From assembly GCA_051313645.2 (NCBI GenBank), contig JBNRSN020000003.1, forward strand, positions 416,826,001 to 416,890,000: 64,000 nt of DNA, in the 5' to 3' direction. Made by a program: the position numbers and the translations under genes. This document shows positions 1 through 64,000 of the stretch, one piece after another. Below the pieces are notes generated by a model. The model had not been told where the DNA came from and did not search any database. It saw only the letters and a list, made by a program, of their open reading frames with translations. The stretch is from Centroscyllium fabricii (Eukaryota). How positions within the stretch are numbered: the first letter of the stretch is position 1; every line of letters begins with the position of its first letter.

Positions 1-119
1 ATCCCACTGAATTGGTGAATACTACTTGCCAAATGTTTAATTTCTGTGTTACACGAACACACGTAATAGTTTTTTTGTCATCTACAGATATTATTGGACC
101 ACAGAGCCGTACTTCAATA

Positions 120-784
120 CAGGTTGAACACCTTTAATCGGGCAACCAAAAAGCCGGCAACTTCAGTCGTCCGGCACAAATCGCCCTGACTGCCCTGCAC
201 ATGCGCAAAATGGCCGCCACGATTGAGGCTTCGGCGAATGATCTGCGCATGCACTCGCCGTTCGGCGGCTTATGCGCAGATCATTTGCCGAAGCCTCAAT
301 CGCGGCGGCCATTTTGCGCATGTGCAGGGCAGTCGGGGCGAGCAGACAGACAGGAGAGGGCAGGCGAAAGAGAGCAGCAGAGCCCACTCCAGCCTTTGAT
401 CCCGGCACATTCACACTCACCGTCCCGATTGCTTCAGGAGACGCCGACCCCATGGAAGGCAGCAGCGGCTTCAACAACGACTCGGACTCGGGAGGCCGAG
501 AGCTCCAGTGCCTCGGAGTCACTGGGAGACGAGGAGGAGAAGGAGGAGGCCTTCTCCGACCTGTCGGATGAGGAGCAGATGCCCGACATCAAGGGTACAA
601 CCTCGCGGCGGCCATTTGCAGATCATTCAAAACTTCGCGGTGGCCATTTGCAATGTTATGCGCATGCGCGCAGCCATTTTGAATGATGCGCGCATGCGCA
701 CTGGCCGGCTTCATTCTCCCGTTTGTTTCGGTATATCGGCGCAGGCCTAGTCCCGCCCGTGCCGAATTAACGGTGCACAACCTG
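120..784. mobile_element. Tigger/pogo-like non-autonomous TIR element (MITE) copy 1, with internal palindrome and coding-like cargo
   Basis: TA|CAGGTTGAACACCTTTAATC ... AATTAACGGTGCACAACCTG|TA; TA target-site duplication and CAGGTTG termini as in Tc1/mariner-pogo (Tigger4/MER46-like) elements. Confidence 0.85.
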
Positions 785-1780
785 TACTGCAAAGCACTTT
801 CAACTTGTGGGATCCATATGATACAATCTTATCATCGACACATAAGTACATATGGATTTTATATTACTGGCAGACTGTTTTGTGTGTCCACAAGATGCCT
901 GGATACCTCGCCAAGTTAGCAATGAAGCAACTCCCCTTAAAAATTGAGAATTAATTTGAAGAATTTATAAATGTCTACTTTGTTTATGCTCCCATTTTTT
1001 GGAATACATTTGTAATATTACATTATAAGAGAAAGTCAAAAATTATGCAGGAGAGTGGACACATCTTAATATAATTAAACTATAGATGTATTGGCTAACA
1101 AACACGATGGTGTTTTCCATCACTGTTTTGTTAACTTGAATGGCTGGGCAAAAGGTTTTCATTTTTACATTAATCCACTTTTGGGTGTGCTTTTCTACAG
1201 TTTTTGTGCTTAATGATTGATGAACAATTAAGCATCCCACAGAGTAATTGTAAGGATAAACATCAAAATAAGGTGATTTAAAGGTTAAGAGGGTGATAAC
1301 CTGGGAGAAGCACTTTCAATGATATTTTAATTTAAGGTGCTGATTTCTACAGACACTCTTTCCCTGTGGAAACTTACCATTTACAGGCTCTTGGCCAGAG
1401 AACAGCTCCAACACTGTGACTGGCACATCAAGGAGCAGGTGTGCAGCAATAAGCTGCAAATTGATATTTGGAGCCAGCCAGGCTACCAATCTAGAGTTGC
1501 CTGAGCTGGGAATAGTCAGTATCCGATGGCTACTGCTGCATACTCAGCCAGGACTGAGTTTTCCCAAACTGGGCAACTCTTTAAACTGAAATATACTCCC
1601 TCTACACTATCCTTATCTTTCAATCTAATGACAGCTGACAGTTTGATAACGCATACTGTGTATTAGCCACTGCCCTGTCATTTTCATATTAATACTTCAA
1701 ATGTTGCCGACTCTCTTTAAAAAAAAAAAAAAAAAAAAAGCTGAAGTTCTGAGTAGCAATGTGTATGTCTGCATATAGTA

Positions 1781-2443
1781 CAGGTTGAACTTCGTTAATC
1801 CGGCACCCGAAAAACCGGCAACTTCGATCGTCCGGCAACAATTTCCCCGACTGCCCTGCGCATGCGCAAAATGGCCACCGCGATCGATGCTCCGGCGAAT
1901 GATCTGCGCATGTGCCGCCAAACGGCAAGCGCATGCGCAGATCATTCACAATGGCCAAGCCGATCCCGAGCCGAGCCTGGCCGCTGCGAGCCTCCCCGAG
2001 CCTGGCCGCTGCGAGCCTCCCCGAGCCTGGCCGCTGCGAGCCTCCCCGAGCCTGGCCGCTCCGAGCCTGGCCGCTGCGAGCCTCCCCGAGCCTGGCCGCT
2101 GCGAGCCTCCCCGAGCCTGGCCGCTGCGAGCCTCCCCGAGCCTGGCCGCTGCGAGCCTCCCCGAGCCTGGCCGCTGCGAGCCTCCCCGAGCCTGGCCGCT
2201 GCGAGCCTCCCCGAGCCTGGCCGCTGCGAGCCTCCCCGAGCCTGGCCGCTGCGAGCCTCCCCGAGCCGGGTCTCCTCGAACGATCAGCGCATGCGCAGAC
2301 CACTCAAAATGGCTGCCGGCCTTTTGCGGTGGCCATTTTGAATGGTCTGCGCATGCGCTCGGCGAAACTGCAATCGTTCGGGATTTTCACTTGTCCAGAA
2401 TGGGTCTGGTCCCGCCCGTGCCGGATTAACGAACTTCAACCTG
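1781..2443. mobile_element. Tigger/pogo-like MITE copy 2, containing a 25-bp minisatellite
   Basis: TA|CAGGTTGAACTTCGTTAATCCGGCAC ... GTGCCGGATTAACGAACTTCAACCTG|TA. Confidence 0.9.
1971..2270 (+). repeat. 25-bp tandem repeat (CCGAGCCTGGCCGCTGCGAGCCTCC), about 12 copies
   Basis: Direct period of 25 nt with one shortened 15-nt unit near 2055-2070; no spacers. Confidence 0.95.
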
Positions 2444-2549
2444 TACTCATTAAAATCCACAATGAAATGAAAGGACTCTCTACTCCTGGGAAACCAGTAA
2501 TAGGAAGCTGATTTACTTGGCACGAGCATCCTTTGATTTAATTATAAAA

Positions 2550-2818
2550 GGAGAGGGGTAGCAGGTGCACGGGAACGCCACCACCTCCAAGTTGCACACC
2601 ATCCTGACTTAGAAGTATATTGCCAATCCTTCATCGTCGCTGGATCAAAATCCTGGAACTCCCTCCCTAACAGCACTGTGGGAGTACCTTCACCACACTG
2701 ACTGCAGCGGTTCAAGAAGACGGCTCACCACCACCTTCTCAAGGGCAATTAGGGATGGGCAATAAATGCTGGCCTTACCAGTGACGCCCACATCCCATAA
2801 ACGAATTAAAAAAAAAAT
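2550..2818 (+). mobile_element. 3' terminal fragment of a CR1/L2-group LINE
   Basis: Encodes degenerate ...SKSWNSLPNSTVG...LQRFKKTAHHHLLKGN*, followed by a 3' UTR and A tail; same tail as the SINEs at 21458 and 56827. Confidence 0.75.
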
Positions 2819-2847
2819 TCGACCAAACTTAGATTGGGTTAGGGTTA

Positions 2848-3425
2848 AGGTTGCGGAACACCTCCGTTCAGTCCGTAAGGGGGACCCCGAGCTTCCAGTC
2901 GCCTGTCACTTTAATTCTCCGCTCCACTCTGATCTCTCCGTCTTCGGCTTCTTACACTATTCCAATGAAGCTCAACGTAAGCTCGAGGAACAGCACCTCA
3001 TCTTTTGATTAGGCACTTTACAGCCTTCTGGACTCAACATCGAGTTCAACAATTTCAGGCCATAACCACGGCCATTTAAAAAAAAAATGTTTCTCTCATG
3101 ACAGCTGTTGTTGATTCTGCCATTTACACCTCATCTAGAGTAATTTTTGTTTCTTAACTTGTCCCATTACCATCTCCTTTTGCCTTGCACCATCATCCCT
3201 TATGTTTTTTAATCTCTCCTGCCTTCCAGCCTATCACAGACCTTCCCTTTTGTTCTTTCCTCCCCTCCTCCCTTTTCCTGCCTCTACACTTGCTTAAAAA
3301 TGTTACATCTCTAACCTTCTCCAATTCTGATGAAGGGTCATCAACCTGCAACATTAACTCTGTTTCTCTCTCTACAGATGCTGCCTGACCTGCTGAGTAT
3401 TTCCAGCATTTTCTGTTTTTACTTT
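2848..3425 (+). mobile_element. Penelope-like element 3' fragment (GIY-YIG endonuclease C-terminus plus terminal repeat region)
   Basis: AEHLRSVRKGDPELPVACHFNS...AQRKLEEQHLIF*LGTLQPSGLNIEFNNF is typical of the PLE GIY-YIG C-terminus; in-frame stop; pyrimidine-rich tail with a CTGATGA motif. Confidence 0.8.
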
Positions 3426-3503
3426 CATTTAATATTCTGTACGACAAAAAATGCCTCTCAGAGAGATGAAGAAGTGAGGAGAGAATGTAACGGAAGGAGC
3501 AGG

Positions 3504-4892
3504 GGGGCAAAAACGGGAGGGGGCGATGGGAGAAAGGGGGCGACGGGAGGAGAGAGGGGCGGCGGGAGGAGAGGGGGGGCGCGGCGGGAGGAGAGGGGGG
3601 GCGGCGGGAGGAGAGGGGGGCGGCGGGAGGAGAGGGGGGGCGGCGGGAGGAGAGGGGGGGCGGCGGGAGGAGAGGGGGGGGCGACGGGAGGAGAGGGGGG
3701 GGCGACGGGAGGAGAGGGGGGGGCGACGGGAGGAGAGGGGGGGGCGACGGGAGGAGAGGGGGGGCGACGGGAGGAGAGGGGGGGCGACGGGAGGAGAGGG
3801 GGGGCGACGGGAGGAGAGGGGGGGCGACGGGAGGAGAGGGGGGGCGACGGGAGGAGAGGGGGGGCGACGGGAGGAGAGGGGGGGCGACGGGAGGAGAGGG
3901 GGGGCGACGGGAGGAGAGGGGGGGCGACGGGAGGAGAGGGGGGCGACGGGAGGAGAGGGGGGGCGACGGGAGGAGAGGGGGCGACGGGAGGAGAGGGGGC
4001 GACGGGAGGAGAGGGGGCGACGGGAGGAGAGGGGGCGACGGGAGGAGAGGGGGCGACGGGAGGAGGGGGGGCGACGGGAGGAGAGGGGGGGCGACGGGAG
4101 GAGAGGGGGGGCGACGGGAGGAGAGGGGGGGCGACGGGAGGAGAGGGGGGGCGACGGGAGGAGAGGGGGGGCGACGGGAGGAGAGGGGGGGCGACGGGAG
4201 GAGAGGGGGGGCGACGGGAGGAGAGGGGGGGCGACGGGAGGAGAGGGGGGGCGACGGGAGGAGAGGGGGGGCGACGGGAGGAGAGGGGGGGCGACGGGAG
4301 GAGAGGGGGGCGACGGGAGGAGAGGGGGGGCGACGGGAGGAGAGGGGGGGCGACGGGAGGAGAGGGGGGCGACGGGAGGAGAGGGGGGCGACGGGAGGAG
4401 AGGGGGGGCGACGGGAGGAGAGGGGGGGCGACGGGAGGAGAGGGGGGGCGACGGGAGGAGAGGGGGGGCGACGGGAGGAGAGGGGGGCGACGGGAGGAGA
4501 GGGGGGGCGACGGGAGGAGAGGGGGGGCGACGGGAGGAGAGGGGGGGCGACGGGAGGAGAGGGGGGGCGACGGGAGGAGAGGGGGGGCGACGGGAGGAGA
4601 GGGGGGGCGACGGGAGGAGAGGGGGGGCGACGGGAGGAGAGGGGGGGCGACGGGAGGAGAGGGGGGGCGACGGGAGGAGAGGGGGGGCGACGGGAGGGGG
4701 AGACGGGAGGGGGCGACGGGAGGGGGCGACGGGAGGGGGAGGGGGCGACGGGAGGGGGCGACGGGAGGGGGGAGGGGGCGACGGGAGGGGGGAGGGGGCG
4801 ACGGGAGGGGGGAGGGGGCGACGGGAGGGGGGAGGGGGCGACGGGAGGGGGGAGGGGGCGACGGGAGGGGGGGGGGGAAATGAGGGTGACGG
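3504..4892 (+). repeat. G-rich ~20-bp minisatellite (GGGGGGGCGACGGGAGGAGA)n
   Basis: About 1.4 kb of near-identical units with G-run length varying 5-8; explains the long P/S/R and G/R/E ORFs. Confidence 0.97.
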
Positions 4893-4985
4893 GAAAGACA
4901 GCATGATTTATACAGCGCATTATCATGTCCCAAAGCACTTCACAACCAATGAAGTGCCTTTAAGTCAGTCACTGTTATGTTGCTG
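4893..4985 (-). mobile_element. Deu-SINE (SacSINE1-like) 3' tail fragment
   Basis: Reverse complement resembles AACAGTGACT...CTTCATTGG.TGT.AAG.GCTTTGGGAC...GCGCT.TATAAAT; similar to 21115-21205. Confidence 0.6.
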
Positions 4986-5622
4986 GAAGGTATTCATAAA
5001 TGAAAAATCATATTAAATATAAATTTTCAGAAAAGCAAATCCATTTATAAAAATAAACGGATTCTGACCCAATCTATACTTCAGATAGATCAAATTATGC
5101 AAAAATATTAGTCTTTAGTTCTCAAAGCATGAGGACCCATTAGGAACAAATATTCTTATAACTTTACCCGAGGGTACCAGAGGAAAACTTAAACATAAAA
5201 ATAAATGACAAGATTACAGAATTTTATTAAATAATCTCTTTGTAAATAAACATCTTTCTGTTCTTCTTAATGTACGATCCATTACAATATTTAGTAAACT
5301 TTTTCTTACTGGCACACTTAGTGCAGATATACAGTAAATGCTACAAAGTTATAGAATATGAAGATAATAAAATTAAACAGTCAAGGGTTAAGGATATTCA
5401 CCTATCTTTACACACAAAGGGATCTGATTGATGAACCGAAGATACAGTGCAGCCATCAGAAACTGTCGGCTGCAATATCCCAATTCCCTTCTTAGATTAC
5501 TTGGTACATGAAACACAGCACTGAGAATAAATCTGTGTACAGATTCAAAATTTACACAGTATACAATTACGTAATTAAGTCTAGTCTACTGAAAATCTGA
5601 TGCCCCGGGGATATATACTTAC

Positions 5623-5676
5623 ATTTTCAGGTATACTAGGAAGTTCTCGGCTATCGGGTGTAGTAAAGTACGAATG
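5623..5676 (-). CDS. DENND1A: DENND1A coding exon (equivalent to human exon 8), HSYFTTPDSRELPSIPEN
   Basis: ttttcttttggtAG acceptor, GTAAGT donor, 54 bp phase 0-0; matches recalled human HSYFTVPDTRELPSIPEN. Confidence 0.93.
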
Positions 5677-5877
5677 CTACCAAAAGAAAAAGATATTTAG
5701 AATCGTTTTCATAAAATGCGGTTTACAGAAAATGCACAAAACTGAAAGTATAATTATCTATTGTGCTATCAGCCATAATACAGAAATAAAGCTTTAGTTA
5801 CTTATAACAATCAATTTAATCTGTTTGTACCTATGCCAAGCTATGGAGCTAAAATTAAAATACAAATTATACTAGTA

Positions 5878-6342
5878 CAGGTTGAGCGCCGTTAATCCGT
5901 TACCTGAAACGCCGGCAACTTCAGTCGTCCGGTATAAATTGCCCCGACTGCCCTACGCATGCGCAAAATGGGCGCTGCGATCGATGCTTTGGCGAATGAT
6001 CTGCACATGCGCAGATCATTCAAAAACGGGCGCCGGACGAGCCGGGCCTTCCGTGACGTCAGGGCACGGCGGCTCGCGCCGCGTTTTGAATGTGCGGGTC
6101 CAGAGCGCCCACCATGGTGAAGTGCACGATTCCCCGGAGCAGCCTGCAGGCCGTCATCAGGAGGCACAAACTGCAGCTGAGACTCAGCAAGGACGTTTGG
6201 TGGCCATTTCCAATGTTGTGCGCATGCGCGCGGCCATTTTGAATGGTGCGCATGCGCACTGGCCGGATTCATTCTACCGGTTTTTTCGCTATACCGGCGT
6301 GGGCCTAGTCCCGCCCGTGCCGGTATAACGGTGCTCAACCTG
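5878..6342. mobile_element. Tigger/pogo-like MITE copy 3 carrying a CENP-W-like gene fragment
   Basis: TA|CAGGTTGAGCGCCGTTAATCC ... TATAACGGTGCTCAACCTG|TA. Confidence 0.9.
6114..6197 (+). pseudogene. CENPW: Captured CENP-W-like N-terminal coding fragment (MVKCTIPRSSLQAVIRRHKLQLRLSKDV) inside a MITE
   Basis: Strong Kozak context GCCCACCATGG; peptide aligns with recalled chicken CENP-W MRRTVPRGTLRKIIKKHKPHLRL and human ..APRGFLKRVFKRKKPQLRLEK; truncated by the MITE arm. Confidence 0.7.
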
Positions 6343-6654
6343 TACCATGATTTACTGCATTTTGGTTGCAAGGACTCAGTATGAGAGGAGCCCCAGTCAC
6401 TGCAATATAATAAACGTGACTTTGTGTGGAACACTAGGCAGTATTTTTAAAGTTTCGTGACCTATATTTATATATAATATACAAAAATATAGCATGGTAT
6501 AATGCATCCGCCACACTTCCTCAGTTCTAGCCAAATAGCTATTATTTCTATAAATTGTACAAATGCAGAATAGTGTTTTCATCGGTGCACCTTTTCAATC
6601 ATCATTAAATAGAATTTATAGCTTTTTGGAATCGCTGTTGCATCTGAAAAACAA

Positions 6655-6960
6655 GATTTCCGGTTCAATCCCTTATCAAGGGCTGATGGTAGGTTTGTTG
6701 TAACTGGTCTCAGCATCGTCAAGCTGCAGAGCGAAACATATCAGTCTTGATCCTAGCCAGGTACACTTGTGGGAAGTGCACATCTACGAATGTCGGGTGA
6801 GGACAGGATCAGGTTCAGCTGTGATAGTCGCCGTGTCAAGTAAACCATTCACATTCACTTTCCCGGTTCACACAGGAAGAATGACTAGTTAGATAAGGAA
6901 CTCAAAAGGCCAACTGACCATATCCAAGCATGAATCAGCACCATCAAAATTAGAGGGTTC
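6655..6960 (+). mobile_element. Old SINE relic, AmnSINE2-like
   Basis: GGTTCAATCCC B-box-like start; core ATGTCGGGTGAGGACAGGATCAGGTTCAGCTGTGAT...CACACAGGAAGAATG resembles the recalled AmnSINE2 consensus. Confidence 0.45.
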
Positions 6961-8482
6961 AGGGAAGCAAGTGAGAAGGAAGGGGAAGAAAAAGGTAATG
7001 AAAATTTGAACCATCAGAGAAAAAAAAGTTACTATCTTATTACTTCAGAAAAACTTTGCTGCTTTGACAAATTATGATGGAATTGTTTCCATGTGGAGTT
7101 GTCACTTTTACCTGTTTTCAGTGTCTCTTTTCTAATCTCACATTAACTCCCTCACCCATGAATTTGGAATTGTGATGCTAGTTTTTGTGCCACTGGGAAC
7201 TGAATTGAGACAGTTTGTTCTCATTTTAGCACTCTCGACAGCTGTTCAAAATACCTTCGCTCAGAATCTCCTCCTGATTTGGATTTGATCCCAGTCTCCT
7301 GCAGACAACTACAATATTTCAAAAAAATTTGAACCATTTTTTTCATCCCTTTCCATTTCAACTGTCTAGCTGCATCAACTGAACTGCTCAGTTCAAATGC
7401 TCCCACAGCAACTTAACAGCTAAAGGAAACAAAGCCATCCCATAAGCTGCTCTTTGATATCCTTTCCTGCTCCATTGCCCATGAAATGTTTAAGCAGAGG
7501 GCAGACTAGAAGCATTCTTTTGAACCAGGAGTATGAAATGCCTGAAATGAGCTGAACTATCCCATCAGACCCCAGTGCCTCCGAGACAACCTGCCCTTTA
7601 GGTCACACAGGCATGCTGTTCCTACGAAAGCTCTGCCCGGTAGAGCTGGGCCTCCTCCACAGCCAGCCAATGACCTGGCAAGGACAAACAACTGCTACCT
7701 GTCGATTAACATTAGAGAAGGACTGCTCAGCATCAGCTGCTTGCGGTTATCACTGGGCAAGAATTTGAGGAGGCGATTAAGTTGTTTAGATACACGTCAC
7801 TGGTCTGTAAAGGGGACATGTCACAGGTGACTAATTGTCTAAAAGCAGCAGAAAGACAAAATCGTTACAAGTATCACAGAATGTCAGATTCTTGTGGTAC
7901 AAGGCAAATCTCAAGATGCAATTGAAGTCTACAATTATTTCTCATATTACAATTACTATGTGACTGATGTGATTCAATAAAAATTAGCAAGCAATTATGA
8001 AAATAATGGTATCTTTCTCACATGCATGATCATTTTCAATTACAGATCAGCAGCAACTGCATATAAGCTGCCAAATCACATCATTTGTATTGGGATAGGA
8101 ATTATGCAGGGCAATACATTTTATCATCACTAGAAAGCAAATAAATAACCTGGTTAAATTACACAAAAGCCCAGAGACCTGGATCCAGACACGAGGCTCT
8201 AATGATTTAATAGCTGCAGAAATTTTCTCATCTTCATGTGGGTGCAGATATGTACCTATGTGCCACCCCGAGCCCCCTCCAATTAAAATTTCCCCCATTC
8301 CATTCCAAACAAACGAGGAGTGTCTGAGGCCAGGATTTGGAAGCAGCCACCTGGAATGCGGAGGCCTGCCTGGGACTGGAACAGTGCAAGTGGGATGGGG
8401 CCGGAGAGACTGAGTAGGGAGGACAGAAAGGGACGGAATAGGGAGGGCAGAGACTCCCTCAGGCCAGCAGTGAGCAAGTTGA

Positions 8483-8662
8483 TATAAGAACATAAGAACA
8501 GAAGAAATAGGAGCAGGAGTAGGCCAATCGGCCCCTCGCGCCATTCAACAAGACCATGGCCGATCTGATCCTAACCTCACATCTACTTTCACTCTCCATT
8601 CCGCCCAAACCCATGTGATCTCCCGGGAGAGGCGAAAAACCAGACAAAAATCCAGTGGCCAA
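8483..8662 (-). mobile_element. CR1 LINE 3' UTR fragment
   Basis: ATAAGAACATAAGAAC..AAATAGGAGCAGGAGTAGGCCAATCGG tail in reverse; homologous to 15400-15570. Confidence 0.85.
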
Positions 8663-9160
8663 TGTTTGGATCTTCCTGGATCTGGGAAGGACCAAGGTCT
8701 GGACTTGGAACAAAGTGATCGGGAAGGTTAGGAGAGAACACTTAGGGACTTTGGGACTGGGAGGAATCCAACAGGAAGGCCACAGGCTGCCTGGTTGGGA
8801 GGGAACCAGCAGGAAGGCAAATGCCTGCTTGGGCCAGCAATGCCACGCTGGGATTGGAGGCTGACTGCAGAGCAAGATTAAGAACAGAGTCATACGAATG
8901 AACCCCTGGTAACAGACACTTTAATGGTCAAGTAGTTAATATGGATCAATGACAGGTTAGGTATACCAGCAACATGCTTCCTATGGGACAATTAAATGTC
9001 TGCATGTGCACCGATTAAAAAAAAAAATTACGAGCAGGTCTCTCATGATTTTGCTCACGTTCAGTCAGAGAATACACCAAAGTATGATGACTAAAGCAGG
9101 ACAAGAAATTTGACGCAAACAGGAAGTGTGTGCTACATACAAGATGCTTAAAACGTAATA

Positions 9161-9673
9161 CAGGTTGAGCACCGTTAATCCGTTACCCGAAAAACCGGCA
9201 ACTTCGAACGTCCGGCAATAATTTCCCTGACTGCCCTGCGCATGCGCAAAATAGCCACCGCGATCGATGCTTCGGCGAATGATCTGCGCATGTGCCGCCA
9301 AACGGCGAGCGCATGCACTGATCATCCACAATGGCCAAGCCCTCCCCGAGCCTGGCCGCTGCGAGTCTCCCCGAGCCTGGCCGCTGCGAGTCTCCCCGAG
9401 CCTGGCCGCTGCGAGCCTCCCCGAGCCGGGCCGCTGCGAGCCTCCCCGAGCCGGGCCGCTACGAGCCTCCCCAAGCCGCTGCGAGCCTCCCCGAAGCTGG
9501 TCTCTCCGGACGATAAGCGCATGCGCAGACCACTCAAAATGGCCGGCGACCTTTCGCGGCGGCCATTTTGAATGGTCTGCGCATGCGCTTGCCGAAGCTT
9601 CAATCGTTCGGGATTTTCACTTTCCTGGCATGGGCCTGGTTCCGCCCGTGCCGGATTAATGGTGCTCAACCTG
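9161..9673. mobile_element. Tigger/pogo-like MITE copy 4 (same subfamily as copy 2, about 6 copies of the 25-bp unit)
   Basis: TA|CAGGTTGAGCACCGTTAATCC ... GGATTAATGGTGCTCAACCTG|TA; arms colinear with 1781-2443. Confidence 0.9.
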
Positions 9674-10635
9674 TATTGTATATAGATAAATACTGCACTT
9701 GTAACTTATCTATAAGGTCAATTGAAATAATGTAGCGTTCCAATAGAATCTAAATTCTTAACTAAGTACTAAAAGTTACTTTTTGTTTCCCATTTGAACT
9801 TTATAAACTTACCACGCACTCACAGACCAGCAAGAAAGTTGATGTTAGTGGTTTATGAGATCATAATGAGTGTACACAGGACAGTTTGGTAAATATAAGA
9901 GTAGTGTAATTAACATGACATTTTTTGATTATCTCCAAGAGTAATAACCAATTTGATACACTTCAAATAACAGAAACAAGACAGGATGATAGTGAATTCT
10001 TCTCACTGAAATCATAGACAGGGGTGGGGTGGGGTAAAGAGAAGGGGAAACAGTCTAATTTGCACTTCCATTTTTGCCCTCTTTTGTTTTCAAAGTTCCA
10101 GCCATGCCTTGCTCTGCTCCTTGGATCTCAAACTGCAAAAGTCAGCATTCACACTGCATCTACAAACTGCAGCTCCACCCTCAAACGCTGGGGGTTTGCA
10201 CACTGATTCAATCAGACATTGCTTCTGTTTGTGCACTGATGTAATAATGGAGTCTGATGCATCAATAACTTAAAGCAAAGCTTTAATCCACTACATTATC
10301 ACTATGTACAAAGACAGGTTTTACCATGCTTCCAGGTGAAGCGTTCCCCCCACACTGAGCAGTTCCAGTATTTATACTAATAGAAAACAGGAAGTGACAT
10401 GTACCCCTTAGCCTTCCCCCGGAAGTCTGTTCAATATTACCACATGCACCATCCTAAGTGACATGGTTAAGTGCAAACCAGTTCACTGCGATGCTGAAGG
10501 TGCTGTGTGAATACATCCTTTAGATAGACACAGCTAATTAAAACCCAAACACAACAGAGTTACAGAATTTTCCTACTGTATCACTATTATATATAAATGT
10601 GCAGAATTAAGTGCACAGTAGTACATTCCACTTAC

Positions 10636-10716
10636 CACACTTAAGTGAACAGTTGCGCCTGGTTCTGGAAGAGGACCGTTATATAACGTTTCCAGTAATT
10701 CCTTCCACTGACAGTC
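10636..10716 (-). CDS. DENND1A: DENND1A coding exon (equivalent to human exon 7), DCQWKELLETLYNGPLPEPGATVHLSV
   Basis: gtttcAG acceptor, GTAAGT donor, 81 bp phase 0-0; resembles human ENQWNELLETLHKLPIPDPGVSVHLSV. Confidence 0.92.
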
Positions 10717-11101
10717 CTGAAACATTCCACAGACACAAAAATATATCTTCGGAAGACCATTTCTTTTTAAAAGATGTGCATGTCTATATAGTTTGATAAG
10801 TGACATTTCTAGATGAGTGAACTACAGGGCAAAACCTATCCAATATCGCCAAGTTAAATAGTTTAGCTACCAGTTATCAGGAAAGTGTCAGAAAAAAAGT
10901 TGGTACAAGATTGCATTTTAAAGCAATGTGCTGTAGTGTACTACAGACAGCATTCACATGGGACTGAGAGAAAAACTGTTCAATGGTTCCTGAATTTAAT
11001 CTTACACACACCAGCTTAATAAAATCCTAAATCAATAAAATGAAAAAAGATAAACCATGCTCCAAATCATTACATAATTAATACGCTAAAGTTTTGAATT
11101 A

Positions 11102-11414
11102 CAGGTCCGACACCGTTAATCCAGCACGGTCGGGACCAGGCTGGTGCCGGACTAGTGAAAAATCCGAACGACTGAAGTTTCGGCGAGCGCATGCGCAGAC
11201 CATTCAAAATGGCCGCTGAAGGCCGGTGGCCATTTTGAATGGTCTGCACATGCGCTCCCCGAAGCATCAATCATTCGGGGCGGCCCGGCCATTTTGTGCA
11301 TGCGCAGCCAAGCGAGGCGGCCATTTTGTGCATGCGCAGACCAGTCATCCGGATTCGTTCCGGACGACTAAAGTTTTCGGATTACTGGTGTCCGGATTAA
11401 CTGTGCCAGGCCTG
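11102..11414. mobile_element. Tigger/pogo-like MITE copy 5 (short, reverse orientation, no cargo)
   Basis: TA|CAGGTCCGACACCGTTAATCC ... GGATTAACTGTGCCAGGCCTG|CA; same GCGCATGCGC/AAAATGGC modules. Confidence 0.8.
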
Positions 11415-11637
11415 CAGTTTATGCTGTTCAAAATAACCAAAAATGGATTTTGTGGCTTGATAAATCGCTTCCCCGTTGAATCATTTTAAACTTGTGAATT
11501 TTAAAAATACAAATGAAAATAATACTTTAAAATGTTCTTCTATTAGCTAGAAATTTATTGATTTGAACAAGATTGAAATATCTCAGGTACTGCCTTTTAA
11601 TTATGGCACCTTATATTGAAATATTAAATAACAGTAC

Positions 11638-11707
11638 CTGTCCTTTGGCAGTGTATTCTGCTAAGATGTTCAGAAGCTTGTAGAAAACTTCAAACCAAGG
11701 TAAATAG
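11638..11707 (-). CDS. DENND1A: DENND1A coding exon (equivalent to human exon 6), (S)YLPWFEVFYKLLNILAEYTAKGQ
   Basis: tatttattttcAG acceptor, CAG|GTACTG donor, 70 bp phase 2-0; matches the DENND1A YLPWFEVFYKLLNILADY motif. Confidence 0.95.
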
Positions 11708-13354
11708 CTGAAAATAAATACAAAAGTCAACTTTACTTCTGGCACAAGTTTAAATGAGGTAGAAAACATCAAGGGTAAAAGTGGTTGTGTCAATTTCAGC
11801 AACATTAGTGCACAGTATTAAAATACAAATCAAATAGTCAGCAGAAAAACACAGTTTCAAACTTGCAACATATCTGTTCTAATGATTGATGTGTCAAATT
11901 CAAGTTAAATTTATAATTTAGAAATCCAACAATAAATCACTATAAAAACTGATTTTGAAATTTACACAACCACAACAAAATTTCAACCTGAAATGCAGTT
12001 TAATTGTTACAATTTGGTCAAGGCCTATAAGTCAGTTCATTAAACTGATAATCCAGATCTGAACCAGCTCTCACCACCCTTCAGTCAGAAATTGGCTGGC
12101 AGCCCTTGTAATACTTAACTGGATAATACATGTCACAAAATTATAAAAACATTTTGCGCTGCCAAACAACATGCATTATGTAATGCATGAGCCATGTCTA
12201 GACTGCTAATTAATATACATTTTGCAATATATGAACTATTACTGCCTCTAGTAGTAAGCAGGAATTGGTTACCTCAATACCAAATGAAATGTAAATGAAA
12301 ATACTAAAAATACTGATGTAAATATTAACAAGTTCTACTGGCACTAGAACTAAGCAGCAGAGAGACGCTGCTTAGGGTGCACTGCATTGTAAACATACAT
12401 GAATATATTAGCATTTAAAGTAAGAACCCAAGACCATCAGTTCTCTGAAACTTAAAAGGTAAAAAAGCTAAGGTCAATGATAAAACTAAGTGCTATGTTA
12501 CAGCACTTTGTTTTCCTTCTAAGTATAGTAACGTCCAGTTCACAACTTCACCGAATACACCATCAATCATACTTGGGCACAAAGATCTATCTTTTTTTCA
12601 CATTTTGGGTTCATTTTGTTATTTCTTCAGTGAGTCTTCCCGTAGCATTCCTCAGCAGAGAGATCGGGCAATCAACCTGCTCCCAAGCACTCTGGCAATG
12701 CAACTCTTTAGTTGGGCTTGAGAAGGTATAGAATAGTGTCCCAGGGTGACTTGGCCTCCACATTCTGAAAGCAAAGCCACGATCAGGAACTTAAGTGTGT
12801 GGGAAATCATGGCTGCACACTTGCATTTTACCATTCTATGGCACACCAAACCACTATACCACTACAACCAGAAGCTAAAGAAACCCTTAAAATCACGAGG
12901 TAGATTTAACACCTCCGTTTGGTGGAGCATGTGCAATACAATGTCTGAACTCTTAGTAAAATTAGTTTTTTTGCAAGGTTTTGATTATGTGAACTGTCTA
13001 TTTTTTGAAACTGGCTCTGTCTGAACTGGAAATAATGCAGGTCCCTTTGCATGACCAAAATATAGTTTCTTCTTTGCCATTAAACTGAAATATTTCCAGT
13101 GCTCTGCTAGTGCTCGATGCACTTAGCTTTTGCAAAAGGTTAATTAATGAATTGTAGTCTTGGCAACCAATCCCGAGCTGATTACAATAAGTACATCATA
13201 ATGAAAGCAGCAAACTTAATAATGTAGTATCTCTAAAACCAAAATAAAGTGAAGTATAATTTTTAATATTAGTAAGAACCTTGAACTGCAAAAAATTTAA
13301 TGTAGCTTAATTTCTGCCCAGCACGTACGCAGCAGGGAATACATTTTAGTGGTA

Positions 13355-13701
13355 CAGATTGAGCACCGGTAATCTGGCACCCGATGGTCCGGCAGCTTCA
13401 GTGGTCTGGCACGATTGGAAATTGGTGCTCTTCATTTCGCGGAGCAGGCGCTCGGCGGCGCCACCGTTTCCCGTGAAGTGTGAGCAAGCACCGAAGGCGT
13501 CGGGCGTTTGGGTTTCTGTCTTTTCAGGTCTTGTAAGTGTTTTATCCCCGGGCTCCCTCCCGGGGAGTGTTCTACCCACGCGCTCCGGGCCCCGGGGAGT
13601 GTTCTACCGTGCGCTCCCCCCGAACCTTCAGTGGTTCGGAATTTTCAGTGGTCCGGCACTGGCCTGGTCCCGAGGGTGCCGGATTAACGGTGTTCAACCT
13701 G
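13355..13701. mobile_element. Tigger/pogo-like MITE copy 6 with promoter-like cargo
   Basis: TA|CAGATTGAGCACCGGTAATC ... GGATTAACGGTGTTCAACCTG|TA. Confidence 0.85.
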
Positions 13702-14399
13702 TACATGTTATAAACACATTTTTTAATGTATCCAACTTCAGTGAAGCCTGACATTTTAATATCAGATACAGTTATGACAGTTTAGCACTATGTCAAATGT
13801 CTTTCTAGGTGAGACATCACATCTATCACCGATATGAATTAGACACATGGAAAGTGATTTTGACCTACCTGCCTACAGAAATTGGGTGGATGCAGTTAAA
13901 AATCGGTCAGGTTAGTTACCCACCCTAGAGCCACCGAGAGCTAACCATTCCAGATTTTTAACCATTTCAGATTTTAACCTGCTCAACTGATGGCAAAGAC
14001 ACCAGCCCAACGCTGGTGGCGTTCTTTATTTACCTATGTATGTCAAGTCCTGATGATGTTATCGGGACCCGACTGCTATATTTACTCGGCAGCCCAAGCA
14101 GGAAGTTGCAGTGGCTTGCCTGCCAGCTGAAGATAGCGGGCAAGAGGCCCCACCACCCGCCTGAACAAAATGAAGAATGATGTGCATTATAGATGGAGAA
14201 ATGGCGTATGCAGTCTCCATCCATAACTCCATCGTCCACTCTCTCTCCCCCTCCCTCCCTCTTGCACACTGCCCCACACCCCCAGTTTATACCATTATGA
14301 TGATTTAACAATATGGATATTTTGAGCAACTAATGCTGAAGAAATTCAACTGAAGTTTGGAGTTACTGGTGTTTATTATAAGTCCCACAAACAGTAAAT

Positions 14400-15741
14400 G
14401 AATAAATGACCACCTAATTTGCTTGTGTTGGTGTTGATTTGAGGCAGGAATGTTAGCCAGGTGAACTCAAAGATGGGAGGGAGGGTGATGAATGAGGAGG
14501 ACATTAAAAACCTGCAAACGGACATAGATAGGCTAAGTGAGTGGGCAGAGATTTGGCAGATGGAGTATAATACTGGAAAGTGTGAAGTTATGCACTTTGG
14601 CAGGAAAAATAATAGAGCAGGTTATTATCTAAATGGAAAGGAACTGGAAAGTACTTCAGTGCAAAGGGATCTGGGGGTCCTGGTGCAGGAAACACAAAAA
14701 GTTAATATGCAGGTGCAGCAGGTGGTCAGGAAGGCCAACGGAATGTTGGCTTTTATTGCTAAGGGGATTGAGGATAAAAGCAGGGAGGTCTTGCTGCAGT
14801 TGTGCAGGGTATTGGTGAGACCACACCTGGAGTATTGCGTGCAGTTCTGGTATCCCTATTTAAGAAAGGACATACTTGCTCTCGAGGCAGTGCAAAGAAG
14901 GTTCACTAGGTTAATTCCGGGGATGAGGGGGCTAACATATGACGAGAGGCTGAGTAGATTGGGCCTCTACTCATTGGAGTTCAGAAGAATGAGAGGCGAT
15001 CTTATTGAAACATAGAAGATTGTGAGAGGGCTTGATCGGGTGGATGCGGTGAGGATGTTCCCAATGGTGGGTGAAACTAGGACTAGGGGGCATAATCTTA
15101 AAATAAGGGGCTGCCATTTCAAAACTGAGATGAGGAGAAACTTCTTCACTCAGAGGGTGGTGGGGCTGTGGAATTTGCTGCCCAAGAGAGCTGTGGAAGC
15201 TACTACATTGAATAAATTTAAAACAGAGATAGACAGTTTCCTGGAAGTAAAGGAAATTAGGGGTTACGGTGAGCGGGCAGGTAAGTGGACATGAGGCTAG
15301 GTTCAGATCGGTCATGTGATCTCCTGGACCAGTTTTCGATCGCCTAGATGGGTCAGAGAGGAATTTCCCATATTTTTTCTCCCAAATTGGCCACTGTTTT
15401 TTAAAATCTGGTTTTTCGCCTCTCCCGGGTGATCACATGGGTTTGGGCGGGATGGAGAGTAAAAATTAAATTGAGGTTAGGATCAGATCAGCCATGATCT
15501 TGTTAAAAAGGCGGAGCAGGCTCGAGGGGCCAATTGGCCTACTCCTGCTCCTATTTCTTATGTTCTTATGTAACTCCCTGGTTTTTTTACATCCACCCGA
15601 GCAGGCAGACAGGACCTGCTCATATGTATAAGCTCACATATGAAGCGTCAGCTTCGACTGTATGCTCCAGTCCATGGTGAGGCTTGAACCCACAACCTTC
15701 CGCCTCAACGAGGAGTGGTAACAACAGAGCCAAACTGACAC
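14400..15741 (-). mobile_element. Deu-SINE (SacSINE1-like) split by a CR1 insertion (SINE parts ~14400-14468 and ~15572-15741)
   Basis: tRNA-like head in reverse (GGCTTGAACCCACAACCTTC...GAGCCAAACTGACAC) and Deu-domain-like text either side of the CR1. Confidence 0.6.
14469..15571 (+). mobile_element. 5'-truncated CR1 LINE (RT C-terminal region plus 3' UTR)
   Basis: ...WQMEYNTGKC...RPHLEYCVQFW...RRMRGDLIET, internal stop, (TTCTTATG)n tail; AACTC repeated at both ends. Confidence 0.95.
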
Positions 15742-17740
15742 TTTACTGAATTGACATCACAGGACACAGAAATGTTTCTGAACATCAATTGGAGGAATTC
15801 ACTGTCTGATGAAGGGGCGTTTACCAGTTTTAAAACAAACTTTGTAAAGTCAACTCCTCATAGTACAGAAAGCTTGTCCTGTCAAAATCCAAGTTTCTAT
15901 GATAAACGCAGCAGCTTATTTATAATAAAGGCAGTAGCTGGAATATCAAGATATTGGCAGTGATAATGGTCAATTTCAAATTCCAGTCGGAAAACATATG
16001 GGAAAACCCCATCAACTACACAAACAAAAACCCACACAAGATTCCTAACTGAAATATAGAAAAGCAGAGTTGTGGTAAGGGCTCTTCCTTACCCTTGTGA
16101 ATCAGATTATGTTCACAGTGTGAACCAAATGCATTTCTTTTTGACATATTCAGGCAGCTGTTACTCCCTATATAATAAATGTACACAGCTCTTCACAGAT
16201 TGATCTCCAGTGGAAAACAGAAATCAGTAAAAAAAAAGTTATCTTCAAGTACCACTTAGCATGGCAGCTCCATGTAAACAATCAGAAAGAACTTCGTAAC
16301 CGATCAGCAATTACGTCAATTGTTTAAACAAACGCAACAGAATCTACACAGTTATGAAACAATTTGGGCATTATCTAAAGTCTGGAAAGCTTTTCAGTCA
16401 AACAGAAATGTCCTTTGCATGTATCTCACAATTTCTTTAATGCATTGCAATGTGCTAACCCTCCCACTTACCCAATCTGCTACACATTACCTACTATTAT
16501 CCTGAGCTTGAAAAAGATAATAGCCAAAGGAAAATGATAAATAACTATTCGTAATAATAAGAGCCACTTATTTACAGTCTTCACAGGAAAAGAGACAGAA
16601 TCATGGCATTTTATACCCAAACCACTGGTAAAAGTCCCCTGATACACAGGAATAAATGCTGAATTTGATTCATTTAGTCACTGTAAATCAGTGGCCCGAT
16701 ATTTATGCGTTGTGTTACATGATATAACACCCCTATTGTTATAGAACGGCTCACCATGAGCAATGCCACAGGAGACACAACACATATCCTGTGTCACTTC
16801 CCTGCAACAGTCTGTTCTAACACATTATGTGCAAATTTCTTGTATTCAAACTACTCAAAGTCTTGCAGTGCAAATTGGCTGATATTCAAATTCTTCCAGT
16901 TAAATTATTTATTTGAACTCAATGCAAATTTCTTTGCCAATTGACTGATAGGCACGTTTATTAATTGGGATTAACTCATTAATTTGTTAGAAAGGGGAAG
17001 CCTAGCCAGAAGCTTAGCCACTCAAGAAGTAATTGAATCCCTTCATCAATTTTTCTACAGTAGCTGAAATTTCTATTATCGAAAATAAGGTTACAAACTA
17101 TTAAAACATCAAACATTACACATTTCAAGATGATTAAAGTTACCCAGAGAATTTTCTTTTGTATATGTTAATACCCTTATTAAAGTTTTCACATGGAGGC
17201 TTCAGTCTTGCTTAAAAGTTTAGACTTTCGGTTGGTATTGTTTTTCCTCAAAGCTCTGTCGGTATTTCACTGGATGCTGCACCGTGAGAAGGCACAAAAT
17301 CTCCCAGCATACATCAGGATAACGCTTTCAATGTGCACCTTGAATACTCTTCCCTCACAGTGCAACAGCAATTGAGTTCCTTTCTTTTCCTAAATTATTT
17401 GAAAAACAGCTGGAGAATGAATTTCAGCAGCTTTCTTCTAGTAAAGTTTCACATTCCAACTGTTATCAAGTGCTTCATTTTACTTGACAGAGAGAGTATG
17501 TGTGCCAGCACCTGTTGCTTGTAAGGCCCACCCCTTGCAGTATAGTGCAAAAGCATGAAATAATTAGTTTTTTCTTTAAAAACCTAATAACATAAACCAT
17601 TAGTTTTAGGACTTTCATCTGAGGAAAATTCTCAAAATTCCAATAACTGATCAGTGTGCCAGAAATAAACTGCAAAGCTTTTTTTCCAAATTATATGAAA
17701 TGACACAAATTAAGAATTTTTGAACGCAAGTTTTACATTA

Positions 17741-18058
17741 AACATAGAAACATAGTAGGAGCAGGAGTAGGCCATTCGGCCCCTCGGGTCTGCTCCGCCA
17801 TTCAATGAGATCATGGCTGATCAGCCAAACTCAGTACCCTTTTCCTGCCTTCTCCCCATATCCCTTGATCCCTTTAGCCTTGAGAAATATATCCAACTCC
17901 TTTTTGAATATATTTATGACTTCTATGGCTTTCTGTGGTAGAGAATTCCACAGGTTCACCACTCTCTGGGTGAAGAAGTTCCTCCTCGTCTCAGTCCTAA
18001 ATGGCTTACCCCCTAGCCTTAGACTGTGACCCCTGGTTCTGGACTCCCCCACCATCGG
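17741..18058 (-). mobile_element. CR1 LINE 3' fragment
   Basis: SRTRGHSL...RRNFFTQRVVNLWNSLP...GIKGYGEKAG plus CTATGTTT tail. Confidence 0.92.
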
Positions 18059-19205
18059 GCTATTACCAATTTCTTATAACAGAGAGAGAAAAAACTGATT
18101 AGACACTCAATCTGCTTTGAAATTTTCAAATAACAAAACATTTGCTGTTTACATGAAGATTGGTTATTTGGCTGCAGTTGCTAACGGAAATGTTAATTAA
18201 GATATTTCAACCTATACTATGCAGGTAACATCCTTTCAATGTCCAGCTTCTAATAAAGTGTGGTGAGGAGACCGATATTATACCTACGTACAGGCCAACT
18301 CACAAAAGTAGTAGTCTGATTGGCTTAATGGCCAGCGATTCAAACCCAGACCCCTAAAAAGTGCAGCTCGGGTTACTAATGCTGTGTGATCAAGCCACCT
18401 TTTGAGAAACATGGCTTTACCAATTATCGCTCAGCGATTGCAATATGGCTCAGGAAGTTGATGCTGTTGCGTTCTGCAGGACATCAAGGGAGACATGTAA
18501 CTGGATCTGCCATGAGTTAACTGGATCCAATCAGCAGCAGCTTGGAAGGCGACAGGTTCTTTCAACACATACTCATCCAAACAACATCCCCACAGAGCTC
18601 CGAAACATCTGAAATTTCACCTCAAAAAGCTTTGAAAATTTGCCCTCCAGCTCGTTTGCAAATCATTTGGGGGGGGCAAGGAACTCAGAAATCCTGTTTA
18701 CAGCATGAGCAAAGATTACACTTCAGCTGTACAGAAAGCATCATACTGATGTATGCTGGAAATTCCTCGCAATATAAACACTCCGATTACAAACATCCCC
18801 AGAATTAAAGGTGCAAGTGTAATTAGTAAATCTCTTCAGCTGACACACCGATAACTCGGAAAAATAAAAACACAGGCTTCTGAAAGCACTGAGGCCATCA
18901 AGTAAAAAGTTACTGAAGGCACTGAAAGGCATAAAAGCCAATTTTGCTGGTAACCTTAAATCATGATGTGTGTATTTTTTCATGTTTTCACTATGACAGG
19001 AACTATGTCAGCAGGCTGAGGGGAAAAATGGCGGAACAAAAAAATTCCAAAAGTATCAACTGATTTGATTGGTTGCCTTCTCTTTACCAAAAATACGTTA
19101 CACATGATCAAATCAGAATCAATAAATTTGCAAAGCAATGAAGTGGGAAAAATTAGAATATGAGCCAATCAGCTCAAAAAAATGTGCATACAATTGCCCT
19201 CGGTC

Positions 19206-19609
19206 AAACATAGAAACATCGAAGATAGGAGCAGGAGTAGGCCATTCGGCCCTTTGAGCCTGCTCCGCCATTCAATGCGATCATGGCTGATCATCCAAAC
19301 CCAGTACCCTATCCCTGCCCTCTCGCCATATCCCTCGATCCCTATCGAGCCTGCACCGACATATCCCACCCTATCCCCGTAACCCCACATATTCAATCCC
19401 CCTAACACTAAGGGTTAATTTATCATGGCCAATCAACCTAACCCGCACATCTTTGGACTGTGGGAGGAAACCGGAGCACTCGGAGGAAACCCACGCAAAC
19501 ACGGGGAGAATGTGCAAACTCCACACAGATGGTACCCGAGGCCGGATTTGAACCCGGGTCTCCAGTGCTGTGAGGCAACAGTGCTAACCACTATGCCACC
19601 GTGCCGCCC
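19206..19609 (-). mobile_element. HE1-type V-SINE
   Basis: tRNA head GGGCGGCACGGTGGCATAGTGGTTAGC, V-domain TGTGGAGTTTGCACATTCTCCCCGTG, CR1-derived 3' tail. Confidence 0.9.
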
Positions 19610-20874
19610 TAAGTGTGCTTTGGAAAGTGTGACAGACAGGGAGTGAGTGAAAATATGCCATTTTTATAAAACTATTGTTGATTCTGCTATGGCATTGCTT
19701 TGGGTATATCAGAAGATACGCTGCTTTGTAATGGTATGGGCATTACACTCGGAAACTCCAATTAAACGTGGCATGTTTTAAGGTGGCATGTGCTGCTTTG
19801 CTCAACCTGCCAACAAGCGAAGGATGTTTCCAAATGCAACAGCTGCTCATATAACCAGTACTTACCAGCAACTTAGTTAAAACTCTTACCATTAAACTGT
19901 GCCACAGAGCTGAGCACTTGCCACCTACGCAGCCAGTTGTTATACTAACCAGCTGAAAACCTCCTTCAACATTAAGCAGGCCTAGAAAGGCGAAGTGCAG
20001 GCATTTTAAAACATGCTGCTGATTAAAATCAAATTTGACTTACTTTCTTTTCACGTCCCCTTGAATCAGTTGTCCTTATTCTGTAATTTGTTTTTCTCCA
20101 CACTATCTTTGTCTTTCTCTCTGTCGTTTTGTCCCCATTGTGCCTGACACACTATGTTTCTTGCATTCGTTCTCTGCGTTTCTTCATGCAAATCTCACCT
20201 CTCTCACATAATAAATCTTGCTTATGCATGTGCTTCTAAAGTAACAATTACTTCTGGAACACTTCCTTGTCACATCTACTTCTCTCAAGCTATTTCCATC
20301 ACACCAATTATTTACCTCTGATTCAGCCTGCCAAGATGGCCTCCAAGGTAGAAGGCACTGTTGCCTACTTACCTCAGCTGTCCCAGCACAGTCTCCAAAG
20401 TAGGTGGCATTGTGACACCCATCATGGAAATCCTATGCTGCCTGCCTCTCCCCCTGTCGTTTATCGACTCAACTTTGTGATTTTTGCTGAGCAGTGGGGA
20501 AACCCATCTTATTTCAAATAAATGCTCAGCAGTTACAAGCCCTTTTATGAAATCAATGCCACTCTCCCACTGTGACCTCTGCGCCAAAAGCTGTACTCAA
20601 GGTTGGCTTGAGGTTTATTTTGGTGGGCCGGCAGATTATTTAAAAGCATTTTCCTGACAGTGACTGGCGTTAACCTGTATGGAATTAAAATAAATGCTCA
20701 GCTATATTTTAAATAATATAAATATTATTTCCCCTAGTTACTGCTCTGAAAAACCTTTTAAGGAGTCTCTTCCTTCGACCCCCCCCACCCCTGCCCCCCA
20801 ACCCCTTCCACTATCAGAACTAGACTCCCTTGTATCTTTTCCATCTCCCTCCTGTGCAACCCCCAATGCTCGCA

Positions 20875-21205
20875 CACGTCTGCTCTCTCGGGTGAATGTG
20901 AAAGGCCTCATGGCGTTTATTCAAAGAAGACCAAGTAAGTTTGTCCCGGTGTCCGGACCAATATTTACCCCTCAAGCAACGTCACTAAAACGCATCATCT
21001 GGTAATTATCAGATGTGAGACTTTGCTGTGTGTGCAAATTGTCTCTATAGTGCCGATAGTAACTGTTGGGACTATAACCTGGTGTTGTGTCACTTCTTGC
21101 ATTTCTCTATAGTGCAACAGTGACTACATTTGAAACGTGCTTCTTCCGCTGTAAAGCACTTTGGGACGTCCTGAGGTCATGAAAGGCATGTTTCTTTCTT
21201 TCTTT
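20875..21205 (+). mobile_element. Deu-SINE (SacSINE1-like) fragment
   Basis: CCCGGTGTCC.GACCAATATTTA.CCCTCAA.CAAC.TCACTAAAAC...CTGTAAAGCACTTTGGGACGTCCTGAGGTC.TGAAAGGC. Confidence 0.7.
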
Positions 21206-21457
21206 CATTTTCAGACCCCTGCTCTGAATTCCCAGGATTACTCTCCCAACACCAGTGTCACAAAACCTCCCACTACTACTGCTACACCCAGTTCTTTCCA
21301 TTGCTCCCACCTGCCCCTACCAGCAACCAGGAAAATCTTCCTCCATAACTTGCGCTTTAAAATAAAGGCAAGAAATAAAATGAACTGCAGATTTAAACTC
21401 ACTTTTAATAGTATTTAAGGACACAGTTTCCACACCAATATGCATATAATACATTAC

Positions 21458-21948
21458 GGGGAGGCGGTGGTGTAGTGGTTATGTCACTAGACTAGTAAGC
21501 CAGAGGCTCAGTCAAATGCTCTGAGGATATGGGTTCAAATCCCACCACGGCAGCTGGTGGAATTTAAATTCAATTCAATTTAATTCTGGAATTAAATGTT
21601 AGTCTTAGTAATGGCGACCATGATACCATTGTCGATTGTTGCAAAAACCCATCTGGTTCACTAATGTCCTTCAGGGAAGGAAATCTGCCGTCCTTACCTG
21701 GTCTGGCCTACATGTGACTCCAGACCCACAGCAATGTGGTTGACTCTTAATGCCCTCTGAAATGGCCTAGCAAGCCACTCAGTTGTAAACAAGCGCTACG
21801 CAACATTGTGGGTGTGCCTACACCATATGGACTGCCGCGGTTCAAGAAGGCAGATCACCACCATCTACGCAAAGGCAATTAGGATTGGGCACTAAATGCA
21901 GGCCTAGCCGGCCAGCGACGCCCACATCCCATCAACGAATAAAAAAAA
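21458..21948 (+). mobile_element. tRNA-derived SINE with LINE-derived tail
   Basis: A box TGGTGTAGTGG, B box GGTTCAAATCC, A tail; near-identical copy at 56827. Confidence 0.9.
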
Positions 21949-22952
21949 TCATAATATTATAGCCCAAATAAATCACCAACACGTGTATAATATCTGTCTA
22001 TATATTACAAATCTTAAAAAAAGTACTCATTGCCTTTTTACATTATAAATTTCTGTGTCCATATTTATAAACTACCGATGTTTTGCATAGTAGTTACACC
22101 CTCCCACCAGTGCTGGCACTGTCATGCCTCAGTTTTACATCTTCCAACTTCCAACTCTTCGGCCTGTACCACAGAAGCTCCAACCAACTCAATCCTTCTT
22201 TACTAAATTGCTGTGCGTTTTGCTAATTACCTTTACAAAATATATAAAATCTACATCTTACATAACAATCAGGAAAGGATGCACCACTTTAAAAGGCTGA
22301 CTGAATTGCATCCAAGAGGCCTGGCCTAATGATCCACTGCTCTCCAACCCGACTTCACCTTAAGTCTATACTTGGTCTCAACACCCAGTGTGTAATGCCA
22401 TGGGAGAGCGATCTGCAATAAAAACAGTTTGACTTATTGAATTACATAGCATAAATCATCTTGAGCATGGCCATGGGAGATCTGCCAGTGTATATATAAA
22501 ACAAGATATTGGACATTATACAAGCAGAATTATAGAGGTGATCAAGTTAAATAGAATGGAAAATAATAAGTCATACTGGGTGCAAATTAGGATTTTTGGA
22601 AAATTAATGTAAGATTTTTATTAACTGAAAACGCTGCAGAAAACCTACATTGTACAAACAATAAACGTAACTGGTTTTACCAGAGTTTTGGTGAATGCTA
22701 AATATGGTCTTATTTTGCTCTCAATTTACTTTTCCTTCCAATGGAATGAAATGCACTGGATTTTCTCCTAAGTTAAACGCTACACAACAAACTCATTTTA
22801 AAATTAAAACTAAAGATTTCTGTTTATTCAATGATAAAAGTATTATCTTGAAGACTTACTGTAAATATTTAATTCAATCCATTTACAGCTTGTGCCTGAT
22901 TACTGTAGTAAAAATGGCACCCCTGTAAATTCCTTTGAGTCACAAAATTATC

Positions 22953-24393
22953 GGGCCAGAATTTTGTGTTGACCACAGTAGCTGCACACGCACGGAGGGG
23001 GTCCAAAATGCCCCGTGCGTTAACGGAGATTTCGGATGCTGAGGGAGAAGGGCCCTCAGCATCAAACGCAGGAGTGAGTTGCACCCAGAATGTGGGATCC
23101 AAAAGGGTGATGATTGCTGCGTGATTCTGTGGGCAACGGGCCCACAAGCTGCACGGGAGAAAACCAGTAGTAACTCGTGCGTGAGGGAGAGCAATGCGTT
23201 CTTAAACAAGGTAAGTTACTTTTTTACCTTTAATTTTAAGTTTTAACAGTTTTTGGGAGTAATGTGGCCAGATCGGTATCATTAAATTTGGATGTTAAAG
23301 TTTTTTTTTTTAAATGTTACAAATCCGATTTTCAATTGCTATACCTATTCCAAATCGCTAATTTTTAAAGTTAAAGTTCTGAAATTTTTAACTAATTCAG
23401 TTAAGTTAAAAAACTAAAGGCCCTGTCACACCTAGACGATTTAGCCAGCGTATGCAAATTTGGCTAATACGCTGGTTTACGTCGGATACGTTATGGGGAC
23501 GTTATGCATACGTTAAGAGCACGTTGGCATACGCTGGACATACGTTGTATACGTCGTATAAGTCGTGATTTTTTGTGCATGCACAAAAAATCACGACGTA
23601 TCAATGTAACGATTTATACGTTCCGCATACGCTGGCCATACGTTGTAGGCACGTTAGGCGATCGTTGAACACACATTACATTGCCCCTGTCATGCCCTGT
23701 CTCACCTTGACGATTTAAGCTAGCGTTTTCCAATTTATCAAAATTTATCTAAAACGTCGGCGATACGCTGCCGCGTGCTATGCATACGTTAGACTATCGT
23801 TGGGCATAAGTTGTGAACGCTAAGCATTCGTTGGTATAAGTTATCTGTAAGTTATTGATACGCTCTGTGTACGTTACTAATACGTTATGCATACGTCCAA
23901 TACGTTATGAATACGCTATTATACGCCCAAAACTGAAAAAAAAGGTCAAAAGTTCAGCGTTTTAGCCAAATTTGCATACGCTGGCTAAAACGACTAGGTG
24001 TGACAGGGCCTTAAGAAAAAATCGCTGACTTACCTTCGGTGAAAAGCTGGTCTGGCCGCGCTGCTCACTGCCGAGTCTGAGTGCAGCGCCTCACGTCCCT
24101 GCTCTCCAGAAGGTCCGACTTGGGATCTGTGGCCGTTTTAAAATTTAAATTGGTGATCTGTGGGCGTTTTTTAATTTAAATTGGTGATCTGTGGGCGGGG
24201 CATCACTGCTGCCCACGCACGACGGCAGCACATCACCTGCGCTCCTAGCGTGGCTGGACTGCCACACAGCGCAGGAACGGGGCGGAGCCGAGCTGAAAAT
24301 CTGGGAGCAAAAACTGTGCGAGGTTGGTGCGGTGCGATAGGGATCCGCATGGTCCTAGCGCCCGCACAAACGACAGAGCTTAAATTCTGGCCC
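22953..24393. mobile_element. Non-autonomous TIR element (GGGCCAGAATTT termini; possibly PIF/Harbinger superfamily), copy A, with nested MITE
   Basis: ATC|GGGCCAGAATTT ... AAATTCTGGCCC|ATC; homologous to 43865-44659 (inverted) and 53196-54022. Confidence 0.8.
23418..24011. mobile_element. PIF/Harbinger-type MITE nested in copy A
   Basis: TAA target duplication; 57-bp TIR AGGCCCTGTCACACCTAG...ACGCTG with 3 mismatches; absent from the homologous copy at ~44180. Confidence 0.9.
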
Positions 24394-27093
24394 ATCATCT
24401 TTCAAGGCAATGTGAAATATGAAAAATATAACTCATAACAAATGAAAGGTCATTCTTTTGAGGCATTCTGTAGTACCTTACACTTTAATCATATGCCTAT
24501 TTTATAAAACAAGATTATTGACAACATAAATATTTACTGGATATTGATTTTACAGGACAGAGGGCTCAACAATTTCATTTGTCATGCAAATGCAGCAAAA
24601 TGTTAAACTGAAAGACTTTTTCAGTTGTGAATCAGCTGGTTCTTTTCCAGCAGTGGCATCCTTTTTTTCTGGTCATTTTGGTCTCCTGTGTGTAGTTTAC
24701 TGCAGTTCCTGCACTGATTGACCAGTATCAAACGACGCCAATGCAGTGGTGTATAAACCAATCTCAGTGCGCGCGTCACTTTAAAGATCAACCGCTTCCT
24801 CTATTGGGAGGCCAGATTTCACAGCTGAACTTTATCTTGTTACTCAGCCAGAAGAGTTTCCTGTATTGGTCCATTAAGTAAAGCATGTAGGCTATTAAGA
24901 CCTGAAGCAACAATCAGCAAGGATATCAAATCTGGATTGCAAATTAGCTTGGTCAATCATCAGGTAAAAAAAAAAAACTTTGCTCTGTAAATACATGGGC
25001 AACAGAAAATGAATAGAAGTGTAGATGTTAAATATGCTTTCTTCAAAATCAATTCAGACAGAAGTGTCAACATAAACAAAAAAGTTATAACCTAGGAAAT
25101 GCTTTTCAACAGCAGTAACTTTTATACAGTAATTTAAATCTCCCAAGGGCCTAGACTATGAAACACCATCGAACAGATGCTAAGCCACCGTCTAATATTA
25201 CATGCATCATTCCTGTCAGACAGGAGAACAGCACAAAGAAAAAAAAACAGGAATATTGTTAATTCTAATTTTTGTAAATAAATTAAAAACCACCCAGGAA
25301 TTTTGTGTTTCAAGATGCCTTTAATTGTGCGATTGTATATTATGTATCTTGGCATCAATGCTCTTTTACATAACTGTATAATCTTTAGAAATTCTTCCTC
25401 CTTATTCATGTTAAATGCTATTGCTAATTTTGTTCAGAAATTCCTTACAGTTTTGTGTTGTCCTTCAATTTAAAAAAAGCCTATGAACTTTTTACATGTA
25501 TATTTCTCATGATTTTATTCATACAGTTAAACTTATTTGCTGCAAAGTGTAGATTTAATCATTAAATAACAACTATAGAGGTAAAAAAATAGAAAAATAT
25601 TTTAAAAGTGTCTGAATCTACTTCAATTTAAAACTAACATTGTAATATACTTTAAGAGACACAATGTTGGAATTGTTGGTTATATTATACCTGTTACGCA
25701 AAATGCTCAACTTCCTTTATAATATTCAGCTTTGTTTATTTATATGATTTTCTTGAAAATAAGCAATATAACATTCTAGATTTCAATCAAGTTTTTGGTG
25801 AATTTTTAAGTTGAATGTTTTACTTTTCCAGTTCTAAAATACTTTGTGACAATAGTACATTTATAAAGCACAATTATTTCACAGATTTATTCATTAGAAA
25901 TCACTTATTAAATGTGAAAATGCTTTAAACGTTCCATTTGGGAAAATACAGTTTTAGCAAGTAATTCAAACAGCTAACATCAAGAGTAATGAGGCAAAAC
26001 TCATTACAGCACAGTAAATCAGGTGGTATACCCAATTTAGTGAGGCTGAAAATATCAAACCACAATATAAAAATAAGCTTCTGCACTGGAGGTGAAATCA
26101 GAGAATTCAGGAGTACTGCAGAAGATTGGTTGCTTTTGGTGCTTAAGTGATTTTATAAAAACAAAATATAATCAATTTGGTTTCAGTCTACCAGCCCCAA
26201 TATTGTATTAACGATACAAGTTTGGCGATTGGGTCTTGTGTCAGCACGGAGACTGTCTCAATATGTACAAAAGAGGGCAAAGAAAATGCTATAGAATGCA
26301 AAGCAACATCAATCTTGTGCATGTCTTTAAATGACTTGAACAGTTGTACAGTGACAGAAGATAGCAAAAAGAGTCAGTCACTGCGATGGCTCCATGGCAC
26401 TTGATGTAAGCCAGAAGTTGGCATGGATAGGTGGGCACTTTAAGTACGCACTGTTCTGATCAAAGTAGAGGAGTGTGGGCTGTCACACAAAAAGCAATGG
26501 AAAGTAACACGAGAACTTTAAAAGATTAAATTACAACAACTAAAACACTTGATAAAACTTTGAAGAATACTTCCTTCCTGCAAGTACAAAGACCACAAGA
26601 GACGATTTAAATAGTTTGGGAGCAAAGAAGTTCAGAATATCTTCTGGTGTGGAAGGTGAGAGAGCTAATCTCCTGCTGATGGGAGTAAAACAAACTACAG
26701 GCATGCCAAGAACAAGGGCCTCAAATACAACAGAGTAGATCAACTGACAGCCTACTATGCACATTTCTTAAAAGGATAGCTTCTACTTTTTTCTACCCTG
26801 TTGCCTGGTTGCAATTTCTATTTGTATACAGAGATCAAAATAATGGGAAAGAATCAATTTTTGCTCTGAAACTGGCTATAACAATCTTTTTGTTTTCCAT
26901 AAGCTGATAAATGGAAGGCAGGGAGTAGATGCAGCCAAGTTAATGTTTCCTGGAGCATTTGCCGATAACTGACAGAGTGCAGATAGCTCTCTCACGCATC
27001 TCAGGGGTACAGCAAAAAGGAAATCAGAAAATCTTACAAGTGTTTTATTTTTGCAACACTCCCAAATGTTTGCTAGGGAGAAAAACAAATAAT

Positions 27094-28319
27094 GGCCCGG
27101 GTTTTACAGTCAGCAGCAAAGTGATGGCGCTCGCCGCTGACATCAAAGAAAGCTGCCCACAAAGATCAAGCGATCTCCGTGGCGTTGATTTCACCTCTCC
27201 CGTTAATTTGAATCTGGCGCCAAGTCTAGGGGATCTCCAGCATCCAGCAACAGTGATGTTATCAAGCTGGCTAAGCAGCCAATCACATTGAAGAATTTTT
27301 ACAGATAGCAAACCAGGAAGTAAAAGGCACTGCTTACCCTTCACTTTTAATACACTTTACAAAGAGCAAAATAAATATTGGGACATACACATGGGATTAA
27401 GGTAGAAGCTAGAACATCAAACAAATTTCAAAGAATAAAAAAATTATATTAAAAACCATGTAAATTTTATCATAATGGAAAAATTTAGCATTTCACAAAC
27501 ATAAAATTGGTTTTTCAGGGTCAGAACGGTTGTAAAGCAGTAGTTTTGACTCAGTACGCCGTTAAAAACTCAATTACACCTCACTGAACAAGGCCTTTTA
27601 GGTTTTCTTTTTAACAACAATGTCATTCCTGGGATGGCCGGACTGACATATCAAGAAAGACTGGATCAACTGAACTTGTATCCTCTGGAGTTCAGAAGAA
27701 TGAGGGGGGATCTTATAGAGACGTTTAAAATCCTGATTGGTTTAGACAAGTTAGATGCGGGCAGAATGTTTCCAATGTTAGGGAAGACTAGAACCAGGGG
27801 TCACAGTCTAAGGATAAAGGGGAGGCCATTTAAGACTGAGATGAGGAGGAACTTCTTCACCCAGAGAGTGGTGAATCTGTGGAATTCTCTGCCACAGAAG
27901 GTTGTTGAGGCCAGTTCGCTAAATATATTCAAAAGGGAGTTAGATATAATACTCACAACTAGGGGGATCAAGGGGAATGGCGAGAAAGCAGGAATGGGGT
28001 ACTGAGGTAGCATGTTCAGCCATGAACGCATTAAATGGCGGTGCAGGCTCGAAGGACCGAATGGTCTACTCCTGCACCTATTTTCTATGTTTCTATTAGA
28101 GCGTAAAAGCTCTAGCTCTCATCAGTTCAGTGATTTCAATCGATTGCTCGCTGCGGGGAGGTCAAGAGCGCGCCGTGGGAGGAGCAGGAAATGACCGACA
28201 GCAACTTCTGGATTTCCGCCTTTAACTGCGCATGTGCAGATGCCAGAAGTTGTCAGTTTCACAGTTGCTATGACAGCAAATACCGACAGTTTTGCCATCA
28301 TAACTGCAAATTCCAGACT
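27094..28319. mobile_element. Older TIR element with nested CR1 fragment
   Basis: Imperfect inverted ends GGCCCGGGTTTTACAGT / ACTGCAAATTCCAGAC; GC-rich arms around an AT-rich core. Confidence 0.5.
27622..28096 (+). mobile_element. CR1 LINE 3' fragment
   Basis: GLTYQERLDQLNLYPLEFRRMRGDLIE...WNSLP; TTCTATGTTTCTA tail. Confidence 0.93.
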
Positions 28320-30107
28320 CACATCTCCGTTATTCCCTTTTGTCCACTGCTTAATACACTTTGAGATGTCTTCCTGTATATGATGAGTGCAAAACAACTT
28401 GCATTTATATAGCGCCTTTACATAGAAAAATCCCCAAGGCACACTAGAGATACAAGTTGTTGTTACTTAGAGGCAGTGGGTTACTATCGACAGTTGAAAG
28501 AATCTTAAGATACGTGTATTATGCTAATTTTGTTTAAAAATCTCATTCCTCCCAAAGGCCATTTTTTGGGGGGAAAGTTATGGTTAGAATTGCACATCCT
28601 TAGCCCAGCCTGGGCTGCATTTGATCTCCATTCTGGAATAATATGTAATCATTATATTGAATACTGTTGGTCATAGTGAATCTGAAATCAGCACCTTGAA
28701 ATGCAATATACGCTGAGCATGCCATTTGTGCCAAATCAATGGGAATTTAAACAAAACCTGCTTCAACAGCTTGATTTGATGCTGATGGAAATGCAATTGT
28801 ATATCAGCATAACTTGGCAGCAAACTTAAATCAAACTTCATGTCGAATCACCGATTCCTACATTCCAGCCACTTCATCTGCCTCATTGTTTGACTTTGCA
28901 GAGTGGGCAACATGCATTTTACGTGCCTCAAAAAATCGCGTTGTGGCTTTGCTTTGCTGCGAGCACAACCAGGCCAACAACAATCCACAAATACGGAACC
29001 TTTATCTGGTTATTGGGTCTCAGATTCATTGTTGTATCAGATTTTTACATTAATTTGGAGTCAAGCAGGATTCAAAGTGGATCACTATTTTTAAAATAAA
29101 CATAATGCTATGAAGGGAGTAACTACTTAATATCAACTAAATCACATTTCACTCCACTAAAGTCCAGAATTTTCTTCCAATCCTTTGTAACTTGAGACTG
29201 CCAAACCTGGTTACATCGCTCTAAATTTACTTAGAGAAACACTTGTGCAGACAACATGGTGCAACCACACTTAACTATAGGAAGCGCAGAGAACATATTC
29301 TGGGTTTCAAATTTATAACCAAAACAGCCTTCACCACATGCAGTTTAAGTAGCACAACTGGTAGCACTACCCTGAATTTATGACCAATGACACACACACA
29401 TATTTAATTTGTAACCAAACACTTCCCCTTCCTCTTAGCTCCCTTTAGAACTTTTGATTAACTCATATTTTTCTTAGGTCAGAGGTTAAATAAAGGAAGC
29501 GAAGTGTTCTGTGCTGAAATAGCCCAGAGCACTGCACAGAAAGAGGACTGATGCTACGGACATTAAAAGAATCAAAGCAATAAAGACCTCGGCAATGATT
29601 TCAAGTTCAGAAGTTCAGAAAGCAAGATTAGGCATAAAAGTACCAATAAATACAGCAAAGTGAAAAGGAGAAAAGGTCAGAATGAGATGTGTCACAATAT
29701 TTTGACTTTAACTGTGATGAGTGCACTCGTCACTTAACAGGACAAAATGTCCTTTTCAAAATCTGAGGTGACAATTTTACAGCGATATAGGTCATAAACA
29801 GTCAAATGTAAGGCTAAGACACCATAATATGCCTGGTTGCTTTTCGCCAAGTAGGTTTATTTTTCGCCAAGTAGGTTTGCTTTTCGTGCCTTCAGCATAC
29901 GAGCATATCAGCTCTTCTGCCCAGGGATCACAGTGTGTTGTGCCCATTAGCTCCTGTGTGACTATCTGGTTATTCACTGTTGATAAACAAGACACTAATT
30001 ACCCTACCTTTTACAAGAAAAAAGTAACGCTAGTGACAATTCTACATAATCTACATAACCATCATATGTTTTTAAAATTAAAAAGTGGCTTTAGTTCATT
30101 TAAAATA

Positions 30108-30510
30108 GGGCGGCACTGTGGCATAGTGGTTAGCACTGTTGCCTTACAGCACTAGAGACCCGGGTTCAAATCCAGCCTCGGGTACTATCTGTGTGGAGTT
30201 TGCACATTCTCCCCGTGTCTGCGTGGGTTTCCTCCGGGTGCTCCGGTTTCCTCCCACAGTCCAAAGATGTGCGGGTTAGGTTGATTGGCCAGGATAAATT
30301 GACCCTTAGTTAGGGGGATTGAATATGTGGGGTTACGGGGGATAGGGTGGGATATGTGTCGGTGCAGGCTCGATAGGGATCGAGGGATATGGGGAGAGGG
30401 CAGGGACAAGGTACTGGGTTTGGATGATCAGCCATGATCTCATTGAATGGCAGAGCAGGCTCGAGGAGCCGAATGGCCTACTCCTGCTCCTATCTTCTAT
30501 GTTTCTATGT
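30108..30510 (+). mobile_element. HE1-type V-SINE, full length
   Basis: tRNA head, V-domain, CR1 tail; AAAATA target-site duplication on both sides. Confidence 0.92.
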
Positions 30511-32462
30511 AAAATAATGAGAATTGAACTTTTATTTCTGGGGCGGATAGGGATGTTAATCATGGGCACTGGCATCTACATGGATTCCTTGCCCATTAAA
30601 ATTAGCTATTTGATCAAAAGGTTGTCTACATGACAACAGTCACTGCACTCCAGAAAAAGTAATTCATTTTGTGCTTTTCTTTGAGACATTTCAATGAGGT
30701 GATGAGGCACCAAATAAACTAAGTACTTCTTGCTTAGCACAGAGAGAGAAAGAAAAACGTATACACAGCTTTTATTTTAGAATACAGATGAACCTGAGCG
30801 GGAAGACAACATTTTTTTTTACACAATTGGGAGAACATTTAAACAATTAATTCCTTTCCTGCATCTCTGTCCCTTATTTTTGTTTTCAGAAATATGGAAA
30901 TAGAAATTTAGTAGTAACAGAGTTAAATCCCAGTGTAAATAGGATGTGCTGTAAATATTAAGCTATGAAAACAGATTGCTGTCCTTTTTTGTATACTTTG
31001 CACAAATTTAACACTGCAACTTAAATGCTTTCCATCACAACATACTAAACTGTGAAAACACTAGTTGCAGGTTACTAACCCTACAATAAGACTATTGATT
31101 TAGATTCTAAATTAAGATGTAAAATAAACTCTGCTTTATGTTATAAAAACACATGAACTATAATTATATAACATTAGTGAAAAATAAAAGACTGGCTTAC
31201 TGCTAAGATTTCCTACTCTTCTAAATGGCACAGTAAGACTAATGGTGTAGCCAGAACATAAATGTGTCAGCAACATTTTTAATTGGCTTTTCATGAATGA
31301 CTTTACTGTACTTAAAAGTCTGCTGCTCTCTGATGTTTCGATGTGCTGCGGACTTTATTGTCCTCGCTGCATAAGAAACAGATTTCTACCTAGTCTTAGC
31401 TTCTGTACAAAAATACCGCAATTATTAAAAAATGTTAAATGATTAAGCATAAATGTTATAAGAGGGAAAAACACAAGAGGCAAAAACACAACTTTGTACT
31501 CAAAATTTGGGTTCATAAAATGTTCTCAATCCACTTTTTGTGGAATCTTCTTACAACTGACAGAATTCATTATTAAAATTTCACACCAAATCATCTGAAC
31601 ATAATGCACTGGTGAATTAGCAAGTCACCAACGGCCTTGTGCAAATATTCGCCCATCCATTTAAGAAAAAGGACATCTTCAGATAGATGTTTTAATAAAT
31701 ATATTAAAATTAAATTGATTTTGAATTCAGTTCATCGGCCATATAGATGGAACAAACAACATAACAGCTAGGCATGGAATCTGTGAACTTACGCAACATT
31801 ATTAATAAACTGTAATAAAATATACATGTCACCCAAGGGATTCATTGGTGTCAGTCGTATTTAAAACTTCTGACATGACACTAACCAGACGGATAATATA
31901 CCATAGATCTGAAAGGGTTAAGAAAATCTATGAAGTGATGGCAGCAAAAGTTACAGCTACTCTTCCGCTGCTAGTTCCGAATCATACTGGTTAAAGGCGT
32001 ACAAAGGAAGCCCTTGAAGCAAACACAGCTTTTGAGTCCCTCTTGTCAAAGTTTACAGAAAGCTTAATTGGGAAGTTATAAATTGAGTCTGAAAGCAGAG
32101 CCAGACAGAGAACAGCTCTGCTGTCGACCACAGTGGGACTCTTTGTGGTCACCTGCAACCTCTCACTCAAATATATTGCAGCTGGGAAGTATTTTGGGCA
32201 ATTTCAGACGTAAATTAACATTTTCTACTTATGGTGTACCTTCAAATGCCATTAAATATTACATCAGAAATTGGAGAAAAAAACTGATCAAATGAACACA
32301 ATTGTTAGACCAAGAAAATACCTTGCTAAAAAAATTCTACTGTTCTAGTTTAAATAAGTGTGACCATCTCTTTTTTAGTACGCGTGATTGAACTATATAG
32401 GAACTCTTAGCCATGCGTGTTTTCACTTTAAACATAATTCCTACACTTTTTTTGTGTCTGAT

Positions 32463-32715
32463 TATAGAATCAGAGAATGGTTATAGCACAGGAGACGGCC
32501 ATTCGGCCCATCCAGTCCGTGCCGGCTCTCTGCAAGAGCACTTCAGTCAGTTCCACTCCCCCTTCCTTTCCCCGTAGCCCTGCAGATTTTTTTCCTTCAG
32601 GTGCTGATCCAATTCCCTTTTGAAACCCACGATCGAGTCTGCCTCCTCCACCACCCTGTCAGGCAGTGCATTCTGAATCCCAACCACATGCTGTGTAAAA
32701 AGGTTTTTCCTCATT
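32463..32715 (-). mobile_element. CR1 LINE 3' fragment (different subfamily)
   Basis: ATAGAATCAGAGAATGG...GGCCATTCGGCCC tail in reverse; degenerate FFT-RVVGIWNALP-like region. Confidence 0.75.
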
Positions 32716-32882
32716 TTCTCCAATTTATGATGTATTAATGTACCACTAAACGAAATAATTAAACTAAATCAAAAATTATTGCTCAGTTATGAAAATACCA
32801 AATATTTCATAAATATAATTTCTAAATTGCATTTGTACAAAGATCAGCTTTTTAGAAGTCTCTTAATCCTTATTTTATACTA

Positions 32883-33166
32883 CAGGTTGTGCACCGTTAA
32901 TCCGGCACCCGATAATTCGGCACCTTCAGTGGTCTGGCACGAATCCCGCTGGCTGGCCCACGTGATCCGAGGGACGCTCGCGATGCGCGGGCCTCTCCCC
33001 GACTCGTCTGCGCATGCGCGGTGGTCATTTTGAATGGTCTGCGCATGCGCGGTGGTCATTTTGAATGGTCTGCGCATGCACTCCCCCAACCTTTAGTGGT
33101 TCGGATTTTTCGGTGGTCCGGCACCGGCCTGGTCCCAAGGGTGACGGATTAACGGTACACAACCTG
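32883..33166. mobile_element. Tigger/pogo-like MITE copy 7
   Basis: TA|CAGGTTGTGCACCGTTAATCC ... GGATTAACGGTACACAACCTG|TA. Confidence 0.9.
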
Positions 33167-33472
33167 TATCTGATATTTAATAACATTACATATTACATTG
33201 TATTTACAGCACAGAAACAGACCTTTCAGCCCAGCTGGCCTATGCCGGTGTTTATGTACAACCCCAGCCTCCTCACACCTTACGTCATCTCACCTTATCA
33301 ACAAATCTTTCTATTTCTTTCTCCCTCTTGCGCTTATCTTCCCCTTAAATGCATCTGTGCTACTCGCCTCAGCGACTCCATGTGATAGCAAGTTCGACAT
33401 TCTAACCACTCTCTGAGTAAAGAAATGTCTCCTGAATTGCTTTTTAGATTTATTAGTGACTATCTTATATTT

Positions 33473-33710
33473 GTGTGCGGGTTAGGTTGATTGGCCATGA
33501 TAAATTGACCCTTAGTGTTAGGGGGATTGAATATGTGGGGTTACGGGGATAGGGTGGGATATGTGTCGGTGCGGGATCGAGGGATATGGAGACAAGGCAG
33601 GGGCGGGGTACTGGGTTTGGATGATCAGCCATGATCTCGTTGAATGGCGGAGCAGGCTCGAAGGGCCGAATGGCCTACTCCTGCTCCTATCTTCGATGTT
33701 TCTATGTTTC
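33473..33710 (+). mobile_element. 5'-truncated HE1-type V-SINE
   Basis: Matches 30268-30510; TATTT repeated at both flanks. Confidence 0.85.
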
Positions 33711-34566
33711 TATTTATGGCCCCTAGTTTTGACTCTCACCTCCCCCCCCCCCAAATGGAAACGCCTTCTCAACATCCACCCGAACAAACGCTTTCATAAT
33801 TTTAAAGACCTCTATCAGATCACCTTACAGCCTTCTCTTTTCCACAGAAAGAAAGCCCCAGTCTATTCAGTCTTTTCTGATAGTTATAACCTCTCTGTTC
33901 TGGTATAATTCTTGTAAAAAAAAAAAAAAAATCCACCTTCTTCAGTGCTTCTATATCCTTTTGTAATATGGAGACCAGAACTGAGCACAAGCCTCTGTGT
34001 GGTCTAACCAAGGTTCTACATAAGTCTAACATAACCTCTCGGCTTTTGAATCTTATTCCTCTAGAAATGAACCCCAGCGTTTTGTCTACATTTTTTATGG
34101 CTTTGTTAACCTGCATTGCTACTTTTAATGATTTGTCAATCTGTACCCAGAGGTCCCTTTGCTCCTCCACCCCATTTAAATTCTTATTTTCCAAGGAGTA
34201 GGTGGCCTCCTTATCCCTCCTACCAAAATGTACCTCGCACTTAATTGTACTGAAATTAATTTGCCATTCCCACACTCATTCTGCAAGTTTGTTAATGTCT
34301 TCTTGCATTTTGTCGCAGTCTTCCTCAGTATTAACTATACTTCCCAATTTGGTGTCAGCTGCAAATTTTGATATTGTACTTCCGATTCCCAAGTCCAAAT
34401 CAATTCTGTAAATAGTTAACAACGGTGGTCCCAGCATCGATCCCTGTGGAACCACTTCCCACCAGTCTGTGTAACTACCTTTAACCCCTACTCTCTTTTC
34501 TGTTTTGTAGCCAGCTTGATATCCATTCTGCTACTTGTCCCCTGACTCCACATGCTCTGACCTTAG

Positions 34567-34935
34567 AAACATAGAAGATAGGAGCAGGAGTAGGCCATTC
34601 GGCCCTTCAAGGCCTGCTCCGCCATTCAATGAGATCATGGCTGATCATCCAAACCCAGCACCCCGCCCTTACCCTCTCGCCATACCCATCAACACGTATC
34701 TCACCCTATCCCCGTAACCCCACATACTCAATCCCCCTAACACTAAGGGTCAATTTATCATAGCCAATGAACCTAACCCGCACATCTTTGGACTGTGGGA
34801 GGAAACCGGAGCACCCGGAATAAACCCACGCAGACACGGGGAGAATGTGCAAACTCCACACAGATAGTACCCGAGGCCGGATTTGAACCTGGGTCTCCAG
34901 TGCTGTGAGACAGCAGTGCTAACCACCGTGCCGCC
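34567..34935 (-). mobile_element. HE1-type V-SINE
   Basis: Reverse copy of 30108-30510; TTAG repeated at the flanks. Confidence 0.88.
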
Positions 34936-35603
34936 TTAGTCGAGTCTACTAAGCGGTACCTTATCGAAGGCCTTTTGAAAGTCTGTGTATAGTACAGCCA
35001 CTGCATTACCCTTGTCTACTCTTTCTGTTTCTTCTTCAAAGAATTCAATAAGGTTGGTCAAGCATGATCTTCCCTTTTGAAATCCATGCTGACTATTCTC
35101 AATTATATTTTCGGTTTCTAATAGTTTTTCTATTACATCTTTGAGTAAAGATTCCAAATCGTTCCTGCCACTGACGTGAAGTCAACTGGTCTATAGTTCC
35201 CTAGATTTGTTCCATCTCCATTTTTGAACGTAGGAATAACATTAGTTGTCTGCCAGACCTCTGGCATTATTCCCTTTTCTATTGAATGCTTATACACACA
35301 TTAGTGCTACCTCTTCCTTAGTTTCTTCAGTATGCAAATGAGTAAATGTACAATGATAAGAATTATAATTTTTTTTTCCACAAGTGAAATAAACTGGAAA
35401 ATGTGCCACTAATGGTGCATTATTTAAAATTTGGACAGTTTAGAATAGTTTTGGTGCAATATGGAGTAACATGATAAGGCGTAGCCGGTAAGTATATCTA
35501 TATCTATATCTTTACCTGTATAACTATATATATACTTGTTATAATATAGTAAAGATATAGTAGAGACAGAGTAGTCCAAGTCTACTAGGGATTTAAGAGA
35601 AAA

Positions 35604-36560
35604 ATGGGAGACATAGTGCAGGCCGTCGCAGTCATATGCTCCACCTGCAGCATGTGGGAATTCGGGGACCCAGACGGGGCCCCTGGTGAACACGTGTGCA
35701 GGAGATGCGTCTATCTGCAGCTCTTAGCCGACCGCTTAACGGTGCTAGAGCGGCAGATGGAGTCATTGTGGGGCGTGGGCAACGATGAGCGGGTCGTGGA
35801 TAGCACGTTTGAGAGAGTGGTCACACCAAAGACTAGAATAGACCAGTTAGAAGGAAAATGGTTGACCACCAAGAAGAGTGCCAGAGTGAGGAAGGAAGTG
35901 CAGGGAACCCCTGTGGTCGTCCCCCTGGCAAACAAGTATACCGCTTTGGATACTGTGGAGGGGGACGACCTACCAGGGGAGGGCAGCAGCAGCCTACTTC
36001 CTGGCACTAGGGGTGCTGGGGCTGCCCAGAATGGGAGGGAAACTAGTGTGCCAGCAGTAGTAATAGGGGATTCAATTGTAAGGGGCACAGAGTGGCGGTT
36101 CTGCGGCCGCAGACGTGACACCAGGATGGTTACTTGCCTCCCTGGTGCCAGGGTCCGGGATGTCACGGATCGGCTGCAGGACATCTTGAGGGGGGAAGGG
36201 GACCAGGTAGAAGTTGCGGTCCACATTGGCACTAACGACATAGGAAAAAAGGGGGTCGAGGTCCTGCAAAGAGAATTTAGGGAGCTAGGTAAGAAGCTAA
36301 AAAGCAGGACCCCAAAGGTTGTAATCTCTGGATTACTCCCAGTGCCACGAGCTAGTGAGTATAAGAACCGTAAGATAGAGCAGCTTAATTCGTGGCTAAG
36401 AAGTTGGTGTAGGGGGGAGGGTTTCAGCTTTTTGGATAATTGGTCCCGCTTCTGTGGAAAGTGGAACCTATACATGCCCGACGGATTGCACCTGAACCGG
36501 AAGGGGACCAATATCCTTGCGGGAAGGTTTGCTAGCCGGGTTGGGGTGGGTTTAAACTAA
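35604..36560 (+). CDS. CR1 ORF1: N-terminal CxxC..CxxC zinc finger/coiled coil plus SGNH esterase domain
   Basis: CSTC...CRRC, VIGDSIVR, PGA, HIGTND and DGLHLN motifs; 318 aa. Confidence 0.93.
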   Translation: MGDIVQAVAVICSTCSMWEFGDPDGAPGEHVCRRCVYLQLLADRLTVLERQMESLWGVGNDERVVDSTFERVVTPKTRIDQLEGKWLTTKKSARVRKEVQGTPVVVPLANKYTALDTVEGDDLPGEGSSSLLPGTRGAGAAQNGRETSVPAVVIGDSIVRGTEWRFCGRRRDTRMVTCLPGARVRDVTDRLQDILRGEGDQVEVAVHIGTNDIGKKGVEVLQREFRELGKKLKSRTPKVVISGLLPVPRASEYKNRKIEQLNSWLRSWCRGEGFSFLDNWSRFCGKWNLYMPDGLHLNRKGTNILAGRFASRVGVGLN

Positions 36561-36595
36561 TTTGGCAGGGGGAGGGGACCCAGAGTGACGGTATA

Positions 36596-39476
36596 ATGGA
36601 TAGGGGAACACAACCAAATAAAGGAAAGCAGACTAGACAGCAAAACAAGGTAGTTTTAGGACAGAGAATGAAAGGTATATACTTTAACGCAAGAAGTCTG
36701 ACTAACAAGGTGGATGAGTTAAAGGTATTGGTTGACTCATGGGAATATGATATAGTAGCTATCACGGAGACGTGGCTGAAAGAGGGGCAAGAATGGCAGC
36801 TAAATATTCCGGGGTATAGAATTTTCAGGCGAGACAGAGACGAGGGAAAAAGGGGAGGGGGGGTAGCAATACTGATTAAGGAGTCAATCACAGCCATTAG
36901 GCGGGTCGACCTAATGGACGATTCCTCAAACGAGGCACTATGGGTGGAGGTAAAAAATAAAAAGGGGGGCGGCACCTTACTGGGAGTATATTATAGACCA
37001 CCAAACAGTAAAGGGGAGGTAGAGGATAAGATATGTGAACAAATCACGAAGATAAGTGAAAATAATAAAGTAACAATATTAGGGGACTTTAATTTCCCCA
37101 ATATCAACTGGGAGAATCAAAGTGTGAGGGGCACGGAAGGTTCAGCATTCTTACAATGCAGCCAAGAAAATTTTTTGAAACAATATGTTGGGTCACCTAC
37201 AAGGGGGGGGGCGGTACTAGACCTAATACTTGGGAACGAGGACGGGCAGATAGAGGAGGTAACAGTGGGGGAGCACTTCGGGGATAGCGACCACAATTCA
37301 GTTAGTTTCAAAATTGTAATGGAGAAAGATAAAAATGGACCAGGGGTAAAAATACTAAACTGGGGGAAGGCGGATTTCAATAAAATTAGGAACGATGTAA
37401 CCGCAGTAGATTGGGGCCATCTCCTCAGAGGAAGATCTGCATCAGAGCAGTGGGAGGCCTTCAGAGGGGAAGTCGGGAAGATACAGGAGGAACATGTTCC
37501 TGCAAAAATTAAGGGTGGGGGAGACAAACAAAGGGAACCTTGGATGTCTAGGGATATATGTAAATTAATGAAGAAAAAAAGGGGGGCTTTTAATGAATAT
37601 AAACGGCTAAAAACTGAGGAGGCACTAGGGGAGTATAAGAAATATAGGGGTGATTTAAAGAAGGAGATAAGAAAAGCCAAGAGAGGTCATGAGATTACAA
37701 TGGCCGGTAAAATCAAGGATAACCCTAAGGCATTTTATAGTTATATAAAAAACAAAAGGATCACGAGGGAAAGAGTGGGGCCCATTAAGGACGATAGCGG
37801 AAAGCTGTGCGTCGAGCCTGAGGAGGTGGGGGAGGTACTAAATGAATTCTTCTCTTCAGTATTCACAAGAGAGAGGGACGATACCGACATCGAAACCGGA
37901 CAGAGTGTAGGGGGGGTAATTGAGGATATTACCATTACAAGGGAAGAAGTTCTAGAAATCTTGGGAGGCTTAAAGGTGGACAAATCACCAGGGCCGGACG
38001 CAATGTTCCCCAGGCTGCTGTTCGAGGCCAGGGGGGAGCTTGCGGGCCCCCTGTCTCAAATCTTCAGGACCTCTCTCGCGTCAGGGGATGTACCTGAGGA
38101 CTGGAGAACGGCTAATGTAGTACCCCTGTTTAAAAAGGGTAGTAGGGACAAACCGGGTAACTATAGGCCAATTAGTCTTACATCTGTAGTAGGGAAAGTA
38201 ATGGAAAAAATTCTGAGGGACAAAATCAGTTCGCATTTGGACAAACAAGGTCTAATAAGAGACAGTCAGCATGGCTTCGTCAAAGGTAAGTCGTGCCTGA
38301 CTAATCTGTTGGAATTCTTTGAGGAGGTAACAAAGAGGGTGGATGAAGGGAGTACAGTGGACGTAGTGTATATGGACTTTAGCAAAGCTTTTGATAAAGT
38401 CCCACATAGGAGACTAATAACAAAGGTTAGAGCGCACGGGATACAGGGCAACTTGGCACAGTGGATCGAAAATTGGCTGGGGGATAGGAGACAAAGGGTA
38501 ATGGTAGAGGGCTGCTTCTGTGACTGGAAACCAGTAACCAGTGGTGTCCCCCAAGGATCGGTTTTGGGACCCTTACTGTTTCTAGTATACATCAACGATT
38601 TGGATATGGGAGTAGGGGGTATGATCAGCAAATTCGCTGATGATACGAAAATCGGAAGGGTGGTAAACAACGATGAGGATAGTAAGGGGCTTCAGGAGGA
38701 TATAGATATAATGGTTAATTGGGCAGAAAAATGGCAAATGGAGTTCAACCCAGAGAAATGCGAGGTCATTCAATTCGGTAGACCAAATGGGGTAAGGGAA
38801 TATACCATGAACAACAAAACGTTAAGTAGGACCGAGGAACAGAGGGACCTGGGGGTACAGGTGCACAGCTCCCTGAAGGTTGCTGGACACGTTAACAAGG
38901 TGGTTAAGAAGGCATACGGAATTCTCGCCTTTATTAACCAGGGCATAGTATACAAAAGTAGGGAGGTAATGTTAAACTTGTATAACACACTGGTGAGACC
39001 TCAGCTGGAGTACTGTGTGCAGTTCTGGTCACCGCACTTCAGGAAGGATGTGGTTGCCCTGGAAAGGGTGCAGAGAAGGTTTACCAGGATGATACCTGGT
39101 CTGGGGGACTTATGCTACGAAGAAAGGCTGGACAGGCTGGAGTTGTTTGCCTTGGAGAAGAGAAGGTGGAGGGGTGACATGATTGAGGTGTACAAGATCA
39201 TGAGGGGACACGATAGGGTAGACAAAGGGGCATTGTTTCCCCTGGTGGGAGAGTCAAGTACTAGGGGACATAGATTCAAGATCAGGGGGGGGGGGGAGGT
39301 TTAGGGGGGAGGTAAGGAGAAATTTCTTTACCCAGAGGGTGGTGGAAGTCTGGAACTCCCTGCCTGTGAGGGTGGTGGAGGCAGGAACCATCACAACATT
39401 TAAAAAATACTTGGATCAGCACATGAAGGACCATAACATACAGGGTTATGGGCCAGGTGCGGGCAATTGGGGTTAG
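36596..39476 (+). CDS. CR1 ORF2: APE endonuclease plus reverse transcriptase (frameshift at the G12 run, 39285-39296)
   Basis: YFNARSL, ITETWL, GVYYRPP, GDFNFP, SDHN; QHGF, DFSKAFDKV, GVPQGSVLGP, FADD; C-terminus RRNFFTQRVVEVWNSLP continues in another frame to TAG at 39474-39476. Confidence 0.93.
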
Positions 39477-42400
39477 TACAGTGAGGAGTTTTTCTGGGCC
39501 GGTGCGGACTGGATGGGCCGAATGGCCCTTATCCGCACTGTAAAATTTCTATGATTCTATGATTCTATGATGCAGACCTCGCCCCACAATTCTTCACACA
39601 AGAATTGCCTGCTGTCAGCCTTGCCATCTGGAGCAGTATCGCGATACCCTGTACCTGCCCAAGACGAGATGGGAATATCAGAGCTGCAATTCACGCCAAG
39701 CTGCTGCTGTTTATCTCTTGGTTGGTGAACCAAGAGAAGCATTAGAAGTGCGTTGAGAGTAGATAACCTGCCCATCTTCTCACGCAAGCTAAAGATGCAT
39801 GCAAAAATCAAATTGTGGAAGGGAATATCTTTTTAATTAAGGGAATTTTTAGTGCTAACTTTTGAAAGATTATATTTAATTAAACAATTTGTTAAATAGC
39901 ACTATAATTGCTGGTTCCCACAGAAATGGCGTTTCAGCACAGGTATTGGCTCTCCTTTGTTCACGCATCATTAGTCCAATCAACAATATGCAGCGTGGCA
40001 AGGTGTGCAACATGTGGTACCAAAACTAATATTTTCACATTTGTAATGTACTTATTTACTTAATCCAAAAATCACTGTAGGAAATATAAATACAGGTGTA
40101 TAAAAATATATATTTTTTGATATACACACAAGTTGTTGCCTGCAGCAATATTCCACAGTCAGTTGATGAATGTTTTTTTTAATGTAGAAGATGACAGTGA
40201 AGTTGGAGAAAAGATGTCATTCACTCCGCAGAGCCACCTGTGGCCAGTCTGCAGCTACATTCTAGCAGATGATGCAGCAAAATGTAATATTGACCGAGCA
40301 ACTTACAATAGTCAATGCTGACGGAAGAGCGTGACAAAAATCGTGACTACCAGAAGAAAGGTTTGTGGACAGAAAGTGCACACGTGTTCAAGCTTTAAAA
40401 ACAAAATCACAAGAACAGTATGCAGCCAGTAACAGCACTGACATCCTCCCGCCATTCCTCCATGACAACCACAGACACTAGTTGTTCACATCCAAAGTTC
40501 ATACACTTTTTTAATTTTAAAAATGCCTTTAGATTGGAGAGAATTATTCCAACAGTCTATTGGTAGATTCGTAAAACTTTCATAACAAAAACATTACAAG
40601 TCTTCCAGTAGTCTTCCAAACAAATTCAAGTAGTGAGATACTGATAAATATGCAGCAACCTATATTGATTGCAAGTTAAAGATGAAAATACATACAAGTT
40701 TGCTGTTAAGTCTGCATTGGATGGCAATTCTTACACCCTCCAAGTATAGGACAGCCAATTATAAACTAGTGCTATTTATTTTGCCCCCGAAAATGGATCA
40801 GGAGCTGGGAGTGCAGTGGATTGGTATACTAACAGGCTGCGCCACCAAGTGGCAGAATACAAGTTCAGTCCCACATGATTCTTGACTGGCGTCACTCCCA
40901 ATCTCAACTTTTCCATCTGAGAGAGCGATTTCTCGGAGGAGAGAATCAAGAGGCCTATTCAATTTGCTGAGTACCTTCTAAGTGCTGATAAAACACCACT
41001 GGCAGACTGCAAGCTGCATGACATCAGGCCCTCTCTCAATTACAGAACAGTGCAACACCATGGAAGGGCCGAAACAGAAGTTAGAAATGCTACTTTGGGA
41101 AAAGCATGCTAATTAATATAATTCGAAAAAATATATATATTTTAAAATTAAACATATACTGAGCAAAATCTAACAATTTCTGAAGGACCAACATGCTGTC
41201 CAATTTGAGAACATACTCCCACAAAGTTTTTCCAATTTCAAAAATAAAGTGTCTAGCAAGGAACTGATTGTATTAACTATAATTGTTTGTACAGAAAATT
41301 GAAAACTACAGTCCACTATTAATCTGAAAGGGTTTTTCAGATCAACGATCTGAAGCATTTAACTTCCAGTTTCACTATATGGCAAACCCCGCTTTGCATC
41401 TGCCTTTATTGGGCATTGTTGCCAGATGGAAAATATTAAACAAAAAGGATTGCAACTAAATCAATCTGCTACAGCACAGTGCCAAAAGGCCCCATGCTAA
41501 CTACAAGCAGATTTGCAGGCAGGTCTCGTTCTGTTACGACCTGGGTTCTGGCACATCCTTTGCCCCATCTAACAGCAGGAGGGCAGGGGCTGGCTGAGAG
41601 CTGCTACTGTGCCAAACAGACTGTGGAGTGCTTACTGCTTGAGTGCTTCTACAGAAAGAGTGTGAATCCAAGAGTCCATTGTAAACAACTACTGGTACTT
41701 CCTGGCTGCTACTGTGCCATACATTTTGGGTGCTAAACATTTCAAGAAAAATGGCGCATTTTAATCCTTCAAAAAGAAATTTGAAACTCAAAGTGACATT
41801 TTACGAGTGAAGCCTTTATAAAAAAAGACACACTATTGTGTGCTCGTCATAAATCACTCCTCAAAACGTGTACTTGTTAACCCAATCATAATTCTAAAAA
41901 GCACCAGCCTAAGTAATATGAACAAACAATATCTAGAATTAAAGGAATATACTTAAAAGGCACTATAAATTATATATTTTTTCAATTAATCCCGTAAGAA
42001 AAAAATTAAGTTAAAATTTGTACTTTTACTTGAAAACAGCTGGAAGATGCCAGTCTACAGTACACACAAGACTAGACAATTCCTTTTTAAACTCATTGCA
42101 TATGTAATATTAAATAAAATATATCAAATTCATTTTTTGAAAGAGTTCCTTTCTACAATTGTCATATCTACTGGGGTGATGCCACAATGCTGCAACAGAC
42201 TTTGGAAGATCCTCCAACCAAAAACAAGCTAATTACGATTTGAAAACATTTTTAATTGATTTGTTGTCATGCCACTGGCTATATAATTAGATACATTTTA
42301 CATAAATGGAATTCCCTTCGTGTTTACATTTGAGGACTCTTGATTTCCACCCTTTAAGGCCCTGTCACCATCACATCCTGGAGGGTGAACAAGTCTGGGC

Positions 42401-43864
42401 CATGCGCTTTTCCAGAGCCACTGCCAAATACACTCTGTGATTGGCCAGCGAGAACAATGTTGCACGATACTCTATTAAATAGCCTTTCTTCTCTCCATCT
42501 CATCATTTTGCCTTGTGCTTGAACTGTCAGCCCTGTCAGGAGCTGACAAAATTGTTAAATTGAGGTGTGCGCACCTGAGTGACAAGCCCTGGGACTCCAA
42601 CCTGGAACTTGGTGCAATGACCATATTGGGGGCGAAAGCCGTAAGTTAGACCGCTATGCTCCCCAATCCTCCAGCGGCGGATTTAAGCCACAATTTGCTG
42701 GAAAAATAATTAGGATACATCACAGGAAGCATAACGGGAGCTCAGGAGCGGTGCGGCCAATGGCCAAAGTAAAATTAGACGTTACTCAGGCTCGGAAATG
42801 TTTAAAATAGATGTTTGAAGTTTGAACTGATGGGTGGAATCAAGCACAAATTCAAATGAGAGAGAGATAATTTGCCTTAAAGACTGTTTTTATATCTGTC
42901 TGGTTAGTTCATTAGATGGAACAGTGATCCTCCCCCATTCCTATTGAGGCTGTACGAACAGCACGGAAACCAGAGGCTTTTAGTCTTCAGTTGCTCAAGC
43001 AGTCTGTAATCCCAGTGCCATTTCTGATTTACTACTTGGATTTTAATAAGGTGTAAATGGGCACATTGTGATCACTAACGACCACATTCTCAACGCAAAG
43101 GATTAACGATCCGAATTACATATAAAAAGTCACATTCGGGTGGTAGTTTAAAACTAGGAATCGGCAATCCGCTCTCGTCATATATATGTAATTTTTGTTG
43201 CTTTGCACCAGTGACTGTAGACACAGTCAGAACGGCACCACTGAATAATAAAATAAACACCTAATGAGGGCAACACGATTTTTTCAAATTTAAACTACGA
43301 TTCCTGTTTTCGCAACAAACATACTGAGCCCACCAGTGCCAATCTGCAATGGTCTAAGTGGCTGGCTGTGGTGGTCACAGTGGCATTAATTCAGCGAACT
43401 CAATCTCGCTGCTGATTTTAATGGGGCAGAACTATGACAATTAGCAGTTCAACTTTGTCAGGGAGGGTCTCTGTGGAGCATCACAAAAGGCCCAGCAAAT
43501 TATGGCATGGCGTTACGTAATGGCATAAGTCACACACGCCATCACTTCCTGGAATTTCTGCACCATAATAATGGTAGTTTCAGAAATTCCGATCCCTTGT
43601 GTTTGGGAAGTTGGTGCTCCATCTATTGTAATTGGAGTTTGTTCTGGTTAAATATTGTAGCTAAAAATACATTTGAATATCAAATGAAATGTTATTAGTT
43701 CTGAACAAGTCATAGCTATTTTCTTTAAAAGGGAAAATATAGCCGATGGCAGCAACTAGGAACGCAAACCCTTTTCTGGTTATGTCTGAAATATTCAATG
43801 TTTTCCGCAACTTCTGAAAACCTCATTTTATGGTGTACAAGCAATTTCAGACTGAATAAGCAAT

Positions 43865-44659
43865 GGGCCAGAATTTCGGGTTTGCCGGTTGGTGGGCAAC
43901 TAGGACCATGGGGATCCCTAACGAACCGCACCAACATCGCACTTTTTTTACTCCCAGCATTTTGGCTCGGCTCCGCCCCCTTCCTGCGCAACGTGGCAGT
44001 CCAGCCACGCTAGGAGCGCAGTGTATGCCCCGCCCACAGATCCCCAATTTAAATTTTAAAACGCCCACAGATCCCGAGTCGGACCTTTGAGAGAGCAGGG
44101 ACGTGAGGCGCTGCACTCACAGACTCGGCAGTGAGCAGCGCAGCCAGTCCAGCTTTTGACCGAAGGTAAGTCAGCGATTTTTTCTCTTCGTTTTTAACTT
44201 CACTAAATTAGTTAAAAATTTCAGAACTCTATATTTAAAAATTAGCGATTTGGATTAGGTATAGCAATTCAAAATCGGATTTGTCAATTTTTTTTTTAAA
44301 CTTTAACATCGAAATTTAATGATTCCGATCTGGCCACATTACTCCCAAAAACTGTTGAAACTTAAAATTAAAGGTAAAAAAGTAACTTACCTTGTTTAAG
44401 AACGTTTTTCTCTCCCTCACGCATGGGTTACTGCAGCTTTTCTGAAGTGCATCTCAAGGCTCCGTTGCCCACGGAATCACGCAGCAAATTGACCCTTTTG
44501 CACCGGAAATCTTGGGTGCAACTCACTCCTGCGTTTGATGCTGAGGGCCCTTCTCCCTCAGCATCGGAAATCTCGGATCCGTGGGCATCTCCCGTGTGTT
44601 CATCGCACGGGGCATTTCGCCTGTGGGCATCTGGTTTGAGGCACCTGAAATTCTGGCCC
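43865..44659. mobile_element. GGGCCAGAATTT-TIR non-autonomous element, copy B (inverted relative to A)
   Basis: GGGCCAGAATTTC ... GAAATTCTGGCCC; internal sequence is the reverse complement of copy A without the nested MITE. Confidence 0.85.
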
Positions 44660-46077
44660 ATTATGTCAAAGTAATTTGTTTACAAATGTCAGTCAAACTC
44701 ACCCTGTAAATTCTTTTTACACAATCCAAGAAGATTCAGTGCTTCCATCTGAACAGCACTTGTTCGAGTGGATGTGCTTCTCTTTTCTACTGTTCATACA
44801 CAGCAACACGGGCCCACAGACTACACTTGTAGTACACTAGATCATATCCAGTAAGCACTGTCCTCAGGCAAGGCAGCTCATAGGTTACCACAATATTAAC
44901 CCAGGAACACAATTCTTGTCGTGTACTTACCTTGTGTCATCAGAAATATGACATTTTTTACATTTCCCATTGACACAAATATTTCTGAACTCTTCTAACT
45001 TGTTCTCTTCCATTATGGTTGGATTTGTTCCCGATTCCGGTCATTTCTGGTGTGTTTTAGCCCACTGTTGGTTTTTATCTAGTTTCTTGAACAAAACTCG
45101 AATAACATTTTATTTTGCTATATTACAACAGAATACCAGATATCCACTGTGACTTATCCTGCCTCAGGCTGAACGTTATTGTCCACATCTGAATCCGCTA
45201 ATGTATTCGCCATTGTATTAATCAACAAAAGTTGATTTAATGTCGTAGGGGCACAATTTCAATTAGGTGTGCTGGTTTGGAATGCCAGTTTTATGCCGAG
45301 ACATGAAGTTGAAAATCTTCCCCATACTGCTGATTGACTAAATTATACCATCTACAGAAGTTGTACATGTTTCCTATTCAAGTTTGTACTGACAGTAGCA
45401 GTTATACAATGACCAACTGCATATTATTTGACTTTAAAAAAAAATTGATGGTACACTATTGCCTCATAATTGGGGTCCATAAAGCCAATGGAAATAGTAA
45501 AGTATATGCCTTTCAGGATTGCACAATTACATGTGCAACTGGGAGAGGACAAAGCTGCTAGAAAGTGGGCTTGTATGTGTACTGTCTATTCGAAAGGAAA
45601 GGAAAGCAGGTCTTGTGATATTCGAGGTGGTGGTACATCACAGGGGTTATATCAAGGGGCGATCAGATTTCCTTCTTGGCCTTAAACCATGCTCTTAGTC
45701 ATTTAGCTAACAATATTAATAAGCTCCATACTAATTTATAAACAGCTGCACAATTAAAATCTACAGGATCAATAAATTTGGCCCGTTAAGGGTCATTGTA
45801 TCATAGTAATTTAGCACTTCAGAGCAAAAGTATGATAGATCTTATTACATTTGCCCAGTTTTACAATTCTCCAGTCTTTCAAAGTAGATCCTAAATATAT
45901 CTTTTACCAAAACATGCACCATAGCAGACTCATTTAGAGCAACACATTTTAAATAATAAAGACAATCTCAAATTAAATTTAATGTACTTAAATCTTAGTG
46001 CTTAATATATTAAATGCTAGGAATCCTATTTAATGCACGCCACAGAAGGCCTGAGAACTGGGAAATCAACAGATCCT

Positions 46078-47870
46078 ACATAAGAACATAAGAAATAGGA
46101 GCAGGAGTAGGCCAATCGGCCCCTCGAGCCTGCTCCGCCATTCAATAAGATCATGGCTGATCTGATCCTAACCTCAATTTTATTTTTACTCTCCACCCCG
46201 CCCAAACCAATGTAATCACCTGGGAGAGGTGAAAAACCAGACATGGCCGATCTCAACTTAGCCTCACGTCCACTTACCAGCCCGTTCACCATAACCCCTA
46301 ATTCCCTTTAATTCCAGGAAACTGTCTATCTCAGTTTTAAATTTATTCAACGTAGTAGCTTCTACAGCTCTCTGGGGCAGCAAATTCCACAGCCGCACCA
46401 CCCTCTGAGTAAAGAAGTTCCCCCTCATCTCAGTTTTAAAATGGGAGCCCTTTATTTTAAGATTATGCCCCCTAGTCCTAGTCTCACTCACCATTGGGAA
46501 CATCCTCACCGCATCCACCCGATCAAGCCCTCTCACAATCTTATATATTTCAATAAGATCGCCTCTCATTCTTCTGAACTCCAATGAGTAGAGGCCCAAT
46601 CCACTCAGCCTCTCGTCATATGTTAGCCCCCTCATCCCCGGAACTAACCTAGTGAATCTTCTCTGCACTGCCTCGAGAGCAAGTATGTCCTTTCTTAAAT
46701 AGGGACACCAGAACTGCACGCAGTATTCCAGGTGTGGTCTCACCAATACCCTGTACAACTGCAACAAGACCTCCCTGCTTTTATACTCAATCCCCTTAGC
46801 AATAAAAGCCAACATTCCGTTGGCCTTCCTTACCACCTGCTGCACCTGCATATTAACTTTCTGTGTCCCCTGCACCAGGACCCCCAGATCCCTTTGCACT
46901 GAAGTACTTTCCAGTTCCTTTCCATTTAGATAATAACTCGCTCTATTATTTTTCCTGCCAAAGTGCATAACTTCACATTTTCCAGTATTATACTCCATCT
47001 GCCAAATCTCTGCCCACTCACTTAGCCTATCTATGTCCTTTTGCAGGTTTTTAATGTCCTCCTCATTCATCACCCTCCCTCCCATTTTTGTGTCATCCGC
47101 AAACTTTGATATGTTGCACTTGGTCCCTTCTTCCAAATCGTTAATATAGATTGTAAAGAGTTGGGGTCCCAGCACCGACCCTTGCGGAACACCACTAGTG
47201 ACTGACTGCCAGTCTGAGAACGAACCATTTATCCCAACTCTCTGTTTTCTGTTAGAAAGCCAATCCTTCACCCATGCCAGCATATTACCCCCAACCCCGT
47301 GATTTTTTATCTTGAGTAATAATCTTCTGTGGGGCACCTTGTCAAATGCCTTTTGGAAGTCCAAATACACCACATCCACTGGTTCCCCTTTATCCACCCT
47401 ATATGTTATGTCCTCAAAAAACTCTAGCAAATTTGTCAAACATGACTTCCCCTTTGTAAAACCATGCTGACTTTGTCCTATTAAATGGTGTTTATCCAAA
47501 TGCCCTGATACTGTTTCCTTAATAATAGATTCTAACATTTTCCCAACCACAGATGTTAGGCTAACTGGTCTATAATTTCCAGCCTTCTGTCTATCACCCT
47601 TTTTAAATAAGGGCGTTACGTTAGCAGTTTTCCAATCTGCCGGAACCTTTGCCGAGTCCAGTGAGTTTTGAAAAATTATTACTAACGCATCCACAATCCC
47701 TACCGCCACTTCCTTCAAGACCCTAGGATGTAAGCCATCAGGTCCAGGGGATTTATCCTCCTTAAGTCCCATAATTTTCCCAAGTACCACCTCCTTAGTG
47801 ACTTTAAACGTAATTAGCTCCTCCCCCCCTAGAGCCACCTGTTTATCCAATAATGGGATATTTTGAGTGT
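46078..47870 (-). mobile_element. 5'-truncated young CR1 LINE with an uninterrupted 528-aa RT-region ORF (46264-47850)
   Basis: KSPGPDG...QHGF...GVPQGSVLGP...FADDTK...; same subfamily as 14469-15571. Confidence 0.95.
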
Positions 47871-50339
47871 ATCTTGGGCATATTCCCTTGCATTAGGTCC
47901 TGTTCAAAATCTTTAAAACCACCCACTGTTCTTGCAAAATTGCTAATGATTTGTGAAGTAAATCCTTGTTTGGTTTTATCACAACATTTCAATCCAAAAG
48001 TTTTAAAAACTGAAATGATTCCACTGGTATGATGTGCGTCAAAAGCTCTTACTTACAGGACTTATCAAAACAATGCAATTCTAATGGCAAGAACACCCAG
48101 TTGGTTTAATAAATGTTGCTGAATACCCTGCTGTATTATGATATTCTTTCTAATTCTGTCCTTTAACACAACAGCTTATTTCCAGAATTCAAACTAGGCT
48201 TCATAAAGGTGACATTTACCTCATAATTCACATTCTTCCGTCAAGGTCAATATTTTCATTATGATAAATTACCAATTACTGAAATTATTTTCTAACTCAT
48301 GAAAACTTTTAATGATTAAACTTAAAAGTGTGCATTGCAGGGCCATACCATTGTGAAACAAAGGGGAAAACTCAATCACACTGTTCTTCAAAATTCTTTC
48401 ACTGACTCAGTTCTAGGACTGAATGCCAACTTCAGTGCTGCAGTTGTGGTGTTCTTGCACATCATTAACGACATGCAAATATTCATGGTGCAGAATTTCT
48501 TCACTCCAGAGCTTCAAAGACATTTCATATGGCAGATACTGAGCAATGACATTTTGCTAATACCCAATTATAATAAAATGCATAATTACTCCATCATACA
48601 GATTAGCAACAAGCATAAGTACAGTAATAACTAGAGAGGTGCAGACACCATTCAACAGTACGATGATATACACTCTAAGTGACCAAAATAAACCCTTCAA
48701 GTCAAGACACAAAATGTGCTCAGAATGCAGTAAATTTAATGCATTATATTTTCAAATTGGTAAAACAACACAGTCCTTAATATTATAATTTCCGGTATGT
48801 TCTGTTCAGTTTGACACAGTTGAATCTCTCTTTAGGTGGCCATTAATTGATTCTACGGCTTTTATGTCACTAAGTTCCAGCTTCATACAAAGTTTCCATC
48901 TCAAAAGCTTTTAATCAAACCAAAATATAGCTTTGTAGAATTCTAAAGTTTTCTTCCTTCAGTAAAACCCTTAACATTTCCAATTTTAGCAAAGTGGTTT
49001 CCTTTTCTTAAAAGTGTGGCCAGAAATCTCTAGCACTGCATCGGTTTAAATGTTGAGGGACACAACAATGGCTGAAGAGTTAATGTTGTGCTGTCTATAT
49101 GCAAACAGTGGCCTGGGTCCCTAAAGGGCCTTGTTTGTCCCCACGTTTCACTGATTTGCCAGTTGGCAATCTTAAGCCAGGAAACTGTCAATTTCAATTC
49201 AGCTTACGGCTACATACTCCCATTAAAGAAGTCTTGCTGGTTAAGGGGCAGCCTCTGTTTCCAAAGCATGGGAACGAGAGCTCTACATTCCTTAGATTTC
49301 AGCTGGCAACTTACACTGACTAGAATTTTCAAGGAGCAATGAATGAGCTTAACAAAGGCGTTCTGTGGCCAGTTTCTGGCTGTCATCCATGTCAACAGTT
49401 TCTTGGGTCAGAGGTCACACTAACTACATTTATTCCCAGCAGACCCTGTTCCAAACACAGACTGCAATAAGTACAAATTCAGAATTTTTCAGTAATCCCC
49501 CCCGAGATATCCCTGATCTTCCACATGTTTCTGCTCAATTAAAAAAAAATCTCACTTTGCACCCTCTGCTCTCGGAGAAAGAGGCCCAGTGGAAAAGAAA
49601 ACATAGGATAGCACACAGACAAAAACAAAAAGAGCATTCCAAATAAAGAGAGTGACACTAAGTGTAACATATTCTGCTAACCAGATTAACACTTCCACTG
49701 AATACTGTACATCAGATGTGTCGCAGATGGAGGTACCTACTGTTCCTACATCTTTTACAATATGATCCTGTCCTACCAACATCCAAAGAAAATATAGAAG
49801 CCTTCTCAATTCCTGACAGCAGTTACCTGTACTAGTAAAAGAACTGCTTAAGGGAATTCACTGGCTCTTATACACAGAAAGCAGAAAAGTGAACTAATTT
49901 ATAAAATTTCCTCTCAATTATCAAAGCCAACCTTTGGTACATTTTTCATTCAGTTGTTTACATATAACATTCCGTTTGGAGTACGTATGCCAACTATTGT
50001 GTATTTGTTAATTGAAAACAATCACAAGACACCAGATGCTTAAATCGAGCACTGGCAAGAGCACGCCGAATGTTGATAAATGCTATTTAAAGAGCCCCAA
50101 ACTCCCAATCTGTTAATATATAAATGATACTAAATCAACACATACCACAGCTAACCCCTCATGCACACCCCTCTAATTACAGACATCAGAATTTTTAGAA
50201 TTCCAGAACTATGGACAATGCAACTCTTAACTTAAAAAATTAAAATTAAATATGGTGTCAAAAATATTTAAAATATTGAACATTTGTATTTCCTGATAGA
50301 AATTTGCATTTCTTTACCAACTAAGATATTTCGGTAATA

Positions 50340-50669
50340 CAGGTACACAATCCCTTATCCGCAACTCCAAAAACCGAAGTCCAGGGTTGCGCCAACAAAA
50401 TCATTTTTTCTTAAATAAATTTAAGCTGCAGCAGAAAAAACACGTTCCTACCCCATCTCGTGCTGTTGATGCCGTGCCGAGGAAAAAAACGGCCGATCTC
50501 CCGCTCTAAACGGCCGATATGCCATTCCTCGACTGTGACCTAGACCGCAAACACAGAAATGCGCATGCGATCTGCGCATGTGCACTGGGGCCAACTCTAA
50601 AAACCGTATTTATCCGAAAACCGAGACCCGCCCGGTCCCGAGGTTTTCGGATAAAGGGTTGTGTACCTG
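50340..50669. mobile_element. Tigger/pogo-like MITE copy 8 (related TIR variant)
   Basis: TA|CAGGTACACAATCCCTTATCCG ... CGGATAAAGGGTTGTGTACCTG|TA. Confidence 0.85.
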
Positions 50670-50967
50670 TAGTAATAGGTTGCTTTCAAGTATTTTTGAT
50701 TACAATGGGCACATTTGAAAAACTATGCAATCAAAGAATATTACTTAAGATAAAAAGGGTAATAGTATTCTACCTTTAACATTCACTATGATCTTCTTAA
50801 ATCCAAATACATAGAGCATGACACTAACACTGATCTTGCTCCAGAGGCAGTTGATGTAGCAGTGAAAATAGTCAGAGGTATAAACTACCCAATCAGATTA
50901 TTTCAATTTTCCAACTTAAATGAGAAGGCTGGAACATGAAGTATTCTCAAAGCTAAACATCTTGTTA

Positions 50968-51385
50968 CAGGTTGAATACCATTAACCCGGCAGGGTTGGG
51001 ACCAGCACCCGACCGGGTTCTTGAAAACGGCGACTGATTGAAGCCACGGCGGCGCATGCGCACAGCATTCAAAATGGCCACCGTGAAATTTTGAATGATC
51101 TGCGCATGCGCCGCCGAACGCATGCGCATATCATTCAAGATGGCCGCCAAAGTTTGAATGATCTGTGCATGCGAACAGCGAGCGCATGCGCAGATCATTC
51201 AAAATGGCCGCTAGAAGTTTTGAATGGTCTGCGCATGCGCCGAACGGCCAGCGCATGCACAGATCATTCGCCGAAGCATCAATCGCGACAGCCATTTTGC
51301 GCATGCGCAGGGCAGTCCGGACAATTAATACCAGATGACTGAAGCTGCCGGCTTAACGGTTAACTGATTAACGGTGCTCAACCTG
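50968..51385. mobile_element. Tigger/pogo-like MITE copy 9 (interior made of repeated modules)
   Basis: TA|CAGGTTGAATACCATTAACC ... GATTAACGGTGCTCAACCTG|TA; about nine GCGCATGCGC-like motifs in alternating modules. Confidence 0.88.
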
Positions 51386-52124
51386 TATTGCATAAACTGA
51401 AGTCTTGGGTAATTTTGGTTTTAACTTGTTTATTCCGTACCTTTCAGTTTTGTAAACTCAGCCCCAGTTCAGCTTGAAATGAGAAGAAATATGAACTTGA
51501 CCATATATTTCAGGGCAACTTTTTTTTTTTTTTTTTTTTTTATAAACATGGTCTTATAAAAGTGTCTCATTTAATGGTAACTGGCTTCTATCCTGTGGCA
51601 TTGCTCATGGGTAATCTGGGGCGTGGTATTTAGCTGCAATGAGGGAAGCCTGTTTAACCCCACATGCCCTTTAAGGCCATTTCTCAGGTATTCTCTGTGG
51701 GGTGCTAGTTTAAGTCAGACCAGCCTGAGGTCAATTAGAGGCTTCTTGTTGAAGGAAGTTTGTTTAGATTGGCAGCTGCTTGTAAATCCCTGGCTTTTTC
51801 TCGAGTGAACAACCAGGTTATCAAGATCAGAAAAAACAGCTTCCCTTCTTTTACATACATTCTTGACAATTCACAAGTGATAAATACACTAGACAAACAC
51901 TTTTATATAGCCATTTACAAGGGATACAGCAAGCAGGGTGGGAAGAAAGAGCACAGTGGGAGGGACGCGACTGAAAAATAGGAGAGATGGGGAGGGGGAC
52001 AGAGAATAAAAAACAGTGGGGACTTGGAAATAAAGCATAACATTAAAGGGGCAGGGAGCAGACCAAAGCAAGGGAAAGCCATGGAGCAGAGCGCACCAGG
52101 TGGGGGCAGAAAGCACAGCACATA

Positions 52125-52790
52125 GAAATGCAGGTACAGCAGGCAGTTAAGAAAGCAAATGGCATGTTGGCCTTCATAGCAAGGGGATTTGAGTACAGGA
52201 GTAGGGCGGTGTTGCTACAGTTGTACAGGGCCTTGGTGAGGCCACACTTGGAGTATTGTGTGCAGTTTTGGTCTCCTAACTTGAGGAAGGACATTCTTGC
52301 TATTGAGGGAGTGCAGCGAAGGTTTACTAGATTGATTCCCGGGATGGCCGGAAAGACTGGATCAACTGAACTTGTACTCTCGAGTTCAGAAGAATGAGGG
52401 GGGGATCTCATAGAAACGTTTAAAATCCTGACGGGTTTAGACAGGATAGATGCGGGCGGAAAGTTCCCAATGTTGGGGGAGTCCAGAACCAGGGGGCACA
52501 GACTAAGGATAAGGGGTAAGCCATTTAGGACCGAGACGAGGAGAAACTTCTTCACCCAGAGAGTGGTGAACCTGTGGAATTCTCTACCACAGAAAGTTGT
52601 GGATGCCAGTTCGCTAAATATATTCAAAAGGGTGTTAGATGTAATACTTACAACTAGGGGGATCAAGGGATATGGCGAGAAAGCAGGAACGGGGTACTGA
52701 TGTAGCATGTTCAGCCATGAACGTGTTGAATGGCGGTGCAGGCTCGAAGGGCCGAATGGCCTACTCCTGCATCTATTTTCTATGTTTCTA
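52125..52790 (+). mobile_element. CR1 LINE 3' fragment
   Basis: MQVQQAVKKANGML...RPHLEYCVQFW...; frameshifts; CTATGTTT tail. Confidence 0.92.
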
Positions 52791-53195
52791 TTAGAGGGGT
52801 GAGGAACAAAGCATAGAAAGAGGTGGGTGCCAAGGAACAGATTGGTGAGGGTTCATTGATAGAACACATCAGCTTCAGGGGTGGCAATGCAGCACAGTAG
52901 AGCAAGAGAACAGGGCCATGAGTAGAATGGAGCAGACAGGAGCAACAAGGGACAGAACGACAATGATTTGAGTGCTGGGAAACATAGCACAGCAAGGGGA
53001 GGGGAGCATAGCACAGTAGAGAAAGGTGGTCAAGAGATATAGACATACACATACAAACGCACAACATAAACAAAGACAATCTTACTTTTTCACGCCAGTT
53101 GAAGTGAAGGCAAGATGATAGCTTATGCAGCAGATTGCAGGAGTTTGTAGAGTGGGTACCAATTACTCTACATCATATAATTACATCAAATCTAT

Positions 53196-54022
53196 GGGCC
53201 AGAAATTCGGGTGCCTAAAGCAGATGCCCTCGGCGATGCCCTCGAAAAATGCCCTCGGATCCGAGCTGCCCACGGATCCGAAACTTCCGATGCTGAGGGA
53301 AAAGGGCCCTCAGCATGATGCCCAGGAATGAGTTGCACCCAAAACTTCGGGTTCAAAAAAGGTCAAAAAGGGTCATTTTTTTCAGTGATTCTGAGGGCAA
53401 CGGAGCCCTCAGATGCCCTTGAAAAAAGCTGGAGTAACTCGGTGGTGAGGTAGAGAGAAACGTTGTTAAGCAAGGTACGGTAATTTTTTTACTTTAATTT
53501 TAATTTTTTTTCAGTTTTGGGGAGTAGTGTGGCCAGATCGGTAACGTTAAATTTTTAAGTTAAAGGTTTTTAAAAAATTTAACAAATCCAATTTAAAGTT
53601 AATTTACCTGGTTGAAATCGCTAATTTTTAAAGTTACATTTGTGAAATTTTTAAGTGTTTAGCTAATTTTAAAATTAAAAAAAAAACGGAGAAAAAATGG
53701 CTGTTTCTTACCTGCCTGTGAGAAGCTGCTGTGCCGCTGCGCTGCTCCCCGCGATTTTGTTCTGCAGCTCCGCACTTACCTGCTCTCACTAAGGTCCGAC
53801 TCGGGATCTCTTCATTTAAATTAGGGATCTGGTGGGCGTGTTTTATTTAAATTAGCCCTCAAGCAAGCAGAACCGTTGCCCTCCAAAACTGGCTAAGGAG
53901 AAACGATGCCCTGGAAAAAAGTAATCGGTATCCGAAGTTTCAGGGGCAAAAACGGGACGTCTCCCGTGGGCAAGGTAACTGCAACGATGCCCTCGAAACG
54001 GGTCAAGCCGAATTTCTGGCCC
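53196..54022. mobile_element. GGGCCAGAA-TIR non-autonomous element, copy C (diverged subfamily)
   Basis: GGGCCAGAAATTCGG ... CCGAATTTCTGGCCC; shares the GATGCTGAGGG..CCCTCAGCAT hairpin and AT-rich core with copies A and B. Confidence 0.8.
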
Positions 54023-54839
54023 AATATCACATGGTCAGCTACCTGTATCCTGCCTCAATTATTATTTTGAACCATTTAAAAGTGTTTCTGAAAAGGGTTT
54101 CCAATTACATTGCCCAATTCCAATTAAATATTCAAACCATAAGATCACAGAAGTCAAGCAGCTAAATGGTACATGTGCCTGGTATACTGCAGGGTGTTCG
54201 TACCTGGGCTCACAACCATGATTCTCACAAACTGAGTTCTCGAGCTCAACTGGGCTGCCAGGGGGCAATGATGAGGACACTTTGGGGAAGTGAAATAATC
54301 ACGGGTCAAGTCAACCTGTTGGTTGGAATAGGTGCAGGAACAACCAACCAAAAGTTGCAAAAACCCCAAAAAACATTAAAAATACTGGATTCATCAATTT
54401 ATGAAATAACAGAGAATGCTGTTTGTCATTACCACATAAGATGGATACTACCTTGCAACATTGCTGTTAAACAGCCTAACTTCTGAAGCAACCCACTGAG
54501 AGCCACATCGTTTTTAAGACTTGCAATAATCCAATTAAAATGCCAAGTGTGGAATAGTAAAATAAAATAAGCTCCCAGCATCAATAATGACAGCACGACA
54601 TAGCTGATGGTTAAACAAGAAAGTTCTCCTCTGTAAAGGTACATTGCATGGCAGACGAGAACAGAATGTAATGATTAAAAGGCTGAGTCACCACAACACT
54701 TTTTAATCGAAAGTAGCAGAAATTAGTAAGCAAGCACTTAAAGAATTAATAAAATGGACATCATATAAAGAACAGTACAGAATTTTTGCTGCTTTTGTAT
54801 CCCAGATGAAGGAAATTGATGATAATGGCATGTGACTAT

Positions 54840-55300
54840 CATAAGAAATAGGAGGAGTCAGCCAATCGGCCACTCGAGCCTGCTCCGCCATTCAACAAGA
54901 TCACAGCTGATCTGATTCTAACCTCAAATCTACTTTCAGTCTCCATCCCGCCCGAACCCATGTGATCTCCCAGGAGAGGCGAAAAACCAGACAAAAACCC
55001 AGTGGCCAATTTGGGAGAAAAATCTGGGAAATTCCTCTCCGACCCATCTAGGCGATCAAATTTTGTCCAGATCATCACTTGGCTGATCTGAACCTAGCCT
55101 CACGTCCACTTACCTGCCTGCTCACCGTAACCCCTAATTCCCTTTACTTCCAAGAAGCCGTCTATCTCGGTTTTAAATCTATTCAAAGTAGTAGCTTCCG
55201 CAGCTCTCTGGGGCAGCAAATTCCACAGAACTACCACCCTCGGAGTGAAGAAGTTTCTTCTCATCTCAGTTTTGAAAGGGCAGCCCCTTATTCTCAGATT
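54840..55300 (-). mobile_element. CR1 LINE 3' fragment
   Basis: Reverse complement of 15095-15560. Confidence 0.9.
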
Positions 55301-56289
55301 ATCCGATCATTATTCATTGGCATTTTCAGAAGAAAACATTTTGAAGGTTCTTAGAATATTATTTGAATTTAGGTTTCTTTAGATGTAACTTGGGCATGAC
55401 ACTAATAAGGATAATGTATTAAGTTCCAAATATACACATTTATAGCACTGGACTGATTACAAATTAGAGTTGTATGGTAGAATTGATAATACAATTTTAT
55501 TTTGTGCTGCAGTGAATGGCCTAACACAATAGGATTTACAATCACCCTGAATTATAAATGGATCCTCCAACACTCCTCTGCATCAGTCTGCAAAATAAAG
55601 CCTCAAATCACAAGCACAGTATCATTACTCATCAAATCTCCCAATCCAATCGCAGATGCCTAGCTTCCATCGCTGTCCACCATGATAAACACAAAGCAAA
55701 AAAAACACAAGCAATGAAGAAAAAAAACTCTAGGTTTCTTGTCATCATAGAGAACAACAAACAATTAAGATTGAGATAATGTTTTCAATAAAACATCACG
55801 TGACATTTGCTCCCTTGGTTTATATCAGCTTATCCCTTCAGTGTGGTATAGGGTACTGCCATGTCAAGAACTGCAGATTACTAATTTGTGTTTTATTTAT
55901 TTACCTGCCTATCATTTTCAATTTAAAAAAAAAATTGACAAACTATTACAATTCCAATAAATTTTCAGATCAATTTACATATTCTAACTGATCTTCCGTG
56001 GTGTTGTGCGTATGTAGTTTGAGCTCCAGAGTGCATTTGTTAGATGGTTAGTGTGGTCCCTGTCCAAACTGCCGAGAGGAACACAGTAAAAAGATCGAGC
56101 ATCAAAAGACTGAGGGGAGCCAGGGAGCAGGGAACAGGACTTTCAAATTAAATCCTGTGGACTTCAAGCAAAGTAGCAGCTTACCTGATCAACTGCACCA
56201 GGGAAATGACAAACTGTGGTGGCAGCTGTCCTGAGAGAATTATTTTTTCCCTGGATCAGAGTTCCAATCAGAAGACTACATCTAGCAAA

Positions 56290-56440
56290 CAGAGTGGTGC
56301 AGTAGGTTAAACACCAGCTTTTCACCACTAGGACCTGGATTCGAATCGAACCCAGACTAATGGGATGATCGTTTCCTATGTCGGTTGGTTGTAAGGGTCC
56401 TGTAGGCAATCTTAATGCGGTCCATACTGGAATTCGGCCC
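56290..56440 (+). mobile_element. Old tRNA-derived SINE head, LF-SINE-like
   Basis: A box TGGTGCAGTAGG, CTTTTCACCACTAGG, B box GATTCGAATC, CCCAG; resembles the recalled LF-SINE 5' region. Confidence 0.45.
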
Positions 56441-56826
56441 ATACCTCCCAATTCGCCAATATGTGGAAAGTGGGAAAAACAGTCACACTGCTGCCAGCCA
56501 AGTAAGTGCGACGAAGAATATGACATACATTTTGAAGTGTGGTATTATGTACATGCCCTAGATACAAGTTTTAATATTCCAAGTAAATGTCATTTATACA
56601 TTTATATATTTAAGAGAGTCAGAAATCAAAATGGTGCCTGAAAACTTTTTTTTAATTTGGCAATATGAGGTATATATATACATTTTATGGTAGCTATGGG
56701 CAATCTTAATACAGTACTAGATAACAATCTGAACAACTTGATTTAGCTGTACACAGTTCCTCGTTTCCCATTAATAGGTTTTTAGAAGTGACTATATTTG
56801 AGCAAAATGGCACGGTTAAGTTAACA

Positions 56827-57300
56827 GGGGGAGGCAGTGGCGTAGTGGTTATGTCACTAGACTAGTAAGCCAGAGGCTCAGTCAAATGCTCTGAGGATAT
56901 GGGTTCAAATCCCACCACGGCAGCTGGTGGAATTTAAATTCAATTCAATTTAATTCTGGAATTAAATGTTAAGTCTTAGTAATGACAACCATGATACCAT
57001 TGTCGATTGTTGCAAAAACCCATCTGGTTCACTAATGTCCTTTAGGGAAGGAAATCGGACGTCCTTACCTGGTCTGGCCTACATTCGACTCCAGACCCAC
57101 AGCAATGTGGTTCACTCTTAATGCCCTCTGAAATGGCCTAACAAGCCACTCAGTTGTAAACAACCGCTACGAAAAACAATAAGATTGCAGCAGTTCAAGA
57201 AGGCGGCTCACCACCATCTTCTCAAGGGCAATTAGGGATGGGCACTAAATGCAGGCCTAGCCAGCCAGCGACGCCCACATCCCATCAACGAATAAAACAA
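56827..57300 (+). mobile_element. tRNA-derived SINE with LINE-derived tail (second copy)
   Basis: Near-identical to 21458-21948. Confidence 0.9.
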
Positions 57301-57733
57301 TTTAAAAAAATGATAGTGGTTACCTGAGTCAATCAGAAAAGCCTGACAATTTACTCATGCCACAAATTTTAAATATAATGTACACGTTTAATGTGTAACA
57401 CACACAACTTTCAGTTATATAAATAATTGAATATATAATTATATAATCTTACCGCTCTTAGTTACAAGGATAGGGACAAGAGTTAGTATTTTCCACTTTG
57501 AAGAAGCACCAGTTTAGAGGAGACATGATTGAGATTTCTTAAATAATGAAGGGATTCAATACAGTCTGCTCAGAAATGGATAGGGAGGGTCTGATTAGAA
57601 GTCATACGGTATTACAAATATGCACACCGGTGATTAAAAAGCTGATTTAGAAAGTTAGGTGAATAGCCCCATGTATGGCAGGTGTCATTTAGGTGTTTAG
57701 CACTTGAAATTAGGAGTACACATTAAAGGTTAA

Positions 57734-58510
57734 GGGGGAAAAATTCAGTTGCTTGCGCCAGCCGTTAGCACCCTAGGAGGGGCGCAAAGCACCTAGCGCC
57801 TGGGCATGGCGCCACCCACGCCTCCCGTGAAATTCAGCAGGACGCTGACGGCGGCAGTAGCCGTTAGCGTCCCGTGGCACTGCACCACCGGCGATGACGT
57901 CATCGCAGTGCGCAGCGCCCTGCTCGCGCTCCGGCCGCGATCTTCAGTCGCGCCCCCTGACTTACCGCCAGACGCTATGTCCGACAGGGTCAGGGGGGCG
58001 TACTTGCAGCCGGGGGAGCGCAAATTAAAGCAGAGGTGCCGGGCAGCCATTTTTGTTGCTGGCCGCCTGCCAGCATCTGCCCCCTCTGCCGTCCCCGGCC
58101 TCTTGACCAGCCCCCCCCCCCCCCCCCCCGCGGAGTGCCGGCTGCGCTCCGTGAGCCCAGCACTTCTCTTGAGTACCGGGCTCTTCTGCCGGCACACCGA
58201 TCCCCGGTGGCCCAGCTGGGCCCCGGGTCGCGCTGCACCAGGCCCCTCCTCTTTAAGAAAGGGAAGGCAGGCCTGCAGTACCGCGGCGCAATGTGCTGCG
58301 GAGCATGGCACTGCGGCACACAGCGCCAAGATATTCAGTCGCAGCACCCCAGGAACGAGGTGGAGCATTTCCAGGAGTGCCCCACCTCCTGCTTGGGGCG
58401 CGCGCTACAACTGAATTTGCGGCAGAACGGCACAAACTTTTTCCGGGCGCTAAAAGTAGCGCCCTGCCGAGGTTAGCGCCCAAAAGGGGGCGCCACTCAA
58501 TTTTTACCCC
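57734..58510. mobile_element. GC-rich PIF/Harbinger-type non-autonomous element
   Basis: TAA|GGGGGAAAAATT ... AATTTTTACCCC|TAA. Confidence 0.8.
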
Positions 58511-58589
58511 TAAGTATTTAAGCAGACCTCGGCTAAGAGCCAATTACTCATTAGAAGCATTGTGCACAGTGTGAGAAGACTATAAGTAC

Positions 58590-58938
58590 AACAATTAGGA
58601 TTTTAGGTTGTATTGCTAGGACCATCAAGTACAAAACAAAGGGGACTATGCTTATGCATTAGCGGGCTCTTATACATTCACACTTTGAGTATTGTGTCCA
58701 GTTTTGGTCCCTGTACATCGTGAAGAATATTGAGACTCTGGAGAAGGTGCAGAGCATGGTGACTAAGATTGTATCAAATCTTACCGCTCTGGTTATAAGG
58801 ATCGGGCCCAAGGGTTAGTACTTTTCACTCTGAAGAAACACCAGTTCAGAGGAGACGTAATTGAGATTTTTTAAATAATGAAGGGATTCAATACAGTCTG
58901 CTTAGAAATGGATAGGGAGGGCCTGATTAGAAGTCATA
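58590..58938 (+). mobile_element. Highly degenerate CR1 fragment
   Basis: CACTTTGAGTATTGTGTCCAGTTTTGG (H-F-E-Y-C-V-Q-F-W), CTGGAGAAGGTGCAG, AGAGGAGAC. Confidence 0.7.
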
Positions 58939-60103
58939 TTCATAAATCTAGATTTTCACTGTGGAGCTGATGGTGGCAGTTTTATTCTATTTACATTTTG
59001 TTTATTTTTTGCTGGTACCAAGTGTCACGTCAGATGATGGCTCGGTCTCTCTATGCAGCGATACGCAATAATCACTGAAGGATTGACAATTATGATATTA
59101 TTACAAGTTCATAATGTGATAATATGTAACTAACCAAAAAACAGTATTACATCAATCAAACATTATCCTTAGCGGTTCATTTACCTTTTTATCCAGATTG
59201 AAAAAATATTTCACATTTTATGCAACTAATCTTGGCAATCACAATTTTTTGCCACAAAACATTGAAACAAATATTCTTAAAATTGTTTTTAAAGTCGCAA
59301 TGTTGCATTAGCTATAGAATTTAGGAAACTAATTTGAGCTACTGCCAGATCTTAAACTTTCAGAATCTCTTTCTGATAATCAGCTTCATAAAACAAACCA
59401 ACCAGAAATATTTGACACTCAGCTTTATTAGGAACTGGTATTGCGAATTCCAACAGTTCAATTCTTTCACTAGCAGTTTGATCCTGTAAATGTCTTCAGT
59501 ACTTTACGGATTTTGGGTGTTATTAATAGAGCTTTAAAGATTGCTCCTTACTTGTGTGTCAAATTCAAAGCGTTATAACTTGGCTGAAATATTTACTTAC
59601 TTACATCTGTTTCATGTCCATTTTATTCGAAGAACGCAACGTCGCAATAAAAGATAACACTGCAAGCTGGAATATAGGTCTATCCTGTACAGAATGCATA
59701 TTGCTCCAACCTAAATATAGATCAGAGTCTGTACAGGGGTTAAATCAACTAAATAGGGCATAATTACATCAAAGACAATGTCCTTTTAATTTCTCCGTTT
59801 TTACTGAAGGTAAGTAGGTTCAGCAAAGTGTAGTGCAGGATTAAACAAGACCAAGAGGCCTGCGTTATTTATTTTAAAAAGGGCCATTGCCCAATATAAA
59901 TTTGAAACTACTATACATGAAAGCGCCTCATAATCACAGAGGGTCCTTGTCCCCAAAACAATGCACTTAGGGCTGACCCCTTAGTACAATGACCTGTTGG
60001 GAAAGGATACGAGAATCCTGTCTGTCAGCTAAAATGTGATGTTTGTCACAAACCAGAGGCTAATGTTGTTTTCCATGGTTGTATATACCCTTTGCGGTCT
60101 CAC

Positions 60104-60223
60104 CTTAGGATACAGAAGCAAGTTTTGGCCCCAGAAGATAAGCGAGAGAATCCAAACCTCTGCTTGCTGTCAATGTCAGTGAGTACAAATGTAAAGTTCT
60201 GGCCAACTTGGCTGACTGTAAGG
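60104..60223 (-). CDS. DENND1A: DENND1A coding exon (equivalent to human exon 5), (S)LTVSQVGQNFTFVLTDIDSKQRFGFSRLSSGAKTCFCIL(S)
   Basis: ttctctctttcAG acceptor, AG|GTGAGA donor, 120 bp phase 2-2; near-identical to the recalled human DENND1A uDENN segment; splices in frame to 11707. Confidence 0.95.
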
Positions 60224-60878
60224 CTGAAAGAGAGAACAAAGCAGAAGTGTATTTTCAACTGACCATAAGATAAAGACGTCTAATCAAATCATGTCACTGA
60301 ACCAGCATAGCTGAACTCCACGCGGAGATTTTCCGGAAATAAGCTTTTAAAAGTAATGCTATCGGCAATTTACAAATGTTTCATTTTTCAACATAATTAT
60401 ATTAATTATACAGTGAAGTTGGTGCATATACTGGAACTGCATAAAATAACTATTCTTTTTTGAACTTTTTTTCAACAAAATTATGTCCTTGTAACTGCAC
60501 ATTATTGCATCAGAATATGTAGGTTCGTTTGCATTAATTGCAGACTTTCAACATAAGGAGCCCACTGCAATGTTGTATCTTTGATATTATGCACCCATTA
60601 TTCTGCATTGCCTTATTTTCCTCACCTGTACAACCAACTCTCCACAACAGAAAATAACAGACCAAGTTATAGAAATAAGTTGTCACTATCCAAAATAACC
60701 AAATGAATTCCAGATGTTTATGGGGTGCATCATTCATTATAGATGTATTTATGCATGTAACCCATACTTGTCAATATACTGGCCAACAGGTTGATCTAAT
60801 GGCAGTTCAGTGAGGTCCCCTATGCCTCATCCTCTTTCCAAATATTTTTATTAAAACCAACTTCCTTGACTTTTTTTA

Positions 60879-61127
60879 ACATAAGAACATAAGAAATAGG
60901 AGCAGGAGTAGGCCAATCGGCCCCTCACGCCTGCTCCGCCATTCAACAAGTTCATGGCCGATCTGATCCTAACCTCACATCTACTTTCACTCTCCATCCC
61001 GCCCAAACCCATGTGATCTCCCGGGAGAGGCAAAAAAAGACAAAAATCCAGTGGCCAATTAGGGAGAAAAAATCTGGGAAAATCCTCTCCGACCCATCTA
61101 GGCGATCGAAACTCGTCCAGATCATCG
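60879..61127 (-). mobile_element. CR1 LINE 3' UTR fragment
   Basis: Reverse complement of 15320-15570. Confidence 0.88.
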
Positions 61128-61227
61128 AATTTCCATTCCTGACTCTTGCCTTTTTTTGCTTCTACTCTATTTAACTTTCTTTACATTTCTCCATTGCACG
61201 TTCGGATTAATTATATTTTTATCCCTC

Positions 61228-62043
61228 CATGCAGTTTTGGTCGCCTCATCTGAGGAAGGACGTTCTTGCCATTGAAGGAGTGCAGCGAAAATTCACCAGG
61301 CCGATACCTGGGATGGCAGGAATGACATATGGGGAGAGATTAAGTCGATTGGGCTTATACTCACTGGAGTTCAGACGATTGAGAGGGGATCTCATCGAAC
61401 CCTATAAAATTCTGTCAGGCCTGGACAGACTGGATCCAGGAAGGATGTTTCCGATGGCCGGGGAGTCCAGAACCAGGGGCGACAGTCTAAGGATAAGGGG
61501 TGATGCACGATCAATTACAGTGAGTCGACAAAGTTAAGTAATTGAGGCTTTTCTTAACGAAGAACTGGAGTACAGGTCTTATCGCTATCCGGTCCTGGAA
61601 TGCCATGAGGCCAACATGGTTACTACCTTTATACTACAGTCTGTGGGTGGAGCCTGGAGGCGGAGCCAGCTGAGGCATCCCAGGTAGATACCGGTGGGGA
61701 CAAGAGGTAACAAGGAGGTAACTATATACAACACAGTATTAGTGGGAAACAGTATTACCGGTTTACCACAAGGGGTAAGCCATTTAGGACTGAGATGAGG
61801 GGGAATTTCTTCACCCAGAGAGTGGTGAACCTGTGGAATTCTCTGCCACGGTGGAGGCCGGTTCATTGAATATATTTAAGAAGGAGTTGGATATATTTCT
61901 TCAGGCTGAAGGGATCAAGGGATATGGGGAGAAGGCAGGGACAGGGTACTGAATCTGAAAAATCAGTCATGATCTCATTGAATGGCGGAGCAAGCTCGAA
62001 GGGCCGAATGGCCTACTCCTGCTCCTATCTTCCATGTTTCTAT
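61228..62043 (+). mobile_element. CR1 LINE 3' fragment interrupted by a solo LTR
   Basis: QFWSPHLRKD...SRTRGDSLRIRG | insert | GKPFRTEMRGNFFTQRVV. Confidence 0.9.
61501..61770 (-). mobile_element. Solo LTR (probably Gypsy/Ty3-type), 270 bp
   Basis: TG...CA termini, AGGGG 5-bp target-site duplication, minus-strand TATAAA box. Confidence 0.8.
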
Positions 62044-63039
62044 TGCTGCTTTTTTTCTTTATTGGTTCTGCTTTATGCCTGTAGCTTATCTGTGCTCTTA
62101 ATATTATCTAGCTCTATCTCTAATTTCGGCTCTGTATTTCTCCAACCATTCGCCCTGTATTACTGCAGTATTACATCCAAACTCTGTCCCTCAGCTTCCA
62201 AAGTTATAGACCTTGGGTCAGGCTGTCAACACAGATGCCACATCCATGCTGCTGCCAGTATGGTGCCACAACAATGCTGCAAACACATTTAAAAATTAGT
62301 CTTCAACTATATTGGAAATGACGGAACTGCCAAAGCCAAAACAAACAATTTTGTCCCTCTTTGCTTAATATCAAGGTTATTTAAAACAATTACAACACAA
62401 CAAAGAATATGTGGACAACACATAGTAGATAGTTGTTGCAGGCCGAAGACAATTTTGAGCTTGTCATATATCTGTAATTCACACCTGACCACAGGAGGAG
62501 CATCTTAAATTCACTTTCTGATGCCAGTTATATCGGCCACAACAGAATTCTAATCGAGCTTCCAAATTGTTCCATCAGTTCATCTCATCAAAGCAGATTC
62601 TCAGATAATCAGAAACAGTAATTGGAATCAACTGTCCAAATTGAATTTAAAGCACTGACAGCACAACTCTGGGCTGTGCCTTAAAATCACAGCCAAGGTA
62701 GACATTAAAAATGTTCAAATAAACAGCCAAAATGTTGAAAAGAACAGAGGAACATTTTGAACAGTTTCTTCCAGATTAGTCAGCATAAGGTAGGCCACTC
62801 TGCAGAGTTAACTCTAAAACCAAACGTTTTCACTGTCACAGCACAACAACAGTTTGCATTAGATTGTCAATTTACCCCAATAAAAGCTAATAGAGAATAT
62901 GAAATTAAGGGCACATTGAACAAAGAGCAAAGTAGCAGACTAAATAGAAAATCAGTTACAATAGTGAACAAAAGTGATATTAAACTGGAAGTGTGACTGT
63001 TGGTGTAGTAGGGATGAATTACATAGACTGAGCGCACCG

Positions 63040-63325
63040 TTGTTATGTCACCCTGTCTTTGCTGATCTGCGTCTCCCAGTCACCCAATGGCGGCAATTAA
63101 AAATTCTCAACCTCCCGTTTAAGTCTTTTCATGGCCTCATCCTGCCCCATGTCAGAAGCTCCTCCAGCTCTACAGACGTGTCTCCCTGCCGCCCCAACTT
63201 TCCATTGCTGACTCTTGCCTTTTTGTGCACCCCGTCCCTTTACCTTGCCATCCAACTGCTTCTCCAGCAACCTCTCTCCTTCAAGATCATCCTTAAAACC
63301 CACCTCTTCGACCAAGCTCTTGTGC
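63040..63325 (+). mobile_element. L2-type LINE 3' fragment
   Basis: PVFADL.LPV...KIL....KSFHGL..P...FK..LKTHLFDQA, typical of the L2 C-terminus. Confidence 0.65.
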
Positions 63326-63337
63326 GCCCCTACTAAT

Positions 63338-64000
63338 GGCCCAGAAATTCCAGTCAGCGCATATCGGGTTTAAGCTCTGGTGCGAGCGCACCAGAGCTTA
63401 AACCCGCATGCTTCGGGATTTCCTGTGCCGCCCAGCAGGGGGGGGGGGGGGTCGCTGCTTCCTGCGAGGTCCAGCGCAGGAAGCAGCGAACTACAGGAGC
63501 ACCCAGACTTCCCGATGTTTTTTAAAAACTTTTTCTACGGACCGAGAAGAAAATTCAACGCTGGAAAAAAGGAGTCGTGAACACCCGTTTTCATCTGGTA
63601 AGTGTGTATTTTATTGATTTTAATTGTTGTTTTTTCAGGTTTTTAATTGTTGATAACTTTAAAGACAGGTAAGCATTTTTTTAGACCTGTTGGAAGTGAA
63701 AACATTTTTCTGCAAATTTTTATTTTTTCTTTAAAATAGGTTATTTGTGTTAGTTGGGGTAATGTTTAAAAAATGTGGTGTTTGTAAAATTTTATTTTTG
63801 AGTTTAGATGTCTTTTGAGAATCTCTCTTTTCAAAACTCGCACAGATTTCTCTGTGGAAGTTTTGAACGGAGAATTGCTTCCACTGATTGGCTCCGCCAA
63901 TCAGGTGGTCTCAAAAGCCACTTCGCACTAATTACGCCCTTCAGATGCCCATGAAACTCGCACGGAGCTCCGACAGGCTGGGCTAACGGGAATTTCTCAG
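63338..64000. mobile_element. TIR element with GC-rich arms and AT-rich core, running to the window edge
   Basis: GGCCCAGAAATTCC start; GGAATTTCT (inverted match) at the window end. Confidence 0.6.

Follow-up and report, generated by a model that had tools for sequence, protein, structure and literature searches.

A high-copy Tigger-like MITE carrying the 5′ end of cenpw within a DENND1A intron of Centroscyllium fabricii

The element in DENND1A and the source of its cargo

The DNA analysed here is a 64,000-nucleotide stretch of the Centroscyllium fabricii genome (hereafter the window), which carries minus-strand exons of DENND1A at about 60.1-60.2 kb, at 11.6-11.7 kb and at 5623-5676, located with short motifs. 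The gene was named from the exon at 60100-60210, for which the best match is human DENND1A (E 4.7e-17, versus 1.3e-12 for DENND1B). At window 5878-6342 lies a miniature inverted-repeat transposable element (MITE) of 465 bp with inverted ends and TA duplications (Table 1). Because minus-strand DENND1A exons are found on both of its sides, the MITE is intronic and its cargo is antisense to the gene, as the first-pass annotation of this DNA had proposed. The window also holds a long tandem array with a 20-bp period at about 3200-5000 and, in a DENND1A intron at 35589-39304, a 922-residue stop-free frame on the plus strand (36536-39304).

Table 1. Features of the MITE at window 5878-6342 and of its surroundings
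Feature	Position in window	Strand	Remarks
Sister MITE with acidic cargo	118..787	+	Cargo about 335-598: GC-rich leader and frameshifted acidic frame
Host DENND1A exon (HSYFTTPDSRELPSIPEN)	5623..5676	-	Acceptor 201 bases from the MITE
Left TA target-site duplication	5876..5877	+	Sequence
Left terminal inverted repeat	5878..5900	+	23 bases, pairs with 6320-6342
Left MITE arm with hairpin modules	5901..6049	+	Common to cargo-free and other-cargo elements
Linker within left arm	6027-6049	+	MITE-derived in appearance (inferred)
Captured cenpw upstream/5′UTR segment	6050..6113	+	Aligns to G000:C1:428958824-428958892
CRE TGACGTCA	6054-6061		Within captured cenpw upstream segment
CHR-type hexamer TTTGAA	6085-6090		Within captured cenpw upstream segment
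ACCATGG	ATG at 6114		Kozak start of captured cenpw codons
Captured cenpw codons 1-28	6114..6197	+	21/28 residues as in native exon 1
Right MITE arm	6198..6319	+	Adds 14 codons, TGA at 6240-6242
Right terminal inverted repeat	6320..6342	-	Pairs with 5878-5900
Right TA target-site duplication	6343..6344	+	Sequence

The CRE, the TTTGAA hexamer and the Kozak ATG lie where the first-pass annotation had placed them, and the 28-residue frame that it read from the ATG is present as MVKCTIPRSSLQAVIRRHKLQLRLSKDV, continuing for 14 codons into the right arm before the stop. It had delimited the captured segment as 6027-6197; the right end stands, while the cenpw-derived part begins only at about 6050. 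A GC-rich element four bases upstream of TTTGAA is present in both native cenpw and the window copy, and the CDE/CHR promoter layout is described as a TTTGAA hexamer with a GC-rich element at that distance (PMC3287175). TTTGAATGTG is retained in 17 of the 22 aligned copies. The hexamer is nevertheless ruled out as the mark of a special cargo, since TTTGAA is also found in the MITE backbone (130 sites in 73 sampled elements, against 22 in shuffles).

A CENP-W family search of the genome returned one locus above the cut-off, with exon 2 at C1:428969638, exon 1 lying 10.7 kb upstream of it and exon 3 at C1:428992368. This native cenpw has three exons and 77 codons, the same length as sawfish CENP-W (P0001), with which it shares 71% identity in exon 1 and 82% in exon 2. 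The nucleotide similarity on which the proposed capture was to stand or fall is present: window 6050-6197 aligns to G000:C1:428958824-428958976 at 85.6% identity in an alignment of 153 columns (E 1e-46 when 100 kb were searched), and the aligned native stretch comprises the upstream region and exon 1. The cargo spans from 69 bases before the native ATG to three codons before the splice donor. Native exon 1 has 31 codons, with its donor at L056:8986, and the cargo lacks a splice donor because it stops 9 bases before the exon end. No MITE ends were detected within about 10 kb of native exon 1, the nearest being about 10 kb and 16.6 kb away. The 28-mer peptide taken by itself gives a weak CENP-W match (the best PDB hits are CENP-W, E 0.027) and had no match in a Pfam scan. 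Together, the native locus and the TA-flanked inverted ends support the view that a Tigger-like MITE captured the start of cenpw.

The commonest codons of the family read MVKRAVPRSSLQAVIRRHKPQLRLSKDV, which is also found in a natural copy (L075), and native cenpw reads MVKRAVPRRSLQAVIRKHKPQLRLSKDI. Residues R17 and V28 of the cargo agree with sawfish CENP-W and differ from native cenpw, from which we infer that the native gene changed after the capture. The ancestral peptide put forward in the first-pass annotation, obtained by reverting three residues through CpG back-mutation, is partly ruled out by native exon 1 and the family copies. R4 and P20 are indeed the family state, but Q12 is the native residue and needs no reversion, and T5 and I6 of the window copy come from A5 and V6, two changes that the earlier reconstruction did not include.

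Copies, subfamilies and other cargoes

A 22-mer from the cenpw cargo has 3,069 exact matches in the genome, one of which is the gene itself, while the reversed control has none. A DNA search gave 3,521 candidates, and the 40 that were scored are all 94-100% identical. These two results rule out a single-copy capture; one source and some copies had been expected, and the single source was found together with copies in the thousands. The 22-mer is exact in 23 of 29 close copies, and from this retention the true number of cenpw-cargo copies is probably 4,000-6,000. In a sample consisting of the first 30 position-ordered 22-mer matches on C1, both ends of the element are present in 23 copies, 19 of which have TA on both sides. 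Divergence from the family's commonest letters is 3.5-11% among the 22 aligned copies and 8% for the window copy. The MITE family as a whole is larger, since a degenerate pattern of its ends has 74,588 exact matches in the genome; a set of 85 position-ordered loci yielded 73 elements with both ends, and five of these carry the cenpw cargo.

Two cenpw subfamilies can be distinguished by a position in the CRE, a minority (including the window copy) with the native A and a majority with G. The A state is found in 4 of 25 scorable copies; an intact CRE is seen in 2 of 30. Contigs across the arm-cargo junctions come from three organisms with different labels, and the G variant accounts for 11,426 of 13,086 in depth in organism B, 5 of 797 in C and 5 of 414 in D, where depth is not to be equated with copy number. 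These proportions suggest an older shared capture followed by a later, lineage-specific wave. Cargo-free forms also occur, in which contigs join position 6025 to 6199 or 6202 with 6-9 other letters between.

With its source located, its copies counted and its ends defined, the cenpw segment is one of several cargoes that have used a single slot of the element. A sister MITE with the same arms lies at L057:8774-9372 (G000:C1:428968774-428969372), inside cenpw intron 1. Its cargo contains exon 1 of NPRL2 (E 8.8e-9 to human NPRL2) and, on the opposite strand, exon 1 of CYB561D2, for which a full protein scan gave 17 matches at E up to 0.001, the named ones being CYB561D2, and a word-indexed protein search gave none. 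The native source was found at C1156:5726002-5726377 (L296:1002-1377; 87.3% identity over 387 columns), and no match to the arm sequence was found in 30 kb around it. In both the cargo and the native locus the two first exons stand head-to-head on opposite strands. The cargo spans the full interval from one start codon to the other and extends through the splice donor of each gene, with about 35 bases of intron included. This composition establishes that the cargo was copied from DNA. A 22-mer from it has 4,565 exact matches genome-wide. An NPR2 family search returned 19 places, all of which are cargo copies and all of which (19/19) lie beside at least one arm; the native NPRL2 locus is absent among these 19 and was reached through CYB561D2.

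Several other high-copy GC-rich segments occupy the same central slot between the same arms. The acidic cargo of the sister element in the window (1,463 first-look candidates) contains a GC3-rich reading frame with a frameshift common to 30 aligned copies. As to its source, Atlas gave only unnamed matches, under 0.9, a protein search gave none among 73 candidates, and Pfam gave nothing above the cut-off. The cargo at L122:153-419 (2,421 first-look candidates) combines a leader rich in pyrimidines with a donor-like GTAAGG and sequence resembling an intron; an arm-excluding pattern for its source gave 49 places, and the four that were examined are truncated or composite copies. The commonest sampled cargo, present in 16 of the 73 elements (e.g., L112, L153, L008:2440-2700), has a motif that we take to be X-box-like, followed by an ATG. 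Further GC-rich cargoes are seen at L110:887-1314, L144:305-1241, L252:2526-2811 and L117:1256-1438, some with donor-like GTGAG or GTAAG. A Pfam scan covered 52 reading frames, out of 71 listed; they come from ten other cargo stretches, and none had a match above the cut-off. Sources have been traced for two cargoes, NPRL2/CYB561D2 and cenpw. In some elements a GC-rich minisatellite is expanding at the centre (window 1779-2445 and 9159-9675; L123, L128, L141). Composite elements with two cargoes (L087:925-1674, L303:1160-1850) suggest stepwise shuffling between copies.

Capture, amplification and probable decay of the cargo

We consider it very probable that a high-copy MITE took up some 150 bases from the 5′ end of cenpw, which now form a decaying passenger. 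A founder MITE would have copied this segment from genomic DNA after a break or a stalled fork at the palindromic centre of the element, with repair or template switching then drawing on an accessible CpG-island promoter through a junction overlap of 3-4 bases, much as in the FoSTeST model of capture (PMC8277862). The cargo-free element is predicted to form long hairpins, with a z of -12.7 relative to 100 shuffles, and in several subfamilies it is the same hairpin arm that precedes the start of the cargo. Overlaps of TTC at the cenpw right end and CGGC at the NPRL2 end may represent junction microhomology. DNA-level capture, the claim of the first-pass annotation, is directly evident in the NPRL2/CYB561D2 sister, and for the cenpw cargo it is likely.

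Amplification of the product was probably driven in trans by a resident Tigger-type transposase, with most copies then deriving from the later subfamily, in which the CRE had already been lost. A resident Tigger family of 2.4 kb with a DDE_1 transposase is present (L236-L265, e.g., L236:539-2916), with copies about 90% identical. Its ends are related to those of the MITE without being the same: left-left and right-right comparisons beat 1000 of 1000 shuffles, and cross pairs do not. The MITE ends may also resemble those of mammalian Tigger4/MER2. No autonomous element bounded by the MITE's own ends was present among 36 transposase loci (the top 30 for DDE_1 and six others, of 150 listed). Another Tigger-like transposase frame, open over 618-619 residues, is present at two loci (L298:651-2927 and L299), each time within a tandem array of 84-bp period. 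At G000:C967:6984886-9290855, on a single 9.5-Mb contig, seven DDE_1 matches have identical 558-residue open frames, a clustering that possibly reflects segmental duplication.

The cenpw cargo is probably neutral, judging from its pattern of sequence change. Across 22 copies, taken from one chromosome arm and picked by the exact 22-mer, so that a functional minority could be missed, CpG change amounts to 11.1% in the left arm, 11.9% in the upstream part of the cargo, 12.2% in its coding part and 11.7% in the right arm. Non-synonymous sites show no deficit of CpG transitions (Fisher p 0.27), and pN/pS outside CpG, though below 1, is 0.71 (20 non-synonymous and 9 synonymous changes in the 22 copies). 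Non-CpG change is lower in the coding part (2.8%) than in the arms (4.4-5.4%), the arm figure counting subfamily differences and alignment noise. The equal CpG decay, together with the loss of the CRE in the larger wave, makes a passenger the simplest reading.

It is conceivable, though we regard it as doubtful, that the promoter pieces help the element, with copies that are open or under-methylated in the germ line, or cell-cycle timed, amplifying more. The two cargoes with known sources derive from gene 5′ ends, the other high-copy ones have a high GC and CpG content, and bat Helitrons with promoters or first exons are described as having out-copied those with other gene parts (PMC4224331). 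The backbone is likewise rich in GCGCATGCGC, which fits the NRF-1 consensus as given in PMC6113564; there are 205 such sites in 73 elements against 0.65 in shuffles, although these are repeats of one module and not independent. However, CpG decay is equal in cargo and arms, the larger and later cenpw subfamily was already without the CRE, and the 5′-end bias can be explained by capture opportunity alone; only cargoes including coding exons are recognisable. We put forward only tentatively that the MITE lineage is a promoter harvester of cartilaginous fishes, in which an NRF1-type hairpin core prefers CpG-island starts (cenpw, the bidirectional NPRL2/CYB561D2 promoter and probably several others) and well over ten thousand pieces have been scattered, some of them active or DREAM-bound. 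In that event, promoter-carrying subfamilies would out-amplify the rest, and some scattered pieces would start transcripts or bind DREAM/MuvB.

Copying of the cenpw piece from the 5′ end of an mRNA, by reverse transcription or RNA-templated repair, appears improbable. The cargo reaches 69 bases upstream of the ATG, ends in exon 1 and is intron-free, and it could all be transcribed. The traits of a processed retrocopy are nevertheless missing, as the cargo ends inside exon 1 with neither a poly(A) tail nor a spliced junction, and it includes the CRE, an element that normally sits upstream of the transcription start. Nor can one RNA supply the opposite-strand first exons with intron bases of the sister element. 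We think it very unlikely that the window copy now regulates DENND1A as a recruited promoter, whether antisense or cell-cycle dependent. In favour of such a role, it has the intact CRE of the minority subfamily together with the CHR-type hexamer and the Kozak ATG, and a DENND1A acceptor is 201 bases away. Against it, the copy has drifted 8% from the commonest letters, three of its four amino-acid changes are CpG transitions, and its motifs are those inherited by the older subfamily, with no extra conservation seen. The reverse direction, a native cenpw start built from a transposon, would account for the shared sequence and for that alone. It is refuted by the conservation of the protein in distant vertebrates, the N-terminus matching CENP-W of chicken, human and sawfish, and is further opposed by a native locus without MITE ends and by the existence of cargo-free forms.

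Comparison with known gene-capturing elements

The MITE is a Pack-TIR as defined by Tan et al. (2021; PMC8277862): terminal inverted repeats flank the cargo on both sides in the window copy, flanks are unrelated from copy to copy, and the parental copy is unlinked for both cenpw and NPRL2/CYB561D2. It resembles the elements of that survey in its cut-and-paste type, its inverted ends and the short host fragment with a source unlinked to the element, and its candidate junction microhomology would be a further likeness (PMC8277862). The same survey reports 370 cases in 100 animal genomes, of which four are multicopy, the one illustrated having three copies; multicopy cases tend to capture GC-rich DNA, and one frog case is a 5′UTR (PMC8277862). 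The elephant shark is part of its panel with 0 cases, and CENPW and NPRL2 are absent from its 12 supplementary files (PMC8277862). In contrast to those Pack-TIRs, the two traced cargoes here have more than 3,000 and more than 4,500 copies, and several more cargoes occupy the same slot.

In their working, the closest parallel is found in bat Helitrons such as HelibatN3, which are described as having captured promoters, 5′UTRs and first exons (Thomas et al., 2014; PMC4224331) and which likewise amplified captured gene starts and built composite cargoes stepwise. Copy numbers reported for them are roughly a thousand for NUBPL and 4,690 for 15 genes together (PMC4224331), whereas single cargoes reach several thousand copies here. 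Helitrons transpose by rolling circle and lack both inverted ends and TA duplications, and a Helitron identity is ruled out by the terminal inverted repeats and the TA duplication of this Tigger-type MITE. Plant Pack-MULEs and other Pack-TYPE elements are also non-autonomous elements with inverted repeats that pick up pieces of genes and continue to transpose (PMC8903248), but they belong to other superfamilies and another kingdom and are described as having many sources with few copies each (via PMC8277862, PMC4224331). With pogo/Tigger MITEs the element shares the TA duplication, short inverted ends starting CAGG, the lack of a transposase within its 465 bp and copies in the tens of thousands (74,588 by exact end matches), and it differs from them in its recurrent high-copy capture of host gene starts. 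We found no account of recurrent gene-start capture by Tigger MITEs, or of this family, in the mostly open-access literature searched, and the MITE itself may have an entry in Repbase or Dfam. A Greenland shark preprint (10.1101/2024.09.09.611499) treats retrocopies, and the words MITE and DNA transposon are absent from its available text.

Gene capture by cut-and-paste elements in animals has been reported as rare and almost always single-copy (PMC8277862). Here, one MITE family has captured from identified genes at least twice, and each cargo has been amplified to thousands of copies, far above the few-copy animal cases reported. With partial first exons of cenpw and NPRL2 present in their thousands, gene annotation, read mapping and inferences of gene duplication in these genomes can go astray. 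The copies also keep older states of host genes, as seen in the two residues that are shared with the sawfish protein and changed in native cenpw. With its thousands of dated copies as replicates, the family offers a natural experiment on capture by inverted-repeat elements, on whether promoter cargo aids spread, and on the decay of motifs without selection.

Follow-up and report, generated by a model that had tools for sequence, protein, structure and literature searches.

Candidate −1 Ribosomal Frameshift Signal Between ORF1 and ORF2 of an Esterase-Type CR1 Retrotransposon from Centroscyllium fabricii

We found a near-intact, shark-type CR1 LINE with an esterase-type ORF1 whose two reading frames meet at positions 36551-36560 of the window (the whole 64,000-nt stretch of Centroscyllium fabricii DNA that was analysed), and −1 programmed frameshifting at this junction probably yields an ORF1-ORF2 fusion; we put the probability of this reading at roughly 0.7. 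The observations that carry it are the phase of a slippery heptamer, an open −1 frame, conservation of a Leu-Asn-stop end among ORF1 proteins, a bias in the codon endings that precede it, a Gly-Asn variant, and a sister family without a usable AUG, and from these we infer ribosomal slippage, with the fusion as the functional product. A fusion made by programmed frameshifting had been proposed in the first-pass annotation of this DNA and is supported by comparative data obtained mostly through proteins. Counting against it are the lack of a stimulatory hairpin and, in this copy, an AUG in strong context 35 nt past the ORF1 stop.

Results

Among the jumping genes of sharks, reptiles, and birds, CR1 is the most common. 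The following features of the element, all on the forward strand, bear on the analysis.

35604..36560, + strand: CR1 ORF1, 318 aa (frame 35589-36560, first ATG at 35604)
36536..39304, + strand: ORF2 frame, −1 relative to ORF1, open throughout
within ORF2, + strand: linker of 40 codons; APE endonuclease, ~36683-37294 (PF03372); reverse transcriptase, ~38141-38830 (PF00078)
36548..36554, + strand: G_GGU_UUA, also phased, overlapping the next heptamer from one codon upstream; possible tandem slip site
36551..36557, + strand: slippery heptamer U_UUA_AAC (TTTAAAC), phased in ORF1
36558..36560, + strand: UAA stop of ORF1, immediately following the heptamer
36564..36577, + strand: G-rich tract, encoding GxG when read in the −1 frame; putative stimulator
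36596..36598, + strand: first in-frame ORF2 AUG, strong context (A at −3, G at +4)
39285..39296, + strand: G12 run with a one-base indel, either a mutation or a homopolymer assembly error
39547..39571, + strand: 3' terminal octamer repeat (TTCTATGA) ×3.1, in place of poly(A)

ORF1 opens with C-x2-C-x16-C-x2-C, followed by a long helix, a disordered linker, an SGNH esterase (PF13472, E=5e-15; ZfL2-1 ORF1 esterase 4c1b, E=5e-40), and a G-L-N-stop end. The NARS and ITETW motifs of ORF2 align with N14 and E43 of the L1 endonuclease in a profile search, whereas querying the PDB with the endonuclease as a single sequence gave no match. The indel in the G12 run shifts the last ~60 ORF2 codons into another frame, where a TAG at 39474-39476 ends them. 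With a zinc finger and SGNH esterase in ORF1, APE and reverse transcriptase domains in ORF2, and an octamer tail all present, the element has the features of an esterase-type CR1; an octamer 3' tail instead of poly(A) is a typical CR1 trait. It holds the one ORF1 in the window, the remaining CR1 pieces being ORF2 3' fragments, and no target-site duplication was found. It shares the zinc finger/leucine zipper and esterase ORF1 and the APE plus RT ORF2 of the esterase-type vertebrate CR1s (ORF1 type IVB, CR1 subgroup 7; Metcalfe and Casane 2014, PMC4120745).

ORF1 ends GGT TTA AAC TAA and the −1 frame reads FKLIWQGEGTQSDGIM. As first annotated, TTTAAAC is phased as U_UUA_AAC right before the stop, and between the heptamer and the ATG at 36596 the ORF2 frame, −1 to ORF1, is indeed free of stops. 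The heptamer and its phase are thus those of a canonical −1 frameshift cassette, with the −1 frame open into ORF2. Phased canonical heptamers occur at 3 of the 318 ORF1 codon positions, two of them overlapping at its extreme end (36548 and 36551). Judged from this copy alone, the chance of a phased heptamer is about 1% per position, and the real argument for a slip signal rests on conservation and not on single-copy odds. The G_GGU_UUA at 36548 had been overlooked in the first reading; among homologs ending in GLN, the preceding residue is compatible with a G-ending codon in 19 of 22. Under tandem slippage the FK of FKL would be absent from the fusion product: ORF1 would be read through Leu-Asn and the −1 reading would resume at the Leu codon 36557-36559.

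No 3' stimulator was confirmed. No stable local stem-loop was detected 3' of the slip site, where one would sit 5-9 nt downstream (z = 0.24, 0.48, 1.12, and 0.59 in four folds), and the window gave no Rfam match. Pairing of 36558-36590 with 35900-35935 is the best long-range site in the element (−33 kcal/mol), but 5 of the 40 shuffled queries and 2 of the 43 controls did as well, and it is not supported. The G-rich tract that had been placed ~6 nt downstream is present: TGGCAGGGGGAGGGG begins 5 nt past the heptamer, with G runs at 36564-65, 36568-72, and 36574-77 and its GGGGG core 10 nt away. It is not exceptional in the element, in which 25-nt windows as G-rich make up 4.5% of all such windows and form 21 separate peaks. 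A two-tier G-quadruplex is predicted at 36564-36575, although such G-rich peaks are common in the element; one divergent contig tracks the G-rich stretch up to 36572 and diverges beyond.

Reading of the −1 frame in other families bears on whether ORF2 has its own start. FKL was present in this frame in Hypanus P0031, Theristicus P0218, the intact family P0356/58/60, and Leptobrachium P0413, and F/V-K-L-x3-G-x-G in −1-frame proteins of ray, ibis, frog, and one intact ORF2 family; the glycines after FKL in P0413 sit one codon earlier. The proposed comparison of FKLxxxG with the ATG favoured the former, with FKL or VKL and GxG at fixed spacing in four other families and no conservation of the AUG. 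The stretch from F/VKL to NARS is open for 47-110 codons in four other families, in gene models that, by reading the −1 frame, were pre-selected for openness. Depending on family, the first Met comes 15 to 166 codons after FKL. The latter figure is that of P0356/58/60, an intact family 57% identical to this ORF2, in which the first Met falls beyond NARS (47) and ITETW (72), inside the endonuclease; its −1 reading agrees with ORF1 P0028 with 0 mismatches in 31 codons (2 for the runner-up ORF1). Of the 15 models listed for an Anolis cluster, 6 begin MGNKQ, just past the endonuclease Asn, 8 are fragmentary, and one carries a Met further upstream. In reads of four runs on 36150-36900, the only two indels among the 40 variant places listed out of 129 fall at 36244 and 36299, away from the junction; among the same 40, none falls in 36539-36588, an observation of little weight as equally long gaps occur elsewhere.

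We consider termination-reinitiation of the L1 or SART1 kind unlikely. Ribosomes halted at the UAA would remain on the RNA and restart ORF2, here from the AUG at 36596 and in other families with no AUG at all, and the conserved UUUAAAC-UAR with the G tract would be a reinitiation signal merely resembling a slip site. The strong-context AUG lies 35 nt past the UAA (a second, at 36668, is 6 codons ahead of NARS), and no classical frameshift stimulator appeared in the folds tried. However, at that distance from the stop there is no UAAUG overlap, and 36400-36600 contains no UGGGA, the TURBS-like motif found upstream of the stop in coupling systems. The shift of the first Met from 15 to 166 codons after FKL across families also argues against a restart at the AUG, and reinitiation would not predict that U_UUA_AAC gives way to G_GGA_AAC together with a fitting change of the preceding codon (see below). 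Stop-start coupling operates in SART1, yet reinitiation after a long ORF1 has been called "highly improbable" for most non-LTR elements (PMC3894237, excerpt). A missing AUG is in itself compatible with reinitiation because initiation of L1 ORF2 is thought to be AUG-independent (PMC5009743, excerpt).

It is decidedly unlikely that both routes operate, with frameshifting ancestral and general and the AUG also, or mainly, giving free ORF2p in families like this one. Slip signal and AUG do coexist in this copy, and Hypanus P0031 has a Met 18 codons past FKL, but the position of the AUG is not conserved, and it is therefore more simply explained as a linker Met.

Conservation of the signal was read mainly from ORF1 proteins, in which U versus C at heptamer position 1 and AAC versus AAU cannot be told apart unless the −1 frame is also seen. 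An LN C-terminus was found in 44 of 64 ORF1 homologs. The larger ORF1 set comprised 207 proteins, 144 with a near-complete C-terminal esterase, and of these 144, 93 end in LN, 9 in GN, and 42 otherwise, with 109 ending in N. Within the window's clade (SH-aLRT 97 in a quick version of the esterase tree, the one phylogeny behind our clade assignments), 76 of 82 rows end in LN-stop. Such ends span sharks, rays, frogs, turtles, lizards, and one bird: Pristiophorus, Hemitrygon, Leucoraja, Mobula, Hypanus, Mustelus, Pristis, Stegostoma, and Narcine, and, among tetrapods, Hyla, Xenopus, Leptobrachium, Chrysemys, Zootoca, Macrochelys, Ranitomeya, Varanus, Lepidochelys, and Hirundo. The proposed check of TTTAAAC and its phase across CR1 families comes out positive, as read via proteins, in a Leu-Asn-stop end and phase maintained among jawed-vertebrate ORF1s.

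The codon endings before the stop point the same way. The residue before LN was one lacking a U-ending codon (Q, E, K, M, or W) in 1 of 94 rows, whereas such residues make up 153 of 846 between positions −4 and −12 (p=4e-7), and in 0 of 22 versus 54 of 198 after thinning to <60% identity (p=0.0014); the rows are related by descent, and thinning lessens this kinship without removing it. In the thinned set, D/H/N/C versus their look-alikes E/Q/K/W were 7:0 before LN and 13:51 elsewhere (−4 to −12). A separate clade ends in Gln-Gly-Asn, compatible with G_GGA_AAC, with 8 of the 9 GN rows having Q before GN and the ninth A (all nine lie in one part of the tree), and one row ends in SKN, compatible with A_AAA_AAC. 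Among distinct N-ending tails, L, G, or K precedes N in 87 of 93, as compared to L, G, K, or P in 397 of 1629 internal xN pairs. Of the 48 ways to encode x-L-N, just 2 yield a canonical heptamer. Where LN-stop in ORF1 is combined with FKL in the −1 frame, T_TTA_AA[C/T] is forced, and UUA, a rare Leu codon, is forced wherever both frames were seen; a Ranitomeya pair of ORF1 and −1-frame sequences solves to G_TTA_AA[C/T]. By these LN, GN, and KN ends, codon-ending bias, and two-frame solutions, the slip signal looks conserved among relatives at the nucleotide level. Four heptamers are named as most shift-prone on mammalian ribosomes (PMC5009743, excerpt), and U_UUA_AAC, G_GGA_AAC, and A_AAA_AAC are among them.

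ORF1p could instead need its C-terminal Leu-Asn for binding or stability, with the heptamer a by-product inherited from one ancestor; the conservation data are mostly protein sequences, and a free C-terminal motif can be unfolded. For a slip signal, on the other hand, it counts that L317 and N318 are conserved at ≥90% (alignment A1) although the LN tail is outside the predicted fold: in the predicted model, the last helix stops at residue 312 of 318 and the tail block has a pLDDT of 67. Such a constraint on the protein is very improbable, as Q/E/K/M/W are avoided before LN while D/H/N/C are used, and the Gln before GN and the forced rare UUA are left unexplained. The spacing from DGxHL to LN varies (26 residues in 71 rows, 32 in 12, and 39 in 3), so LN tracks the stop and not the structure, and in a 7-row clade with ZfL2-1-like tails 0 of 7 end in N, so the esterase itself does not require a terminal Asn. 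A spliced RNA for ORF2, in which a donor-like GGTAAGT at 35487 is joined to an AG near the junction, removing ORF1, is scarcely credible: that donor, a CAG at 36565-36567, and a CTAAT branch-like motif ahead of it are present, and several automatically built gene models from birds join the ORF2 linker near the junction, but those models are predictions, a pyrimidine tract is absent, the putative branch A is only ~6 nt from the AG, and splicing would neither help AUG-less families nor explain the heptamer pattern.

Direct searches for junction DNA elsewhere returned nothing of use. Viral contigs contained no relative, and plasmids and phages yielded no hit; seven pattern matches (L014-L020) had no tblastn match to ORF1 or ORF2; and 10 loci in metagenome contigs and 3 in genome contigs, 25-36% identical, lacked any match to ORF2. 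No junction motif was found in the supplements of PMC4120745, PMC4992247, and PMC2734521, and matches in the portion available of the PMC2817409 supplement were confined to the ORF2 3' part. Among 7,999 candidates, none was a longer ORF1-ORF2 fusion protein, which is weak evidence.

Discussion

If programmed −1 frameshifting operates here, most ribosomes would end ORF1 at the UAA and release the ~318-aa ORF1p, and a minority, their P site on UUA and their A site on AAC, would slip back one base to UUU/AAA, bypass the UAA, and continue through linker, endonuclease, and reverse transcriptase, giving a gag-pol-like fusion of ~1,290 aa in a small and constant proportion to ORF1p. More speculatively, the pause would come from the abutting stop and the single-stranded G tract ~10 nt downstream, possibly as a weak G-quadruplex or bound protein, and not from a hairpin. 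A broader version can be offered only tentatively, in which jawed-vertebrate esterase CR1s and their G_GGA_AAC relatives make EN-RT only as a fusion, by a slip driven by the stop and the G tract (as G-quadruplex or through a protein), kept since the split of sharks from bony vertebrates. That split took place ~450 Myr ago. As of 2016, no natural use of a G-quadruplex in frameshifting was known (PMC5009743, excerpt).

Viral sites are among the closest parallels. U_UUA_AAC of IBV and other coronaviruses, G_GGA_AAC, A_AAA_AAC, and G_UUA of equine arteritis virus offer the same heptamers, phase, and −1-frame polymerase (PMC5009743, excerpt). CR1 differs from these sites in that its stop abuts the heptamer, no 3' stem-loop was found, and the 3' feature that is conserved, a short G tract, lies ~10 nt away. 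A stop directly abutting the heptamer also occurs in Rous sarcoma virus gag-pol. Among LINEs, mammalian L1 and silkworm SART1 likewise have a bicistronic RNA and low ORF2 output; they make a separate ORF2p, by an AUG-independent start after a spacer (L1) or UAAUG coupling (SART1), whereas for CR1 a fusion is predicted. ORF2 of ZfL2-1 is reportedly proposed to arise by stop-codon suppression and not by coupling. The contrast first drawn between CR1 and studied LINEs was too sharp, as ORF2 of Dictyostelium TRE5-A and TRE3-A is said to need a −1 frameshift (PMC5911963, excerpt). TRE5-A and TRE3-A are, like CR1, APE-type LINEs, with a different host and ORF1. In Penelope-like elements a frameshift with a pseudoknot can split ORF1 (PMC8557442, excerpt); some of these (Neptune) carry an esterase, in a retroelement class different from CR1.

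Frameshifting or slippage is not mentioned in the main texts of PMC4120745, Schneider 2013 (PMC3905857), or a 2026 chordate survey (bioRxiv 2026.01.13.699120), and the portions available of the three do not address the mode of ORF2 translation. Our literature search, with early CR1 papers outside its coverage, found no prior report of CR1 frameshifting. Translation of LINE ORF2 has been described as an open and important question (PMC3894237, excerpt). If the frameshift explanation is true, the working CR1 enzyme would be an esterase-EN-RT fusion, with a membrane-binding esterase tied to the reverse transcriptase in cis. ORF2 annotations that start from the first AUG would then lose endonuclease residues, as in the Anolis models, and cell assays of CR1 would require the native junction. 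The junction would also offer a very short slip signal without obvious structure, readily testable by reporter.

Results

The window carries a near-intact CR1-type LINE, and sharks and rays gave the best named matches to its ORF1 in a protein search (50–59% identity), which makes a cartilaginous fish the probable host.

35604 (first ATG of ORF1) to 39547–39571 (octamer tail), + strand: near-intact CR1-type LINE, from its ORFs and tail repeat
From ATG 35604, + strand: ORF1, 318 aa, with Cys4 finger, long helix, disordered linker and SGNH esterase
Open from 36536, −1 frame, + strand: ORF2, with APE endonuclease and reverse transcriptase

The single lesion noticed in the element was an indel of one base within a G12 run (39285–39296) close to the end of ORF2; the element's 5′ end and a target-site duplication were looked for in the window and not found. 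Just 5′ of ORF1 lie a splice-donor-like GGTAAGT (35487–35493) and then an AT-rich TATA-repeat stretch (35499–35548).

The heptamer TTTAAAC (36551–36557), the ORF1 stop TAA (36558–36560) and the ATG at 36596–36598 lie where the first-pass annotation placed them, and ORF2 is open across the heptamer, as it had claimed. Phased canonical heptamers occur at 3 of 318 ORF1 codon positions, and two of the three overlap at the ORF1 end: U_UUA_AAC at 36551 and G_GGU_UUA at 36548 (36548–36554), the latter being possible in 19 of 22 GLN-ending homologs. In contigs of four sequencing runs, no junction indel was present among 40 of 129 variant places listed, and one divergent contig matched the window up to 36572 and then departed. 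Eleven joints in one run (X1) skip 69–205 bases within the ORF1 esterase (36244–36551), ten of them going from 36337–36363 to 36476–36551; mostly single contigs, they are either deleted copies or assembly artefacts.

Conservation was read from protein ends; public contig scans yielded no junction DNA. Leu-Asn (LN) formed the C-terminus of 44 of 64 ORF1 homologs in the first protein search. For tail counts we kept 144 of 207 proteins (near-complete esterase ending near the C-terminus) and dropped 63 as fragments or fusions; 93 of the 144 ended in LN, 9 in GN and 109 in N. On a quick tree, 76 of 82 rows in the window's clade ended in LN (the other six in HSCC, EKMA, QPGS, RTIF, NLNG and ETIN), and named LN-clade members were sharks, rays, frogs, turtles, lizards and a swallow. 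A 7-row clade with ZfL2-1-esterase-like tails, which serves as a negative control, had no N end (0 of 7). Judged by these tails, the junction signal looks conserved among vertebrate CR1 ORF1s. Certain unnamed esterase ORF1s (P0113, P0125, P0168, P0187, P0191) end in FFH, FFN, FFR or GFR, tails that may reflect slippage on a U run lying one codon ahead of the stop.

The −1-frame reading across the junction, FKLIWQGEG in the window, has counterparts in Hypanus (FKLNLQGAG in P0031), the ibis Theristicus (FKLDLKGEG in P0218), Ranitomeya (VKLEEEGTG in six models) and three unnamed 998-aa proteins (FKLICQGGG in P0356/58/60); Leptobrachium P0413 reads FKLVQGGG, its glycines one codon earlier. The FKLxxxG pattern singled out by the first-pass annotation recurs, as FKL or VKL plus GxG, in ray, ibis, frog and P0356/58/60. 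GxG was part of one pattern search; an open listing turned up the ray, ibis and frog cases too. Between F/VKL and the endonuclease motif NARS, the linker spans 45 to 110 codons among families. Canonical heptamers arise from just 2 of the 48 possible codon combinations for x-L-N, and T_TTA_AA[C/T] is the sole solution for LN-stop combined with FKL. The Ranitomeya pair (LN-stop with VKL) solves to G_TTA_AA[C/T], so U is not fixed at the first base; PMC5009743 gives G_UU(A) for equine arteritis virus.

RNA folding of the window junction gave no stable hairpin 3′ of the heptamer, and Rfam returned no match. In the G-rich tract proposed as a stimulator, a two-tier G-quadruplex is predicted 6 nt past the heptamer, yet the element has 21 equally G-rich places. 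The tract's best pairing partner, ORF1 35900–35935 (encoding V-P-L-A-N-K-Y), was rejected as not above shuffles (5 of 40); a similar peptide, L-x-N-(K/R)-(Y/F), recurs in many ORF1s. A minority of stimulators lie 12–15 nt downstream and work either through structure or, together with trans-acting factors, as linear RNA (PMC5009743, in part).

Elsewhere in the window, 3536–4877 is a G-rich tandem array (20-bp unit, 67 copies, 95% matches), and one 25-bp unit occurs at both 1971–2267 and 9341–9497 inside a GCGCATGCGC-rich repeat with apparent further occurrences at 643, 6202, 33006 and 51046. Similar 5′-truncated ORF2 pieces of another CR1 family (46264–47892, −, open for 542 codons; 14443–15111, +) are ~60% identical to the window ORF2. 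Shark-type CR1 ORF1 and ORF2 under bacterial names (P0007, P0217; Pseudomonas aeruginosa, Carnobacterium maltaromaticum; 3–4 kb contigs) are likely contamination. Contig locus L004 (3–1742) has an esterase ORF1, one stop and then an endonuclease-like frame in the same frame, which by its sequence is a layout of the stop-codon readthrough type, not frameshift.

Discussion

The junction signal is a real, conserved feature. We consider tandem −1 slippage on U_UUA_AAC immediately ahead of termination its best reading (probability about 0.72): the slip would join ORF1 and ORF2 in a fusion protein of about 1,290 aa (318 + about 972), the pause probably coming from the abutting stop codon and a putative stimulator in the G tract. 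The fusion by programmed frameshifting suggested by the first-pass annotation draws support from tail conservation, codon bias and −1-frame readings. So proposed, the junction would work as −1 frameshifting does in retroviruses and nidoviruses; since the test for a 3′ stem-loop failed and the product is a prediction, we do not class it as a canonical frameshift cassette.

Termination-reinitiation is the foremost alternative, at odds we regard as low. In the window copy, an AUG in strong context lies 35 nt past the ORF1 stop. A conserved ORF2 AUG did not emerge: the first Met after F/VKL falls at codon 15 in the window, 18 in Hypanus, 25 or 49 in Ranitomeya, 93 in the ibis and 166 in P0356/58/60. 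The last are uninterrupted ORF2s (57% identity to the window ORF2) whose −1 reading matches ORF1 P0028 exactly across 31 codons, and their first Met lies well beyond NARS (47) and ITETW (72). In alignment, these motifs fall on N14 and E43 of the L1 endonuclease, which we take to be active-site residues. Of 15 models listed from a 514-member Anolis cluster, 6 start with MGNKQ, immediately past that Asn. AUG-dependent reinitiation cannot yield a whole endonuclease in such families. Reinitiation keeps its low odds because mammalian L1 ORF2 is believed to need no AUG of its own for initiation (PMC5009743, in part). That frameshifting and reinitiation both operate seems improbable.

Protein-level constraint on the ORF1 tail is less probable still. 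In the predicted structure the final helix stops at residue 312, ahead of the tail, whose segment has low confidence, and because the distance from the DGxHL motif to LN is 26, 32 or 39 residues depending on clade, LN tracks the stop, not the fold. Moreover, U_UUA_AAC requires a U-ending codon ahead of Leu, impossible for Q, E, K, M or W, and 1 of the 94 rows (the window plus 93 homologs) carries one of these ahead of LN, versus 153 of 846 across positions −4 to −12. Thinned sets gave 0/53 (<80% identity), 0/35 (<70%), 0/22 (<60%, p = 0.0014) and 0/16 (<50%, p = 0.005), the p-values assuming independent rows where rows are partly related. At <60% identity, D/H/N/C against E/Q/K/W stood at 7:0 (background 13:51). 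Of the 9 GN rows, 8 have Q ahead of GN, the residue that G_GGA_AAC demands, and one tail is SKN. Of the four heptamers ranked most shift-prone for mammalian ribosomes by Atkins et al. (PMC5009743, in part), LN, GN and SKN fit three. Read from protein sequence, the tail pattern looks like an RNA signal. Production of ORF2 from spliced RNA we regard as very unlikely.

The literature searched contained no report of a −1 frameshift for CR1; Kapitonov and Jurka (2003), Kajikawa (1997) and Haas (1997), whose title in the reference list of PMC4255032 refers to two closely spaced ORFs, may remark on the junction. The portions consulted of PMC3905857 and PMC4120745 do not mention frameshifting, that of PMC5009743 does not include CR1, and a word search of bioRxiv 2026.01.13.699120 found no mention of slip, overlap, fusion or translation. 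The literature searched also took in PMC11835228, PMC8557442, PMC4255032, PMC5408684, PMC2734521 and PMC3894237. Two Dictyostelium LINEs, TRE5-A and TRE3-A, reportedly depend on a −1 shift (PMC5911963, in part). The CR1 site is apparently unreported in the literature searched. The junction is most likely a site of programmed −1 frameshifting in vertebrate CR1 LINEs.
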